From positions 4,320,001 to 4,384,000 of the forward strand of contig OY771506.1 in NCBI GenBank assembly GCA_963674705.1: DNA of 64,000 nucleotides, read 5' to 3'. The position numbers and the translations under genes were made by a program. The notes beneath the pieces are model-generated. The model was given only the letters and a program-made list of their open reading frames with translations, made no database searches and was not told the origin of the DNA. The DNA comes from Phycisphaeraceae bacterium (GTDB lineage Bacteria > Planctomycetota > Phycisphaerae > Phycisphaerales > Phycisphaeraceae). How positions within the stretch are numbered: the first letter of the stretch is position 1; every line of letters begins with the position of its first letter. Below, one piece after another: positions 1 to 64,000 of the stretch.

Positions 1-259
1 TGTAAGTTCCTATCACTGGTACCTTTCACCTGATCACTTGGGCCGAGTTAGAAAATTGTAACGAGCCAGCGGGGTCTGTCAAATCGGGGGGCTACCCCCC
101 AAATCCCAACCCCGGTTCTCCACAGCTTTTGCCCACTTTTTCGCAAAAAAAGCACCCTTTGGTCTCCCATCGGCATCTTCGCAGCCATTCTGCATCGAGG
201 TTTATCCAGAAAATGTGCAAGTATCGCCCCCCTCATATCCTCCGCCACGGGCTGCCGGG

Positions 260-287
260 TTGACAAGCCCGTGGCGGGCGATAATCT
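260..287 (+). promoter_or_regulatory. sigma70-like promoter of tRNA-Phe
   Basis: TTGACA at 260-265, 16-nt spacer, TAATCT at 282-287, about 25 nt upstream of the tRNA. Confidence 0.6.
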
Positions 288-312
288 GACCTCTCTGCTT
301 TTCAAGCCGTAA

Positions 313-385
313 GGCTAGGTAGCTCAGTTGGTAGAGCACCGCATTGAAAATGCGGGTGTCGGCGGTTCAAGTCCGCCCCTAGCCA
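313..385 (+). tRNA. tRNA-Phe (GAA), CCA not encoded
   Basis: Acceptor stem GGCTAGG/CCTAGCC, D arm GCTC-AGTTGGTA-GAGC, anticodon arm CCGCA-TTGAAAA-TGCGG, T loop TTCAAGT. Confidence 0.96.
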
Positions 386-431
386 TTTCCTTTCACTTCT
401 GTTTGATCCAAAGCAATAAATCTAAAGCGAA

Positions 432-1970
432 TTACGCCGGGCCGTCCGTGCCCACGTTCGACGCGTTCATCGCATCACGCCATGTCGTGTGGCCCTTCAT
501 CTCGCCCCAGCCGCCGTCCGGCTGCTTGTCCTGACCGACGTAAACTTCCTGCAGATACACCGTGCCGTCCGAGAGTTTGATCGCGACCTGCGCGCGGACG
601 CTGCGCGTGATTCGGTGACGCAGCGCGGTGTTCGTGGTGTCTGTTGCTTCGATCACATCTTCGATGTCCCAGGCCTTGCTCGGCACGGTTGTACGCAGAA
701 CAGATACGCCTTTGTATTCCGCTTCAACGACTTCATTTGCCTTGTTTTTAAGGGTTTTAAGCTCCGATCCGGCAAAGCCGTCCGCCTTCTGGAACGTGCG
801 ATCGGCTCGCACCTTGGCGTGCTTTTCGTTCAGTTCAACAATCTGTTTCAGCTTGCTGCGAATCGCCACAACCTTCGGGTCGCTTTCACTGCTGACGCTC
901 GCCGCTTCTTCAACGCGCTGCCGCATCGGCTTCAGATCACGCTCCATTACGACCGGCGGTTTCTTGAGCTTGTCCTGCTCCCAGGAGGTGTCGCGCGTCA
1001 TGAAGGCAAGCGTTGCGTCCAGGCTTTTTTCGATATCCCCCGACATCATCGCCTGACTCTCAGCCAGTGTTTTGGGGAATTCCTCCAGCTCTCGCGACAG
1101 CTTCTCTTCAAGCTGCTGCAGCTGATCAGTCTTGCCCAGCGGGAACTCCGCTTGCTGGTAGGCCTCGAACAAGGTCTTGGCCTCAGCGTAAATCACTTGA
1201 CGCTGCTTGAGGTCCTCCGAGTTCACGGTGACCGAGGCGATCAGCAGTTTGTCGCTGTGCATCCCCAAATCCGCGTACGGCCGGAGCTTGGCTACCCATT
1301 CCGCACACGCCTGCTCCTGCGCATCTTTGTCCTCATCCTGCTGGTAATATCCCATCGAACTTCGCAGCGAGGATTCAGCGTTCTGTAGCGTCATGGTCTT
1401 ACCGAGCGGGAATTGCACCTTGTCATATTCGGCCATCAACGCCTTGGCTTCCTGGAACGCCGCCCGGCTCTGCGCCTGCTCCTCCGGGGTCGCGCCGTTC
1501 AGTTCTCGGCCGATCCGCAGATACTTCTCGTCGCCATGTTTGGTGAATGGCGCAAGCTTGTCGGCCCATTCCTGACATAAGGCATCGTTCTTCGCTTTCG
1601 CCTCAGCCTGTTGTTGTGCAACCTCAGCCGCGGCGCCGGCGCCCGATTCGACCAGCTTGGTTACCTCGTCCAGCCGGTTAAGCATGGCGACGTACTCGCT
1701 GTGATCCTCCGGGAACTTGCCCGAGTACCGTTTCTTAAGCGTTTCCAATTCCTTGTTCGCATCAGCGAGTTTCCGCTCAGCGGTCGTCATCCGATCGGCT
1801 TCAAGGCCCTTAACCGCCTGGTCAAGCATCGAGTTGATCCGCTTGATTGAAGAACTCACCGAACTCGGCAGCGGATCCTCAGCCGAAGCAACTGAAGTGA
1901 ATACCGACAGGGTGAACAACACCACCAGCAACCAGCGCATCGCCTGCGCAACATGTTGTAAACGAAACAT
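432..1970 (-). CDS. secreted alpha-helical hypothetical protein with an internal ~90-aa tandem duplication
   Basis: ATG at 1970 preceded by AGGAGG; Sec signal peptide (RWLLVVLFTLSVFTSVASA); two C-x-EW...FPLGKT repeats. Confidence 0.8.
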   Translation of the reverse strand: MFRLQHVAQAMRWLLVVLFTLSVFTSVASAEDPLPSSVSSSIKRINSMLDQAVKGLEADRMTTAERKLADANKELETLKKRYSGKFPEDHSEYVAMLNRLDEVTKLVESGAGAAAEVAQQQAEAKAKNDALCQEWADKLAPFTKHGDEKYLRIGRELNGATPEEQAQSRAAFQEAKALMAEYDKVQFPLGKTMTLQNAESSLRSSMGYYQQDEDKDAQEQACAEWVAKLRPYADLGMHSDKLLIASVTVNSEDLKQRQVIYAEAKTLFEAYQQAEFPLGKTDQLQQLEEKLSRELEEFPKTLAESQAMMSGDIEKSLDATLAFMTRDTSWEQDKLKKPPVVMERDLKPMRQRVEEAASVSSESDPKVVAIRSKLKQIVELNEKHAKVRADRTFQKADGFAGSELKTLKNKANEVVEAEYKGVSVLRTTVPSKAWDIEDVIEATDTTNTALRHRITRSVRAQVAIKLSDGTVYLQEVYVGQDKQPDGGWGEMKGHTTWRDAMNASNVGTDGPA

Positions 1971-2161
1971 CGAACGCCTCCTTGTGGATAAGATGTGCTT
2001 GTGCGACCGACATGTATCCCCGCATGTAATCCGACGGTATTTTTCACAGCACAAAAGATAAAGACTTGATCCAGAAACCATAAGACGACAAGGTTTTATT
2101 ATAAGCACACCGCTTGATTCGTGAAATACGTACCGGTCTGCGTAGCTGGTAGAGTGAAGAT

Positions 2162-2776
2162 ATGTCCGATCCCCTGGCCAATCTGACCCCCGAACTGCTG
2201 GTCCGCGCCTACTGTGTCGGCGCGTTTCCGATGGCGGACGGGCGGGACGGGCCGATCTATTGGTACAGCCCGGACCCACGGGCGGTAATCCCGCTGGATA
2301 CCGACGGCTTCAAAGTCCCCCACTCTTTACAACGACGTGTCCGTAGCGGCATCTATCGCATCACGATGGACCGTGCGTTCGAGCACGTGATCCGTGCCTG
2401 TGCTGAGCCGCGACCCGGTGCGGTCGATACCTGGATCAACGAGAAGATCATCGATACGTACTTGCAACTCCACCATGCCGGGCTGGCTCACAGCGTCGAG
2501 GCCTGGGAAGAGGATCAACCCGACAAGCCAGTCGGCGGGCTCTACGGCGTCGCCCTGGGCGGAGCGTACTTCGGCGAATCCATGTTCCACCGACAAACCG
2601 ACGCATCCAAGGTCTGCCTCGTCCACCTTGTCGAACACCTGCGAGCACGCAGCTTCAGCCTGCTGGACGTCCAGTTCGTCAACCCCCACTTGCAACAGTT
2701 CGGCGTCATCGAAATCCCACGCGACGATTACCTGCAAGAACTGGAGCACGCCCTGCAATCGGATGCGCGATGGTGA
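2162..2776 (+). CDS. aat: leucyl/phenylalanyl-tRNA--protein transferase
   Basis: AY..GAFPM, WYSPDPRAVI, TWI, HSVEAW, GGLYGV..GGAYFGESMFH, DASKV motifs. Confidence 0.95.
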   Translation: MSDPLANLTPELLVRAYCVGAFPMADGRDGPIYWYSPDPRAVIPLDTDGFKVPHSLQRRVRSGIYRITMDRAFEHVIRACAEPRPGAVDTWINEKIIDTYLQLHHAGLAHSVEAWEEDQPDKPVGGLYGVALGGAYFGESMFHRQTDASKVCLVHLVEHLRARSFSLLDVQFVNPHLQQFGVIEIPRDDYLQELEHALQSDARW

Positions 2777-2781
2777 GGAAA

Positions 2782-2951
2782 GGGTTTAGGGTTTAGGGTT
2801 TAGGGTTTAGGGTTTAGGGTGTGGGGTGTGGGGTGTGGGGTGTGGGGTGTGGGGTGTGGGGTGTGGGGTGTGGGGTGTGGGGTGTGGGGTGTGGGGTGTG
2901 GGGTGTGGGGTGTGGGGTGTGGGGTGTGGGGTGTGGGGTGTGGGGTGTGGG
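2782..2951 (+). repeat. G-rich heptamer tandem array: (TTTAGGG)5 then ~19 x TGTGGGG
   Basis: Read directly; starts 5 nt after the aat stop codon. Confidence 0.97.
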
Positions 2952-3027
2952 AAAATTGTATTGCTAATGGTTTATTTTTAATCGCTGATGTCAGCATCCC
3001 AACGCCGGTCCTGAGTGCAGCGAAGGT
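2942..3027 (+). repeat. dispersed ~85-bp element (copies at 42789-42872 minus, 33471-33610 minus degenerate, partial at 3181-3210)
   Basis: GGGGTGTGGG..GTATTGCTAATGG..TTAATCGCTGATGT..GCATCCCAACGCCGGTCCTGAGTG.AGCGAAGG matches the reverse complement of 42789-42872. Confidence 0.85.
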
Positions 3028-3502
3028 CCGGGCTTCTTCAGGTTTGGGGAATTGCATTTACGATTGATGATTTAGGATTTGTGCTAATGACAAACGGCTA
3101 ATGGTTTTTCATATTTCCTGCTTTCCCAATTTAGCGTTCCGCTGTCGAAGCCATCCTGTTTCCCGGCTTTTTCCTTCCCCCCCAACGCCGGTCCTGAGCG
3201 CAGCGAAGGGCCGGGTATCTGATATCTGAACAAAGACAATCCCAAGTCTGTCATATGTTGAAGCGAAGCCCTCCAACAGCCCCGCCTGAGCCATAATGGG
3301 GCTCGCCATAAGACATCTAATATAACTTATATTAGATGTCTTTAACCGGAATAAAGCCCACTCGGGCGTTGAAGTCATTAGGCAGCACCACGCGGAAGTG
3401 TGGGATTCACGGTAACTAAGCGAGGCGCTTCAATCCAAACTAAAAGCGAGCCCACGCGAAGTGGATCCGCTTTAGTTGGTTTTAATGAGTTGGGATACCC
3501 GA

Positions 3503-3877
3503 TCAGGGCAGGACGATGGTCTTGCCGATGGGCATTCTTTCGGGCACGAGGCCGGGGTTGGCGGCGACGATGTCGGGCCAGCGTTGGCCGTTGCCGTAGT
3601 GCCGTTCGGCGATCTTCCACAGGCTGTCGCCCTTCTTGACGGTGTACATCGTCTGGCCCACGGGCATCGGCGCGACCGTCGGGGCCGGTGCGATGTACGC
3701 TCCCTGTTGAGCGGCCGGCTGAACGGGCTCAAACTGGACCGGCGCCGGCTCGTACTGCTGGACCTGCACGGGCTCGGCCGGCGGCGGGACCGCGGCAAGC
3801 TCCTGTTTCGCAGGCTTCTGACACCCAATCGTCGCGCCAAAACACGCGATCGTGAACAATGCGGTTGATTTTTTCAT
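3503..3877 (-). CDS. LysM-domain lipoprotein
   Basis: Lipobox-like TIGC, Pro/Gln linker, YTVKKGDSLWKIA...WPDIVAANP LysM domain. Confidence 0.93.
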   Translation of the reverse strand: MKKSTALFTIACFGATIGCQKPAKQELAAVPPPAEPVQVQQYEPAPVQFEPVQPAAQQGAYIAPAPTVAPMPVGQTMYTVKKGDSLWKIAERHYGNGQRWPDIVAANPGLVPERMPIGKTIVLP

Positions 3878-4015
3878 GGTGAATCCCCTGATTCCTTGTT
3901 AGCTTCCGTGCATCTGCACCCGGGAATTATCGGAATTTGTACCCCATTCCGATCAACATGGCAACGAACGCTCGCCCCCCTACCGGGCAAACAATCGCAC
4001 AACACCGCAATATTG

Positions 4016-5992
4016 TCACACCTGCCCCACCACGATCGGCGGCATCGGGCAGCCCAGACTGTCGCAGACCGCCCGGAATAACTCGGCTTCACTTATCGTC
4101 ACTTCACGATCGCTCTTGATGCAGGCCGCACACGCGTTGATCACCGCACGCATCTCGCGAGGCCCGATCAGCTTTAACTGCTCCAGCGCCCCGTCCAGTT
4201 CGTGCAACCCGCAAGCCTCAGCATCCAGCATCGCGGGCTTCGGCTCAAACGGCAGGTAGCGCATCCCCGTCTCATATGCTTTTTGCGCCGATTCATATTC
4301 CCTGCTGCCGAAGTGCGCCAGCGTCGACATCAACACCGTCAACGGCTGCAGGACAGGCCGAAGCGCATAGTACTTCGCCCTCGCCCGCCGTCGTTTGCCA
4401 GACTCAAACACCGGTGCAAGCCGGTTCAACATCACTTTCCCCAGCATCCATTCAAACAGGTCCATCCGTCCGTCCGCCTGGATCAAACCTAAAACACAAC
4501 GTTTAAATGCCTCATATTGCTTGGCAGAAAGGTTATGCAGGGCAGGCATCGCCAGGTCGAGCGCCGGCAACCACGCCGAGCGTTCCATTTCACGAACGTG
4601 CTTGTAGAGCCGCAACGCCTCGGTCACCGACGCCGGCTCCGCTGACTCGCGGATCAGCGCTTCCTGCTTCTGCCGGATCGCCTCATCCTGTGAGATCAGC
4701 AAGCCATAGATCACCGCACACGCTCCGAGCGAACTCTGTGCTGCCTGCTTCACCACATCCGGGATGTCATCAATGATCTGCCGTGCCTGCTCGACATGCG
4801 CTTCGGTCGGTCGGCCGACGTGCTGGGCGACATCGATCGCAGCACCCGCACCCATCGCAGCCAGCGCCGCCAGCGCCCGTTTGCGCACAGCCTCTCGCGA
4901 TGCCTGGGTATCACGAGACTTTGCCATGCCACTTGTCTTGGACGGCTCAGGTTCTGTGTATCGCCCGTCCCAACTCGGCTGGATCCGGCGGATACGCTGG
5001 TCCAATGGCGGATGCGTCGCGCCGAGCCCGCCCATCCAGCTTGTCACCCCCTGCCCGAAAAACATGTGGCTGACCTCGTCGGCGTGCGGATCGGCCACCT
5101 TTGAGCCATACGAGTGTCCGCCGATCTTCTTCAATGCACCGGCGATCCCGTCCGGATAGCGTGTGAACTGCACCGCCGAAGCGTCCGCGAGGAACTCGCG
5201 CTGCCGGGACACCGCCGCCTTGATCAGGCTGCCGAAGAAGTAGCCGACAAAACCGATCACCATCAGCGCCAGCGCAACCCCCAGGATCGCCAGCGCCGCG
5301 CTGCCGTTATCCTTGCTGCTTGACCGCGATCGACCGCCGCCGGCGTAGTACATATTCGACAGGACCATCCGCCCGATCAACCCGATGACGAGGATGCCGA
5401 ACAGCACACCGATCAGCCGGATGTTCAGCCGCATGTCGCCGTTGAGGATGTGGCTGAACTCGTGCGCGATCACGCCCTGCAGTTCATCTCGGTTAAGCAG
5501 TTGCATGCACCCGCGCGTCACGCCGATCACCGCGTCGTCTTTGCTGAAACCCGCCGCAAAAGCGTTGATCCCCTGCTCCCGGTCCATGACGTACACATCA
5601 GGCACCGGCACGCCCGACGCGATCGCCATCTCCTCCACGACGTTCAGCAGTTTGCGTTCATCCGGATCGTTTGTGCCGCTATCCAGCAGCCGACCGTTCA
5701 AAGATTCCGCCACCACCCGGCCTCCCGCAGACAATTGACTGATCTTCACGAATGAACTCATCGACACGATGAAGATCACCGCCGTGCCGACAACCAGTAG
5801 CAGCACGGGATGCCACAGCGTCGGTGCGGGTCCCTGTCCCGGTGGCTGATTGCCGTTGAGATACAGGTACGCGATCGCGACCACGAGGTACACCATCGCG
5901 ATGATCCCAATCACCGCCGCGATAAACATCAGCACCAGCCGCCCGGTCTTGCGCCTCGCCTGTTCCTGGTGCTCGAAAAAGTCCATCGCCAT
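4016..5992 (-). CDS. M48 (HtpX-like) membrane zinc metalloprotease with C-terminal extension
   Basis: NVVEEMAIASG, INAFAAG, HEFSH, REFLADASA, THPP motifs; directly downstream of lemA. Confidence 0.92.
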   Translation of the reverse strand: MAMDFFEHQEQARRKTGRLVLMFIAAVIGIIAMVYLVVAIAYLYLNGNQPPGQGPAPTLWHPVLLLVVGTAVIFIVSMSSFVKISQLSAGGRVVAESLNGRLLDSGTNDPDERKLLNVVEEMAIASGVPVPDVYVMDREQGINAFAAGFSKDDAVIGVTRGCMQLLNRDELQGVIAHEFSHILNGDMRLNIRLIGVLFGILVIGLIGRMVLSNMYYAGGGRSRSSSKDNGSAALAILGVALALMVIGFVGYFFGSLIKAAVSRQREFLADASAVQFTRYPDGIAGALKKIGGHSYGSKVADPHADEVSHMFFGQGVTSWMGGLGATHPPLDQRIRRIQPSWDGRYTEPEPSKTSGMAKSRDTQASREAVRKRALAALAAMGAGAAIDVAQHVGRPTEAHVEQARQIIDDIPDVVKQAAQSSLGACAVIYGLLISQDEAIRQKQEALIRESAEPASVTEALRLYKHVREMERSAWLPALDLAMPALHNLSAKQYEAFKRCVLGLIQADGRMDLFEWMLGKVMLNRLAPVFESGKRRRARAKYYALRPVLQPLTVLMSTLAHFGSREYESAQKAYETGMRYLPFEPKPAMLDAEACGLHELDGALEQLKLIGPREMRAVINACAACIKSDREVTISEAELFRAVCDSLGCPMPPIVVGQV

Positions 5993-6132
5993 CGCACTAG
6001 AACTCAATTAACGTTGAAAAACCAAGAACGTAAAGACAAACCAAAAGCGTGAAAGACCAACCAGCCGCAAGCCGCCGGCTTGCGTGCAAGAGCGTACCCA
6101 CATCTTTCAATCTCCAACTTCGCCAATCCACA

Positions 6133-6732
6133 TCACGTAAACGAAACCTTCACCGCCTCGCGTTCCTGCGGCGCTTCGATCTCGAAGAACGGCGCATCCT
6201 GGAACCCGAACATTCCCGCAAAGATCACCGGCGGGAACGACTCGCGGTAGGTCTTGTAGGTATTCACCGAATCGTTATACGCCTGGCGGGCAAACGCGAT
6301 CTTGTTCTCCGTCGATGTCAGTTCCTCGCTGACCTGCATCATGTTCTGATTGGCCTTGAGGTCCGGGTAGGCTTCCATCACCGCAAACAGCCGGCCCATC
6401 GCGCCGGTCAATGCGCCCTCAGCCCCGATCAGCCCTTTCATCGCCGAAGCGTCAGCAGGATTCGCAGCCGCCGCCTGCGCCGCTCCCGCTGCCTGGTTGC
6501 GCGCCGCGATCACCGCTTCGAGCGTTTCGCTCTCATGCTTCATGTACCCCTTGGCCGTCTCCACAAGATTCGGGATCAGGTCATAACGTCGCTTAAGCTG
6601 CACATCGATCTGCGCGAACGCGTTCTTGAACCGATTTCGCAACGCAACTAACCGGTTGTAGATCCCGATCACCCAGCCGATCAGCCCCAGCGCGATGACG
6701 CCCACAACCACCAGTGCGATTATCCAACCCAT
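6133..6732 (-). CDS. lemA: LemA family protein
   Basis: N-terminal TM; QIDVQLKRRYDLIPNLVETAKGY, EAYPDLKAN, ENKIAFARQAYN. Confidence 0.95.
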   Translation of the reverse strand: MGWIIALVVVGVIALGLIGWVIGIYNRLVALRNRFKNAFAQIDVQLKRRYDLIPNLVETAKGYMKHESETLEAVIAARNQAAGAAQAAAANPADASAMKGLIGAEGALTGAMGRLFAVMEAYPDLKANQNMMQVSEELTSTENKIAFARQAYNDSVNTYKTYRESFPPVIFAGMFGFQDAPFFEIEAPQEREAVKVSFT

Positions 6733-6931
6733 GTGAAACCTCCTTCAAGGTTCTTACTTGTACAGGCCCGGATCGGGCCCCATGCAATCATCAGGATATA
6801 ACAACCCCCTGTCCCATGCGCGGGAAGCCGGGCCCGTTGCTCTGCAGGATTGAGAATATGAACACCCGTGATTCAATGATCGATCCGCTCGGAGATCGGT
6901 GCCGAACCGCATTCCTCGCGAGGCTGGACAT

Positions 6932-6966
6932 AAAAAAAGCCCATCGTTTGTTCAACAATGGGCTTC
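6932..6966 (-). terminator. intrinsic terminator after the chemoreceptor gene
   Basis: Minus strand AAGCCCATTGTT-gaaca-AACGATGGGCTT followed by a T run. Confidence 0.75.
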
Positions 6967-6987
6967 GACAACAGTGGAATCAACGGC

Positions 6988-9371
6988 TCAAGCGGCCTTG
7001 TGCAATTTGAAGCTGGATACCAATTGTTGCAACTGCTCCGCTTTGGTTGACAGCTCCTGGCTGGCCTGGGCTGCCTGTTCAGCGCCCTGCGACGACTGCT
7101 CCGCCACCGCGCTGATGGACACGATATTCTGGCTGACCTGCTCGGCCGCCGCCGACTGCTCATCCGCAGCACCGGAGATCTCGCGGATCATCTCCGCGAC
7201 CTCGGTGGCGGCGTCCACAATCTGACCGAGGCTTTCACCGGCGTGGCTCGCCTTCTCAACGCCCTGCTCGACCTGCTGCGTACCGATCTCCATCCGCTTG
7301 ACCGCGTCCACCGTCTCGCTTTGGATCGCCGATATCGAGTCGCCGACCTCTTCGGTTGCCTTGGTCGTACGGTCAGCCAGTTTGCGTACCTCGTCCGCGA
7401 CGACCGCAAAGCCGCGCCCGTGCTCGCCGGCACGCGCCGCTTCGATCGCGGCATTCAGGGCTAACAGGTTTGTCTGATCCGCGATATCGTTGATCACATC
7501 AATGATCTGCCCGATCTGCTGGCCACGCTTGCCAAGCTCTTCAACGGAGCCGGCGCTGGCCATGACCGCCTCGCGGATCGACTGCATACCCTCAACGGTC
7601 TCCGTAACGACCTGCCCACCTTCGCCCGCTAGATCACCGCTGCGCGTCGCGGTCTGCGATGCTTGGGACGCCTTCTCCGCAACCAGCACGACGGATTTAC
7701 TCATCTCCTGCACCGCCTGGCTGATCTGCGCCATCTGACTGGTCTGTTCGCTCATCCCCTGCGCCATCTCTTCACTGCTCGAGGCAATCTCCGTCGCCGC
7801 GCTGGCGACATCCTTGGAGGCATGATCCACTTCGCGCAGAAGGTTCTGCAGCGACTCATTCATCTTGTCGGCCGCTCGTGCCAGCTCACCCATCTCGTCA
7901 CGTGTCTTGATGTTCAGCGGCTCGGTCGTCAGATCGCCCTGCGCGATCGCCTGCAGCGTGCGAAGCACCCGCTTGGTCGTGGCGACGATCAGGCGGATCA
8001 GCAGCGCACTGATTGCTACCGCCAGCAGCAACGCCACCGCACCGATACCCAGCAGCTGAACCATCGACGCCTTGGCCTGAGCTTTCGCGCCGTCCTGCAG
8101 TTCAACCTGCGTGTGGCGGATCGATTCGATCAATTCATCGCCCAGAGCCGCAACATTCGGGCCGATCACATCCAGGCTATTCTTGACCAGATCATCTCGT
8201 TGCTTGACGTGATCGATCGTGGATTCCAGCCGCTCAGCATAAAAGGCATAGCCCTGCTCGGCCTCGGCGAGCCAGGCCTTGCGCGTCGGGTTCTGCAGTT
8301 CCTCACCCAGAACATTGAGCAGATTCTCGCCCTTCTTCAGGTTATCGATTGCATGGTGGGCGTCTTTCTCGTCACTGGTGCGCAGAAACTTCATCGCTGC
8401 GATGCGAGCCAGCGACAGATGATTCAGCGCGTCCCCAGCCGTCAATGCCGCCTCTTCATCATTATCTTCATCCGCCGTCTCCATGACTGCTTCCAGCAGC
8501 AAGGTCAATCGAGTACCCGCCACATCCATCTGCCCCGAAACAATCCCGTTACGCTGATCGATCACCGAGACAACCTGACTGAAGCAGTCACTGTACTCAT
8601 CAAGCATCTGGCTGATCTTCTTGACCATCTCCGCCCGTTCTGGATTACGGATGTCGGCCTTTGCCTTTTCAACACACGCCAGCGTCTGGGCCAGGTAGTC
8701 GGGGTGTACTGATCCAGATCGTGCTGGGAATTGGTGATCAGAAAGTCTTTCACGTTCATCCGCACCATGAGCATGTTGCGTTCCAGTTGATCGATGAGGC
8801 CCGCATCCTCGACGATGTCGCCGGCCGCATAAATGCTCTCGTTGAGCGTGCTCTGCGTGGAGATGGACAGCGTACTGACCAGCATGATCAGTGTCGCCAA
8901 TCCGCCGAACGAAGCGCTGAGCTTCACACCAAGCGTCAAAGCACGTTGCGTTTCACCTGCCTGGTTCTGGAGCTTGCTCAGCATCAAACCACAAACTATC
9001 GTGCCGATCAGGCACAAGCCCGTCACCGCCCAGCAGACATTAACCAGCGTTCGGTCAGCGCTTAAAAGCTCCTGCGGCTGCATCCGCTTATCCAGGCCGG
9101 CTTCCTTGCCAAACGCCTGACGCTGCACCATCGCGGGTCGTGGCTTTTCAAACGTCCCGGTTTCGCCTAGCTCCGCCACCCACTTTTGCATCGAAGATTC
9201 AGCGGTTGTGGTCTGATCGGATGCTGCTTGCTCGGTTAGTACCGTTGCCGTGTCTGCCCCCGTGGCGTCTTCGGCCAAAACGTTCTCCGCGGAACTGATC
9301 ATCACTAAACACAGCAATAACGCAAACATGTTACGACCCGTATCTGCAAACGCCAGAACCTTAACCTTCAT
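6988..9371 (-). pseudogene. methyl-accepting chemotaxis protein split by a frameshift near 8701-8704 (real or assembly error)
   Basis: ORFs 8562-9371 and 6988-8628 join if two C are removed from TAC ACC CC GAC (reads ..[34 protein letters not shown]); HAMP domain and [37 protein letters not shown] signature. Confidence 0.85.
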
Positions 9372-9584
9372 GACTTCTCCCCTGTATTTACTCTGACTCT
9401 ATAAACACTCCTGAACGGATCAGCATGGATCCCAGCCAACAATCACGAGAATCATTCATCTTGTTTACTAGCAGTTTTTGGAATCGGGGAAAATAAAAAC
9501 CCACTTTTTCAATTTCTGAACAGATTGCCACGAAAAAACCTTTTCCTAATTGACGGGTTAACCAAATCGAGTTTGTTCAATGCG

Positions 9585-9616
9585 AAAACACCCATGCAAA
9601 TGAATGCATGGGTGTG
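9585..9616 (-). terminator. intrinsic terminator downstream of rho
   Basis: Minus strand ACACCCATGCA-ttcatt-TGCATGGGTGT then TTT. Confidence 0.65.
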
Positions 9617-9713
9617 AATAATCGCTTCAGGATAGCCGGGGTAACGGGCTGCTGCTTGAACGTTAGTCCGTCCATTCAGGTCTTATAGTCGGACGGTAAG
9701 CACAGCCATATGC

Positions 9714-11246
9714 TTAATCCAGGCTCATCGTCAGCAGGAACTCGGCGTTGGTCTTCACCTTTTCGAGCCGGCTCTTGAGCAGTTCCATCGCTTCGACGAC
9801 GTTCATGTCCGCAAGCACCTTGCGCAGGCGGTAGATCAGCTTCAGCTCCTGGGTGTCCATCAGCAGTTCCTCACGACGCGTGCCGCTGGCGGCGATGTCG
9901 ATCGCGGGGTAGGTACGTTTTTCAACCAGTCGGCGGTCCAGGTGCAATTCGGAGTTACCCGTGCCCTTGAACTCCTCGAAGATGATGTCGTCCATCTTCG
10001 AGCCGGTGTCGACCAGCGCGGTGGCGAGGATGGTCAGCGAACCGCCGTTCTCGATCGCACGGGCCGAGCCGAAGAACTTCTTAGGCCGCTGCAAGGCGTT
10101 GGAGTCCAGACCGCCGGTCAGGATCTTGCCGGAGTGCGGCATCTCGGCGTTGTACGCACGGGCCATACGCGTGATCGAGTCCATCAGGATCACGACGTGC
10201 TGACCGAACTCGACGAAACGACGCGCCTTCTCGATAACCATCTCGCAAACCTGCACGTGGCGGTGGCTCTGTTCGTCGAACGTCGAGGCGATCACTTCCA
10301 CATCTTTCGGCGTGTTGTTCTTGAAGTCCGTCACTTCTTCAGGCCGTTCGTCGATCAAAAGCACGATGACCTTCGTCTCGGGGCTGTTGACGATGATCGA
10401 GTTAGCCATCTTCTGCAGAAGCACCGTCTTACCGGTACGCGGCGGGGCCACGATCAGACCACGCTGCCCGCGACCGATCGGCGTGACCAGGTCCACGATC
10501 CGCATCTCGATGTTGTCCGGCGTCGTCTCGAGGATCAGCCGTTCGTACGGATGCAGCGGTGTGAGGTCTTCGTAATTCTTGATGTCGTTCAGATGATCCG
10601 GCGGGAAGCCGTTTACCGCGTCCACACGCAGCAGTGCGAAGTACTTTTCACTTTCCTTCGGCGGACGGATTGAACCCTGCACCACGTGCCCGGGCTTCAA
10701 GCCGAAGCGACGGATCTGCGAAGGCGAGACATAGATATCATCCGGGCAGGCGAGGTAGGAATATTCCGGGCTACGTAAAAACCCGAACCCGTCAGGCAGG
10801 ATTTCCAACACGCCGTCGCCGTACATCAGGCCCTGCTTCTGCGTCTTGACCTCGAGGATCTTGAACGTCAGGTCATGGCGGGGCATGGTGGCCGCGTCTT
10901 CGATACCCTCTTCCTTGGCGACATTAAGCAGGTCATCCAGTTCCATCGCCTGGAGCGTGTGGACGGTGACGTCGCTCTTCTTGGCCTGCTCGTAACGACG
11001 CTGCGTCTCAGCATCGAGCTGTTCGTCGGTCTGCGGCTTGCGATGCTGCTTGGGCGTGCCGCCATTGTTTTGTTGTTCACCCTTGCCGGCATTGTCAGCC
11101 TTGGCGGGTTTATCAGCGGCTTCCGCCGCCTGCTCCTGCTCCACGGGCTCATCGACGGCTTCGGTCTTCTTCACCTTCGTCGTCTTGGCCTTCTTGGTCG
11201 TGCGCTTCTTCTTTGGCTTGGACTTAACGTTTTCTTCCGCTGCCAT
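9714..11246 (-). CDS. rho: transcription termination factor Rho with a low-complexity N-terminal extension
   Basis: [63 protein letters not shown]. Confidence 0.98.
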
Positions 11247-11501
11247 GGGAGGGTCAATCCTTCACTAAAAAACGGGTGGATGCGACCGGGTTGAAGTCGG
11301 TCGGCGGGGTTGGACTCATATCCACAAGGACATGCTGGATCGCTTGATCCGTAGAGTACTGATTTAACGCAGCTCCTGCGTACAAAGGGTTATCCGAATA
11401 ACTAAAGTAAATTGGATATCGGGGGAGTATTCACGTGCAAAAAGCGGGAACATCCAAAGACGACCGGCCAAGGCTCTATCCTCATCGAAGCCGACCAGTG
11501 G

Positions 11502-12110
11502 TCAGTGAGTAATCCGGGAAAGCACCTCGCGAGTTTGCTCCAGACAGTGGGCCTCACTCGCGTCGTTGCTGATTACATAATCGGCACGTTCACGTTTAAT
11601 GTCAAGCGGCATCTGGCTTTTCTCACGCCGCGACAGCTCCGCCGCGTCCCAGCCACGATCCCGGGCCACCCGCTGAAGGCGTAAAGCCCGGGGGGCGTCT
11701 ACAAAGACTAACGCATCACAGTCCCGATCGATTCCCGATTCCAATAACAATGGGCTATCTTCCACGATCCCCACGACTTTCGGGTCCTGAAGGGCCTGTT
11801 TCCGCAGTAACGCCCGTCCCGCATGCACCTGCGGATGGATAATCCCCTCCAGTTGCTTGCGTCGATCCGGGTCGGCAAACACCATATCTGCCAGCGCAGA
11901 GCGATCCACACGCCCCTGATCCATCAAAATCCCGTCTCCCCACCACTTAGCTAGCTGATCAACGACCTCCGGGTCGTCCAGGGCCTGCTTCGCTAAAAGA
12001 TCAGAATCGATGATTACGCATCCCAAAGACGCCATCTGCCGTGCAACCAAGCTCTTACCCGCACCAGGCGCGCCCATCAGACCGATACAGGGGACCGATT
12101 CGTCACTCAT
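11502..12110 (-). CDS. coaE: dephospho-CoA kinase
   Basis: IGLMGAPGAGKS P-loop, VDRSALADMVF, LEGIIHP, PLLLE, ADYVISN. Confidence 0.93.
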   Translation of the reverse strand: MSDESVPCIGLMGAPGAGKSLVARQMASLGCVIIDSDLLAKQALDDPEVVDQLAKWWGDGILMDQGRVDRSALADMVFADPDRRKQLEGIIHPQVHAGRALLRKQALQDPKVVGIVEDSPLLLESGIDRDCDALVFVDAPRALRLQRVARDRGWDAAELSRREKSQMPLDIKRERADYVISNDASEAHCLEQTREVLSRITH

Positions 12111-12455
12111 CCCATCATCTCCAAACCGAAGCAGCCATCAAATGGATCACTACCCAACTTCACCGCCCGGGCAGCATATCACCCAAAGCACGCTGGGCCG
12201 ACGCTGTTCAAGGCGCTATACTCTAGTGTATTCACACAAGCAGATGACATGAGGCGTGTTATAGATGCCGATCGGATCGGAACCGGTTGCTGTGTGCTGG
12301 TCCATCGATCCAACGATGCACGGCAAGCCAACGCCGGGCAATCAAAGCGCAAGATTTGCCAGCCGCGTGAATTGCCTTCATAATTTACCCTCCCGCACTA
12401 TTTACCCTACCCCACACCACCGGCTCCCGATCCGGTGGATCAACACGAGGAACGG

Positions 12456-14243
12456 ATGGCCCGAAAAAGACGTCAACTCGGTGAAATCCTCAAGCGCTGG
12501 GGACTGATCGATGATGAGAAACTCGAAGAAGCGCTCAAGCTCTCTCAAGGTTCACGCAAACGCATCGGCGAAGTCCTGGTCGACCTCGGTTATGCTCAAC
12601 AAAACGATGTCGCCAAAGCGCTCGCATCTCAGTTCGGCATGGAGTTTGTCGACCTCGATCAACCCGACGTCGTCTCCAAAGACAACCTCGAACTGATCCC
12701 CACCGACCTGATCAAAAAGTACACCGTCCTGCCGCTGGGTAAGGATGGCAACAGGCTAAAAGTCTTGGTCCACGATCCGATGGACCTGGCCGTCATCGAC
12801 GACCTGCGCTTCCGCCTCGGCGGTGAACTCGAACTTGCACTCGGCGCCAAAGATAAGATCCGCGAATACATCGAAAGCTTCCTGTCCGAAACACAGGCCT
12901 CGATCGACGAAGAAGTCCGCCGCATGACGATGGACGCCTCGATCGACGCCGGCGCGTCACTGGACGTGCACATGGCCGGCGAAGAAGACGCCGAGCCGAC
13001 CGGCGACGAATCGAAAGATGCACAGTCCGCCCCGATCGTCCGACTGGTCGCCGAGATCATCAAGGAAGCCGTCGTAACGCGTGCCAGCGACATCCACATC
13101 GAGCCCTTTGAAAACCGCGTCCGCCTGCGCTACCGCATCGACGGCGTCTGCCAGGAAAAAGACGTCATCCCCAAGCGCACACAGCAGTCGGTCATCGCGC
13201 GTCTGAAGATCATGTCCGGGATGAAGATCGAAGAGAAACGCATCCCGCAGGACGGTCGTATCAAGATGAAGATCGGTGGCGAAATCATCGACTTCCGTGT
13301 CTCCGCCTGCCCGGCCTACCACGGCGAATCCGTCGTCCTGCGTATCTTGCGCCCCGACGCCGCCAAACTCGGCCTGGCCAACCTCGGTATGCAGGAAGAC
13401 ACGCTCGAGATGTTCAAGAAAATCATCGCCAGGCCCAATGGCATCTTCCTCGTCACCGGCCCTACCGGCTCGGGTAAAACAACGACCCTCTACTCGGCAC
13501 TGTCCGAACTCAACCGACCGGACATCAAGATCATCACCGCCGAGGACCCGATCGAATACAACTTCAAAGGCATCAACCAGTGCCAGGTCAACGAGCACAT
13601 CGGCCTGACCTTCGACAGGATCCTTCGCGCCATGCTGCGTCAGGCGCCCAACATCATCCTCGTCGGTGAAATCCGTGACCGTACGGTCGGCGAAGTCGCC
13701 ATCCAGGCCGCCCTGACAGGCCACATGGTCTTCTCCACGCTGCACACCAACGATGCACCTTCCGCGATCACACGTCTGGTCGACATGGGCCTCAAACCCT
13801 TCCTTGTCGCCAGCTCGATCCAGGCCGTCCTCGCCCAGCGTCTGGTGCGTATCCTCTGCGATCACTGCAAGGAGCCGGAAGAAAATCCAAACCCGCGGCT
13901 GATCCACCTTTGCGGTTTCAAGAAGGGGGACCTGGACGGACAAACGATCTACAAACCCGTCGGCTGCACCCGTTGCGGCGGATCGGGTTACCGAGGACGA
14001 CGCGGCATCTACGAACTGATGATTATGAATTCTGAGCTGCGCGAGCTGGCATTCAACCGCGCCGCTGTCAGTAAGATCCGGCAGGCAGCAATCGCCTCCG
14101 GCATGCGAAACCTTATCGGTGACGGCCGGCTCAAGATCCTTGAAGGCAAAACCACGCTTGATGAAGTCGCACGCGTCGCACAGGTCGGCGGCACCGTCGA
14201 GTTGGATGAAGAAGGCATGGACGACGGTTCCATGGTTGCATAA
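12456..14243 (+). CDS. pilB: type IV pilus assembly ATPase (PilB/GspE family), copy 1
   Basis: MshEN-like RQLGEIL / RIGEVLVDLG N-terminus, ASDIHIEP, GPTGSGKTTTLY, EDPIE, tetra-Cys zinc motif. Confidence 0.92.
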   Translation: MARKRRQLGEILKRWGLIDDEKLEEALKLSQGSRKRIGEVLVDLGYAQQNDVAKALASQFGMEFVDLDQPDVVSKDNLELIPTDLIKKYTVLPLGKDGNRLKVLVHDPMDLAVIDDLRFRLGGELELALGAKDKIREYIESFLSETQASIDEEVRRMTMDASIDAGASLDVHMAGEEDAEPTGDESKDAQSAPIVRLVAEIIKEAVVTRASDIHIEPFENRVRLRYRIDGVCQEKDVIPKRTQQSVIARLKIMSGMKIEEKRIPQDGRIKMKIGGEIIDFRVSACPAYHGESVVLRILRPDAAKLGLANLGMQEDTLEMFKKIIARPNGIFLVTGPTGSGKTTTLYSALSELNRPDIKIITAEDPIEYNFKGINQCQVNEHIGLTFDRILRAMLRQAPNIILVGEIRDRTVGEVAIQAALTGHMVFSTLHTNDAPSAITRLVDMGLKPFLVASSIQAVLAQRLVRILCDHCKEPEENPNPRLIHLCGFKKGDLDGQTIYKPVGCTRCGGSGYRGRRGIYELMIMNSELRELAFNRAAVSKIRQAAIASGMRNLIGDGRLKILEGKTTLDEVARVAQVGGTVELDEEGMDDGSMVA

Positions 14244-14338
14244 ACCACGTGCCGGCCCCGAAGCTGCACGCTGCAAAAGATATGAACACACGCCGCTTCT
14301 CACGCATGATTTGATCGCGGCATAACAGGAGTACACAC

Positions 14339-15517
14339 TTGAGTTCTTCAAGCTCATCCGAAGGCAAACGCCCGCCCTCAACGATCCATATCGACCGACT
14401 GCTCGATACCGTCGTCAAGCAGGACGCCAGCGACTTGCACCTGACCGTCGGCAAAAAGCCCACCCTGCGTATCCGCGGCCGGCTTGTCGAGTTGAACACC
14501 AAAGTCCTCGAGCCCGCCGACACCGTCGCGCTGATGAAGTCCATCACGCCCGAACGTGGACAGAACGAGCTTCAAGAAGAAGGTGGCTGCGACTTCGGTT
14601 TCGCCTACGGCGACGCCGCCCGTTTCCGTGTCTCGGTCTTCAAGCAGAAAGGCAACGTCGCGCTGGTCTTGCGACAGATCCCCAATGAACTGCTTCCCCT
14701 CGACGTCATCGGCCTGCCCATGATCGTCAAAGACCTGATCCGCCGACCGCAGGGCCTGTTCCTGGTCACCGGGCCTACCGGTTCGGGTAAAACGACCACC
14801 CTCGCGGCCATGATCAACGACATCAACCTCACCCTCGACCGGCACATCATCACCGTCGAAGACCCGATCGAGTATTACCAGAACCACAACAAGAGCATCA
14901 TTAACCAACGCGAGGTCGGCAACGACTGCCCCAGCTTCGCAGAGGCCCTGCGTCGTGCTCTGCGTCAGGACCCGGACGTCATCCTCGTCGGTGAGTTGCG
15001 TGACCTTGAGACCATCGAGGCCGCCATCCGGGCCGCCGAAACGGGCCACCTCGTGTTCGGCACCCTGCACACCAACTCCGCCGGCGGCACCATCAACCGT
15101 GTCATCGACGCCTTCCCCACCAACCAGCAGGCCCAGGTCCGTGTACAGCTCGCGACCTCCCTCATGGCCGTGCTCTCCCAGCAACTGCTCAAGCGTATCG
15201 ACAAGAAGGGCATGGTCGCGGCCTACGAGTTCCTCGTGGTCACCCCCGCCATCTCCAACCTCATCCGTGAGAACAAGACCTTCCGAATCGACTCGGCCAT
15301 CCAGACCGGTAAAAAGTTCGGCATGCAGTTGCTCGACGACCACCTCTGGGACCTCTATAGCCGCGGCTGGATCAGCGTCGAGGACATGATCGACAAGTGC
15401 CGAAGCCAGCCGGCGATGATCGAGAAGGTCAAACGTGCCGGTCAATCCATTGGCCGCGCTGAGCTGGATGAGGAAGATGTCGACATCAAGGGTGGCGATG
15501 CCAAAGCAGGCAAATAA
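14339..15517 (+). CDS. pilT: type IV pilus retraction ATPase
   Basis: ASDLHL, GPTGSGKTTT, QREVG, ALRQDPDVILVGE, AAETGHLV, AISNLIRE. Confidence 0.94.
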   Translation: MSSSSSSEGKRPPSTIHIDRLLDTVVKQDASDLHLTVGKKPTLRIRGRLVELNTKVLEPADTVALMKSITPERGQNELQEEGGCDFGFAYGDAARFRVSVFKQKGNVALVLRQIPNELLPLDVIGLPMIVKDLIRRPQGLFLVTGPTGSGKTTTLAAMINDINLTLDRHIITVEDPIEYYQNHNKSIINQREVGNDCPSFAEALRRALRQDPDVILVGELRDLETIEAAIRAAETGHLVFGTLHTNSAGGTINRVIDAFPTNQQAQVRVQLATSLMAVLSQQLLKRIDKKGMVAAYEFLVVTPAISNLIRENKTFRIDSAIQTGKKFGMQLLDDHLWDLYSRGWISVEDMIDKCRSQPAMIEKVKRAGQSIGRAELDEEDVDIKGGDAKAGK

Positions 15518-15720
15518 ACCTTACGAACAAGATTCAAGCCTTAATATTGGGGGAATACCGCTTTTTGCAATTTAAGTTACGCAAACCAAGCGGCACCCTA
15601 CACCCTTTATGGCTAAAACACTGCAATAACAACGATTAAGAGAGCAACCTAACAGGTATCACACACTCAAAAACTTTATCTAATTCCCGGTGTCTTTTTC
15701 TAAGTTACCGCCTTTAACAC

Positions 15721-15748
15721 TTGAATACACCATATCGGTCGATATAGT
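15721..15748 (+). promoter_or_regulatory. sigma70-like promoter upstream of the second pilB
   Basis: TTGAAT-16 nt-TATAGT in an AT-rich 500-bp intergenic gap. Confidence 0.5.
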
Positions 15749-16028
15749 GTTAGATAGACGGGGGAACTGAGGCATTCAGAAGATCACAGCCACGCAACGT
15801 GACTTTTCATCAGGGGCTTCTGAATGATGCAGTGTCAAGAGCCGTGAATATAGGCTCCGCAAGAAAGGCACTTGGATATTGGACAACGGGATTTTGGAGT
15901 AAAGGCAAGACCCAGCCAACGGACTTCCTTGGCGTGTTGTCTTGCCACCGAACATGAACGCGGATTAAACCCGCATCAAAACCGGATAACCCGTCCAAAC
16001 ATGGAACTGAGTGTCAGGACACAAAACA

Positions 16029-17771
16029 ATGGCTGAACGCAAGAACGAGCTTAATGAACTACGCGGCCGAAAGCTCGGTCGAATCCTGACCAAGATGGGT
16101 AAGGTTACCCGTGACCAGGTCAACGAGGCCCTCGCCCTCCAGGAACACAACCGAGCCCCGATCGGCCAGCTGCTGGTCGAACTGGGCTACGTCACCCACG
16201 ACGACGTTAACCTCGCCCTCGCCGCCCAGGCCGGCATGGAGACCGTCGACCTCAACGACTTCGACCTCTCTGAAGAAATCATCCGGATCATCCCGTCCGA
16301 GATGGCGATGTCCTACCAGATCCTGCCCCTGAGCTACGACAAGGAACGGCACGATCTCGTCGTCGCCATGAAGACAGCCGACAACTTCCGGGCCGTGGAC
16401 GACCTGCGCCTGCTCATGGGCTTCAACGTCCGGGCCGTCGTCGCCCCCGCCGAGCAACTCGAAAAACTGTTGCAGACGCACTACGGCGACGATGAGGAAT
16501 CCGTCCTCGACATCATCAGCTCGCTGACCGATGACGAAGACTTCGAGGCCCTGGCCGACCGCGGCGAATCGATCGACCTTGAAGAACAGATCGAGCTGGC
16601 CGATGACAACCGCGTCAAACGCCTGCTCAACCTCGTGCTGCTTCAGGCCATCAAGGACAAGGCCTCCGACATCCACTTCGAGCCGTTCGAAGACGAGTTC
16701 AAGATGCGCTACCGCATCGACGGCGTGCTCTACGAAATGATCCCACCGCCCAAACACCTGGCGATGCCCATCGTCAGCCGTGTGAAGGTTATGTCCAACC
16801 TCGATATCGCCGAACGCCGGCTCCCGCAGGACGGCCGTATCGAACTGATCGTCAACAACAACCCCGTCGACCTGCGTGTCGCCGTGCTCCCGACCATGTT
16901 CGGCGAGTCGGTCGTTATGCGTATCCTCGACCGCGGCAACGTTCAGCTCGACCTCGACCGCATCGGCATGCGTGGCGACGACCTGGAAACCTTCCGCCAA
17001 CTGATCCACAAGCCCAACGGCATCGTCGTCGTCACCGGCCCCACCGGCTCGGGTAAAACAACGACCCTCTACGCCGCGCTCAACGAACTGAACACCCCTA
17101 CTGAAAAAATCCTCACCGTCGAAGACCCCGTCGAATACGACATCGACGGCCTCGTCCAGATCCAGGTCCGTGCGGAAGTCGGCCTGACCTTCGCCGCCGC
17201 CCTGCGTAGCTTCCTGCGTCAGGACCCCGACATCATCCTCGTCGGCGAGACCCGTGACCTTGAAACCGCGCAGATCGCTGTGCAGGCGTCGCTCACGGGC
17301 CACCTTGTGTTCACCACGCTGCACACCAACGACGCCCCCAGCTCGATCGCGCGTCTGCTGGACCTCGGCCTCGAGCCGTTCCTCCTCACCGCGACCATCG
17401 AAGGCATCGCCGCCCAGCGTCTGGTGCGCACGATCTGCTCTCGCTGCAAAGAGCCTTACGACCCGTCTGAAGAGGAACTGATGCAGCTTCAACTGCTCCC
17501 CGAAGACCTCGACGGGCGTCAGCTCTATCGCGGCCGGGGCTGCGACTATTGCAACCACTCCGGCTACAAGGGCCGGATCGGCCTGTTTGAAATCATGGTG
17601 TTCGACGACGAGATCCGCGAGATGATCATGCAGAACGCGTCGACCCAGGCGTTGCGCTCCGAAGCGAAGAAGCGCGGCCTGCGTACGCTGCGACACTCAG
17701 GCCTGATGGCTTTGTATGACGGTATCACCACGATCGAGGAAGTTGTCCGCGAGACGTTGGTGGAAGAATGA
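16029..17771 (+). CDS. pilB: type IV pilus assembly ATPase (PilB/GspE family), copy 2
   Basis: RKLGRIL / PIGQLLVELG N-terminus, ASDIHFEP, RRLPQDGR, GPTGSGKTTTLY, CxxC...CxxC. Confidence 0.92.
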   Translation: MAERKNELNELRGRKLGRILTKMGKVTRDQVNEALALQEHNRAPIGQLLVELGYVTHDDVNLALAAQAGMETVDLNDFDLSEEIIRIIPSEMAMSYQILPLSYDKERHDLVVAMKTADNFRAVDDLRLLMGFNVRAVVAPAEQLEKLLQTHYGDDEESVLDIISSLTDDEDFEALADRGESIDLEEQIELADDNRVKRLLNLVLLQAIKDKASDIHFEPFEDEFKMRYRIDGVLYEMIPPPKHLAMPIVSRVKVMSNLDIAERRLPQDGRIELIVNNNPVDLRVAVLPTMFGESVVMRILDRGNVQLDLDRIGMRGDDLETFRQLIHKPNGIVVVTGPTGSGKTTTLYAALNELNTPTEKILTVEDPVEYDIDGLVQIQVRAEVGLTFAAALRSFLRQDPDIILVGETRDLETAQIAVQASLTGHLVFTTLHTNDAPSSIARLLDLGLEPFLLTATIEGIAAQRLVRTICSRCKEPYDPSEEELMQLQLLPEDLDGRQLYRGRGCDYCNHSGYKGRIGLFEIMVFDDEIREMIMQNASTQALRSEAKKRGLRTLRHSGLMALYDGITTIEEVVRETLVEE

Positions 17772-17853
17772 TCCCACACACCGTCCGTCTGCACCGCGCC
17801 GCCGGGCGCGGGACCGGACGGATTAGCAAGGGACGGGAAAAAAGGAGTCTGCC

Positions 17854-19128
17854 ATGCCGACTTTTCAGTACGAGGCACTAGACGACGGCGGCAAGCCGCA
17901 AAAAGGCACGATCACGGCAGCGACCAGTGACGAAGCGATCCAACGCATCCGCAGCCAGGGATACTTCCCCACCTCCGTGCGAGAGCAGAAGGTCAAGAAG
18001 TCCCGGGGCAGCAGCGGTGGTGCTAAAGCCGGCAAGAAAAAAGGCGGCGGCATCAGCATCAACATCGGCGGCGTGTCAGGCAAACAACTGACCACCTTCA
18101 CACGCCAGCTCTCCACGCTGCAGGACGCCGGCCTGCCGATCCTTCGCTCGCTACAGATCCTCGAACAACAGCAGAAACCCGGCCTGCTCAAGGACGTGCT
18201 CGGCAACGTCCACGAAGACGTCGCCTCCGGCTCGACGCTCTCCGACGCTATGACCAAGCACCCCAAGGCTTTCAACAAGCTCTACACCAAGATGATCGCC
18301 GCCGGCGAAGTCGGTGGTGTGTTGGACCTGATCTTGCAGCGTCTGGCCGAGTTCATGGAAAAGGCCGCCAAGCTTAAACGCCGGATCATCGGTGCGTTGA
18401 TCTACCCCGCGGTCGTGATCTTCGTCGCCGCGGTCATCGTGCTGGGCATCATGTACTTCATCGTGCCGAAGTTCGAATCCATCTTCGAAGACTTCGACAC
18501 CGACATGCCCGCCCTGACGCTGTTCCTGATCGGCTTCAGTAAATGGCTAGGCGGTCGTCAGTACGACGGGCAGTTGCCCGGCATCCTCTGGGTGCTGCTC
18601 AGCCCGATCGCGATCTTCATGATCTTCAAACTCGTGCGTAAATCCAACACCGGTAAGGCCGTCACCGACTGGACGCTGCTGAAGCTGCCGGTCGTCGGCA
18701 CGCTCGCCGCCAAGGCCACCATCGCCAAGTTCACCCGAACCCTCGGCACGCTGATCACCGCCGGCGTCCCCATCCTCGACGCCATCAGCATCACCAGCGA
18801 AACCACCGGCAACTACGTCTTCGAAAAAGCCCTGACCAAGGTCCACGACTCGGTCCGTCAAGGTGAAAGCTTTGCCGAACCGCTCAGGCAATCGAAAGTC
18901 ACCGACACCATCGTCGTCAACATGATCGACGTCGGCGAGGAAACAGGTGACCTGGACAAGATGCTCCTGAAGATCGCGGACAACTTCGATGAAGAAGTCG
19001 ACGTCGCGGTCGCCAGCCTCGTGTCCCTGCTCGAACCGATCATGATCGTCGTGCTCGGTGGTATCGTCGGCTTCATCGTCGTGTCGTTGTTCCTGCCGCT
19101 GGTCAAGCTGATGCAGGCCGTGATGTAA
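17854..19128 (+). CDS. pilC: type IV pilus platform protein (PilC/GspF family)
   Basis: FTRQLSTLQDAGLP, AGEVGG, YPAVV, GEETGDL, EPIMIV. Confidence 0.95.
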   Translation: MPTFQYEALDDGGKPQKGTITAATSDEAIQRIRSQGYFPTSVREQKVKKSRGSSGGAKAGKKKGGGISINIGGVSGKQLTTFTRQLSTLQDAGLPILRSLQILEQQQKPGLLKDVLGNVHEDVASGSTLSDAMTKHPKAFNKLYTKMIAAGEVGGVLDLILQRLAEFMEKAAKLKRRIIGALIYPAVVIFVAAVIVLGIMYFIVPKFESIFEDFDTDMPALTLFLIGFSKWLGGRQYDGQLPGILWVLLSPIAIFMIFKLVRKSNTGKAVTDWTLLKLPVVGTLAAKATIAKFTRTLGTLITAGVPILDAISITSETTGNYVFEKALTKVHDSVRQGESFAEPLRQSKVTDTIVVNMIDVGEETGDLDKMLLKIADNFDEEVDVAVASLVSLLEPIMIVVLGGIVGFIVVSLFLPLVKLMQAVM

Positions 19129-19203
19129 ACCCGTCCCTCCCGCGGTGTTGCCCCAGCGGGTCTCCCCTGGGGCCACCGTTTTTGAATCATCGAGGTATTG
19201 AAC

Positions 19204-19989
19204 ATGACAAACCTCAGAACCATAAACCGACCTCACGCAACCGGCTTCTCGCTGCTGGAGCTGCTCGTGGTCATCTCCATCATCGCCGTCATCGCCAGCC
19301 TGCTGATCGGCGGCGTGAGCATGCTTAAATCAAGCTCCAAGGAAAGCCAGGCCCGCACACTACTGGCCAACCTCATGGGCCAGGCCAGCATGTATGAAGT
19401 GAAAACCCGACAGGATTCGCCCCCCTTGAACCACATTGACGATGATCTGTTTGGCGACTGGTCAGGCGGTAATTGGGCCAAGAACGCCCCCGGCGTAAAC
19501 GGTACGGGCCCCATCGTCGAAGGCTACGACAAGGACGACACCAGCGACAACACCGATTACAGCCCCAAGGGCAAAGAGAACTACTACTACATGCGGCAGG
19601 CAAACGCCTACATCGAACGCTTCATCTGGGCCGCCAATCAGATGCCGCAGATTCGTGAGAAGCTCGACAGCCTGGGTGCCGCGTTAGATGACAGCGACAA
19701 TGACGGTTTCCTGGACGTCGTCGACCCCTGGGGCAACCCCATCGCCTACGCCGCTTCCGTCAGCCACGACCCTACCAAAAACCCGGACGACGACTTCCTG
19801 CCCGTCCACAACAACCCGTTCTTCGCCTCCGCCGGCGCCGACCTGAAGTGGGGCCTGGCACGCAAGCGGGGTGAGTTCGCCAATGACAACGATTGGTTGG
19901 CCTTCCAGGAAACCGACGCCTACAAGGATTCGCTGGACAACCTCTACAGCTTCGACCTGGACCGCGCCGCCGCCACTCGTGGGGACTAA
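19204..19989 (+). CDS. prepilin-type N-methylation protein (pseudopilin G-like)
   Basis: [23 protein letters not shown] and SAGAD motifs typical of GspG-like C-termini. Confidence 0.85.
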   Translation: MTNLRTINRPHATGFSLLELLVVISIIAVIASLLIGGVSMLKSSSKESQARTLLANLMGQASMYEVKTRQDSPPLNHIDDDLFGDWSGGNWAKNAPGVNGTGPIVEGYDKDDTSDNTDYSPKGKENYYYMRQANAYIERFIWAANQMPQIREKLDSLGAALDDSDNDGFLDVVDPWGNPIAYAASVSHDPTKNPDDDFLPVHNNPFFASAGADLKWGLARKRGEFANDNDWLAFQETDAYKDSLDNLYSFDLDRAAATRGD

Positions 19990-19995
19990 ACAAAC

Positions 19996-21051
19996 ATGAA
20001 TCCTTCGAACAGCACAACCCGAACCGGTTTCAGCCTTATCGAGATGCTCGTGGTCGTCTCGATCGTGGCGATCGTGCTGGCGATCTCCTTCCCCATGATC
20101 GGCGCCATGCGACGCGACACCGACGCCAGCACGGGGATCAACACCGTCTCCGTCGCCATCCCCTCCGCACGACGCTACGCCACCGACAACCGCTCCTTCA
20201 CCAGCGACCTCGACCTCACCACGCCTACCATCGTCGAACGCGGGATCTTCAGCGGCGCCGCCGCCATCTTCACACCCGCCGGCGAAGTCCGTATCGCTCG
20301 CAATGTCGGCGACGCCAAATGTCAGGACCTCACGTCGACCTACGGCGGTTCGCAATACCTCGAACAACGCGGCCCCATCCTCGCACGCAATTACCAGACC
20401 GCCGGGCAACTGCCCTTACTCGAACTCAACGGCTTCAAAGACATTGATATCGATTACCTGCTGCTCCCGGCCGACACCGGCGTCGCAGGCATCAACCGCG
20501 TCAGCGGCGGTAAACGCGGCGGTCGCAGCATCGATGCCGATGATCCCCCGCTCATCCTGCCCCCGCCTTTCGCTGTCTGGTACAACCAGAACGGCATCCT
20601 CGTCGCCACCGGCTGGGACATCGCCAATGGCTACCACAACGAGTACCAGTACGTCTACTACGACGGCAACTACGACAGCCAGTACAACGCCCTTGATAAC
20701 AGCCCGGGCTCCTTCCGCTGGACCGTGTCGGGCGGCTATAACCCCGATGAGTTCGATCCCAACTCGGGCGAATTCGACAGAAATAACTGGGACGACAACG
20801 AGGGCAAATATGTCCTGCCCTTCGAGGCGCTCGAGGCCGTCGTCGGCATCTTCACCTACTCCAAGGATGCCTTCCACGAAGCTAACGACCGATGGGATGA
20901 CGGCGAAACCAACACCAGCATCGCCGCACCCGACTGGATGCAAACCAGTGACAATGACAATAAGGCCCGATGGGAATGGATGGTCGCCAACGGCGAAATG
21001 ATCATGTTCAGCAAGCAGACCGGATCACTCATACGCAACCGCGATAAATAA
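19996..21051 (+). CDS. minor pilin, FimT/GspH-like
   Basis: G|FSLIEMLVVVSIV; SARRYA helix motif; operon position. Confidence 0.8.
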   Translation: MNPSNSTTRTGFSLIEMLVVVSIVAIVLAISFPMIGAMRRDTDASTGINTVSVAIPSARRYATDNRSFTSDLDLTTPTIVERGIFSGAAAIFTPAGEVRIARNVGDAKCQDLTSTYGGSQYLEQRGPILARNYQTAGQLPLLELNGFKDIDIDYLLLPADTGVAGINRVSGGKRGGRSIDADDPPLILPPPFAVWYNQNGILVATGWDIANGYHNEYQYVYYDGNYDSQYNALDNSPGSFRWTVSGGYNPDEFDPNSGEFDRNNWDDNEGKYVLPFEALEAVVGIFTYSKDAFHEANDRWDDGETNTSIAAPDWMQTSDNDNKARWEWMVANGEMIMFSKQTGSLIRNRDK

Positions 21052-21053
21052 TC

Positions 21054-22112
21054 ATGATGCTCTTTACGACACATCCCGCGCAACCCGAAGCCCACGTTTG
21101 CCAAACGTGGGCCCACGATGCGGTCCGCGCACGCAACGCACAGCGCCGCCCACACACTCGACGCACGCGTAATGCCGGCTTCAGCCTCATGGAAGTCCTG
21201 GTCGCGCTGGGCATCTTCACCGTCGGCCTCGTCGCCGTCGCCGCCATCTTCCCCACCGCCATCACCATCCAACGCGACACCGTACGACAGGTCGACGGCG
21301 AACGCATCGGTAAAAACGCCCGCGCCATGGTCCTGGCCATGGCCCGTAACGATTCCGCTTCCTACCCGGACCAGCCCTACGCCGAAATGAGCTACGATCC
21401 CAGCAACGGCTCCGGCTCGCTCTCCCGATTTATCTCCAATGCAAAGATCGCCTCGGCGTACAACCCCACGCCCGTCCTGCCGATGATCGACCTGCCTGAA
21501 GCGTATATGGATCCGGATAATTACCTGCACACAAACGCCCTGCACTCAGACCACGGCCGGTCCCCCGTCACGCTAGACGCCCCCTCGTCGTTCCACGGCC
21601 TGTTCAACATCGAAATGCGCAGCTACCCCAAGAATAATCCCGAATACCTGCGGCGCGATTATTACTGGTACCCGCTGCTTAAGGTCTCCGACGCGACCTC
21701 GCCCAATCCCAAGTTCACCATGATCGTCATCGTCATGCACCGCAGCGGCACCGACTTGCCGCCGGAGATCCGTCGCAGCGAAGAGGTCTCCGTGGTTAAA
21801 GACCCGCTTACCGGCAGGTTAAATACGCTCGACTTCGGGACCGACCTGCTGCCCGGGTATAGCAACGACATGAACAACAACTTCATACCCGACTACATCA
21901 GCCCCGGTGACCAGATCATCTGCGATGACGGCAACATACACACCGTCGTCAAAGCCGATGCCAACTCTGTCACCGTCGATTCACCCAACGTCGGCAACCC
22001 CAAACACTTTTACTTCGCCGTGGCGATCGACCGGGCCAACCTTATCAAGAAAGAAAGCCTGTCGCCGATCGTCTGGATCGAGGACGACATCACCCTCAGC
22101 GTCAACCCGTAA
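21054..22112 (+). CDS. minor pilin, PilV/GspI-like
   Basis: G|FSLMEVLVALGIFTVGLVAVAAIFP after a long basic leader. Confidence 0.8.
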   Translation: MMLFTTHPAQPEAHVCQTWAHDAVRARNAQRRPHTRRTRNAGFSLMEVLVALGIFTVGLVAVAAIFPTAITIQRDTVRQVDGERIGKNARAMVLAMARNDSASYPDQPYAEMSYDPSNGSGSLSRFISNAKIASAYNPTPVLPMIDLPEAYMDPDNYLHTNALHSDHGRSPVTLDAPSSFHGLFNIEMRSYPKNNPEYLRRDYYWYPLLKVSDATSPNPKFTMIVIVMHRSGTDLPPEIRRSEEVSVVKDPLTGRLNTLDFGTDLLPGYSNDMNNNFIPDYISPGDQIICDDGNIHTVVKADANSVTVDSPNVGNPKHFYFAVAIDRANLIKKESLSPIVWIEDDITLSVNP

Positions 22113-22114
22113 TC

Positions 22115-23746
22115 ATGAGCCATTACACCAACACATCACGAGACACGTTCGCCCGGCATAGCCGGCTGGGTATCACGCTCATCGAAATGATGGTTGCCCT
22201 GGCGATCACCACCTTCGTTATCCTCGTCGTCAACCAGCTCTTCAACAGCGTCACCCAGACCGTCGCCCGCGGCACGCAGGCCAGCGAACTGCTGCAAAAA
22301 TCCCGCACCATCGACGAGCAGCTCGCCTTCGAGACCGCCCTGGATAACTCGACTTTCAACGACCAGACCACGCCCGATAGCGCCAAATACGCCCAGTGGC
22401 ACAGCCGCATGGTCGGGCCCGCCGGCCGCAACGGTACCGGTGTTGACGGCAATCCTACAAATAGCGACCCCGGCGGCGTCCTCGCCATCGTCCAGCGCGT
22501 CATCAATGCCCCGCTGACTTTTGAAGATGCCCAGCGTGGCGTTACCCGCCCTATCCGCAGTGACCAGTTGATGTACTTCTATGACCAGAAGTCGCCGCTC
22601 GATGCCGAGGACAAGCGCATGCCCACCATGGCGCCGTCCTCACGCCTCAGCTTCACCGGCGACCAGCGCGACTCCCTCAACGCCGACTACGTCCGCATGT
22701 GGTACGGCCACGTCGTGCAGATCCCCGAGGGTATGTCCACCACCGATATCGATTTATCCAGCGTCAATAATTATAATTCGTGGGACCTCGGCTACACATC
22801 TGGCACAACCGACACGCAGATCAGCCCCAACATCCTTGCACAGGACTGGGTCCTCGGCCGACACGCCCTGTTCCTGAGCGATCCCAGCCTGACAGACTCA
22901 TCACTGTACACCAGCGCTACCCCACCAACATTTCCCTTCGGGCCTTTTGTCGTTGCCCCCTTTGCTATTCAGAAAGCAGGCATCACCAATAATCCCATGA
23001 TGGCCAATGGCGTCGTCGATGTCACCAATTCAACATTGCATGACTTGATCTATACCGGCTACCCAGCAATCCCCGAGATCGGATTAAATAGCCGGCCGTC
23101 TCTTCTTAATTACCAAAACACCGTCTTGAACATGATGTTCACGAGGGTTCCTTTACTCACCGCGAACACACCCGTCAGCAGCGACCCCACCAAGACGACG
23201 GAAATGGAAGCGTGGGACTACGCGCCGACGCATACCTACTTCATGGGCGGTGTCAGCGACTTCATCGTCGAGTTCGCCGGCGACCTGGTCACCGACAGCT
23301 TCTACCAGATCACCACGCCCACACTGCAGATCCAGCCCGACGGTGAACTGGATCGCGACCCTGAAGGACGCATCAAGTGGTACTCCGCCTATGCGAACTC
23401 TAAAACCAACAACAACAGCGCGATACCCAATCCGGATCAACCCATGACCTACCTCGCGCCGGACCCGAGCTACTACAAACCTAGCATGATTCCTAATGCT
23501 ATGTTCACACGCGCTGACTATGCCTTTATCTGGACACATAAATCATCCACAGCCGTTGCTTCCGAAGCGAATGCCAACTTCACGCAGTGGCCCTGGATGC
23601 TGCGCATCCGTTACCGGCTGCACGACCGCCGCGGCGACTTCGAGGGACGGCAGATCACCGTCAACGCCGCAACAGGCCAAACCGAACCCGAGCCCGGCGT
23701 CTGGTACGAGACCATCCTCCCCGTCAACTACCAGAGCGTGGAATAA
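22115..23746 (+). CDS. large minor pilin, PilW/GspJ-like
   Basis: G|ITLIEMMVALAI; C-terminal WPWMLRIRYRLHD. Confidence 0.8.
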   Translation: MSHYTNTSRDTFARHSRLGITLIEMMVALAITTFVILVVNQLFNSVTQTVARGTQASELLQKSRTIDEQLAFETALDNSTFNDQTTPDSAKYAQWHSRMVGPAGRNGTGVDGNPTNSDPGGVLAIVQRVINAPLTFEDAQRGVTRPIRSDQLMYFYDQKSPLDAEDKRMPTMAPSSRLSFTGDQRDSLNADYVRMWYGHVVQIPEGMSTTDIDLSSVNNYNSWDLGYTSGTTDTQISPNILAQDWVLGRHALFLSDPSLTDSSLYTSATPPTFPFGPFVVAPFAIQKAGITNNPMMANGVVDVTNSTLHDLIYTGYPAIPEIGLNSRPSLLNYQNTVLNMMFTRVPLLTANTPVSSDPTKTTEMEAWDYAPTHTYFMGGVSDFIVEFAGDLVTDSFYQITTPTLQIQPDGELDRDPEGRIKWYSAYANSKTNNNSAIPNPDQPMTYLAPDPSYYKPSMIPNAMFTRADYAFIWTHKSSTAVASEANANFTQWPWMLRIRYRLHDRRGDFEGRQITVNAATGQTEPEPGVWYETILPVNYQSVE

Positions 23747-23787
23747 GACCGAACACGTAATCCTGCCAATGGGCAAGGAGGCGAACG

Positions 23788-26700
23788 ATGTATATGAACG
23801 CCAACAAAACCCGACGCGCATCTTCACACCCGACGACCGACGCGAGCAACGCACGCCCCGGCCACACAACCAGCGTGCGCCAGCAAGGCTCCCTGCTGAT
23901 CCTCTGCGTCACCGTCCTGGTCATCATCGCGCTCATCGGCATCGCCTACCTACAACGCGTCCGCATGGACCAGTACGCCACCGCCCGGCACGAACGCAGC
24001 TACGTCAACACCGTCATCAACGGCATCCTCGGCGAAGTCAGCGACCAGTTGCAGTACGACCTCGTGGCTAATCAGTCCAAGGGTTACCTGCTGTACGACT
24101 ACCCCTATACCGACACCAACACAACCGACTACGAAACGACATCGGAATACACCAGCTCCAGCAAAAGCGGCCAAACCGTACGAGTCAACGGCTTCGAGCA
24201 TAGTAAAGATGTCGCCCCATTCGACGACCGCTGGCTCGCCTCCACCGCGCCCGTCTGGGTACCCGCCGACAACGAATACCACTGGCTGCACCTGACCAAC
24301 CTCACCGGCATGTTCATCGACCTGCCCGAGGAAGACCCCGATGCCAGTCAATACCCCCTCGAATCTTTCATCCTGTTTAATCGGGGACAGATCGGTCAGG
24401 CGATCTTCGGCAACGCGACCAGGTACTACGCCTCCGACACGGACATCGCGATGTCTGATAATCGCTATCTCGGGCTCCGTGGCACCATCCCCGGTTACCA
24501 GATGCGCGGCGTCGACGCCGACGGCGACGGCTTCGTCGACAGCCGATGGCAGTGGGCGCCCGAATCCGTCCGAAGCCTCGGCGGCCGTAAGTATGTCATG
24601 GCGACCCGCATCGTCGACCTCAGCTCCATGATCAACGTCAATACCGCCGGCGCCATATGCTTCACCGCAGCCATGGACGAACCCTACGTGGCCCGTGGGT
24701 ATAACCCCGCCTGGGTCGATCTGTCCCGGCTCTTCAGCCGTACTCACACACCTTACGGCTCAAGATGGCGGCAGGAACTCACCGCACTGCTCAACTTCCG
24801 CATCGATAACCTCGTCCAGAACAACCAGATCACCGACTACTACGGCGACAACCTGACATATATCCTCGAATCCACACGTGATGTCGGCGTCATGTGGCAG
24901 AAACAGGGCTCGATCTACGGCAACGTCGACCGTAACTATGTCATGGATGCCGAACTGGAACTGCGCCGTTTCGGCGGGCTCAACGATACCTCCCTGACCT
25001 CCGTCCTCGAATCGGAAATGGGCCAGGACTTCCCCGCCAATCAGGACCAGGTCAGCCGGCTCCTGCGTCAGCAGCCTAGCGTCGCGATTAACGAAGCCTC
25101 GTTCTGGGATGTGGTCAAAAACATCTACCCCGCTCTGCCTGAAAACGAAAGTGGCTACCGACGGGCCATCGCCGGCTGGTTCTATGGCGCCGCCAACGGC
25201 AGCCTTCCTGTTGATGATACCGACTCGCTGCGCGTCGCAAATCGTGAGTTCCCCGCCATCCGCCACATGCTCACCGCCGCCAGCGGCACCGGCATCTATG
25301 CCCCGGTACTTCAGGATGAAGCAGCCGTCGGCGGCTCACCCGCCAGCGGCAGCATCAAGTACGCACTCAACGACGAGTGGAGCACCGATGCCGGTGTCAA
25401 CGCCACCAAGCTCACCAAGCTGGAAAAACAACTGCGCCAGACATTCAAACGCACCCGCCGCAACCTGGGGAATTACTATCTCGGCCTCGACGCCAGCCAG
25501 ATCGAAGACTTCATCGCCGAATACGCCCTGGCCATCAAAGACTACAGCGATGAAGGAAGCATCCCCAGCAACACAACGATCAGCACTGGCGACGAGGTGT
25601 TCGGTTTAGAACGCCTGCCCTTCCTGCGCGAAGTCTATTGCCAGGCGCTGTATGAAGACACCGGCGATAATGTTGATGCGTTGGGTGCCGCAGTGTCCGA
25701 CGGCATCCCGGATACTTGGGAAGTCGTGCCGGACACCCAGGCCATGGCTATCGAACTGGGCAACCCCTTCTCCCACAACATCCTCGATTCCGAACTCGAC
25801 CAGTTGATCCGCATCCGTATCTCGCAGGGCGGCTCGACCGTCAGCACGTGGATATACGATGCAAGCAGGCCCGGAAGCGATAATCTGCTGGCACGCGACG
25901 ATACCACAACGACCGATCCCGATGACATCATGATCATCGTCAGTGATGCGGCCGATGGACCCGGCTCTAAGAACGACAACGGCGCAGGCGAAGGCGATAA
26001 CCTCGAACTCGACCTTAACCTCGATTCCGCCAGCAAGCCCAACCTCGTCGTCGTCCAGGCGCCGAACGGCTCACTGACCTTTGATACCGACGGCTCCACG
26101 ATCACCGTTGAATTGCAGGTGGAAGTCGACTCCAAAGGCGCAGGCAACTGGGTCACCTACGACCGCATGGAAACCACGCTCTCCTTCCCCGACGAAGAAG
26201 GACCCCACGCACAAGATGCCGCGCCGGCGGTCTCCCAACACATCCAGAAGTCTTTCTGGCGCGACAGTGAATACATCCGTTACGTCAGCGCCGACACCGA
26301 TACCGGTAGCGCTTCAAGCTCGCTCGATTCTACGAAAGACTCCACACCGGGCGGGGTATACAGCGCTACGGTGCCTAACTTCACCAAGGACATCAAAGGC
26401 GCCGTTGCTGGCGGCACCTGGACCCCGCCGGACACATTCCAACTCGCGATCCCCGATCGGCCGATGCTCAGCATGACGGAAATGGCCATGGTGCATGTCT
26501 TTGGCTTTACACGCACCGAATCCTTCTCCGAACGCATCGCCTCACCTCCTGCCCATGTAGCAAGCAGAGACTTCCTGGTCGTCGATCCAAACGACAGTGA
26601 ATACGACGTGATCGACTATCCTTTCGGGGTCCCACACGCCGCACTGCTCATGGACCTGTTCACCACGGTCAGCCCGAGGTATGACGGCAAGGACAATGAC

Positions 26701-27456
26701 AACGATGACGGCAATGAGAACGTCGACGATGGCGACAGCGAGAACGAATTCCTCGTGCCCGGCACCATCAACATCAATACCGCGCCGCTGCATATCCTCA
26801 CGCTGGCGTCTCCGATCGGCGAAACGTTAGGCGATGTCGAAAAACTGATGCGCGCAATCATCGCCTACCGCGATGAACCGATCCGCGGGTCCAAATGGCG
26901 GCCAACCAACTCGCACGGCTCCTACTGGTCACCGGCTGTCGCTGGTTTCGACGTAGACGAGATCAGGAACAACGGCTTTGCCGGCCGACCTGAACACTTG
27001 ACTAATTTTGTGAATTCCGCTGTCCCGGATGACCGGCTGAACCAGCCCGGCATCGCCAGCCTCGGGGAAGTCATGTACCTCAACCCCAACCCCAGCAGCG
27101 ACCTGGCAACCTGCATGATGGGTTACGGCCTGGATACGGCTAACTCACTGTCCGGCGCAAACTTCGACGTCGATATGTACCCCGACCCGAGCGAAGTCAC
27201 CAAAGGCAATGCGTCCGCGATCGACGAGGGTGACGACAACGAGCAACTGCTTGCTCGTTTCGGGATGCTCAGTCAGGCGTATACCGTCCGCAGTGACCGT
27301 TTCGCCGTCTACTGTGTCGTGCGTGGCTACAAGGATGCGAAGTTCAACACCGCGCCGGAAGAATCGGCCCGCTTTATCGCCATCATCGACCGCGGCACCA
27401 TGAAGACCGACGGCTCCGAGTCGCCGCGCATCATCGGTTTTATACGGTTACAGTAG
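23788..27456 (+). CDS. 1222-aa PilX/GspK-like protein
   Basis: QG|SLLILCVTVLVII lacking Glu5; DLSSMINVNTA and GTININTAP GspK-like motifs; Asp-rich putative Ca-binding segments. Confidence 0.75.
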   Translation: MYMNANKTRRASSHPTTDASNARPGHTTSVRQQGSLLILCVTVLVIIALIGIAYLQRVRMDQYATARHERSYVNTVINGILGEVSDQLQYDLVANQSKGYLLYDYPYTDTNTTDYETTSEYTSSSKSGQTVRVNGFEHSKDVAPFDDRWLASTAPVWVPADNEYHWLHLTNLTGMFIDLPEEDPDASQYPLESFILFNRGQIGQAIFGNATRYYASDTDIAMSDNRYLGLRGTIPGYQMRGVDADGDGFVDSRWQWAPESVRSLGGRKYVMATRIVDLSSMINVNTAGAICFTAAMDEPYVARGYNPAWVDLSRLFSRTHTPYGSRWRQELTALLNFRIDNLVQNNQITDYYGDNLTYILESTRDVGVMWQKQGSIYGNVDRNYVMDAELELRRFGGLNDTSLTSVLESEMGQDFPANQDQVSRLLRQQPSVAINEASFWDVVKNIYPALPENESGYRRAIAGWFYGAANGSLPVDDTDSLRVANREFPAIRHMLTAASGTGIYAPVLQDEAAVGGSPASGSIKYALNDEWSTDAGVNATKLTKLEKQLRQTFKRTRRNLGNYYLGLDASQIEDFIAEYALAIKDYSDEGSIPSNTTISTGDEVFGLERLPFLREVYCQALYEDTGDNVDALGAAVSDGIPDTWEVVPDTQAMAIELGNPFSHNILDSELDQLIRIRISQGGSTVSTWIYDASRPGSDNLLARDDTTTTDPDDIMIIVSDAADGPGSKNDNGAGEGDNLELDLNLDSASKPNLVVVQAPNGSLTFDTDGSTITVELQVEVDSKGAGNWVTYDRMETTLSFPDEEGPHAQDAAPAVSQHIQKSFWRDSEYIRYVSADTDTGSASSSLDSTKDSTPGGVYSATVPNFTKDIKGAVAGGTWTPPDTFQLAIPDRPMLSMTEMAMVHVFGFTRTESFSERIASPPAHVASRDFLVVDPNDSEYDVIDYPFGVPHAALLMDLFTTVSPRYDGKDNDNDDGNENVDDGDSENEFLVPGTININTAPLHILTLASPIGETLGDVEKLMRAIIAYRDEPIRGSKWRPTNSHGSYWSPAVAGFDVDEIRNNGFAGRPEHLTNFVNSAVPDDRLNQPGIASLGEVMYLNPNPSSDLATCMMGYGLDTANSLSGANFDVDMYPDPSEVTKGNASAIDEGDDNEQLLARFGMLSQAYTVRSDRFAVYCVVRGYKDAKFNTAPEESARFIAIIDRGTMKTDGSESPRIIGFIRLQ

Positions 27457-27500
27457 TACACGTATTTGTAAATGGCTTCGACAGACAAAGGATCGATCAG

Positions 27501-28310
27501 ATGCATAAACACCGAGCATTTACCATCATCGAGCTGCTGGTCGTCATCGCGATCATCGCTGTGCTCATCGGCCTGATCTTCCCCGCGATCGGTATGATCA
27601 AGAACAAAGCTCACGAGACGGAAAACAACGTACAGGTACGCAATGTCATCCAGTCTCTGATCGCCTACAGCGACAACCACCGCGGATTCTTCCCAGGGTT
27701 CAACGGCTTCGACTACGTGCCCGACACCCTCCCGCTCACCGGCAAGAGCGGCAACGGCCTGACCGTGCAGGCACGCTACTGGATGCTGCTGGACGGCAAC
27801 TTCACCGACGGCGACGCGCTCATCAGCCCCGCTGAGAATAAAGAGCCCTGGCCCAACGAACAGTACCCCCAGGGCAGCGACGATCGCCAGAAGGTCTTCA
27901 GCGATAACTACTCCTACTCATTCATGCGCATCGGCAACGGCGCCGCCACCGATTCCTACCGACCCGAAGAATGGCGCAACAAGCAGAACTCGCTCGCGCC
28001 GATCGTCACCGACCGGCTGGCGGCAACCTCGTCGATCACGCCCAACCCCGGCAACCCCGATACCTACCTCAGCATCCACAAGGGCAGCACAAAGGGGGAA
28101 TGGCGCGGCTCCATCGGCTACGGCGACCTGCACGTCGACTTCTCCGACACCACCATCATCCCGACACGCTTTGCCGACCAACGCAACGATGCAGACGACA
28201 TCTTTGATACCGCGGACGGCGACGGCGGGGGTCTTCCCAGTGCGGTTGCCACGAAAAATGCTGTGATGACTTACGAAGACACCAATGTATTAATCGGCAT
28301 CATCAAGTAA
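27501..28310 (+). CDS. prepilin-type N-methylation protein with an H...GD.H C-terminal motif
   Basis: A|FTIIELLVVIAII; IHKG...GSIGYGDLHV. Confidence 0.85.
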   Translation: MHKHRAFTIIELLVVIAIIAVLIGLIFPAIGMIKNKAHETENNVQVRNVIQSLIAYSDNHRGFFPGFNGFDYVPDTLPLTGKSGNGLTVQARYWMLLDGNFTDGDALISPAENKEPWPNEQYPQGSDDRQKVFSDNYSYSFMRIGNGAATDSYRPEEWRNKQNSLAPIVTDRLAATSSITPNPGNPDTYLSIHKGSTKGEWRGSIGYGDLHVDFSDTTIIPTRFADQRNDADDIFDTADGDGGGLPSAVATKNAVMTYEDTNVLIGIIK

Positions 28311-28362
28311 ATCACGCCGCCCGTCCCCAAAGATTCACGACATCCAATCCAAAGGCTATCTC

Positions 28363-28806
28363 ATGGACCCCAACTGCATCTTCTGTAAGATCGCGGCAGG
28401 CGACATCCCCTGTCATAAACTCTACGAAGACGAGCAGGTGCTCGCGTTCCTCGACCTCGGGCCTTTGGCGGCCGGGCACACGCTTGTCATCCCCAAACAT
28501 CACGCACAAACACTCGGCGAATTGCCCGATGAAGATGCCGCCGCCGTCGGCAGGGTGCTGCCCCGATTGACCAAAGCCATCGCCCAGGTGACCGGTTGCG
28601 ATGCGTACAACGTGCTTCTCAACATCGGCAAGTGTGCCGGGCAGGAAGTCATGCACGTGCACTTCCACATCATCCCCAAACCCGAAGACGCCCCCCCCAT
28701 CAGCCGCGACCCCGGCACCGGCCTCGGTCTCGCCTGGCCCGCCGATACCCTCGACCACGACGAAGCCAAAACACTCGTCCAGAAAATCACCGCCGCACTC
28801 GATTAG
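28363..28806 (+). CDS. HIT family hydrolase
   Basis: CIFCKI, GHTLVIPK, HVHFHII histidine triad. Confidence 0.95.
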   Translation: MDPNCIFCKIAAGDIPCHKLYEDEQVLAFLDLGPLAAGHTLVIPKHHAQTLGELPDEDAAAVGRVLPRLTKAIAQVTGCDAYNVLLNIGKCAGQEVMHVHFHIIPKPEDAPPISRDPGTGLGLAWPADTLDHDEAKTLVQKITAALD

Positions 28807-28815
28807 GCATATACC

Positions 28816-28850
28816 CCCTCTCCCCCTGGGAGAGGGCCGGGGTGAGGGCC
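28816..28850 (+). repeat. 35-bp REP-like palindromic element (identical inverted copy at 40853-40887)
   Basis: CCCTCTCCCCCTGGGAGAGGGCCGGGGTGAGGGCC between convergent genes. Confidence 0.9.
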
Positions 28851-28870
28851 GTTTGCACTTGTGGCTAAAT

Positions 28871-31837
28871 TCATTCCGCAGTGTCCACCGCCCCCACCGC
28901 TTCCCCCTTCATCGCTGCTTCCAACTGCGCCTCATCGAGTTGCTCGTTCGTCAGGATCACGACCACAGGATTATTCAGCCGTTCGTTCGCCAGTTCCGTG
29001 AGTTTTGCCGCGTCGACTTCACTCACCGCTTTGAGGAACTTCATCGAGCCCGGGTCGTCCAGGCCGTACACTACATCCAGCGCGTTGAGCATCGCGCGGT
29101 TGTACAGGCTCTGCTTGCTGAAGAACTCGCTCGTCAGCACCTTGGACTTCGCCCGGTCGATGTCCGCCTGATCGAATTCACCCGCCTTCGCCCGACGGAC
29201 TGTCGACATCGTTCGCTGCAAGGCTTCCACCGCCTGCGGCGCGGACGTGTTGAAGATCACTGCCGTATTGCCCGGCACAAGCCCCGCCCATACCGACGCG
29301 CCCACTGAATACACAAGCCCCGGCCCGCGCCCGCGCAGCTCCTGCTCGAGCCAGCCCGAAGGAAAGTCGCTCATCACCGTCGTCAACACACTCAAGCCCG
29401 GATAATCAGGATCATCCCGATCAAGCCCGGGCCCGAACCCGATGTAAAACGCCGTCGCCGGCTTCGTCGTCTGCACCTGCACGATCTTGGCTTCCGCGGG
29501 TATTGTCGATTCAGGCTCAAACGTTTGAGCCTTGTCGTTCGTAAACCCACCGAACACCTTCTGCGCCTCGGCATATACCTGCGCCGGCTCAACATCACCC
29601 ACCACAGACAAAACCATCTGTGAAGGATTCAGGTGTGCCGCGTGGAACGCCTTGAGGTCCTCTGCCGTCAGTGATTCGACCACATCCCGGTTGCCGATCG
29701 TCGGGCTGCCCCACGGGTGATTGCCGAAAAACTCCTTGCGGAACGCCCGCCTAAGCTCGCCGATCCACGTCTCGTTCTCACGGTCGATCGCAGCCAGCAG
29801 CCGCGGTTTGAGTTTCGCCCATTCCTCTGCATCGAACGTCGGATGCATCGTGATGTCAGCCATCATGCTCATCACCGTCTGCCAGTCTTCTTTCAATGCC
29901 GATGCGCTTGTGTACGCCGTGTTGTTTCCTGCCGACGCGCTCAGCGTCGCGCCGAGGTCTTCCACCGCCGCGGAAATCTCATCCGCGCTCTTGCTTTCCG
30001 TGCCGCGCCGCAGCATCTCCGCCGTCGCATTCGCTACGCCCTGATGCCCCGGCTTATCCGCAAGCAATCCACCCGGCCAGTACAACTGCATCGACACCGC
30101 AGGCACCACCGTCGACCGCTGAACCACCACCGTCAACCCGTTATCCAGCGTGTACTGCACCGGCTGATCCACTTCGATCCCTGCGCTGTTGTCCTTCTCG
30201 GATGCCAGGTTCTCGTGCAGCCGATCGATCAATAAATCGTTGTCAAGTTCCACCGGCTCATGCGCGACCGATGCCGGATCGATCGGCGGGGCCTCTCGCT
30301 TCGTCAGCGGGATATCACTTTCCTGGCCCTCCGGCATCGGTAATAACTTCACCGTGATCAGCCGATCGTCGGTCAGAAACTTCTGCGCCGACGCCTGCAA
30401 CTGTTCGACCGTCAGCGCCTGGATCGCCTCCGCGTACCGCTCCAGATATCCCGGATCGGCCAGCGAAATCACTTCCCACGCCAGCGTCGACGCCACGTCC
30501 TCGACCGACTGATTGCTCTGCACGATCCCCGAAATCACCTTCCGCTTCGCGCGGTCCAGCTCTTCCTGCGTGATCGGTTTATCACGCAGCGCCGCCACTT
30601 CCGCCAATAGCGCCGCCTTCAAATCATCCAGCGACGCCTCGCGGTTCGTCGGCTCAGCCGTCACCGTGAAGTATCCATCCGTCCAGACCGAGCTCGAGTT
30701 GTAAGAAGTCACCGACGTCGCAAGCTGCATCTTGTCTCGCACGATCCGCTTAAGCCGGCTCGATTCGCCCTGCCCCAGCACCATCGCCAATACGTCCAGC
30801 TCGTAATCGTCCGGCGCACCCAGTCTCGTGCCGGGCCAGATCAGACGCAGCTTCGGGATCTCCAGGTTCGCATGCCCCACCACCTCGCGCGGCCCTTCGA
30901 TCACAGGCTCCTTCGGGAAGCTCAACTGCGGCAACTGCCCCGCCGGCACATCCTTCCATCTTGCTACGACCTGGTCCACCACCGCCTGCTTGTCAATATC
31001 ACCCACCACAATGAACACCATGTTGTTCGGCACATACATCCGCTTGTAAAAATCATACAACTCGTCACGCGTGATCGTAAGGAACTCATCCATGTACCCG
31101 ATGATCGGATCGCGAGCCGGGTGCACCTGGTACCGCGCCATCTGCGTCAGCTTCCACAGGATCGTGTCCGGCCGACTGTTGCGCATCTCCATCTCTCGCT
31201 GGATCACGCTGCGCTCCCGCTCGAACTCCTCCTGCTTCACCATCGAATGCTGCATCCAGTCCGACACCAGTTCGATCGCCACGTCCGTATGTTCGCTGAC
31301 CGTGTTCACGTAATACCGTGCCGTGTCCAGCCCGGTCGCCGCGTTCGTCTGCGCGCCGATCTTGCCGAGCAATGCGTTCGACGCCTGCTCGTCCCGGTTC
31401 TCGGTTGTCCCGCCAGCAAGCAGGTGTTCAAGGAAGTGGCTCAATCCCGCGCCGACGTGCTCCTGCTCGAACATCGAGCCCGTCTTCACCCACGCCTGGG
31501 CCGTCACCACCGGCGCCGTCGGCAGCTCCTGTGCCACCACGATCATCCGATTCGGCAACTCAACGATCATCCGGTCCGATCGGTCCTGCAACACCACGTA
31601 CTCCTTCGATAGCTTGGGCTTGTCCATGGTCGTCTTGGCGGGTTCGGTCCTGTCCGTATCGGCATGCTCGGTCGCCTGCTCAGGTTGCACCACGTGCATC
31701 TCCCGGCCGCCTCCCGCTTCCTGCGGATTCGTGCACCCCGTTAGCCCCATCCACAGCACCGCCGCCACGGCCAATCCCGCCGCGACACGCCCCCCACGGC
31801 ATAACCGCCTTGCCAAGCTATCGGACACCGCTCTCAT
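28871..31837 (-). CDS. M16 family (insulinase-like) zinc peptidase, lipoprotein
   Basis: Lipobox LTGC; HFLEH inverted zinc motif, NAAT, ERSVIQRE; duplicated M16 halves. Confidence 0.93.
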   Translation of the reverse strand: MRAVSDSLARRLCRGGRVAAGLAVAAVLWMGLTGCTNPQEAGGGREMHVVQPEQATEHADTDRTEPAKTTMDKPKLSKEYVVLQDRSDRMIVELPNRMIVVAQELPTAPVVTAQAWVKTGSMFEQEHVGAGLSHFLEHLLAGGTTENRDEQASNALLGKIGAQTNAATGLDTARYYVNTVSEHTDVAIELVSDWMQHSMVKQEEFERERSVIQREMEMRNSRPDTILWKLTQMARYQVHPARDPIIGYMDEFLTITRDELYDFYKRMYVPNNMVFIVVGDIDKQAVVDQVVARWKDVPAGQLPQLSFPKEPVIEGPREVVGHANLEIPKLRLIWPGTRLGAPDDYELDVLAMVLGQGESSRLKRIVRDKMQLATSVTSYNSSSVWTDGYFTVTAEPTNREASLDDLKAALLAEVAALRDKPITQEELDRAKRKVISGIVQSNQSVEDVASTLAWEVISLADPGYLERYAEAIQALTVEQLQASAQKFLTDDRLITVKLLPMPEGQESDIPLTKREAPPIDPASVAHEPVELDNDLLIDRLHENLASEKDNSAGIEVDQPVQYTLDNGLTVVVQRSTVVPAVSMQLYWPGGLLADKPGHQGVANATAEMLRRGTESKSADEISAAVEDLGATLSASAGNNTAYTSASALKEDWQTVMSMMADITMHPTFDAEEWAKLKPRLLAAIDRENETWIGELRRAFRKEFFGNHPWGSPTIGNRDVVESLTAEDLKAFHAAHLNPSQMVLSVVGDVEPAQVYAEAQKVFGGFTNDKAQTFEPESTIPAEAKIVQVQTTKPATAFYIGFGPGLDRDDPDYPGLSVLTTVMSDFPSGWLEQELRGRGPGLVYSVGASVWAGLVPGNTAVIFNTSAPQAVEALQRTMSTVRRAKAGEFDQADIDRAKSKVLTSEFFSKQSLYNRAMLNALDVVYGLDDPGSMKFLKAVSEVDAAKLTELANERLNNPVVVILTNEQLDEAQLEAAMKGEAVGAVDTAE

Positions 31838-32021
31838 CTTGCTTCCTTTCCTGCTTTTCAGACCCTGATCTATCCGCCCAATCTTAAACATAATATCGGC
31901 CCATCAAGCCCCCCGCCGCTACGACCGATACAAACGATACCCCCCGTCCCGGGCCTTACCCGGCAAAGGGTTAGCTGTTTACTTCGGGTGTTACGCCCGA
32001 AACGCCACCGGAGTTCCATGA

Positions 32022-32848
32022 ATGACCCAGGCTCTGCACCCACAAGCGACGCTCGCCAAGCCCGAAGACCGCTTAGCCCTCCTTCATCGCGAGGCTGAGC
32101 ACTTCAACGACCACTACGCCAAGGAAGCTGCACAGGGCATCCACCCCCTCAGCGACTTCGACAAGATCCGCTACACCAATCCCACCGCCCGGACCATCTT
32201 CCCCCGCGAGTACTTCTACCACCTGCTCTCGCCACTGCAAGGCAAAAACACGCTCGAAATCGCCGCCGGCAACGGCATCGACGCCTGCCTCTGCGCACAC
32301 AACGGCGCTCAGGTCCACGCATACACGACCTGTCCGAAAAGTCCATCGACATGGTCCGCCAGCGTGCCCAGGTCAACGGCCTGTCCGACCGCATCCATAC
32401 CGAAGTCACCGGCGACTTCGCAAACGCCTTCAGGGGCCAGACCTTCGACGCGATCCTAGGCTACGCCGCACTCCACCACCTGCCCGACCTCGACGCCCTC
32501 AGCAGGCAGGTCTACGACCGGCTCAACCCCGGCGGCGTTGCCGTCTTTGCAGAGCCGGTGGTGAACTCTAAAACCCTCGACAAAATCCGCAAAATGATCC
32601 CTTACTCCATCCACGACATGACCGAGGATGAGGAGGTCATGAACGACAAGAGCATCGCCGAGTTCGCCCGCCCGTTCGACCGGATGGTACGCCGCGAGTT
32701 CCAACTCACCAGCCGCCTCTGGCCCATCTTCCCCAACAACTGGCCCCTCGCCCTGACCCTGCACAAACTGGACGCAGGCCTGCTCAAACTGCCGTTGATG
32801 AGAAGGTTCGCCACGGTCGTGGTGTTCGGGTTGTATAAGAAAAACTAG
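32022..32848 (+). pseudogene. class I SAM-dependent methyltransferase split by a frameshift at ~32325 (real or assembly error)
   Basis: TLEIAAGNG motif I; removing AC from TAC AC GAC gives VHAYDLSEKSIDMVRQRA; downstream FDAILG..ALHH, LNPGG..VFAEP. Confidence 0.85.
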
Positions 32849-32963
32849 AAATCGAGAAAACTGGAAATGGAGACATTGCGTCTCCGAACACCTCAGGCAC
32901 ACAGACAATGTTTTACTTCCTGATTTCTAGTTTTCCAGCTTTCCAGCTTTCCAGCTTTCCAGC
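32845..32963. repeat. imperfect inverted-repeat element built from 8-9-mer units, with a (TTTCCAGC)4 tail
   Basis: CTAGAAATC..CTGGAAA on the left; TTCCTGATTTCTAG TTTTCCAGC TTTCCAGC.. on the right. Confidence 0.65.
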
Positions 32964-33011
32964 GTCCCCCCATTGCCCCCTGATCCACCCGGGTTTACAA
33001 TACCCCACCCC

Positions 33012-33083
33012 GCCAGCATAGCTCAGCGGTAGAGCAGTTCTTTCGTAAAGAACAGGTCGTGAGTTCAAATCTCACTGCTGGCT
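33012..33083 (+). tRNA. tRNA-Thr (CGT)
   Basis: GCCAGCA/TGCTGGC acceptor stem, GTTCT-TTCGTAA-AGAAC anticodon arm, TTCAAAT T loop; TTGCCC-17-TACAAT upstream. Confidence 0.95.
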
Positions 33084-33088
33084 TTTGG

Positions 33089-33211
33089 GAAAAGCAGGAA
33101 AGCAGAAAATGGTAAAAACAGAAAATCAGGCATTCGTATAAGTACACGTCCAGTAGCCGGACGGCCGGCTCGAATTTTCTGCTTTCCAAATTTCCTGCTT
33201 TTCTGCTTTTT
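33089..33211. repeat. AGCAGAAA/TTTCTGCT-unit inverted-repeat element between the two tRNAs (second copy at 52258-52379)
   Basis: AAAAGCAGGAAAGCAGAAAATGG... pairs with ...TTTCCTGCTTTTCTGCTTTT. Confidence 0.75.
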
Positions 33212-33217
33212 CAAGCA

Positions 33218-33290
33218 GCCACCGTAGCTCAATTGGCAGAGCAGCGGTTTTGTAAACCGCAGGTTGAAGGTTCAAGTCCTTTCGGTGGCT
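33218..33290 (+). tRNA. tRNA-Thr (TGT)
   Basis: GCCACCG/CGGTGGC acceptor stem, GCGGT-TTTGTAA-ACCGC anticodon arm, TTCAAGT T loop. Confidence 0.95.
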
Positions 33291-33470
33291 TTCCCCCTCA
33301 AATACGCATCAACATGCCCGATCACGGCTTAAAGCCCGGTCGCTGTCCCATTCATAACCCAGAATCCTGTTATTGATTTAAGCCCAGCCCCCAAAGCCCG
33401 GTTATAGCCCGCAGGGCTTTGGCCGGGGTCTCTCCGCTCTCACCCGACACCCGACGTCTCAAGATACCCG

Positions 33471-33610
33471 CCCCTTCGCTTCGCTCAGAGGGAGAGAAGC
33501 CATTAGCCATTAGCCATCAGCAACAAGCAATACCATCCCCACACCCTACACCCTACACCCTACACCCCACACCCCACACCCCACACCCCACACCCCACAC
33601 CCCACACCCC
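33471..33610 (-). repeat. degenerate copy of the ~85-bp element with ~10 TGTGGGG/TGTAGGG heptamers
   Basis: CCCTTCGCTTCGCTCAG..(CCATTAG)n..GCAATACCAT then CCCCACA/CCCTACA units. Confidence 0.85.
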
Positions 33611-33717
33611 AATTATATCGCAATAACCTCCCCCTCCCGGCCCCCTGCCATCCCCCGGTTTAAACCTCAAAATCTCACTTTTTTCAATTTTTTAAACCCA
33701 ATATTCACGCCAGCACC

Positions 33718-33745
33718 TTTACAGGTACGAATACTGTTATATAAT
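33718..33745 (+). promoter_or_regulatory. promoter of prepilin-like gene 1
   Basis: TTTACA-16-TATAAT preceded by TGTTA; the same geometry precedes all four paralogues. Confidence 0.65.
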
Positions 33746-33962
33746 TTGGGTACGAGATTGCTTAGAATGTGATAGATTAATCCGCCGACCAACCATAGAA
33801 TTGAATGGTGGTTAATGCTGGTTTTCCGGATCCAGGCGGTTGGGCCGGACGGGGCAGGCAGTTCTTTCCCCGTCGAAAACGGGCCAACCCCGCACACCGC
33901 AGGGACGCACTCAGGCCCGGCTTCACGCCCCGCCAAGGCTAAACGAAACGAGGGAACAAAGC

Positions 33963-34850
33963 ATGCAACGCAAAATCTCCAAACCCAAACCCCACGGCTT
34001 CACGCTCATCGAATTGCTCGTGGTCATCTCCATCATCGCCCTGCTCGTCGGCATCCTCCTGCCGGCCCTCGGTGCGGCGAGGAAAGCGGCACGTTCATCG
34101 GTGTGCTTAAGTAACGAACGTCAGGTCGGCGTCGCGATAGGAGCTTATGCTTCGTCCAATAATGATCATATCCCTCTACTCCGTGGATTTGATATCCCGC
34201 TCTCAAGAGTCCCGGTTGGTGCGATTACCAACTACGGGGATGTTGATGCTCACTGGTACTGGACCAGCCGAATGGTGATTGATGGCTACGGCGCGGAACG
34301 GCAAATGTTCACCTGTCCATCATTCGATAGCGCTGAAGAAGCCACACTCGCGGACGGTACTCCCGTCACCATACGTGACGCCCCCCTGGATGACGCAGGC
34401 AATTATATCTGGCGTAACTCCGACTATGCCATCAATGTCGCAGCTTATGCCGCAAAACGTGCTGATCCTATTTTGATGGGTAATCAGGACAGGATTAAAA
34501 ATATGATGACATCGCTGCAAACCGCAGATATGTTGAATCCCAGTAATCACATCGGCGTGCTTGATTCATTCTTCATCGGCGCAGATCCGGAATCTCCCTT
34601 TGGATACAAAGCTAGCATCCCCCAACGTGGTGTTTTTGCACTGGCTGGTATCGTCACAACAATGCCTGGCGAACACCCGCACGCACGGCATGGTAGCAGC
34701 GCGATTAACATCCTCTGGGGTGACGGACACGCTTCAGCATTTACCGTCGAAGACAAGTATCGTCCCTACGACACACTCAATGGCTACAACACAGCCATGA
34801 CCCGACTCGATGATGAAAAAATCAATATGTGGGATACACGGACACGGTAA
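33963..34850 (+). CDS. prepilin-type N-methylation / H-X9-DG (DUF1559-like) protein 1
   Basis: [27 protein letters not shown]...[25 protein letters not shown]. Confidence 0.92.
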
Positions 34851-34881
34851 GTCGATCGCCCAATTTTCTGTTCTGCCACTC

Positions 34882-34961
34882 AAACACCGCCATACCCGGC
34901 GGTGTTTTTTTGCCCATATTCATGAGAATAATCTTGCGAATATCGCCAGTTGTTATATAAT
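34882..34961 (+). promoter_or_regulatory. terminator (34882-34911) plus promoter TTGCGA-16-TATAAT
   Basis: ACACCGCC/GGCGGTGT stem with T run; module repeated at 35988 and 37542. Confidence 0.75.
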
Positions 34962-35079
34962 TAAATTAGCTGCCCAAGACGTTGCCCCTGATTGGGTTTG
35001 AATCATGCCGTAGTCTTGATGTGGTCAACGAATTGCTGAAACGACCGAACTTCTCACAGGTAAGCCACAGGTAAACACC

Positions 35080-35943
35080 ATGCTTGATAACAACAACAAA
35101 ACATCAGGCTTCACACTCATCGAACTGCTGGTGGTCATCTCCATTATCGCTCTGCTCGTCGGCATCCTCTTGCCGGCGCTGGGTGCTGCACGTAAGGCTG
35201 CGCAGAACGTCCAATGCGCCAGCAATGAACGCCAGGTCGGCGTCGCCATCGCCGCCTACGCCACCGACAGCAACGACCTGGTCACCCCCTACCAGTCTTG
35301 GGACCGCAGCCACCCCATCCATCTGGAAGCAAATAAAAACCGCACCCAATGGACGGATACCGGGATGTTCATCGGCGACTATGTCTGGACCAGCATCATC
35401 GTCACCAAGGGGTATGGGGCCGAACGAGACATGTTCCGCTGCCCGTCATTCCCCGAGGCCGATGAAAACAGTGATGTCAGCATCCGCACCGCCGACCTCG
35501 ACGACCCCGGACAGCGAAACTGGTTCAACACGGATTACGGCATCAACGCCGCGTGCTACGGCATGCGGAAGGGCCAGGACCTGCCGGCCGGTACTCCCAA
35601 CAGGGACCGTGGCCAGCCCATCCGCCAGGCCGAGATGAGAAAGCCCTCTTCGCACATCGCCACGGTAGACGTGTTCGTCACTCAATACGACCCGATGAAT
35701 CCAATGTACACACCCGGCCCACAACGCGGCTACTTTGTCGTCACGGGAGTGAAACAGGGACCGAACGTGGGGATCAATCCCCACGCACGGCACTCAAGCT
35801 CCATCAACATCCTCTGGGGTGACGGCCACGTTGATCCCTACGCGATCAATGACATCTATAACCCCTACGATGAGATGGGCGAAAGAGATACCGACCCCAC
35901 TGTCGACGGCAAACCCAATCTCTGGAACACCATCGATTACTGA
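35080..35943 (+). CDS. prepilin-type N-methylation / H-X9-DG protein 2
   Basis: Same N-terminal motif; [13 protein letters not shown]. Confidence 0.92.
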
Positions 35944-35987
35944 TTTGCCCACACGGCCGGACCCAGTACATAAGCCCCGCTAACAAG

Positions 35988-36066
35988 ACACCGCCGCACC
36001 CGGCGGTGTTTTTTTCTTCCTGTTTTGCCAGAATGGACTTGTGATACGCCCCGACTGTTATATAAT
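35988..36066 (+). promoter_or_regulatory. terminator (35988-36015) plus promoter TTGTGA-16-TATAAT
   Basis: Near-identical hairpin and TGTTATATAAT box. Confidence 0.75.
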
Positions 36067-36197
36067 TAGCGCGATGATCTTATAGCTTGTGTTTCATGAC
36101 CGTCGTTCACGATGGCACGCAAGTAAATCACAGGGGGCCAGAGACTTCAGTTCGGCCGATTGCGGTCCAGTTCACGACACTACTTCGAGGGCCTGTC

Positions 36198-37085
36198 ATG
36201 TCATACAAAATCGCGAAAAGCAACGGCTTCACACTCATCGAACTGCTGGTGGTGATCTCCATCATCGCCTTGCTCGTCGGTATCCTCCTGCCGGCGCTCG
36301 GCGCGGCAAGGAAAGCGGCACGTTCATCCGTATGCCTGAGTAACGAACGGCAGATCGGGGTTGCCATCGGTGCCTATTCATCAACCAACAATGACTTTAT
36401 TCCGCTGTTCCGCGGCTTTAATATCCCATGGGAGAATGTGCCGGCTGCCTATATCCAAGGATATGGCAACACACCTGCCCATTGGTATTGGACCAGCCGA
36501 ATGGTGATTGATGGATACGGCGCTGAACGCCAGATGTATACCTGCCCGTCATTCGATAACGCCGAGGCGGCTACGAATGCTGCAGGTGACCCTGTAACCA
36601 TACGAGATGCACCGCTGGACGGCGATCATACCAACCCGGAATTCTACCTTTGGCGTAACTCAGATTACGCGATCAATGTATCTGCCTATGCGGCCAAACG
36701 AGGGGACCCGAATTACAATAGTTCAACGCTGAAGTCGAAAAATCTTTCTTTCAGTATTCAAACCGCTGACATGTTAAGGCCATCTGAACACATCGGTGTG
36801 TTAGATTCATTCTTCATCGCAGCCGATCCAAATTCGCCCTTTTACAACAGCAGCAAGAATATCCCCTATCGTGGAACCTTCGCGTTGGCTGGAATCGTCA
36901 CGACAGACCCCGGCGAACACCCGCACGCCCGTCATGGCAGCAGTGCCATCAACATCCTCTGGGGTGACGGCCACTGCAGCGCCTTTACCGTGGAAGACGA
37001 GTGGCGACCCTACGAAACCCTCGGCGACTGGGATACCGATCCGAAGGTCGACGGCATCCCCAACCGCTGGGATACACGCAACTGA
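36198..37085 (+). CDS. prepilin-type N-methylation / H-X9-DG protein 3 (closest to protein 1)
   Basis: Shares [50 protein letters not shown] with protein 1. Confidence 0.92.
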
Positions 37086-37291
37086 TATCACTGGCCAGCA
37101 CCTCCATAATCAGATGTTAGTCCGGGCCCGCGGGTTCTACATAAACAAGAAGGCAATTAGCCACAGATAAACACCGATAAACACGGATTAGAAAAAAAGC
37201 CTGTTTTCAATACATCGGATCAAGATGCTTGTTTTAAGCCTCTTGAACCATGATGAATCGGATGCGGCCCAATTATTCTTGTTTTCATACC

Positions 37292-37386
37292 CGTGGCGAA
37301 ATATGCTCCCAAATTCGCGTCCATTCGCATTCATTCGCGGCTAACCAACACGCCACAACCTTCGCGCTCTTAGCGCCTTCGCGGTT
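37292..37386 (-). repeat. ~95-bp inverted copy of the composite element at 44627-44720
   Basis: Reverse complement reads AACCGCGAAGGCGCTAAGAGCGCGAAGGTTGTGG.GTGTTGGTTAGCCGCGAATGAA.GC.AATGGACGCGAAT..GGGAGCATATTT. Confidence 0.9.
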
Positions 37387-37541
37387 CACTCCCGCCGGGC
37401 GTCCGTCTATAACCCGCAGGGCAAAGGCGGTTGCTACAGTAATTAGTGATGCAGGCCCGGGCCTGCGGGTTGTTCTTGAATCCGGCATTCACACAAACGT
37501 ATCAATAACTACCTGCGTTTTCTTGCTCCAATCACGCCCCG

Positions 37542-37621
37542 ACACTGCCATACACGGCGGTGTTTTTTTATCCACTTCTTACCCGAAATGGGGTTGTGTT
37601 CCCATGGCAAAGTTATAGAAT
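37542..37621 (+). promoter_or_regulatory. terminator (37542-37569) plus promoter TTGTGT-16-TAGAAT
   Basis: Third copy of the hairpin + GTTATA.AAT module. Confidence 0.7.
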
Positions 37622-37771
37622 TAATTCAGTGAGATTATGGCTTGTGTTCGCGTGCATGGGTTCCGATGGCACGCAAGTAAATCAAAAGGGATTCGGGTTT
37701 CAGTTGGGTCGTGTCAATAATCAGTTCGCTTAGTTGAATTCCCATCTAAGGCATCACTTCAAGGACCTGTC

Positions 37772-38629
37772 ATGTCAACCAGGACAGTCAAAACAAACGG
37801 TTTTACGCTTATCGAATTGCTGGTGGTCATCTCCATCATCGCCCTGCTCGTCGGCATCCTCCTGCCGGCGCTGAGCGCAGCACGCGAATCGGCCCGCACC
37901 TCGGTCTGCTTAAGCAACGAACGCCAGGTCGGCATCGCCATCATGTCGTATGCGACGGACAACAAGGACTTTGTCGTACGTAACTCGTACAGCAGCACCG
38001 TCGTCAAGAACTTCTGGGCCAGCAGCACCGGTGTTGAATGGTACTGGACCAGCACACTTGCCATTCAGGGATATGGCGCCGAACGAAAAATGTACAAGTG
38101 CCCGAGTTTCGATACGGCGGAAAATGTCAGCGACTACACCATCCTGGTCGCAGACCTGGATGACCCGGCTGATAGCAGATGGCGTGATACCGACTACGGC
38201 ATCAACTGGTACTCCCTCGCCGGCCGAAACGCGTATGGCGATACGGATGAAGAAAGGTACTTCGGCACAAGCCGCCTGGATTGGGCGGAAGACCCGACCG
38301 GCACCCTGCTGACCTGTGATTCATGGTACGAGCAATTCAAAGAAGGAACGGCTCTGCATGATACACACCAGCGCGGCTGCCCCGTTGTCGGCGGCATTCC
38401 TACGAATACCGGCGGCCCACACGGAAGGCACGCCAGCCAGAAGTGCAACATCCTTTGGGCTGACGGCCACGTCGACGGCATGAACTTCCCCAACCTGACG
38501 TATAGCGATCGCGTCGACGGACCTTGGGGCCCCAACCAACTGGGCATCTTCAGTTCCACAGTTAGAAAACGTGTCGAAGCAGGCACGCTCAACATCAATG
38601 ATTATCCCAACGCGTGGGACCTTTGGTGA
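37772..38629 (+). CDS. prepilin-type N-methylation / H-X9-DG protein 4
   Basis: Same N-terminus; [17 protein letters not shown]. Confidence 0.92.
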
Positions 38630-38674
38630 TCCGCTGATCGACGATGCAATCAACCCGAGACCTGAAGCGCGAAC

Positions 38675-38842
38675 TGTATAGCCGCGACCAGTGGTCGCGC
38701 CGCATCATCCAGCCATCAACACCCGACCAGCGCTAAACGGAACGTTAAACGGGGTCTGACCCCGTTTTGATTGTGGCCCCGTTTTGATTGTGTGACCCGT
38801 TTCGATTGCCGGTTAAGCGCGACCGATGGTCGCGGCTTTACA
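38675..38842. repeat. inverted REP-like doublet enclosing CCCGTTTTGATTG repeats
   Basis: TGTATAGCCGCGACCAGTGGTCGCGC (38675-38700) and its near reverse complement (38817-38842); AAACGGGGTCTGACCCCGTTT palindrome between them. Confidence 0.8.
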
Positions 38843-39084
38843 TTGGATTTTGCTTGCTTATGAGGTCGCGCACGGGGTCCGATGGTTATAGAAAAAGTGC
38901 CAGTTTGTGCGCGGCGGGTGTTTTCGTCGATGATCGTGCGCACTGCGATCAAACGCGACGGAGGCGTGCGCGCATCGGGTGGTGGATAAGTGACAGGTGC
39001 TGTGCGCCAAATTTGACAGCAGACCGGCCGTCAGCGCAGGGGCTTTTCACTCAAGCCTCACCCCTCAAGCCTTCTTCCCCCCAC

Positions 39085-40104
39085 TTATCGCCAGAAGCGC
39101 CACCACTGATTTTCCTTCTCGACCTCACGGATCAGGTAGTCCCACTGGAAGGCCGGGCCGGGATCGACCTTGGACTTGATGATGTGGTAGTGGCCGAGCA
39201 GGCCCTGATAGCTCTTAGCCATCTCATCATCGAGCACACCTTCGATCAGGTTGCCATCCTCATCGCGCGGATAATCGTTCTTGATCTTGGGGAAGACCTT
39301 TTCCAATGTAGCGGTGAGTTTGATGAGCGCTTTGTATTGTTCGGGCGTCAGGTCGTACTGGCAGATTTCGTTGCCGTTGATCGTGCCGCAGACAAGTTCC
39401 TGCGTCATCGGGCCTGACTTGAAGTTGGGCGTACGCACGCCGCCGTCGCCGCGCGACTCGGGGATCACCAGTTCGATGCTGCCGTCTTCGTTGGTTTTGT
39501 ACCAGTTTTGCAGGGTTTCCAGCTTGTCTTTGTTCCACGCGCCCATGTTGGCGATCTCGATACCGACCGACCGATCGTTGGCGGTGCCTGCGTGCCACGC
39601 GCGTTCCTTGAGGTCGAGCGTCTGGTAGATCGTGCCATCGATATCGAGCATGAAGTGGACGCTGAGCGTTCGGCGGTCGTGCAACACATCGAAGCACGTC
39701 TTGCTTGTGCCACAAACATCGTAGTGGATGACGAACTGATCGACGGTGTCCTGGAGCAGTTCCAGAGGCCAGCCGCCGTTCTTGATCTGCTGAACCACTT
39801 CGGGATCGAAGTGCTGGCCCTTGTACCGCAGGCTGTAGCGGTTGGGCGAATCGACATCGTCCTTGATCATATCCCACTGCGAGTCTTCATACGAGGGGAA
39901 GTGCTTCTCGACGCGATACGCATCGTAGCCGCCTTCATCCATCCAGGTCACGACCGGTGTGCCGGTGTGGAACAGTTGGCCGGCGACGATGATTTCATCG
40001 CCTTTGCGCTTGTTCAGTGCGCCGGGTGAGGTACAACCAACCAGGAAAATGCCCGCGACAGCCAGAACGAACAGGGTTGATAAACGCCGTGAGAGACTGG
40101 ACAT
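39085..40104 (-). CDS. N-acetylmuramoyl-L-alanine amidase (Amidase_2), lipoprotein
   Basis: Lipobox LVGC; VIHYD, SVHF, AWHAG, SVGIEI, LGHYHI, KVDPG zinc/catalytic motifs intact. Confidence 0.92.
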   Translation of the reverse strand: MSSLSRRLSTLFVLAVAGIFLVGCTSPGALNKRKGDEIIVAGQLFHTGTPVVTWMDEGGYDAYRVEKHFPSYEDSQWDMIKDDVDSPNRYSLRYKGQHFDPEVVQQIKNGGWPLELLQDTVDQFVIHYDVCGTSKTCFDVLHDRRTLSVHFMLDIDGTIYQTLDLKERAWHAGTANDRSVGIEIANMGAWNKDKLETLQNWYKTNEDGSIELVIPESRGDGGVRTPNFKSGPMTQELVCGTINGNEICQYDLTPEQYKALIKLTATLEKVFPKIKNDYPRDEDGNLIEGVLDDEMAKSYQGLLGHYHIIKSKVDPGPAFQWDYLIREVEKENQWWRFWR

Positions 40105-40141
40105 AGGGCAGATCTCCGGGGTAAAAGGTATGAAGTTATTG

Positions 40142-41665
40142 CTATTCGGTATCACTTAAACATTGCGGTTGATTATTACGCAATAATGTGCGCATGGCAA
40201 GCCACAGTAGCAGTGCATAGACCGGCAGGTACTCGCCGACGGCGACGGGTATAGGCACGCGGTAGCCGGCGGGGTTGAGGTGGGCTGCGTAGGACGCGGC
40301 GATGGTCAGGCTGAAAACCCACATCGGCCAATTGAACCATATCGGCATCAGCGCCAGCGCCCAGAGCAGGTACCACGGGTGGACAGTGCTTGAGAGCAGC
40401 AACGATGCGAACAGGTAGATCCCGGCCGATCGCGCGGGATTGGTTTGCGAGGCTTTGCTGAACGTTGCGTAGATGAGCACAACGAACAACGCAAGCATGA
40501 GGATGATATCGAGCCAGGGCTTATCGATAATCGTGTGTTTGATGATCGGGTAGATGGAGCCGTTGAACGCCCAGGAGTCGGCGAAGGTTTTGCCGGTTTC
40601 GATGAGGCCGGCGAGACCGCCTTTCATGAACATGAACGGGAGGTAGAGCGCGAGGCCGGTGAGGAGGGTTGATGTGGTTGCGAGGATGACTTGCTTGGGT
40701 TGGTGTCGCAATGACCAGGCTAAGGGTAAGGCAAGCGGCAGGACGATGGGTTTGACAGCGATGGCGAGGGCGAAGGTGATGCCGGCAAGGATGGTGTAGA
40801 TGAGTCGGCGTTTGTTAGTGGTGGAAGTTCTTACTGGTTGCACAGGGTATTCGGCCCTCACCCCGGCCCTCTCCCAGGGGGAGAGGGAGTTAGTCTTGTG
40901 CACACGGTAGACACAGTGCAGTGCTATAGCGAGGAAGGCGATGCCGATGGGGTCTTGGTGGCCGGAGCCGGCGACTTCGCTGATGGCTAAGGGATGCCAG
41001 GCGTAGGCGATCGCCCACCACGGGCTGCGGCCGGCGTCGCGCAGCCATGTCAGTAGGATGCCGATGATCGCGATATCGAAAAGGACGAAACCGAGGCGGA
41101 AGACCTTGTCGTGGTCCGGGTCCCAACGCTGAATAAACTGCGGTGACCACGACCAGATGCGGTCCAAACCGGCAAAGACGTACTGGCTGGTTGGCTGGTA
41201 GATCGTGACAAGCGTCGGGTGATTGATGCGGTCGGCAATCTGCGGGACAGGCAATTCATCTGCGGGGATGTCCGCAGGGGCGGTCATGTACGGATTCGTG
41301 CCTTGTGCGAGCGTTGCGCCGTCGTGGATGTAGCGGTAGATGTCGTCGCTGAGGACGGGTTGTGTCGTCAACACGACAGCGATCCTGGCTATCAGTGCTA
41401 CACCGACGATGCACCCGACGGCCCTTGCAGCATTCGGTGCCCAGTTCTTGTTTCGATACTGCTGGAGTACCCAGGTTAGCGCGATACTGCATAGAAGAAA
41501 GTAAACCCAATACCAGAACAATCCCACCAAACGTTTCTCCGGTAACGGCCAATCCCATATCCTGCTTTGCTCGAACAAGAGCACAACACCAACCACTGTC
41601 GAAAAAAAAGAAAACAGTATCCAGTGTGATGCGCGGTGTTCGTTGATAAATGCTAAGAACTTCAA
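40142..41665 (-). CDS. multi-TM GT-C-type glycosyltransferase (GT87/DUF2029-like)
   Basis: LSDDIYRY..DG, NPY..P, TIYQP, YAWHPL...E..GSGH.D, VHPWY motifs; many TM helices. Confidence 0.75.
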   Translation of the reverse strand: MKFLAFINEHRASHWILFSFFSTVVGVVLLFEQSRIWDWPLPEKRLVGLFWYWVYFLLCSIALTWVLQQYRNKNWAPNAARAVGCIVGVALIARIAVVLTTQPVLSDDIYRYIHDGATLAQGTNPYMTAPADIPADELPVPQIADRINHPTLVTIYQPTSQYVFAGLDRIWSWSPQFIQRWDPDHDKVFRLGFVLFDIAIIGILLTWLRDAGRSPWWAIAYAWHPLAISEVAGSGHQDPIGIAFLAIALHCVYRVHKTNSLSPWERAGVRAEYPVQPVRTSTTNKRRLIYTILAGITFALAIAVKPIVLPLALPLAWSLRHQPKQVILATTSTLLTGLALYLPFMFMKGGLAGLIETGKTFADSWAFNGSIYPIIKHTIIDKPWLDIILMLALFVVLIYATFSKASQTNPARSAGIYLFASLLLSSTVHPWYLLWALALMPIWFNWPMWVFSLTIAASYAAHLNPAGYRVPIPVAVGEYLPVYALLLWLAMRTLLRNNQPQCLSDTE

Positions 41666-41730
41666 GTGGGTAGCTCGATTACATGACTAACCGCTAGTTG
41701 GAGCATTTAATTCCGCCTTACGACGGATGT

Positions 41731-41757
41731 GGACAGCAAGCTGCCCCGCTAAACGGG
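41731..41757. repeat. REP-like hairpin stem-AGCAAGCT-stem followed by GCTAAACGGG (also 44102-44131 and 61633-61660)
   Basis: Three copies with a constant loop and tail but covarying stems. Confidence 0.8.
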
Positions 41758-41765
41758 CGTGATTT

Positions 41766-42539
41766 CTACCGTGTTATGGTGCGGTTCTGTACTTCGTTTT
41801 TTATGTGATCGACCAGTTTGTTTTTGACTTCCTCCATCGTCGGCGCATTATCACCGAGTAACTCGTGCAAACTCGTCACGGGTCTTCCGCCCAGGCCGCA
41901 GGGGTCGATGGTTTTGAAGTGCTCGAGGTTGGTGCTGACGTTGAGGGCGAGGCCGTGCATGGTGGTGTTCTTGCGGACGCGAACGCCCATGGCGCAGAGT
42001 TTGGCCAGTCGGGTATCGGGTATCGGGATTCGGGTATCGGCCGATCCGGGTTTCCCGAGACCCGATACCCGAGACCCGAGACCCGAGGTCTCCACCCAAA
42101 CACCGGTGGCGTCGGGATCGCGTTGGCCATGGATGCCGAAGTCGGCGACGGTGTCGATGACGATCTGTTCGAGCAAGCGCATGTAGGAGCTGAGGTTCAG
42201 GGCGAGGGGGTTGAGCTTGAGGATGGGGTAGGCGACGAGTTGGCCCGGGCCGTGGTAGGTGATGTCGCCGCCGCGGTCGGTAACTTCGACCTTGATGCCG
42301 AGTTGTTTGAGGGTGTCTTCGCGGGCCAGAAGGTTGTCCCAGGCACCTTTGCGGTGGGTGATGGTGATGACGGGGTCGTGCTCGACAAGCAGCAGGCAGG
42401 CGTCAGCTCCGGGGTGGTTTCCCAGCGAGACATCCAGATTGATTTGTCGCTGGATCGCCAGGGCCTGGGCGTAGGGCATCCGGCCGAGGTCACGCACTTC
42501 CAAATTCATGCCCGGCTTGGTATCTGGCATCTGGGTCAC
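41766..42539 (-). CDS. lipB: lipoyl(octanoyl) transferase with an in-frame repeat insertion
   Basis: LLVEHDPVIT, DRGGDITYHGPGQLVAYP, KLCAMG, TMHGLALNV, IDPCG. Confidence 0.96.
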   Translation of the reverse strand: MTQMPDTKPGMNLEVRDLGRMPYAQALAIQRQINLDVSLGNHPGADACLLLVEHDPVITITHRKGAWDNLLAREDTLKQLGIKVEVTDRGGDITYHGPGQLVAYPILKLNPLALNLSSYMRLLEQIVIDTVADFGIHGQRDPDATGVWVETSGLGSRVSGLGKPGSADTRIPIPDTRLAKLCAMGVRVRKNTTMHGLALNVSTNLEHFKTIDPCGLGGRPVTSLHELLGDNAPTMEEVKNKLVDHIKNEVQNRTITR

Positions 42540-42608
42540 ACAGCTTTGGTCGGCAAATCAGGCGTCATCTGGCGAGAATCGGCTAAGTAACTATCATAAC
42601 TGACCCGG

Positions 42609-42742
42609 CCCCCCCGGAAGTACCCCCGGCCCCCGGAAGTAAATCTGGTCCCTGGAAGTGCCCCCGGAAGTGCCCCCGGAAGTGACCCCGGTCCCCGGAA
42701 GTAGTTGCTGGGACTGAACCCCGGTCTTCCGACCCGGGGCTA
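42609..42742. repeat. six CC(C/T)GGAAGT units plus a CCCCGG-TCTTCCGAC-CCGGGG hairpin
   Basis: Read directly in the lipB-lpxA divergent gap. Confidence 0.85.
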
Positions 42743-42788
42743 TTGAGGAAGGTTGTTCGTTAACAACAGGAAACTGAAAGCCACCCGC

Positions 42789-42872
42789 CCCTTCGCTTCA
42801 CTCAGGACCGGCGTTGGGATGCAAACATCAGCGATTAACGATTAGCCATTAGCAATACCATTCCCACACCCC
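42789..42872 (-). repeat. copy of the ~85-bp element with only 1-2 G-rich heptamers
   Basis: Reverse complement matches 2942-3027. Confidence 0.85.
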
Positions 42873-42889
42873 CTACCCGACCCACCACC

Positions 42890-43690
42890 TTGCCAACCAT
42901 CCACCCCACCGCTTTTGTCGATCCGCAAGCTCAACTGGCTGACGATGTGATCGTCGGGCCTTACAGCATCATCGAGGGGCGCGTGACGATCGGCGCGGGG
43001 TGTAAGCTGATCGCACACGTCTGCGTGAAAGGGCCGATCACGATCGGGCAGCGGAACCTGATCTATCCTTATGCCTGCCTGGGGTACGACCCGCAGGATC
43101 GGTCGTTCCATCCGGACACCGAGGGCGCGGGGACAGTGATCGGCAACGATAACTACATCCGTGAATCAGTCACGATCCACCGGGCGACAAAGAATCTGCC
43201 GACGCGGATTGGAGACCGAAACTACCTGATGGCCAACTCGCACATCGCGCACGACTGCGTGATCGGTAACGACTGCATGTTCGCCAACAGCGCGGTGGTT
43301 GCCGGACACGTGCAGGTGGGCGACAAAGCGATCCTGGCAGGCGGCGCGGGCGTGCAGCAGTTCTGCCGGATGGGTCGGCTGTCGATGCTGTCGGGCAACG
43401 AAGGGATCACCAAGGATTTGCCACCCTTCTGCATCGTCCATCACACCAAGCGCGTCGGCTCGCTGAACGTGATCGGGCTGCGTCGCAACGGTTACCGCGA
43501 AAGCATCAAGCATCTTCAGCAGGCGTTCGACCTGCTGTACAAGGCCGGGCTGACCACGCCGGCCGCGGCGGAACGCATCAACAAGGACCTGGGGCATGAC
43601 GCGTTGTGCGTCGAGTTCGCCGAGTTCATCCGCACAGCCGAGCGCGGCGTGACACAGTATGCGGGATCGGATGAGATGTATAGCATGTGA
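42890..43690 (+). CDS. lpxA: acyl-ACP--UDP-N-acetylglucosamine O-acyltransferase
   Basis: IHPTAFVD hexapeptide repeats, PQD, IRESVTIHRAT, HIAHDC, LNVIGLRR. Confidence 0.93.
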   Translation: MPTIHPTAFVDPQAQLADDVIVGPYSIIEGRVTIGAGCKLIAHVCVKGPITIGQRNLIYPYACLGYDPQDRSFHPDTEGAGTVIGNDNYIRESVTIHRATKNLPTRIGDRNYLMANSHIAHDCVIGNDCMFANSAVVAGHVQVGDKAILAGGAGVQQFCRMGRLSMLSGNEGITKDLPPFCIVHHTKRVGSLNVIGLRRNGYRESIKHLQQAFDLLYKAGLTTPAAAERINKDLGHDALCVEFAEFIRTAERGVTQYAGSDEMYSM

Positions 43691-43693
43691 TTG

Positions 43694-44958
43694 AACCGCG
43701 AAGTCGCGAAGAGCCGCGAAGGTTGGGAATTAGCCGGGTAAGATTCTTTTAGCCGCGAATGAATGCTAATGGACGCGAATTGAGAAAAGCATTTTAACCA
43801 CGGATGGACACGGATAAGATGGGGGAATCATGTCGTTTTATAATTGGGTGGATTTGAATACGGTCAGCGTTATTGTTGTAGTCGTTGCGCCGTCAATGCC
43901 GTGCTTGATTAAAATTCTTGTGGATCACTTGCAGACTACGCCGGATTGTGCGCCGTATGCTAAGGCTTAGCGTGTGGCTTGCTATAGCGGGATTGGGGTA
44001 TTCAGTCTGATATTGTTGGTTGTCAGCGTGGTTGTGGTGTTTGCAGTTGTTGCATTCTTGTGATGCATATCTGATGCTAAGGTGACGGAAGACGCGGCGA
44101 ACGGCGAGCAAGCTCGCCGGCTAAACGGGGGTGGACACTTCATTCTTATTTGCGTTGATTGGCGTTTATTTGCGGCTAAGTCTTTTTGGGGGCATGGCCG
44201 GATTTCCATTGACATGCACTGAATAGCTGTTTATCTTGATATGAACCCCCGATTTGGCGGAGTGCTCAGCTTCGTCTGTCCCTACGGGACACCGAGTAAG
44301 AATCGGGGATATCCGGTTGGATTTGTAACAACATGCATCAGATGGCCGTCAAATGTTGGCGTGTATTTTGATGACAGGGGCAGATATTGAACGGATGTAT
44401 AACGTGAGTTATCGTTATATACATTGATTCTGTTTTCAGTGAGTATCAGAATCTCCTTAGCAGCCGCAGGTGGACGTTGATGGACGCACATTGCTATACA
44501 TAAATGACGCGGTGAGAAAGCTCGCGTTTAAAGAGAGAAGTGATCGTGTGTTTTTATTCGCGTTGGTTGGCGTTCACTTGTGGCTGATTTTTATTTCGGG
44601 GTCAGTATGACAGAGTGTGGGGTTTAAACCGCGAAGGCGCTAAGAGCGCGAAGGTTGTGGTGTGTTGGTTAGCCGCGAATGAACGCTAATGGACGCGAAT
44701 CGGGGAGCATATTTAGCCATGGATGAACACGGATAAAGATAAACATTTCACCGCAGAGAGTGCGGAGGGCACAGAGTTAAATTGCTTGAATTGAAGTTTT
44801 TCCCGACTTCTCTGCGATCTCTGCGACCTCTGCGGTGAAGTCTGGTTTGGTGGAGATCCTAAGTCGTAAGGTGATCGGTGATCGGCGATCTGAGATCGCC
44901 TGCTAAACGGGGGAATACTTCATTCTTATTCGCGTTGATTGGCGTTTATTTGCGGCTG
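43694..44958 (+). repeat. two tandem composite repeat cassettes (43694-44178 and 44627-44958) with shared borders
   Basis: Both start AACCGCGAAG..GCGAAGGTTG / TAGCCGCGAATGAA.GCTAATGGACGCGAAT / CA.GGATG.ACACGGATAA and end GCTAAACGGGG..ACTTCATTCTTATT.GCGTTGATTGGCGTTTATTTGCGGCT. Confidence 0.88.
43830..44063 (+). pseudogene. small two-TM membrane protein ORF interrupted by an in-frame TAG (43968-43970)
   Basis: GGGGGA RBS; MSFYNWVDLNTVSVIVVVVAP...YAKA*RVACYSGIGVFSLILLVVSVVVVFAVVAFL. Confidence 0.4.
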
Positions 44959-47502
44959 ATGATTTTGCCTTAATGTCCACGACTCGATCGTGCCATCAAC
45001 GTTAACCCGGACCTGGGTCATGCCGTGTTTGGCGGTGATCAGGCGGGTGAGGGGGATGTCTTTGATGATGTCGGGCCAGGCGTCCTGGTAGAGGCGGGTT
45101 CGGCCGGAGGATTGCAGAACGATAGATGGGTTGACGGCGTGAAGCCAGGCGGGGCTGGCGTCGACGATGCTGCCGTGGTGAGGCAGGTCGGTGATGTCGG
45201 CGTTAAGGTTTTCAAGTTGCATGAGGTTGGTCATGGCTTCATCCGCGATGTCGCCGTTGAGGAGGATGCGGCGGCCGGCGGTTTGGATGGCGAGGAGGAT
45301 GGAGGTGTCGTTCGTGCGTTTGGGGTTGAAGTCTTCGGGGGGCCAGAGGATTTGCAGGTTCGTCTTGTTTGAATCGTTCAGCGATTCGGTCCAGTCGCGG
45401 CAGACGGTTTTGGGAAATAGGCCGCGATCGGTCAGGCCGTCGATGAGGAAGGATGTGGCGGTGCCGGGGTGGGCTTTGGCTTCTTCGAGCAGTTGCGGCG
45501 GGATGAAGACGCGGCCGATGTTGATGTTATCCGCGAGGTCGAGTGCGCCGCCGTAGTGGTCCATGTCTGCGTGTGAGAGGATGAGCGTGTCGATGCGCGA
45601 GACGCCCATCTGTTTGAGCGCGGGGAGGATGCTGGCTTGTGCGATGTCGAAGTATTGCTGCGAGCCACAGTCGAACATGATGGTGTGGTCGGGTAATTGC
45701 ACGAGATAGCACGAGCCGTCCCCGACGGCGAACATGGTCAGTATTGCGGCGGGCGGCTGGGGTTGTGGTTTACCGAGCCAGGAGTTGCGAGGGGTGAATT
45801 GTGTCAGGCCTGTCCATGCGATGATGATGAGGCAAGCGGCGGCGAGCGTTTTTCGGCGCTGTTTGAACGCGCCGGCGAAGACGGCGAGGATCAGCGTGGC
45901 CAGCGCGAAGGTCCATGTGATACTCGGTTGCCAGTTGAGGAAGATGGCAGCGGCGGGCCAGTCGGCGGCGTGGTCGACGAGGTTGCGCAGCGTATCGCCT
46001 AACCAGTCGAGTGGGCCGGCGAGTATGAGGCCGGCGCTTGGGAGGATGATGCCGATCAGGATCTTTAAGTAGCCGACACCAAGCACGGCGGTGATGACGG
46101 GTAAGGCCATGATCGATAGCAACACGGCCAGCGGGTTGACCATCTGGAAGTGGAACGCGACCAGCGGCATCACAACGGCAAACGCAACGATGGACACGGC
46201 CAGGTAATCGACACACCATCGGCCGATCACCCAACTGATGCTCAGGTGCCCCGGTAAGACATCCGGCTTGGGCCAGAGCCATTCGGAGACGCTCGGGACG
46301 AAGAGGATGAGCCCGGCGACGGCGGCGAAACTGAGCTGGAAGCCGGGCGAGAACAGGTCCATCGGCCGCCAGAGCAGGACGACCGCTGCGGCGAAGGCGA
46401 GGGCTTGTATGGGGCGGACCTGCCGGCCAGTTGCATAAGCGGCGCAGAAGACACCGGCCATGATCGCGGAGCGCACGATCGGGACGCGCAGCGGAACGGC
46501 CATCAGGTAGAGCGCGAGGACAACGAGCACGATCATCGCGACGCGCGGCGGGTGCGGAACGAACCAGCGTGTGATCAGCGTGACGATGCCCAGCAATATC
46601 GCCAAATGAGCACCAGAAATAGACAGCATGTGAGCGAGCCCTACTTGCCTGAAAGCAACGCGTACCTCGCTGGAAGAACTGTCTTTTCGACCGAGCAGCA
46701 TGGTTTCAAGCAGGCCGAGGGTTGGCGTGTCGTCGTCCATGCCGATGCGCAGGGAATGCAGTGCACGGTCTGCGCAGAACTGGCGGATGCTGCGTTGAGC
46801 GGTGCCGAGGCTTGGTGATGTATCGGGCAACGGTTTCCAGTTACCACGGCTGCGCAGGGTGATGCGGCCGACGATGCCGCGTTCAGCCAGATAGGCACGG
46901 TAATCAAATTCACCGAGGTTTTGCGGGCCGGCGATCGCGCTGAGCCAGCCGGTGGCTTCGATGTGTTGGCCGGGCGTGAGTTGGTCATCGGCCTGGTCGA
47001 CGCGCATCAGCAGGTCGCCTAGGGCTTGGGTCCATGCGCCATCGACTTCGATCCGGTTGACGCGCAGGACGATGCGCGTGCTTGGGGCTTCGTAGCTGAA
47101 GGGAGCGAACGCGCCGCGTTTTGGCGAGCCGGAAACCGGCGGCTCGATGAGTTCACCCTGCACGCGCGCCAGTTGCGAGGTTTCTCCGATGTAGGCGGTG
47201 AGGTTGTGATCGAACATGTAGTCACTTCGCAGGATCAGCCAAGCTGCGGCCAGACACAACAGGCAGAGCGTCGCCCAGGTTTGCACGCCGCGCTCGCTTC
47301 TGCGTCCGAGCATCCACGCAACACCGATCGCTGCAACGCATGACGCGAGCAACCATACCCAAAAGAAACTGAACAGATGCCCGAACACGATGCCCGCCAT
47401 CAGCACGGCCGTAATAGCAGTCATCGGCCCGCGCAGGGCCTCCAGCGCCCCGGGCTCGGTTGATCGGCTTGCCCCAGCGGATGTGTCTTGCAGATCAGGC
47501 AC
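44926..47502 (-). CDS. comEC: DNA internalization competence protein ComEC/Rec2
   Basis: N.GEFDY, GLAHMLSISGAH, GFQLSF, VGDG, SHADMDHYGG, PHHGS. Confidence 0.94.
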   Translation of the reverse strand: MPDLQDTSAGASRSTEPGALEALRGPMTAITAVLMAGIVFGHLFSFFWVWLLASCVAAIGVAWMLGRRSERGVQTWATLCLLCLAAAWLILRSDYMFDHNLTAYIGETSQLARVQGELIEPPVSGSPKRGAFAPFSYEAPSTRIVLRVNRIEVDGAWTQALGDLLMRVDQADDQLTPGQHIEATGWLSAIAGPQNLGEFDYRAYLAERGIVGRITLRSRGNWKPLPDTSPSLGTAQRSIRQFCADRALHSLRIGMDDDTPTLGLLETMLLGRKDSSSSEVRVAFRQVGLAHMLSISGAHLAILLGIVTLITRWFVPHPPRVAMIVLVVLALYLMAVPLRVPIVRSAIMAGVFCAAYATGRQVRPIQALAFAAAVVLLWRPMDLFSPGFQLSFAAVAGLILFVPSVSEWLWPKPDVLPGHLSISWVIGRWCVDYLAVSIVAFAVVMPLVAFHFQMVNPLAVLLSIMALPVITAVLGVGYLKILIGIILPSAGLILAGPLDWLGDTLRNLVDHAADWPAAAIFLNWQPSITWTFALATLILAVFAGAFKQRRKTLAAACLIIIAWTGLTQFTPRNSWLGKPQPQPPAAILTMFAVGDGSCYLVQLPDHTIMFDCGSQQYFDIAQASILPALKQMGVSRIDTLILSHADMDHYGGALDLADNINIGRVFIPPQLLEEAKAHPGTATSFLIDGLTDRGLFPKTVCRDWTESLNDSNKTNLQILWPPEDFNPKRTNDTSILLAIQTAGRRILLNGDIADEAMTNLMQLENLNADITDLPHHGSIVDASPAWLHAVNPSIVLQSSGRTRLYQDAWPDIIKDIPLTRLITAKHGMTQVRVNVDGTIESWTLRQNHQPQINANQRE

Positions 47503-47525
47503 GTGGGCATGATACCCGCAGTGGG

Positions 47526-49751
47526 TCAGGGGTTGTTAGTCGGGCTATCTGTTTCGGTTTCTGTCGTCGATGTGTTTTGCTGTTTTTCGATGTGCTTGCG
47601 GTCAGAGGCATACAGCAGGATGTTCATGACCAGGCCTCGGGCGGAGTCGATGTCGTAGCCGTCGATGCCCCAGTGTCGGCAGCCGAGGACACCGAGGGAG
47701 AGGTCTTCGTGCGAGGCGATGACGGCGTCACGGCCATTGACCTTGATTGAGAGCAGTCGTGGGGTGACGATCAAGCCGCGGTTGAGCGTGCTGAATCGTC
47801 GGTAGGTAACACGGCGCATATCCAGGCCGATGGGGTTGCCTGTGAGGATCGGGTGGTCGGGGGCAAGCGGTGCGGCCCGTTCACCTAACACGGCCTCGAA
47901 CTGCTTCAGGACGACGTCGGTCTGGTCGCCGCGTCCGCCGATGGTTTCGATCAGGATGGTCCCGCCTTTGCTGATGTATTGCGACAGTTCGCGCAGGTCC
48001 TTGGATGTGAGTCGATCCGCCTTGGACGAACCGAGATGGATCAGGTCCGCTTGGACTTCACCGACATGATTGATGCCGACGCCGGACATCGACAGGTCGT
48101 AGCCTGTGCGGTTGAAGAGGATGTTGGATAGCGGGAACCATGAGAGCGGTTCGAGCGGCTTATTGCCGTGGACATGGGCGCGGGCGACGCGGATGGTGCG
48201 AAGGGGTGTGCGGTTGATGCGTTCGGTGTTGAAAGCATCGAGTGGTTCGACGGTCTTGCCGCGATCGGTGACCATGGCGTAGAGGTTCGCCATGATCAAC
48301 TGAGCTTGTGATGGCTGACCGCCCTGCTGCCGTTGCAGGTCCATGCCCCAGTCGTCAGACGCCAGTACGATCAAGTCGCGTGCGCCGTTGGAAAGAATCC
48401 AGGGCCGCTTGCTTTCAGGCAGGTCCACCTGGTGGATCAATCCCAGCAGCGGGTGGTCGGCCGGAGCGCGTTTGAATTCGTATTCGGGGTAGATTGTTTT
48501 GGCAAGCGAGCGGATGGCGCCGCTGAATCCCTGGCTGTTTGAATCGGGTGTTGCAATCAGGATCCCGCCGAGGTCGAGGTAGTATTCGAGGTTGGCCGAT
48601 TCGGCAGCGCTGAAGGTCAATGACTTGTCGGAGGCGAGGTAGGCCACCGGCGCGTTGAGCCAGAGCGAAGAATCGGATTCGGCGTTGATCAGTTGCCAAC
48701 CGAGTTCGACTTCGAGTTGATCGCTCAACGTGCGGGTGAGTATGTTCAAGTCGTTGGGGCGGTTGTTCCAATCCTGATCGTAGAGTTGGACCTTGTTTGC
48801 CCAGACGGGTACCCCGCCGCGGGAAAGGAAGATGAGCGAAAAGGCGGAATCGACCAGGTCGTTATCGATTGAACCGTTGCTGTAGAGGCTATTGATGATG
48901 GACTCTGCGCCGGCGTGGAACCATTCGGTGCCGCCGAGGGTTCGGATGCCGCTGGCAAGCGCCACACGTTCGAGCCCGACGAGGTAGTAGGGTTCGTCCC
49001 TGACGGTGACGCCCTTGGCGGAGACGTATGCATCCAGCCAGGTGATGGCGCCGTTGATGGCGAAGGTCAGGTCCTTGGGCGGGGTGTCGCGAGAGCGGTA
49101 GAGGTTTTCCTGGGCGATGAGCAAGGCGGTCAGGCCGGCGGCGGTCATGGACTGGGTGGAACGGTCGCGAGCCTGGTAGCCCCATCCGCCGTCGGGATTC
49201 TGCGTATCGATGAAGTGCTGGCTGGTCTGCTGCCAAAGCCGGTTAGCGGTGGGTCCCCGGCGTTTGGAGGATTCCCACAGGCCAAGCAGGCCGTACTGCG
49301 TGACGGAGTGATCGTATCGAGGGCCGGTCCTGGGTCCGTAATCGAACAGGCCGTCGACCTGGGCCTTGAGCAGCCAACGGGCATCGTCTTCGAGCAAGGA
49401 GCGGTAATCGTCTGATAGCGCGGCCCAGCAGTGAGCGCGAAGGGAAATCGCATAGGTACCGCGCATGTCGACGGTCTTAAGATAATCGATGCCGGCCTTG
49501 ATCTTGGGTTCCTGAGCACTCATACCGCTACGCAGCAGCGCATAGACGACCAGCGCGGTTTCTCCGCCTTGGTGCCTGCTGCTTTCGCTGTACCGGGTGT
49601 CCCAACTGCCGGTGCGTGGGTCTTGCTTGGAGAGCAGATAGGTCTGGATGCGCTGGATCGCATCGAGTCGCTGCGCTTCGGTGACAGCCAGCGCGTTTTG
49701 CACGGCCAAGAGGAGGGTCAACAGAATGATCACGCCCCCGCGCATCAGCAA
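47526..49751 (-). CDS. secreted prenyltransferase/squalene-cyclase-like repeat + tandem DUF4159-like domain protein
   Basis: Signal peptide, GGETAL..YAL, DHSVTQYGLLGL, QNPDGGWGY, MTAAG; two GG.(L/I) / DHP(L/I)L repeats. Confidence 0.75.
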   Translation of the reverse strand: MLMRGGVIILLTLLLAVQNALAVTEAQRLDAIQRIQTYLLSKQDPRTGSWDTRYSESSRHQGGETALVVYALLRSGMSAQEPKIKAGIDYLKTVDMRGTYAISLRAHCWAALSDDYRSLLEDDARWLLKAQVDGLFDYGPRTGPRYDHSVTQYGLLGLWESSKRRGPTANRLWQQTSQHFIDTQNPDGGWGYQARDRSTQSMTAAGLTALLIAQENLYRSRDTPPKDLTFAINGAITWLDAYVSAKGVTVRDEPYYLVGLERVALASGIRTLGGTEWFHAGAESIINSLYSNGSIDNDLVDSAFSLIFLSRGGVPVWANKVQLYDQDWNNRPNDLNILTRTLSDQLEVELGWQLINAESDSSLWLNAPVAYLASDKSLTFSAAESANLEYYLDLGGILIATPDSNSQGFSGAIRSLAKTIYPEYEFKRAPADHPLLGLIHQVDLPESKRPWILSNGARDLIVLASDDWGMDLQRQQGGQPSQAQLIMANLYAMVTDRGKTVEPLDAFNTERINRTPLRTIRVARAHVHGNKPLEPLSWFPLSNILFNRTGYDLSMSGVGINHVGEVQADLIHLGSSKADRLTSKDLRELSQYISKGGTILIETIGGRGDQTDVVLKQFEAVLGERAAPLAPDHPILTGNPIGLDMRRVTYRRFSTLNRGLIVTPRLLSIKVNGRDAVIASHEDLSLGVLGCRHWGIDGYDIDSARGLVMNILLYASDRKHIEKQQNTSTTETETDSPTNNP

Positions 49752-49877
49752 TAATCACCTTCTCAAGTGGTATGCGAACCTGTCCGTATAGACGTACATC
49801 GTCCCAGATCTGCGGTTCGGCCAGTTTGTCTAGTTAAGTATATCGGTGCCGTGCGGATCGGCCCCGTGCGCCAACCG

Positions 49878-50741
49878 TCAGCTGGCGTTGCGTTTTTGTT
49901 CTTCATCCGAGCCGTTCTGCGTACGGCGTGTGAACTGCTTGGCGGCGATGTCCAGACGGTCGGCAACCAAACCCATGTTTTCGGGCCGCTGCGGCGCATC
50001 GGTGTGGATGCAGTCCATCACCAGACTCGACAGGGCTGGGGGCACCTCGGGATTGAGTTCTATCGGTGGCTTGCAGGAGTCTTCGGTACGCAGGCTGATA
50101 CCGGCCGCGCCCTTGGGGATGAGCGTCGGGACGTGCTTCTGGGTCAGCAGCCAGTACATGGTCGCGCCAAGGTTGAACACATCCGTCTGCGGGATGATGC
50201 TGCGGCGTTGAACCTGTTCCGGCGCGATGTAGTCGGGCGTGCCCTGAATGCGTTCCTTGACCGTGCCGATCGGGCAGCTCTGGCCGAAGTCGATGATCTT
50301 CACCTGACCGGCATCGTTGAGCATGATATTATTGGGCTTGATGTCGGCATGGACGTAGCCGGCCTTGTGCATGACGCCGAGGCCCTGGGCGACTTCCTTG
50401 CAAATTTGGCACAGCTCCGCCAGGGTTTCGGGCTGGTGCTTTTCCAGCGTGTAACCGTCCACCATTTCCATCAGGACCAGCACTTCACTGGTACGGATGA
50501 AGTTACGCTGCTTGATGAGCTTGATGCTTTTGCGAAGGGTGGGATGATCGAACTTCTGGGCAACCTCGTGCTCGAGGATGGCTTGATCCATGAAGCGTTG
50601 ATCAGAGGGGGAGGACTTGACGACTCGCTTGAGCGCGTAGAGTTCATTCTTGCCGTTTTTGACGGCATAGATCGTGCTTCGCGCCCCTACTCCCAGCGTG
50701 GCAAGGACTTCGTACCCGAGAATTTCACTGAACTCGGCCAT
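49878..50741 (-). CDS. Hanks-type Ser/Thr protein kinase (cytoplasmic, non-RD)
   Basis: YALK, HADIKPNN, IIDFG, GTPDYIAPE, DVFNLG, RP. Confidence 0.93.
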   Translation of the reverse strand: MAEFSEILGYEVLATLGVGARSTIYAVKNGKNELYALKRVVKSSPSDQRFMDQAILEHEVAQKFDHPTLRKSIKLIKQRNFIRTSEVLVLMEMVDGYTLEKHQPETLAELCQICKEVAQGLGVMHKAGYVHADIKPNNIMLNDAGQVKIIDFGQSCPIGTVKERIQGTPDYIAPEQVQRRSIIPQTDVFNLGATMYWLLTQKHVPTLIPKGAAGISLRTEDSCKPPIELNPEVPPALSSLVMDCIHTDAPQRPENMGLVADRLDIAAKQFTRRTQNGSDEEQKRNAS

Positions 50742-51206
50742 AATAACTTCGGGCCAACGGCCAGCGGCTGGCAATAGAACATGCTCAGGCCGCCCCGGCG
50801 CCCTTACCTCGCTTCAGATTGTCCGTATAAGCGAATGAAACTATGGACATTACCTTACACCAAAACGCTCTTATTTACAATGTTTGGCTATCTTTACATC
50901 GTCCGTCCACCCGGTCGACTTCAACCAAACAAATTGCTTAACCTCCCTCTAATATAGGCTTACGGGGGTTATTACCGGTCAGAAATAAAAACAAACCACC
51001 TGCCGGATCCTGCCTGATAGTCGTAACTGTGCCGCCTCCATGGCATAACGCACGATCAGTCAGTCTATTCGATTGTAGGCATACTTCCACCGCATGTTCG
51101 GGCAGATGGAGATGGGTGTTACCAATTGTGGGATCTGGGGTATGTCAAGCGTGGATCGCTGAAGCGACCACGCCATTTGGTGAGATTCCTTGAGGTATTG
51201 TCCAAT

Positions 51207-51236
51207 AAAAAAACCGACGCCTTGAAGCGTCGGTCG
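51207..51236 (-). terminator. intrinsic terminator
   Basis: Minus strand ACCGACGC-ttcaag-GCGTCGGT followed by a T run. Confidence 0.7.
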
Positions 51237-51258
51237 GTATTCGGTGATGCGTTTTGCG

Positions 51259-51873
51259 TCAGTTCAGTAGTTGCTGGCGGAACCAGGCGTCGGGGAAACG
51301 GCTGGTCGCGGTGCTGGCACCGATCTGGGCGTAGACGTTGTTCTTGGGGATGTCGTAACGCTGCTGAAGCTGCTGGATCAGCCAGATGAGCTGGTTGAGT
51401 TGGGCTTCGGTGAACTGATCCTTATCGCCTTGGCCGATCAGGCAGATCCCGATGGCGTCGGGCCAGTTGGCGGTGTCGGCCTCGAAGAAGCTGCCTGGCG
51501 CCTGGCTGGTCCATCGGAAGCCGACCTCGATCTTGCCGTTGTCGTTACCGGGGCCGTTATCAATCACAAAGTGATAACCAAGGCCGCCCTTCCCTAGCTT
51601 CTGGTGGAGGCGATGCAGGGTCTGAGCCGAGCCTTGAGCGGTTCGGCTGTCATGCACCACGATGGAGGTCCAGCGGACTTCCGGGGCGGTGGTGTCAAAC
51701 AGCTTGTCCTGGGGTTGATCGTTGTCACGGCTACCCTGATCGATGGATTGCAGCGGCACGCCTGCACGCGGAGCGGAGGGGCCGGGCTCCAGCAACAGGA
51801 GTATCCCGCTGGTGACCGTCATCGCGGCCACAAGAGCACCCAACACCATCAACGTACGTCTATCCGGGACCAA
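51259..51873 (-). CDS. membrane-anchored Amidase_2/PGRP-like protein, probably catalytically incomplete
   Basis: N-terminal TM; IVVHDS, GLGYHFVI, AIGICLIG, QL..L; C-terminal His/Cys ligands absent. Confidence 0.8.
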   Translation of the reverse strand: MVPDRRTLMVLGALVAAMTVTSGILLLLEPGPSAPRAGVPLQSIDQGSRDNDQPQDKLFDTTAPEVRWTSIVVHDSRTAQGSAQTLHRLHQKLGKGGLGYHFVIDNGPGNDNGKIEVGFRWTSQAPGSFFEADTANWPDAIGICLIGQGDKDQFTEAQLNQLIWLIQQLQQRYDIPKNNVYAQIGASTATSRFPDAWFRQQLLN

Positions 51874-52003
51874 GACAGTATCCCCATCTCTTGACGTGAA
51901 AACACGTCTGTCAATCTTAACTCTACAATCTTTTCGGTCGGTCGCCTAACTGTCTTTGAATTTCGGTGACATTTTGGCGTGATAACCGTTAAATTCGGCG
52001 TTT

Positions 52004-52222
52004 TCAGCGTTGGTCGAGGGGAGCAAGACGTTGACGCAAGGCCGGTCGCTCCTCTCCAAGAGCCGTGGTCTGGCGTGGAGGGCGATATTCACCCCGTAAG
52101 GACTGGTATCGCTCGTATTGGGTGCGTGTCGTTCCGTCAGTAAAAAGTGACTTCTGACACCCGCCGGCCATCACAACCGCTACGACCATCACAAGCCCGA
52201 TCCCCTGTCGCGTTTGCTTCAT
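52004..52222 (-). CDS. small lipoprotein
   Basis: Basic N-terminus, hydrophobic core, AGGC lipobox. Confidence 0.7.
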   Translation of the reverse strand: MKQTRQGIGLVMVVAVVMAGGCQKSLFTDGTTRTQYERYQSLRGEYRPPRQTTALGEERPALRQRLAPLDQR

Positions 52223-52257
52223 GATTGGATTGTAGCTGTGAGGGGGAGGGAAGACAA

Positions 52258-52379
52258 AAAAGCAGAAAATGGTAAAAGCAGGAAAGCAAAAAATCCGATC
52301 CAGCCGTCCGGCAACCTGACGCGATCCGGAGCGATTGCTCTATTTCCTGCTTTTCTGCTTTTCACATTTTCTGCTTTTC
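52258..52379. repeat. AGCAGAAA/TTTCTGCT inverted-repeat element overlapping the stop codon of the upstream gene
   Basis: AAAAGCAGAAAATGGTAAAAGCAGGAAAGC.. pairs with ..CTGCTTTTCTGCTTTTCACATTTTCTGCTTTT. Confidence 0.8.
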
Positions 52380-53213
52380 CAACACCCCCACCTGCCTCTT
52401 CGCGACCTTCAACGTCCTCCACCACAACCAAGTCAGTACAACCGCGAACACCAGGGCGTAAATGATCGGGAGGATGAAGGAGAATGAGCCACCTGGGACG
52501 ATGTTCAGGCGAACGAGCAGGAAGCCGGCGAAGCTGAACAAGGCCAAGCCGACTGCGGTGGCGATCCAGTATTGGGTCAGTTTCTTCCAGTCGCTTGATA
52601 ATGCTTCATCCGGGACGCGCTGGGCGAGCAGTTGCAGGTAGCGCCAGGTGGAAAGCAGGCCCAGGACGTAGACGGCATGGGCGGTGAGGAACAGGACATC
52701 GAACATGGGAAACTCGCTGTTGCCTCCACCGAAGGCGGATCGCCATCGCATGTTCCAGTTGCCGGCCAGGCGCTGGTCAGAATACGCGACATAGAACAGA
52801 GCGCCGAAGGTCATGATCGAAAGTACGATCGCGCCGGCGAGTGAGGTCCAGCGTGCAGCCATGCGGTAGCTGCGATCAAACGAAGGCTCGACGCGCTTGG
52901 GCTGGGCGGCGGTCAACAGCCAGATACCGACCCAGGAAATGACGACACCGAAGTAGACCACCGGGAAGGCGAAAAGAACCGAGTATCGCAGCAGCTTGGC
53001 CCCCCACTTCAAACGCTTGAGCCAGTCGGCCGGCGCGGTCGCGAGGCGATCCCCACGGGCGGAGATCAATACGGACATGCCACATTCAGGGCATGACGCA
53101 TCAAGCGCAAGCGTGCGGAGGTTGTAACCGCATTCAGCGCAGGGCAGGTCTTCGTTGACACGGTCGATGTCTACAGCAGCAGGTTCGATCATGGAAGATG
53201 GAGTAGAAGACAT
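52362..53213 (-). CDS. zinc-ribbon membrane protein
   Basis: CAECGYNLRTL....CPECG followed by ~5 TM helices. Confidence 0.8.
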   Translation of the reverse strand: MSSTPSSMIEPAAVDIDRVNEDLPCAECGYNLRTLALDASCPECGMSVLISARGDRLATAPADWLKRLKWGAKLLRYSVLFAFPVVYFGVVISWVGIWLLTAAQPKRVEPSFDRSYRMAARWTSLAGAIVLSIMTFGALFYVAYSDQRLAGNWNMRWRSAFGGGNSEFPMFDVLFLTAHAVYVLGLLSTWRYLQLLAQRVPDEALSSDWKKLTQYWIATAVGLALFSFAGFLLVRLNIVPGGSFSFILPIIYALVFAVVLTWLWWRTLKVAKRQVGVLEKQKM

Positions 53214-53275
53214 GGTAATGATGATACGTTGAGGCGGGTGATTCTGTTCAACAGGTGAATAGTATCAGCAGAAGT

Positions 53276-53305
53276 AAAACCACCCCGATCAGATGACCGG
53301 GGTGG
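53276..53305 (-). terminator. intrinsic terminator after the PEP-CTERM pair
   Basis: Minus strand CCACCCCG..CGGGGTGG followed by TTTT. Confidence 0.65.
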
Positions 53306-53336
53306 CGTGGGTTATTCAGTTTTTCGGACGTCGCTT

Positions 53337-54059
53337 TCAGCGGCCCTTGCGGCTGAGTAGCGCCAGGCCACCGAGGCCCAACAGGCTCAACGAGGCCGGC
53401 TCAGGCACGGCTTCGAACAGGTAACCGGCAGCACGCTGCGAAACATATGTCGCGGCTGTGGATTCCTGAATCAGGGTGTAGGTGGTGTTGGCATCGAGCG
53501 TGACGGTGCCCAACGGGATCCACTCGCCACCGGTACCCGCATCCGGGATACCATCGCCTGTCACATCGCGCGGCGGCATGGCGGTGTTCTGATCCAGCAA
53601 AACACTCAGCAGGACGTTGACGCCGGTGGTCAGTGTGAATACTGACGGGCCGCCGGACATGTTGTTGCTGTGCGGCCAGGTGGCGTAGATGTTGTATTCA
53701 CCCGTAGCACCGGCAACCAAGGAGCTGCCGACTGTGCCGTACTGGTTGAGCACCAGGCCGGCGGTCGGGTTGGTCAGTTCATTGTCGCCATCCACCGCGG
53801 GCGTATAGGTGACGGTGTATGTGTCAACATTGGAACCATTACCACCAAAGATGCTGTCGCCGCCGGTTAAACCGACCGCGGTGCTGAGCGCACTCTGGCT
53901 GGCGCTGGTCGTGTCACCACCGAAGGCGAAGTTCGGGTGGTAAGTCAAGACACCATCATCAGCGCCATCTGTGTCGATCTCCAGCACATAGCTGGCCCGG
54001 GCGGTTGTAGCCATCATGAGGGCGGCTGCACACCCGATTCCCATCATTGTTTTAAACAT
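53337..54059 (-). CDS. PEP-CTERM sorting-domain protein
   Basis: Signal peptide; VPEPASLSLLGLGGLALLSRKGR. Confidence 0.92.
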   Translation of the reverse strand: MFKTMMGIGCAAALMMATTARASYVLEIDTDGADDGVLTYHPNFAFGGDTTSASQSALSTAVGLTGGDSIFGGNGSNVDTYTVTYTPAVDGDNELTNPTAGLVLNQYGTVGSSLVAGATGEYNIYATWPHSNNMSGGPSVFTLTTGVNVLLSVLLDQNTAMPPRDVTGDGIPDAGTGGEWIPLGTVTLDANTTYTLIQESTAATYVSQRAAGYLFEAVPEPASLSLLGLGGLALLSRKGR

Positions 54060-54115
54060 GCATTTCTCCTTTCCGTTTCGTAACAGTAGTCAAAGCACAA
54101 GGCATCGAAGTGTTA

Positions 54116-54850
54116 TTAACGACGGCGCAGCATTGCCAGACCACCGAGGCCTAGAAGAGCAAGGCTGGCGGGTTCGGGGATGACTTCCAGCTTGACGTTG
54201 TCGAAGTTCGCGCCACCGCCGGCGGAGCTGAGGCCCAGGCCGAGACGGACGGTATCGATCGGATAGCTTACGTTGAAGTCAGCAGCGAGCACCGCGGTGG
54301 CGTTGATGTAGCCGTCACCGTTCAGGTCGAGTGTGAAGGTGGCGGTGGCGCCGTCGAGGACGACCTGGTAGGTGTGCCAGCCGACGACCGGTGCATTGGA
54401 AATCGGGTCGCCGTTGTCATCGACGATGTTGTCAAAGGCAACCCAACTCGGGCCGGGCAGCACGGCGCGGACCGCGTAGTGCGAGGGTGCGTTGTACATA
54501 CCCATTTCGAATAGGTTGGCCACACTGGAACTGCGCAGGCCGGCGGTGATGCGCTTGTTGGCACTGACGCCGTCGTCGTAGATGTCGACGGTGTAGACCA
54601 CGGGGTTGGCAGCGGTCGGGGTCAGGCCGGCGATGGTCTGCTGATTCTGAGCGCCACCGGGGAAGTAAAGCGACTGCCCGGGATTACCCAGCACGGTGTC
54701 GAGTGTACCGGCGCCGGTACCCCAGACAACCTGCATTGCGGCCGTGTCTGCATAGCTTTCGAAGTCATCTTCGACGATGACCGAAGCCTGAGCGGATACG
54801 GCAAACGCCATCGCTGCAACGCATCCGAGCCCAATAAACGATTTAACCAT
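54116..54850 (-). CDS. PEP-CTERM sorting-domain protein
   Basis: Signal peptide; IPEPASLALLGLGGLAMLRRR. Confidence 0.92.
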   Translation of the reverse strand: MVKSFIGLGCVAAMAFAVSAQASVIVEDDFESYADTAAMQVVWGTGAGTLDTVLGNPGQSLYFPGGAQNQQTIAGLTPTAANPVVYTVDIYDDGVSANKRITAGLRSSSVANLFEMGMYNAPSHYAVRAVLPGPSWVAFDNIVDDNGDPISNAPVVGWHTYQVVLDGATATFTLDLNGDGYINATAVLAADFNVSYPIDTVRLGLGLSSAGGGANFDNVKLEVIPEPASLALLGLGGLAMLRRR

Positions 54851-55317
54851 CACTCTCCTCCTTAGCAAAATAAGATGTGTTTACAACAGTAATATTCAAC
54901 CCCACATGACTTGATGTGGAATGACCCATTTGAATGCAGCATCGGGGGCTTTCTCCTCTCCCGATGATATGACCACTATATTATATAACCACAAGGCGTA
55001 TGTCTTACAAGTATTTCATTGCAGAATCTGGTCAAATTAATGAGATTTCATGGGATTAAGAGTATAAGAACGCCAGATTGACCGGATGTGGCGCGATTTT
55101 GAGGTCGGGATTGCAGTTTACCCAGATTAACAGGCTGGACCAGGCAATTCCGATTATTTCGCGTCGGTGTCGCTAAAAAAAGTACGAAAATTCTATAATT
55201 CCCCCTCCACCTGGCAGATTTGTCGTGGTACCCTTTTATCGAGCACTGTTTGGGGGTTAACAGACAATCTAAACGTTCGAGCCGACTGAATATCAGTTCA
55301 CACCGGAGGCCCAAACA

Positions 55318-56925
55318 ATGCGGTTCGTCAGGATAGCTGTGAAGTTAGATCAGGTTCGCCAACTTACACGTGTTACATCCGTTAGTGGTCTGGCCTGGCT
55401 GATGGGACTGGCAATTGCCACATCTGCCGTCCACGCGGCATTCCAGCAGTACGAGACGATCAACGTCGTCGGTATCGGGGAGGTGGCGACCGAGACAGAC
55501 TATGTGCCAAACGTGGTCTACCGGGAAAACGGGGCCGCCAGCTACGAAGCCCTCAAAGCCCAGGCTGTCGCTGCCAGAACGTATGCGTATTACAAGATCC
55601 GACTGTACGGCACGATCTACAACGGCACACAGGACCAGGTCTACGGCACCGGGTACGGCGCCAGTCCACAACACTACGCCGCCGCAGCCGACACCGAGGG
55701 CGAAATCCTGACGATCCGCAACTACAACGACCTGGACGTGCTGATCGCCGCGTTTTATGTGGCCGGCGCGATCCCGACCGGGCCGACACCTGAACCTTAC
55801 CCGTGGGATAACGATTACTCCGGCACCGAACATTATGTCACGCACACCTACCCCACCGGCGTAACCGGTGGCTACAACTATGGCACGACCCTGGGCTTTC
55901 AAGGCACCGTGTCCAACCCGAACTGGCCTAACCGCGGATGCAAGAGTCAGAACGGCGCGAACTGGATGGGTCAGCATGGGTACAGCTACGTCGACATCCT
56001 GAAGTACTACTACGGCGCTGACATCCAACTTGAAACCGTCGCAACGACTGCCGGGCAAGCGCCTCTGCAGAACCTCAAAACACTGACCGACTTCGAGCTG
56101 AATAACGGCTACTTCGGCAACGCAGCCGACTTCTCAAACTACAACCTGAATCTCGGCGCGGGCACCAGTTCGCAGCGCGACAGCAGCGAAGCGTACGACG
56201 GTTCATACAGCCAGCGGATCGATATCGATCTGGACGAGGCCTCGGGCAGTGAGTTTCTTTTCCATCATGTCGCCGGAACGGAATACGCCGGCGTGAACAA
56301 CATGTTTACCGGCCAGCGCGAAGCGAACCTCGCCCTGCAAACAGTGGGTTCGATCGGCTTCTGGCTGATGACCGAATCGCCCGATCTGACCGTGGCATTG
56401 AACCTGGATGATGATTACGACGGCACGGAGCAGAGCACGTTCGTGGATGTGATCGCGGACGGGCAGTGGCATAGGTATGAGTGGTCGCTGGAAGATGCGT
56501 CGCTGTGGTCGTCGGCCGCGTATGACAGCGGTGACGGCGTACTCGGCGATTCGATTTCGCTGGACTCGATCCTGTTTGCCGGCAACGCGGACAGCATCGT
56601 TTACCTGGATGAGATTTTCTATCGGCCGCCGAGTGATGGCATACCGGACCCGATCCCGGGCGATATCGATGGCGATGGTTTCGTTGGCCTGAGCGACCTT
56701 GATATTCTGCTGAGCTTCTGGAACCAGAACGTGCCCAAGGGCGACATCTCCAAGGGCGATCTGGCGGGCATCGGCGACGGGTATGTCGGGTTGAGCGACC
56801 TGAACGTGATCCTCAATAACTGGAACGCAAGCACACCACCGGCAGATGGTACAACAGCGGTGCCGGAGCCTGGCACGGTGTTGATGCTTGGCGTACTGGG
56901 ACTGATTTCATTCCGTCGCGTCTGA
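55318..56925 (+). CDS. SpoIID/LytB-domain protein with dockerin-like repeats and PEP-CTERM
   Basis: VVYRE, EALKAQAVAARTYA, DQVY, SQNGA..M, ILKYYY; GDIDGDGFVGLSDL x2; VPEPG..RR. Confidence 0.88.
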   Translation: MRFVRIAVKLDQVRQLTRVTSVSGLAWLMGLAIATSAVHAAFQQYETINVVGIGEVATETDYVPNVVYRENGAASYEALKAQAVAARTYAYYKIRLYGTIYNGTQDQVYGTGYGASPQHYAAAADTEGEILTIRNYNDLDVLIAAFYVAGAIPTGPTPEPYPWDNDYSGTEHYVTHTYPTGVTGGYNYGTTLGFQGTVSNPNWPNRGCKSQNGANWMGQHGYSYVDILKYYYGADIQLETVATTAGQAPLQNLKTLTDFELNNGYFGNAADFSNYNLNLGAGTSSQRDSSEAYDGSYSQRIDIDLDEASGSEFLFHHVAGTEYAGVNNMFTGQREANLALQTVGSIGFWLMTESPDLTVALNLDDDYDGTEQSTFVDVIADGQWHRYEWSLEDASLWSSAAYDSGDGVLGDSISLDSILFAGNADSIVYLDEIFYRPPSDGIPDPIPGDIDGDGFVGLSDLDILLSFWNQNVPKGDISKGDLAGIGDGYVGLSDLNVILNNWNASTPPADGTTAVPEPGTVLMLGVLGLISFRRV

Positions 56926-56995
56926 CTGGTAGACTCTTCTGCATCAGGTACGTTGAACTTTCCACGTAAAGACCGGCGGTCAGGCCGGTAGATAA

Positions 56996-57367
56996 ATGCA
57001 TCGCGCCATATCAAAGCGTTCTCGCCACGAACTGAAGCGTTTAATCGAGAACGGCGTTTGCGAGATCAGTCAACTAACCGGATCGGGGCTTTGGTTTGTC
57101 GTTGATGAATTGGAAGTTGCTGGCAGCCCCCCTTCTAAGATTATGGTCTGGGCCACATTATGGTTTGGTGTCGAAGGCTCTCCCTACTGCTGTTCTGAAC
57201 CCGGGTGTCATCTTGGATCCGTTTTATTCAGTAATAAACTGGACGATTGGATCGGCAGGCAGATGGGCTTGAAACAGCCTGTCAGGGTGGACTTTGGTGA
57301 TCGGATCGCGGCACGTCAATTTAATGGTACTCGGTTTAAGCCCCCGTATAGCAGCCTTGAGGGATAG
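56996..57367 (+). CDS. hypothetical protein (lower GC)
   Basis: 123-aa ORF filling the gap, CC.EPGC motif; no recognisable family. Confidence 0.5.
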   Translation: MHRAISKRSRHELKRLIENGVCEISQLTGSGLWFVVDELEVAGSPPSKIMVWATLWFGVEGSPYCCSEPGCHLGSVLFSNKLDDWIGRQMGLKQPVRVDFGDRIAARQFNGTRFKPPYSSLEG

Positions 57368-57466
57368 AAACAGCGATTGGACGCGAGGGGCCAAATAAAT
57401 TATATAATAGTTTTGTGTAAGATCGTTTTTCATCCATCCAATCCACCATTTACATGGGCAAGAAGC

Positions 57467-58996
57467 ATGAATCTAAACCAGATCCAAAAAGCGGTTTTCA
57501 GCCTCCTGATTGCCATGACTTTATTGTTGATACCAGCATGTTCCAGCACCCCCCTGGCCAAGAAGGCGGACAAGGGTGTTCCGGATGTGCCGCGGGAGTA
57601 TCGTTCGGTCTGGGTAGCGACGGTGGCGAACATCGACTGGCCGAGCAAGCCGGGGCTTTCGGTTGAAGATCAGCAGGCGGAGATGATCGCCCTGCTGGAT
57701 AAGTGCGTGGAGTTGAACTTCAACTCGGTAATCCTCCAGGTCAGGCCGGCGGGCGATGCGCTGTATGACAGCAAGCTTGAGCCGTGGTCGTACTACCTGA
57801 CCGGCGAGATGGGCAAAGCGCCCGAGCCTTACTACGACCCGCTGACGTTTGCGGTCGAAGAAGCGCACAAGCGCGGGCTGGAACTGCACGCGTGGTTCAA
57901 CCCGTATCGCGCCCTGCTGCTGGATACGAAGGGCGAGGTTTCGGATAACCACCTGAGCAAGACACATCCCGAGGTCGTACACAAGTATGGCAAGTATCTC
58001 TGGATGGACCCATCCGAACCGGTCGTGCAGCAGCATTCGCTGAACGTGATCCTCGACGTCGTGAAGCGCTACGACATTGATGGCATCCATATGGATGACT
58101 ACTTCTATCCGTACCCGGTCAACGATGACAACGGCAAGCGTGTGCCCTTCCCGGATGACCGTAGCTGGAAGGCGTACAAGGATGCGGGCGGGAAGCTGAG
58201 CCGGGACGACTGGCGTCGGCAGAGCGTCAACGAATTCATCGAAAAAATGTACAAGGAGACGAAGAAGCTCAAGCCGCACGTGCAGGTCGGGCTCTCGCCG
58301 TTCGGTATCTGTCGGCCGGGCAATCCGTCTTACATCAAGGGGTTCGATCAGTACGAAAGCATGTACGCCGACACATTGCTGTGGCTTCAGAAGGGCTGGG
58401 TGGACTACTTCACGCCGCAGCTTTACTGGGAGATCGCGAAGCCCGATCAGAGCTTTACGGGTTTGTTGGGCTGGTGGACCGAGCAGAACAAGAAGAAGCG
58501 TCACATCTGGCCGGGCGTGGCGACGTACCGCACGGGTAAGCAGATCGACGACAACGAGATCCAGTACCAGATCCAGTGGACGCGCATCATCACGCCCAAG
58601 AGCCCGGGCACGGTTCACTTCTCGATGAAGTGGTACATGAATGAAGACTTCGTGGTGAACAAGCAGTTGAAGGAATCGATCTACGCCAATCAAGCCCTGC
58701 CGCCGGCGTCGCCGTGGTTGGGTAAGAAGAAGCCAGTAGCACTCAATGCGTGGATTACCGAAGTCGCCGATGGCCAAGTCGCCGTGAAAGCCGAACCGAA
58801 GATGCTGGTCGGCGTCGGCTGGTGGATTGTACAGGTCAAGCAAGGTGGCAAATGGACGACGCAGATCGTACCCGCAGCAAGTTCCGAGACAACGATCAAA
58901 CTTGCCAATACCGATGAGAAGATCGACCGCGTGGTGGTGTCACAGGTCAGCCGAACCGGCATTCAGAGCAAGCACACCGAGCTTGAGCTGCCGTGA
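57467..58996 (+). CDS. glycoside hydrolase-like family 10 (GHL10/DUF187, YddW/DigH-like) lipoprotein 1
   Basis: IPAC lipobox; REYRSVWVATVANIDWPS, QVRP.GDALY, ELHAWFNPYR, DGIHMDDYFYPY, PQLYW. Confidence 0.92.
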   Translation: MNLNQIQKAVFSLLIAMTLLLIPACSSTPLAKKADKGVPDVPREYRSVWVATVANIDWPSKPGLSVEDQQAEMIALLDKCVELNFNSVILQVRPAGDALYDSKLEPWSYYLTGEMGKAPEPYYDPLTFAVEEAHKRGLELHAWFNPYRALLLDTKGEVSDNHLSKTHPEVVHKYGKYLWMDPSEPVVQQHSLNVILDVVKRYDIDGIHMDDYFYPYPVNDDNGKRVPFPDDRSWKAYKDAGGKLSRDDWRRQSVNEFIEKMYKETKKLKPHVQVGLSPFGICRPGNPSYIKGFDQYESMYADTLLWLQKGWVDYFTPQLYWEIAKPDQSFTGLLGWWTEQNKKKRHIWPGVATYRTGKQIDDNEIQYQIQWTRIITPKSPGTVHFSMKWYMNEDFVVNKQLKESIYANQALPPASPWLGKKKPVALNAWITEVADGQVAVKAEPKMLVGVGWWIVQVKQGGKWTTQIVPAASSETTIKLANTDEKIDRVVVSQVSRTGIQSKHTELELP

Positions 58997-59030
58997 CTTA
59001 TGGTTGATATCTGAATATGGATTTTCTGTA

Positions 59031-59056
59031 CCCCCGTCGGGAGACGGGGGTTTTTT
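59031..59056 (+). terminator. intrinsic terminator
   Basis: CCCCCGTC-GGGA-GACGGGGG-TTTTTT, identical to 60853-60878. Confidence 0.9.
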
Positions 59057-59290
59057 GTTGGTATGTGGGGGCATCAAAAAACAATCCGACCGGGATGAAA
59101 GGAACCCGACCGGGATGGCCGGGCTATAAGCGGGCCGGGCGTGTCAGGCGAATCATATTTTCCACGATTGTGGATAAATAAGTACGATTGATCTTCTGAT
59201 ACTGATATTTATATAATTATCCTGCTGGGGTCATGTAACTTCTTTTTCACGTTCTGTGCAATTCGTTCACTTAAAACTTGGGGTCACATC

Positions 59291-60817
59291 ATGTTAGAAC
59301 GCTTTACGCTTGCAGTTTTTACAGCTTGTTTACTGCTCTTGCTGAGTGCGTGTTCAACCTCCCAACTTGGCGTGAACAGGGGGAAACAGGTTCAGGCAGT
59401 GCCGGAGGTACCGCGTGAATTTCGCGGGATCTGGGTCGCGACGGTGGCAAACATCGACTGGCCCAGCAAGCCGGGGCTTTCGACACAGCAGCAGAAAGAT
59501 GAGTTGATCGCCCTACTGGATAAGTGTGTCGAGTTGAAGTTCAACGCGGTGATCTTTCAGGTCCGGACCGCCGCGGACGCGTTGTATCAGAGTGATATCG
59601 AGCCGTGGTCGCCCTACCTGACGGGCAAGATGGGCCAAGCGCCGGAGCCGTTCTACGATCCGCTCGCGTTTGCGATCGAGGAGGCGCATAAACGAGGACT
59701 TGAGCTGCACGCGTGGTTCAATCCCTACCGCGCATTATTCAGCAGCAACGGAGACAACGTTTCAGCAGACCACATCAGCCAGACCAATCCGGATGATGTT
59801 GTGACGTATGGACCTTACCTATGGATGGTTCCGACATCTGAGTTCGTGCAGCAGCGTGCTATTGATGTGATGGTCGACGTTGCCAGGCGATACGATGTCG
59901 ACGGTATTCACATTGACGACTACTTCTATCCCTACCGTGAGCAGGATGAACAGGGTAATGAAGTTCCGTTCCCCGATGACCTGAGTTGGAAGGCATACAA
60001 GGATTCCGGCGGCAAACTGGGCCAGAGCGACTGGCGTCGCAAAGCCGTGGACGACTTTGTTGAACGGCTGTACAAGCAAGTGAAGCAGGTCAAGCCGCAC
60101 GCGATGGTCGGCGTCTCCCCGATCGGCATATGGAAGCCGGGGCATCCGGAGCAGATCCGCGGCATCAATCAGTACGAGAGCATTTATGCCGACGCCAAAA
60201 AGTGGCTGAACAAGGGCTGGGCGGATTACTTCGTGCCACAGATCTACTGGCAGATTGCGAATCCCGACCAGAGTTTCCCGGTCCTGCTCAGCTGGTGGGA
60301 GCAGGAGAACAAGAAGCACCGCCATGTCTGGCCCGGCCTGGCGGGTCACTTCCTGGAAAGCCGGTTTGCCGAAACCGAGCTGATGTACCAGGTCCGCTGG
60401 TCGAGAATTATTTTGAAGGACGATCCGGGTGTGATCTACTTCTCGATGCAGTGGTTCATGAAGCCGGATTACATCTTGAACAAACAGTTAAAAGAAACAC
60501 TATATGCCGAGCCTGCTTTGCCCCCCGCGTCGCCGTGGCTGGACAAAAAGAAACCTGATCCAATCGCTGCGAAGGTCACGAAGATCGAGGACGGCAAAGT
60601 GATCGTAAAAGCGGATGCCGGGACACTGGTCGATGTCGGCTGGTGGGTCGTGCAGATCGAGCAGGATGGCAAGTGGACGTATGACATCAAACCTGTGGCG
60701 AAGAAGACGGCGAAGATCAAACTAGCCGACGCTGAGAAGAAGGTGGATCGCGTGGTGGTATCACAAGTCAGCAGAACAGGCATTCAGAGCAAGTACACAG
60801 AGCTTGAGCTGCCGTGA
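59291..60817 (+). CDS. GHL10/DUF187 lipoprotein 2 (tandem paralogue)
   Basis: LSAC lipobox; same motifs; near-identical C-terminus VVVSQVSRTGIQSK.TELELP. Confidence 0.92.
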   Translation: MLERFTLAVFTACLLLLLSACSTSQLGVNRGKQVQAVPEVPREFRGIWVATVANIDWPSKPGLSTQQQKDELIALLDKCVELKFNAVIFQVRTAADALYQSDIEPWSPYLTGKMGQAPEPFYDPLAFAIEEAHKRGLELHAWFNPYRALFSSNGDNVSADHISQTNPDDVVTYGPYLWMVPTSEFVQQRAIDVMVDVARRYDVDGIHIDDYFYPYREQDEQGNEVPFPDDLSWKAYKDSGGKLGQSDWRRKAVDDFVERLYKQVKQVKPHAMVGVSPIGIWKPGHPEQIRGINQYESIYADAKKWLNKGWADYFVPQIYWQIANPDQSFPVLLSWWEQENKKHRHVWPGLAGHFLESRFAETELMYQVRWSRIILKDDPGVIYFSMQWFMKPDYILNKQLKETLYAEPALPPASPWLDKKKPDPIAAKVTKIEDGKVIVKADAGTLVDVGWWVVQIEQDGKWTYDIKPVAKKTAKIKLADAEKKVDRVVVSQVSRTGIQSKYTELELP

Positions 60818-60852
60818 CTGATGGTTGACATCTGAGTATGGATTATCTCTAG

Positions 60853-60878
60853 CCCCCGTCGGGAGACGGGGGTTTTTT
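60853..60878 (+). terminator. intrinsic terminator
   Basis: CCCCCGTC-GGGA-GACGGGGG-TTTTTT. Confidence 0.9.
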
Positions 60879-60919
60879 GTGTACCAGGGCACAGCCGGTG
60901 AACCGGCCTCGCCTGTGGG

Positions 60920-61342
60920 TCAGGTCAGTTCGTTCTGGAAGAACTCGATGAGTTCGCCGTCCGGGCCTTTGCAGAAGGCGATGCGGACGGGGACTTTGCC
61001 TTCATTGGCTTGGATGTCGACGGCGGTGGGCTCCATGGTGACTTCGCAGCCAGCGTCGCGGGCGCGTTTGAGAGCGGCGTCGGTGTCGTCGCAGCGGATG
61101 GCAAAGTGCAGGATCGGGCCGTCGCCTGACCCGGCCGGGGAATCCTTGTCTTCGAAGACCTCGAGATAGTTGCCGTCACCGGCATCGAGCATGACCGCCC
61201 GTTTGGGGGCCTGCTGCCAGTTGATCTTCTCGGTGAAGCCTAGGACCTGGGTGTAGAACCGGACGGTCTTATCAAAGTCTTTGGATCGGATCGCGACGTG
61301 GTGGAACCCCCCGCCGCCGAGTGTTTTGTTCTTGCCTGCCAT
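60920..61342 (-). CDS. VOC (glyoxalase/bleomycin-resistance) family protein
   Basis: FHHVAI, FYTQVLG, LEVF, HFAI, GPDGELIEF. Confidence 0.93.
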   Translation of the reverse strand: MAGKNKTLGGGGFHHVAIRSKDFDKTVRFYTQVLGFTEKINWQQAPKRAVMLDAGDGNYLEVFEDKDSPAGSGDGPILHFAIRCDDTDAALKRARDAGCEVTMEPTAVDIQANEGKVPVRIAFCKGPDGELIEFFQNELT

Positions 61343-61414
61343 GGGATTACTCCGTGTTTTGATGGGTTGCGGGCATTAGGATAGCGGATATTGCAGGCAG
61401 GCAAGGACCCCGGA

Positions 61415-61549
61415 TTAACCGAAGAAACTCAAGATACGCCCAAAAATCATTGGCAGGAAAAACAGCGAGACCGGCACAACAACCAAAATGCCGAATACGA
61501 TCAGAAAAACCTTAACTGCTTTTTCGCCTTCGCTGCCGGGTCTTGGCAT
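61415..61549 (-). CDS. 44-aa small membrane protein (below the ORF-track cutoff)
   Basis: AGGGGG RBS; MPRPGSEGEKAVKVFLIVFGILVVVPVSLFFLPMIFGRILSFFG. Confidence 0.55.
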   Translation of the reverse strand: MPRPGSEGEKAVKVFLIVFGILVVVPVSLFFLPMIFGRILSFFG

Positions 61550-61804
61550 GTAGGCCCCCTATCTTTGCGGGAAATGATATCAGATATAGATATGCCAATA
61601 ATGGGAATCAGGCGGGGCTGCTAGCCAGGAAACCGGCAGCAAGCTGCCGGGCTAAACGGGGATGGGGCTTAAATTTGGGGGTACTGAATGGTTCGCCACC
61701 TTGCCGATTTGTCGATCCGGGTGCGGGCGGGTATTCTACGGTGTTCCGGTGGGTTGTACCTCTTGACCAGAACACGAGTTAATTAATCAGGGGCTTGGAG
61801 CTAA

Positions 61805-62740
61805 ATGAGCGACGCTCAAGGCATGGCGATCATGGAACCAGAAGTCCGCGACACAACAACCAGTCAGAAGTTTTACGACAAGGCATTCGAGGCCGAGAAG
61901 GCCGGCGAAGTCCTGGCGGCGATCGAAGCGTACGAAGCGGCTTACACGGCCGATCCGGACGATCCGCGCGTCTGCTTCCGCCTGGCATACAACCTCGACC
62001 TCGTCGGCGAAGAAGACGAAGCCCTGCACCTCTACGAAGAGGCATCGCGGGCGGAGCGTCCTTCACTCAACGCGCTGATCAACCTGGCGGTGTTGTATGA
62101 AGACCGCGGCCAGTACAGCCAGGCGGAGCGCTGCCTGAAGCAGGTGCTGGCGACCGAGCCGAACCATCCGCGTGCGAGGCTCTTCATCAAGGACGTGATG
62201 GCAAGCAAGGCCATGATGTTCAACGATGAAGAAGAGAAGCAGTTGGAGAAGCATGCGGCGATGCTCGACACGCCGGTGACAGACTTCGAATTGAGTGTCC
62301 GCACACGCAACGCGCTGCGCAAGATGAACATCCGCACGCTGGGCGATCTGCTGCATCACACCGAAGCAGAATTGCGCAGCTTCAAGAACTTCGGCGATGC
62401 GAGCCTGGACGAGATCAAGGCGATGCTCGCGCAGAAGGGTCTGAAGCTCGGGCAGGCTGCCGAGCAACAGCGCGAAGCGGTCAAGCAGCAGGTGTACGAT
62501 CAGTTGACCGATGCCGGCGGTGATTCGGAAATCCTCAGCAAGTCCGTCAACGAGATGGACCTGTCGGTGCGTGCCCGCAAGGCGCTGGCGTTATTGAACG
62601 TGAGCGTGATCGGCGACCTGGTGCTGAAGACCGAGGCCGAGCTGATGGGCGTGAAGAACTTCGGCATGACCAGCCTGACCGAGATCAAGCAGTGCCTGGA
62701 AGACATGGGCCTGGGCCTGCGTAAGCTGGAAGTGGAGTGA
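61805..62740 (+). CDS. TPR-repeat protein with two RNA polymerase alpha C-terminal domains
   Basis: Three TPR-like repeats; PVTDFELSVRTRNAL..NI.TLGDL...KNFG..SL.EI and a second LSVRARKAL...KNFG..SL.EI. Confidence 0.9.
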   Translation: MSDAQGMAIMEPEVRDTTTSQKFYDKAFEAEKAGEVLAAIEAYEAAYTADPDDPRVCFRLAYNLDLVGEEDEALHLYEEASRAERPSLNALINLAVLYEDRGQYSQAERCLKQVLATEPNHPRARLFIKDVMASKAMMFNDEEEKQLEKHAAMLDTPVTDFELSVRTRNALRKMNIRTLGDLLHHTEAELRSFKNFGDASLDEIKAMLAQKGLKLGQAAEQQREAVKQQVYDQLTDAGGDSEILSKSVNEMDLSVRARKALALLNVSVIGDLVLKTEAELMGVKNFGMTSLTEIKQCLEDMGLGLRKLEVE

Positions 62741-62951
62741 TGTCCCCGGCCGGTCTGGATGGCCGGCTGATACGAAAAGGGGAGCGGAGTTAAGGGCCCA
62801 AGCCCCCCGCTTTCACCGAAATTACCCAACCTCACGCGCGCCGCTCAGTCATGGGCGGCGTTATTTTTTAAAAGTTTGTTTTCGGGTTGCATCCGGGCCT
62901 TGAATGCGTGAAACTGTGTGGCTCAATTGTCCCGTCACCTGGAGTCGAAAC

Positions 62952-63935
62952 ATGGCCAGTAAAGCCCCTTGGATTACGTACCGCCCCGAACTGAAAGTCC
63001 TGGATTGCACCGTCCGTGACGGTGGTTTGATGAACAACCACAAGTTCACCGATGAGTTTGTTCGTGCGACGTATCAGACCTGCATCGCAGCGGGTATCGA
63101 CTACATGGAGATCGGGTACAAAAACTCTCGCAAACAGTTTTCGCCGGACGAGTATGGGCCCTGGAAGTTCAGCGATGAGGAAGACATGCGTCGGATCGTC
63201 GGTGACCATGATCCCGTCGCAACCGGTTTGAAGCTGACCGCGATGGCGGATGCCGGCAAGAGCGACTGGAAGACGCAGATCATCCCGGCCGACCAGAGCG
63301 TGCTGAGCATGATTCGCGTGGCGTGCTACGTGCACCAGATCCCCGAAGCGATCGACATGCTGCACCACTGCCATGAGATGGGTTACGAGACGGCGTGCAA
63401 CATCATGGCGATCTCGGGTGTGCAGGAAGTCGAAATCGACCAGGCGCTCGAAGAGGTCGCGCCGAGCCCGGCACAGGTCGTCGTGATCGTCGACAGCTTC
63501 GGCGCGCTGTACCGTGAACAGATCGACTACCTCTACAAGAAGTACGAAAAGGCGATGGAGGGCACGGGCAAAGAGATCGGCATCCACGCACACAACAACC
63601 TGCAACTCGCGTTCGCCAACACGATCGAAGCGATCATCCTCGGCTGCAACCGTGCGGACTCAACGCTCGACGGCTTCGGCCGCGGCGCGGGCAACTGCCC
63701 CACCGAACTGCTGCTTGGCTTCCTGAAGAACCCGAAGTTCAAGCTCAAGCCCGTGTACGAGATGATTCAGAAGCACGTGATGCCGTTGAAGAAAAATGTG
63801 AGTTGGGGCCCGAACCTGGCGTACAACCTCACCGGCAAATACAACCGCCACCCGCGCTCAGCCATGCAGTGGCTTGATAGCGACAAGGCGGACGACTTTG
63901 TCGGGTTCTACGATCAGTTTATCAGTGATGTGTGA
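62952..63935 (+). CDS. HMGL-like (DRE-TIM) aldolase, 4-hydroxy-2-oxovalerate aldolase-related
   Basis: LDCTVRDGG, VDSFG, IHAHNN, GRGAGN. Confidence 0.85.
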   Translation: MASKAPWITYRPELKVLDCTVRDGGLMNNHKFTDEFVRATYQTCIAAGIDYMEIGYKNSRKQFSPDEYGPWKFSDEEDMRRIVGDHDPVATGLKLTAMADAGKSDWKTQIIPADQSVLSMIRVACYVHQIPEAIDMLHHCHEMGYETACNIMAISGVQEVEIDQALEEVAPSPAQVVVIVDSFGALYREQIDYLYKKYEKAMEGTGKEIGIHAHNNLQLAFANTIEAIILGCNRADSTLDGFGRGAGNCPTELLLGFLKNPKFKLKPVYEMIQKHVMPLKKNVSWGPNLAYNLTGKYNRHPRSAMQWLDSDKADDFVGFYDQFISDV

Positions 63936-64000
63936 TTTAGAATTTTGGGTGCGAGCCATTAGCCGTTAGCCCTTAGCCATTAGCAATAAAATGCGATACC

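Follow-up and report, generated by a model that had tools for sequence, protein, structure and literature searches.

REPINs and their RAYT genes are described, in the sections of PMC3116915 and PMC6006769 cited here, as gene-less inverted extragenic doublets that occur in many copies and outnumber singlets, with an enzyme gene that is low in copy number and has these repeats on its flanks, and with presence or absence between close relatives. The repeat units that fill the lpxA-comEC junction of the genome studied here (G000) share these features, and one of their components, hairpin D, is a REP-type repeat that also lies beside a Y1 gene. They differ in that their main arms are tandem 10-nt words, whereas REPINs are, in the same sections, short palindromes with a GTAG or GTGG foot, and in that the associated gene encodes a PD-(D/E)XK protein instead of an HUH/Y1 transposase. 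Moreover, these associated genes, of the GxxExxY family, are multi-copy and mixed across phyla, several arm families nest in a fixed order, and of these repeats only hairpin D, not the B or C arms, was seen to flank a Y1 gene. In the TIRtron/TIRYT system an enzyme gene likewise lies between long inverted repeats that occur as a dispersed family as well, but the enzyme is a Y1 transposase, and the cited part of PMC3733652 mentions neither periodic 10-nt arms nor GxxExxY proteins.

Integron attC sites, as presented in the cited part of PMC5027507, resemble this locus in their tandem units, variable cargo and one-strand G-T excess. Unlike them, the locus has no R boxes, no integrase above cut-off, cargo that lies in the loop and no family-wide strand bias. 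A long stem with a small gene in its loop is also found in the intervening sequences of 23S rRNA that carry four-helix-bundle (IVP) genes. Such genes (PF05635) also have tandem-repeat arms in G000, but the present locus lies between convergent protein genes, outside rRNA, and pairing in the arm family is no better than between shuffled arms and lacks a sense-strand bias. The GxxExxY (PDDEXK_3) family itself is characterized, in the cited part of PMC3424549, as being of unknown function and multiply transferred; set beside it, the units described here are gene-less derivatives. In the main texts of mostly open-access papers, no description of arms around GxxExxY genes was found. To what is known of these systems the locus adds a multi-set test against one-strand folding, a fixed nesting order, a group of B-armed proteins and a single site seen in several states.

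Structure of the lpxA-comEC junction

The gap between the lpxA-family gene and comEC, which are convergent, is filled by repeat units (Table 1; positions are those of the window, the whole 64,000-nt stretch analysed). The initial annotation had described two tandem units with a tripartite left border, a common right border and a nested hairpin at 44747-44839. All of these are present, although a third, decayed B-D-B' unit had been overlooked. The pairing counts of the initial annotation were reproduced exactly, namely 24 Watson-Crick pairs, 6 G-T wobbles and 1 mismatch for arms 43750-43780/44148-44178, and 25, 5 and 1 for arms 44670-44700/44928-44958. In units 1 and 2 the order is A, B, truncated C, interior, hairpin D and B'. 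The B and C arms consist of tandem 10-nt words, while hairpin D, a separate REP-type element contained in the right border, is a palindrome with a GCTAAACG tail. Arm A stands without its inverted partner in unit 1; complete A...a pairs are present at other sites, and at the same junction in G002. Units 1 and 2 are gene-less, nested stacks of inverted repeat arms. The nested hairpin has 4 G-T and 3 A-C positions in an ungapped 44-nt comparison.

Table 1. Features of the lpxA-comEC junction and its neighbours
Feature	Position	Strand	Remarks
lpxA-family acyltransferase gene	42890..43690	+	NF003657 and TIGR01852 above cut-off; left neighbour, outside the element
Unit 1 arm A, GCGAAG-type repeat, outermost	43694..43721	+	inverted partner missing here
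Unit 1 left arm B, three 10-nt words	43750..43780	+	same arm brackets GxxExxY genes in L180, L069, L132 and L136
Unit 1 truncated arm C, two 10-nt words	43797..43817	+	G004 alignment breaks just 3' of arm C
Unit 1 interior, RBS-like site and broken ORF	43821..44063	+	
Unit 1 hairpin D with GCTAAACG tail, REP-type repeat	44103..44130	+	
Unit 1 right arm B'	44148..44178	-	
Single-copy spacer, sigma-70-like site (TTGACA-17-TATCTT), then predicted branched hairpin	44209..44311	+	
Third, decayed unit	44461..44586	+	B-like arm 44461-44491, D remnant 44506-44535, B'-like arm 44556-44586
Unit 2 arm A	44627..44653	+	
Unit 2 left arm B	44670..44700	+	
Unit 2 truncated arm C	44716..44736	+	
Unit 2 interior, gene-less E-arm pair, 8/9-nt CAGAG words	44747..44839	.	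E is the arm type of the second GxxExxY clade; 34 genome matches
Unit 2 hairpin D with tail	44884..44912	+	
Unit 2 right arm B'	44928..44958	-	
comEC/rec2 gene	44926..47502	-	TIGR00361 above cut-off; right neighbour, convergent, outside the element

The interior of unit 1 had been read as a small RBS-led membrane ORF. The purine-rich RBS-like site and the hydrophobic stretch stand, but the frame does not: 46 codons are followed by an in-frame TAG (43968-43970) and then by 30 hydrophobic codons, so that a decayed membrane-protein gene is likely. A contig from a second sample was identical over 43923-44391, i.e. across the TAG. No homologue of this ORF reached E<=0.1 among 214 candidates of 42-135 residues, an Atlas search gave no usable match, and comparison with the 10 other genomes of the genus returned only 23-nt chance matches, in two of them.

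The last codons of comEC pass through arm B' of unit 2 (44926-44958), so this arm has become coding sequence. Elsewhere in the window, 37143-37393 is a further nested B/C arm unit, of which 37291-37393 is 90% complementary to 44620-44722.

The arm family and its GxxExxY genes

A profile seeded with arm B detected 236 copies in this genome at a score of at least 20, and none at that score on one strand of a block-shuffled genome. As the initial annotation had presumed, the arms are mostly paired: 174 of the 236 sit in 87 facing pairs, against 2 back-to-back neighbours. The median loop is 45 nt, and 74 of the 87 loops measure at most 130 nt, in keeping with MITE- or IS-derived elements, which have terminal inverted repeats without coding capacity. 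Two of the seven loops longer than 250 nt hold GxxExxY genes. In other genomes, the B pattern was found at no fewer than 122 loci in several phyla, including Planctomycetota, Acidobacteriota and Gammaproteobacteria.

The left border of the units is not unique to this locus. Across the genome, neighbouring arms nest in a set order. A enclosed B in 11 cases and C in 8, B enclosed C in 6 and C enclosed F in 14, none of them reversed, while E enclosed C in 10 cases and C enclosed E in 3. The fixed order was also seen at G004 loci; in G012 an A-like arm is located inside C arms, so the order may be lineage-specific. Loops that are not themselves repeats recur at distant sites, one with 93% identity over 106 nt and others as a four-member family at 73-86%, which indicates that whole units are copied. 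Columns 28 and 22 of the AACAGGG subfamily each differ between partners in 21 of 24 pairs, where 12.2 and 14.4, respectively, would be expected, which hints at built-in asymmetry or at avoidance of perfect palindromes.

The suggestion that GxxExxY genes would be found among the enclosed cargo was confirmed for this arm family. The proteins that B, C and E arms enclose belong to TIGR04256/PF13366. None is encoded in the window; the three PF13366 matches of this genome, two intact and one with an internal stop, are all armed. B arms bracket GxxExxY genes on both sides in L180 and L069 and on the right side in L132 and L136; within the G000/G004 pair a B-armed gene was found in G004 only. At L180, where G004 has this gene, G000 has a four-helix-bundle cassette, and at L227 G004 has a GxxExxY gene between C arms where G000 has nested arms. 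Only 3 of the 122 B-arm loci elsewhere have a GxxExxY gene within the fetched flanks.

On a wider scale, inverted arms flank 60 of 76 clade 1 genes (4 of 80 having been dropped for short flanks) and 65 of 80 clade 2 genes, and shuffled flanks never reached the score threshold. By motif count, 10-nt words accompany 43/76 genes of clade 1 and 0/80 of clade 2, whereas 8/9-nt words accompany 51/80 of clade 2 and 1/76 of clade 1. In a quick tree of 106 proteins, with arm labels taken from motif counts and 13 rows unlabelled, the three B-armed proteins, from three phyla, group together (SH-aLRT 88; 0/500 shuffles), as do 19 of 20 E-armed proteins (support 98). Arm type therefore follows the GxxExxY protein clade across phyla. 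Among 61 related genomes, whose kinship makes them non-independent, at least 8 arm matches occurred in 19 of 38 with a GxxExxY gene and in 0 of 23 without; outside the genus the figures were 8 of 27 and 0 of 23 (p=0.005).

In 68 GxxExxY sequences (two stop-containing rows having been dropped), D67, E77, K79, Q91 and Y95 are invariant. The structure model (pLDDT 95) has a PD-(D/E)XK fold and matches BpuSI (Z 8.7, rmsd 2.2, 91 aligned), Cas4 SSO0001 (Z 8.5, rmsd 2.9, 99 aligned) and Hjc (Z 7.0, rmsd 3.2, 85 aligned); with scores tied at Z 7-9, no closest family is singled out. Sequence searches of the PDB gave no credible match, and an Atlas search that excluded PF13366 clusters gave no usable one. 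Four-helix-bundle genes, which have no known catalytic role, carry arms of the same design, so that the nuclease may not be the arm mover. Tandem 7-/8-nt arrays of the types that bracket four-helix-bundle genes are also present in the window, where they are gene-free (2782-2951, 33088-33214, 33487-33612, 42771-42909 and 52248-52390).

Junction states among relatives and the movement of units

Filled and empty states, which the initial annotation had proposed to compare, exist at the lpxA-comEC site, and so do swapped ones. The junction is visible in eight of ten genus members. It is empty in G009, holds one B pair in G007 and has the arrangement A-B...B'-A' in G002, while in four of eight relatives it appears, by eye, to be occupied by short orphan reading frames and to contain almost no arm sequence or none. 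In G003 another arm type lies 3' of lpxA on a contig that stops before comEC. The sequence 3' of lpxA in G010 and G008 (L023, L024) carries an apparently related orphan frame and is arm-free in its first 500 nt.

The closest comparison is with G004 (median identity nearby 93%), which has each of the three units. In unit 1 of G004 the borders are the same, but nested palindromes replace the ORF; the alignment breaks just after C and resumes at D. On a single contig from run X4, with 85% likeness, comEC is followed by B', D, 359 other letters and the C-B left border, which is likely a third interior for unit 2. Because interiors differ between the same arms in close relatives, the units are likely non-autonomous mobile elements. 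Beyond this junction, 70 of 80 G004 arm clusters could be mapped to G000; 41 were the same, 17 had changed, 11 lacked detected arms and 1 was unalignable. Another 40 pairs from G000 included 20 unchanged ones and 8 that differed, while the other 12 could not be mapped. The filled/empty sites that were inspected showed no clean target duplication; the near-clean site L188 has an imperfect 6-nt repeat, and the others are replacements.

Taken together, these features suggest that the units are a non-autonomous, REPIN-like composite whose arms are candidate DNA sites for GxxExxY proteins acting in trans: the arms are members of the family found around GxxExxY genes, their words match protein clades, the units recur and their interiors are swapped. 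The explanation we favour, with the chances for and against it about balanced in our judgement, is that arm-bounded units are copied by GxxExxY nucleases that read the 10-nt words and that interiors are exchanged by recombination at the arms. The spacing of the words is about one helical turn. Nucleases encoded elsewhere would bind the words as double-stranded or cruciform DNA, their cuts would start the copying of arm-bounded units between gene junctions, and interiors would probably be exchanged by recombination at the arms. A wider reading, tentative and somewhat doubtful, would make the GxxExxY proteins the enzymes of an undescribed class of mobile elements: a bare restriction-fold nuclease with helically phased 10-bp words, whose gene-less derivatives nest in the order A>B>C>F (in this genus), swap interiors at the inner arm ends, and capture and shuffle small foreign genes at junctions across many phyla, the present locus being a three-unit array. 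Should the protein indeed recognise its arms, a direct test with clade-matched B, C and E words would become available for a nuclease family that is widespread but of unknown function, and the REPIN/RAYT design would be extended to a different enzyme class. The fixed nesting and the inner-arm swaps mark where cutting or exchange should be sought.

Several points weigh against nuclease-driven copying, among them the lack of a clean target duplication at the inspected sites, the fact that no B-armed GxxExxY gene turned up in G000, the similar arms of four-helix-bundle genes, the small share of B-arm loci with a GxxExxY gene nearby and the apparently arm-poor junctions of four relatives. Co-variation of genes and arms is also expected from physical linkage, and armed and armless junctions changed equally often between G000 and G004 (18/64 with B/C arms against 43/157 without, p=1, the armless set being biased in that regions were chosen around arms and still include other repeat families). 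The equal rates speak instead for a neutral landing place, at which the arms would be debris of several element families. Ordinary homologous recombination between strains, with lpxA/comEC or the 30-nt arms as anchors, would then exchange the interiors, and no dedicated capture machine would be at work. The same reading would accommodate the G000/G004 mosaic of tracts with 85-100% identity, the swaps that replace the entire gap and reach into gene ends, of which there are several, the apparently arm-less orphan frames of some relatives and the broken cargo ORF. It leaves unexplained the 236 copies, the loop repeats at distant sites, the fixed nesting order and the conservation of arm words across phyla, and we consider it rather unlikely. 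Lower identity at the gene ends beside changed junctions was found at armless (p=0.002) and not at armed ones (p=0.26). Over the window as a whole (L175, L176), identity to G004 varies in a mosaic fashion, from about 65% to 100% between tracts several hundred bases long, which suggests ongoing recombination between the two species.

Strand bias, hairpin D and recombinases

The G-T excess that had drawn attention to the locus is real. Counting shared positions once and including the third unit, there are 13 G-T against 1 A-C (binomial p=0.002, a post hoc value, the locus having been chosen for this very feature). Four wobbles and the mismatch occupy identical positions in units 1 and 2, so that the 11 wobbles of these two units amount to 7 independent events and the units are not independent. 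The arms of the third unit contribute 8 G-T, 1 A-C, 2 other mismatches and one compensated pair.

The step from this excess to selection for folding on the + strand did not hold for the family, as strand bias is absent in five sets, the outcome that the initial annotation itself had named as speaking against it. On the sense strand of 60 pairs between co-directional genes of this genome (as defined by rough in-house gene calls), 82 G-U stood against 84 A-C. Within-pair agreement of wobbles was 181 against 177.8 expected for all 87 pairs of this genome, 99 against 105.6 for 54 pairs from the 122 loci (65 of which have no pair, while 3 pairs come from a close relative), and 58 against 64.8 for 40 pairs from four other genera. 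Gene-oriented arms of GxxExxY genes gave G-T:A-C ratios of 55:53 with 100 other mismatches in clade 1 (60 armed genes) and 73:96 with 173 in clade 2 (65/80 genes). True partners were no better matched than shuffled arms, and in two of the three subfamilies they were matched less well (144 vs 125, 132 vs 136 and 96 vs 79 mismatches). An apparent one-strand purity of the B subfamily (p=0.002 against a coin-flip null, 0.033 without the focal pairs) vanished on random re-pairing of arms (0.827 vs 0.815, p=0.34), and among random combinations with at least 4 transitions 232 of 718 were one-sided. One-strand bias is thus local and not a property of the family.

Wobble direction and the G+T share of the unpaired flanks and loops are correlated (rho 0.39, n=82; 0.36 when the focal pairs are left out), and the unpaired linkers at the locus are 57-100% G+T. 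The local excess most likely reflects the shared descent of the units together with local G+T drift of the + strand. Replication skew was rejected as its cause: the locus is on the replichore where the + strand is C/A-rich, so the skew runs opposite to the local bias, and leading-strand counts are 111 G-T against 133 A-C. The orientation of hairpin D was also considered; the sequence flanking D is slightly enriched in G+T on the strand of D (means of 0.54 and 0.56), a weak trend contradicted by the B-D-B' unit at G000:5090298, which has four A-C and no G-T on that strand. Intergenic G+T fraction in G000:C1 has an SD of about 0.055 in all gene orientations, above the sampling expectation for the lengths. 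Where intergenic DNA is locally skewed in this way, an excess of G-T in one or two stems is only weakly indicative of folding on one strand.

These counts bear on the proposal that the stems act as + strand RNA, made by read-through from lpxA or transcribed as a small RNA from the promoter-like sequence at 44209-44237, and processed in an RNase III-like manner or serving to stabilise or end transcripts. The 13:1 count, the compensated pair of the third unit and the opposite sense of replication skew agree with it, as does predicted folding, which is stronger on the + strand (z -5.2, 44243-44600) than on the - strand (z -1.4, 44200-44600). The spacer 44209..44311, found in G000 and G004 only (2/121 genomes), is 99% identical between them. 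This near-identity was set aside as evidence of exceptional conservation, as other 300-nt windows nearby reach 99-100% in the same genome pair. Furthermore, one promoter-like site of this kind was found where 1.7 are expected by chance, the stem of unit 2 in G004 has an A-C mismatch, no Rfam family scored above cut-off at the locus (one chance hairpin match lay below it), and neither the family, without sense-strand bias, nor the G+T-rich linkers suit RNA-level selection. We regard this proposal as clearly unlikely for the arms, although the spacer with the decayed third unit (44200-44590) is a possible small RNA. A diverged copy of the spacer in run X10 has two substitutions, both of which keep predicted pairs.

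Hairpin D represents a separate family of about 50 copies, which flanks a Y1/RAYT-like gene at G000:1440796-1441371. All three units have it directly interior to their right arm, and so do the B-D-B' unit at G000:5090298 and, in another genus, a C-armed unit (L428). With this position, its Y1 association and its mildly G+T-rich flanks, the composite could be a REPIN moved by a RAYT-like Y1 transposase that recognises D, with the periodic arms as passengers. Against this, the D tail motif occurs in only 3 of 87 arm pairs, two of which are units 1 and 2; D is single and does not form an inverted doublet around the unit; and the wobbles at G000:5090298 run the other way. Movement by the D-associated transposase is accordingly distinctly improbable. 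No B or C arm was seen in the inspected flanks of the 14 Y1 matches of this genome. These 14 PF01797 matches, all in G000:C1, are divergent Y1 transposase-like genes, several with hairpin families of their own.

An integron-type cassette array with attC-like single-stranded sites, suggested by three tandem units in one orientation, interiors that vary between strains and a one-strand G-T excess such as the cited part of PMC5027507 reports for attC bottom strands, is highly improbable and largely refuted: RYYYAAC is absent from 43691-44960, neither of two GTTRRRY matches is at an arm end, none of 7 TIGR02249 integrase matches in the 96.6% complete genome is above cut-off, the cargo lies within the stem loop and not beside a short site, and the family has no strand bias. 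The statement that the window encodes no recombinase was borne out. Elsewhere in the window, 33918-38629 contains four tandem prepilin-type genes with near-identical N-terminal segments.
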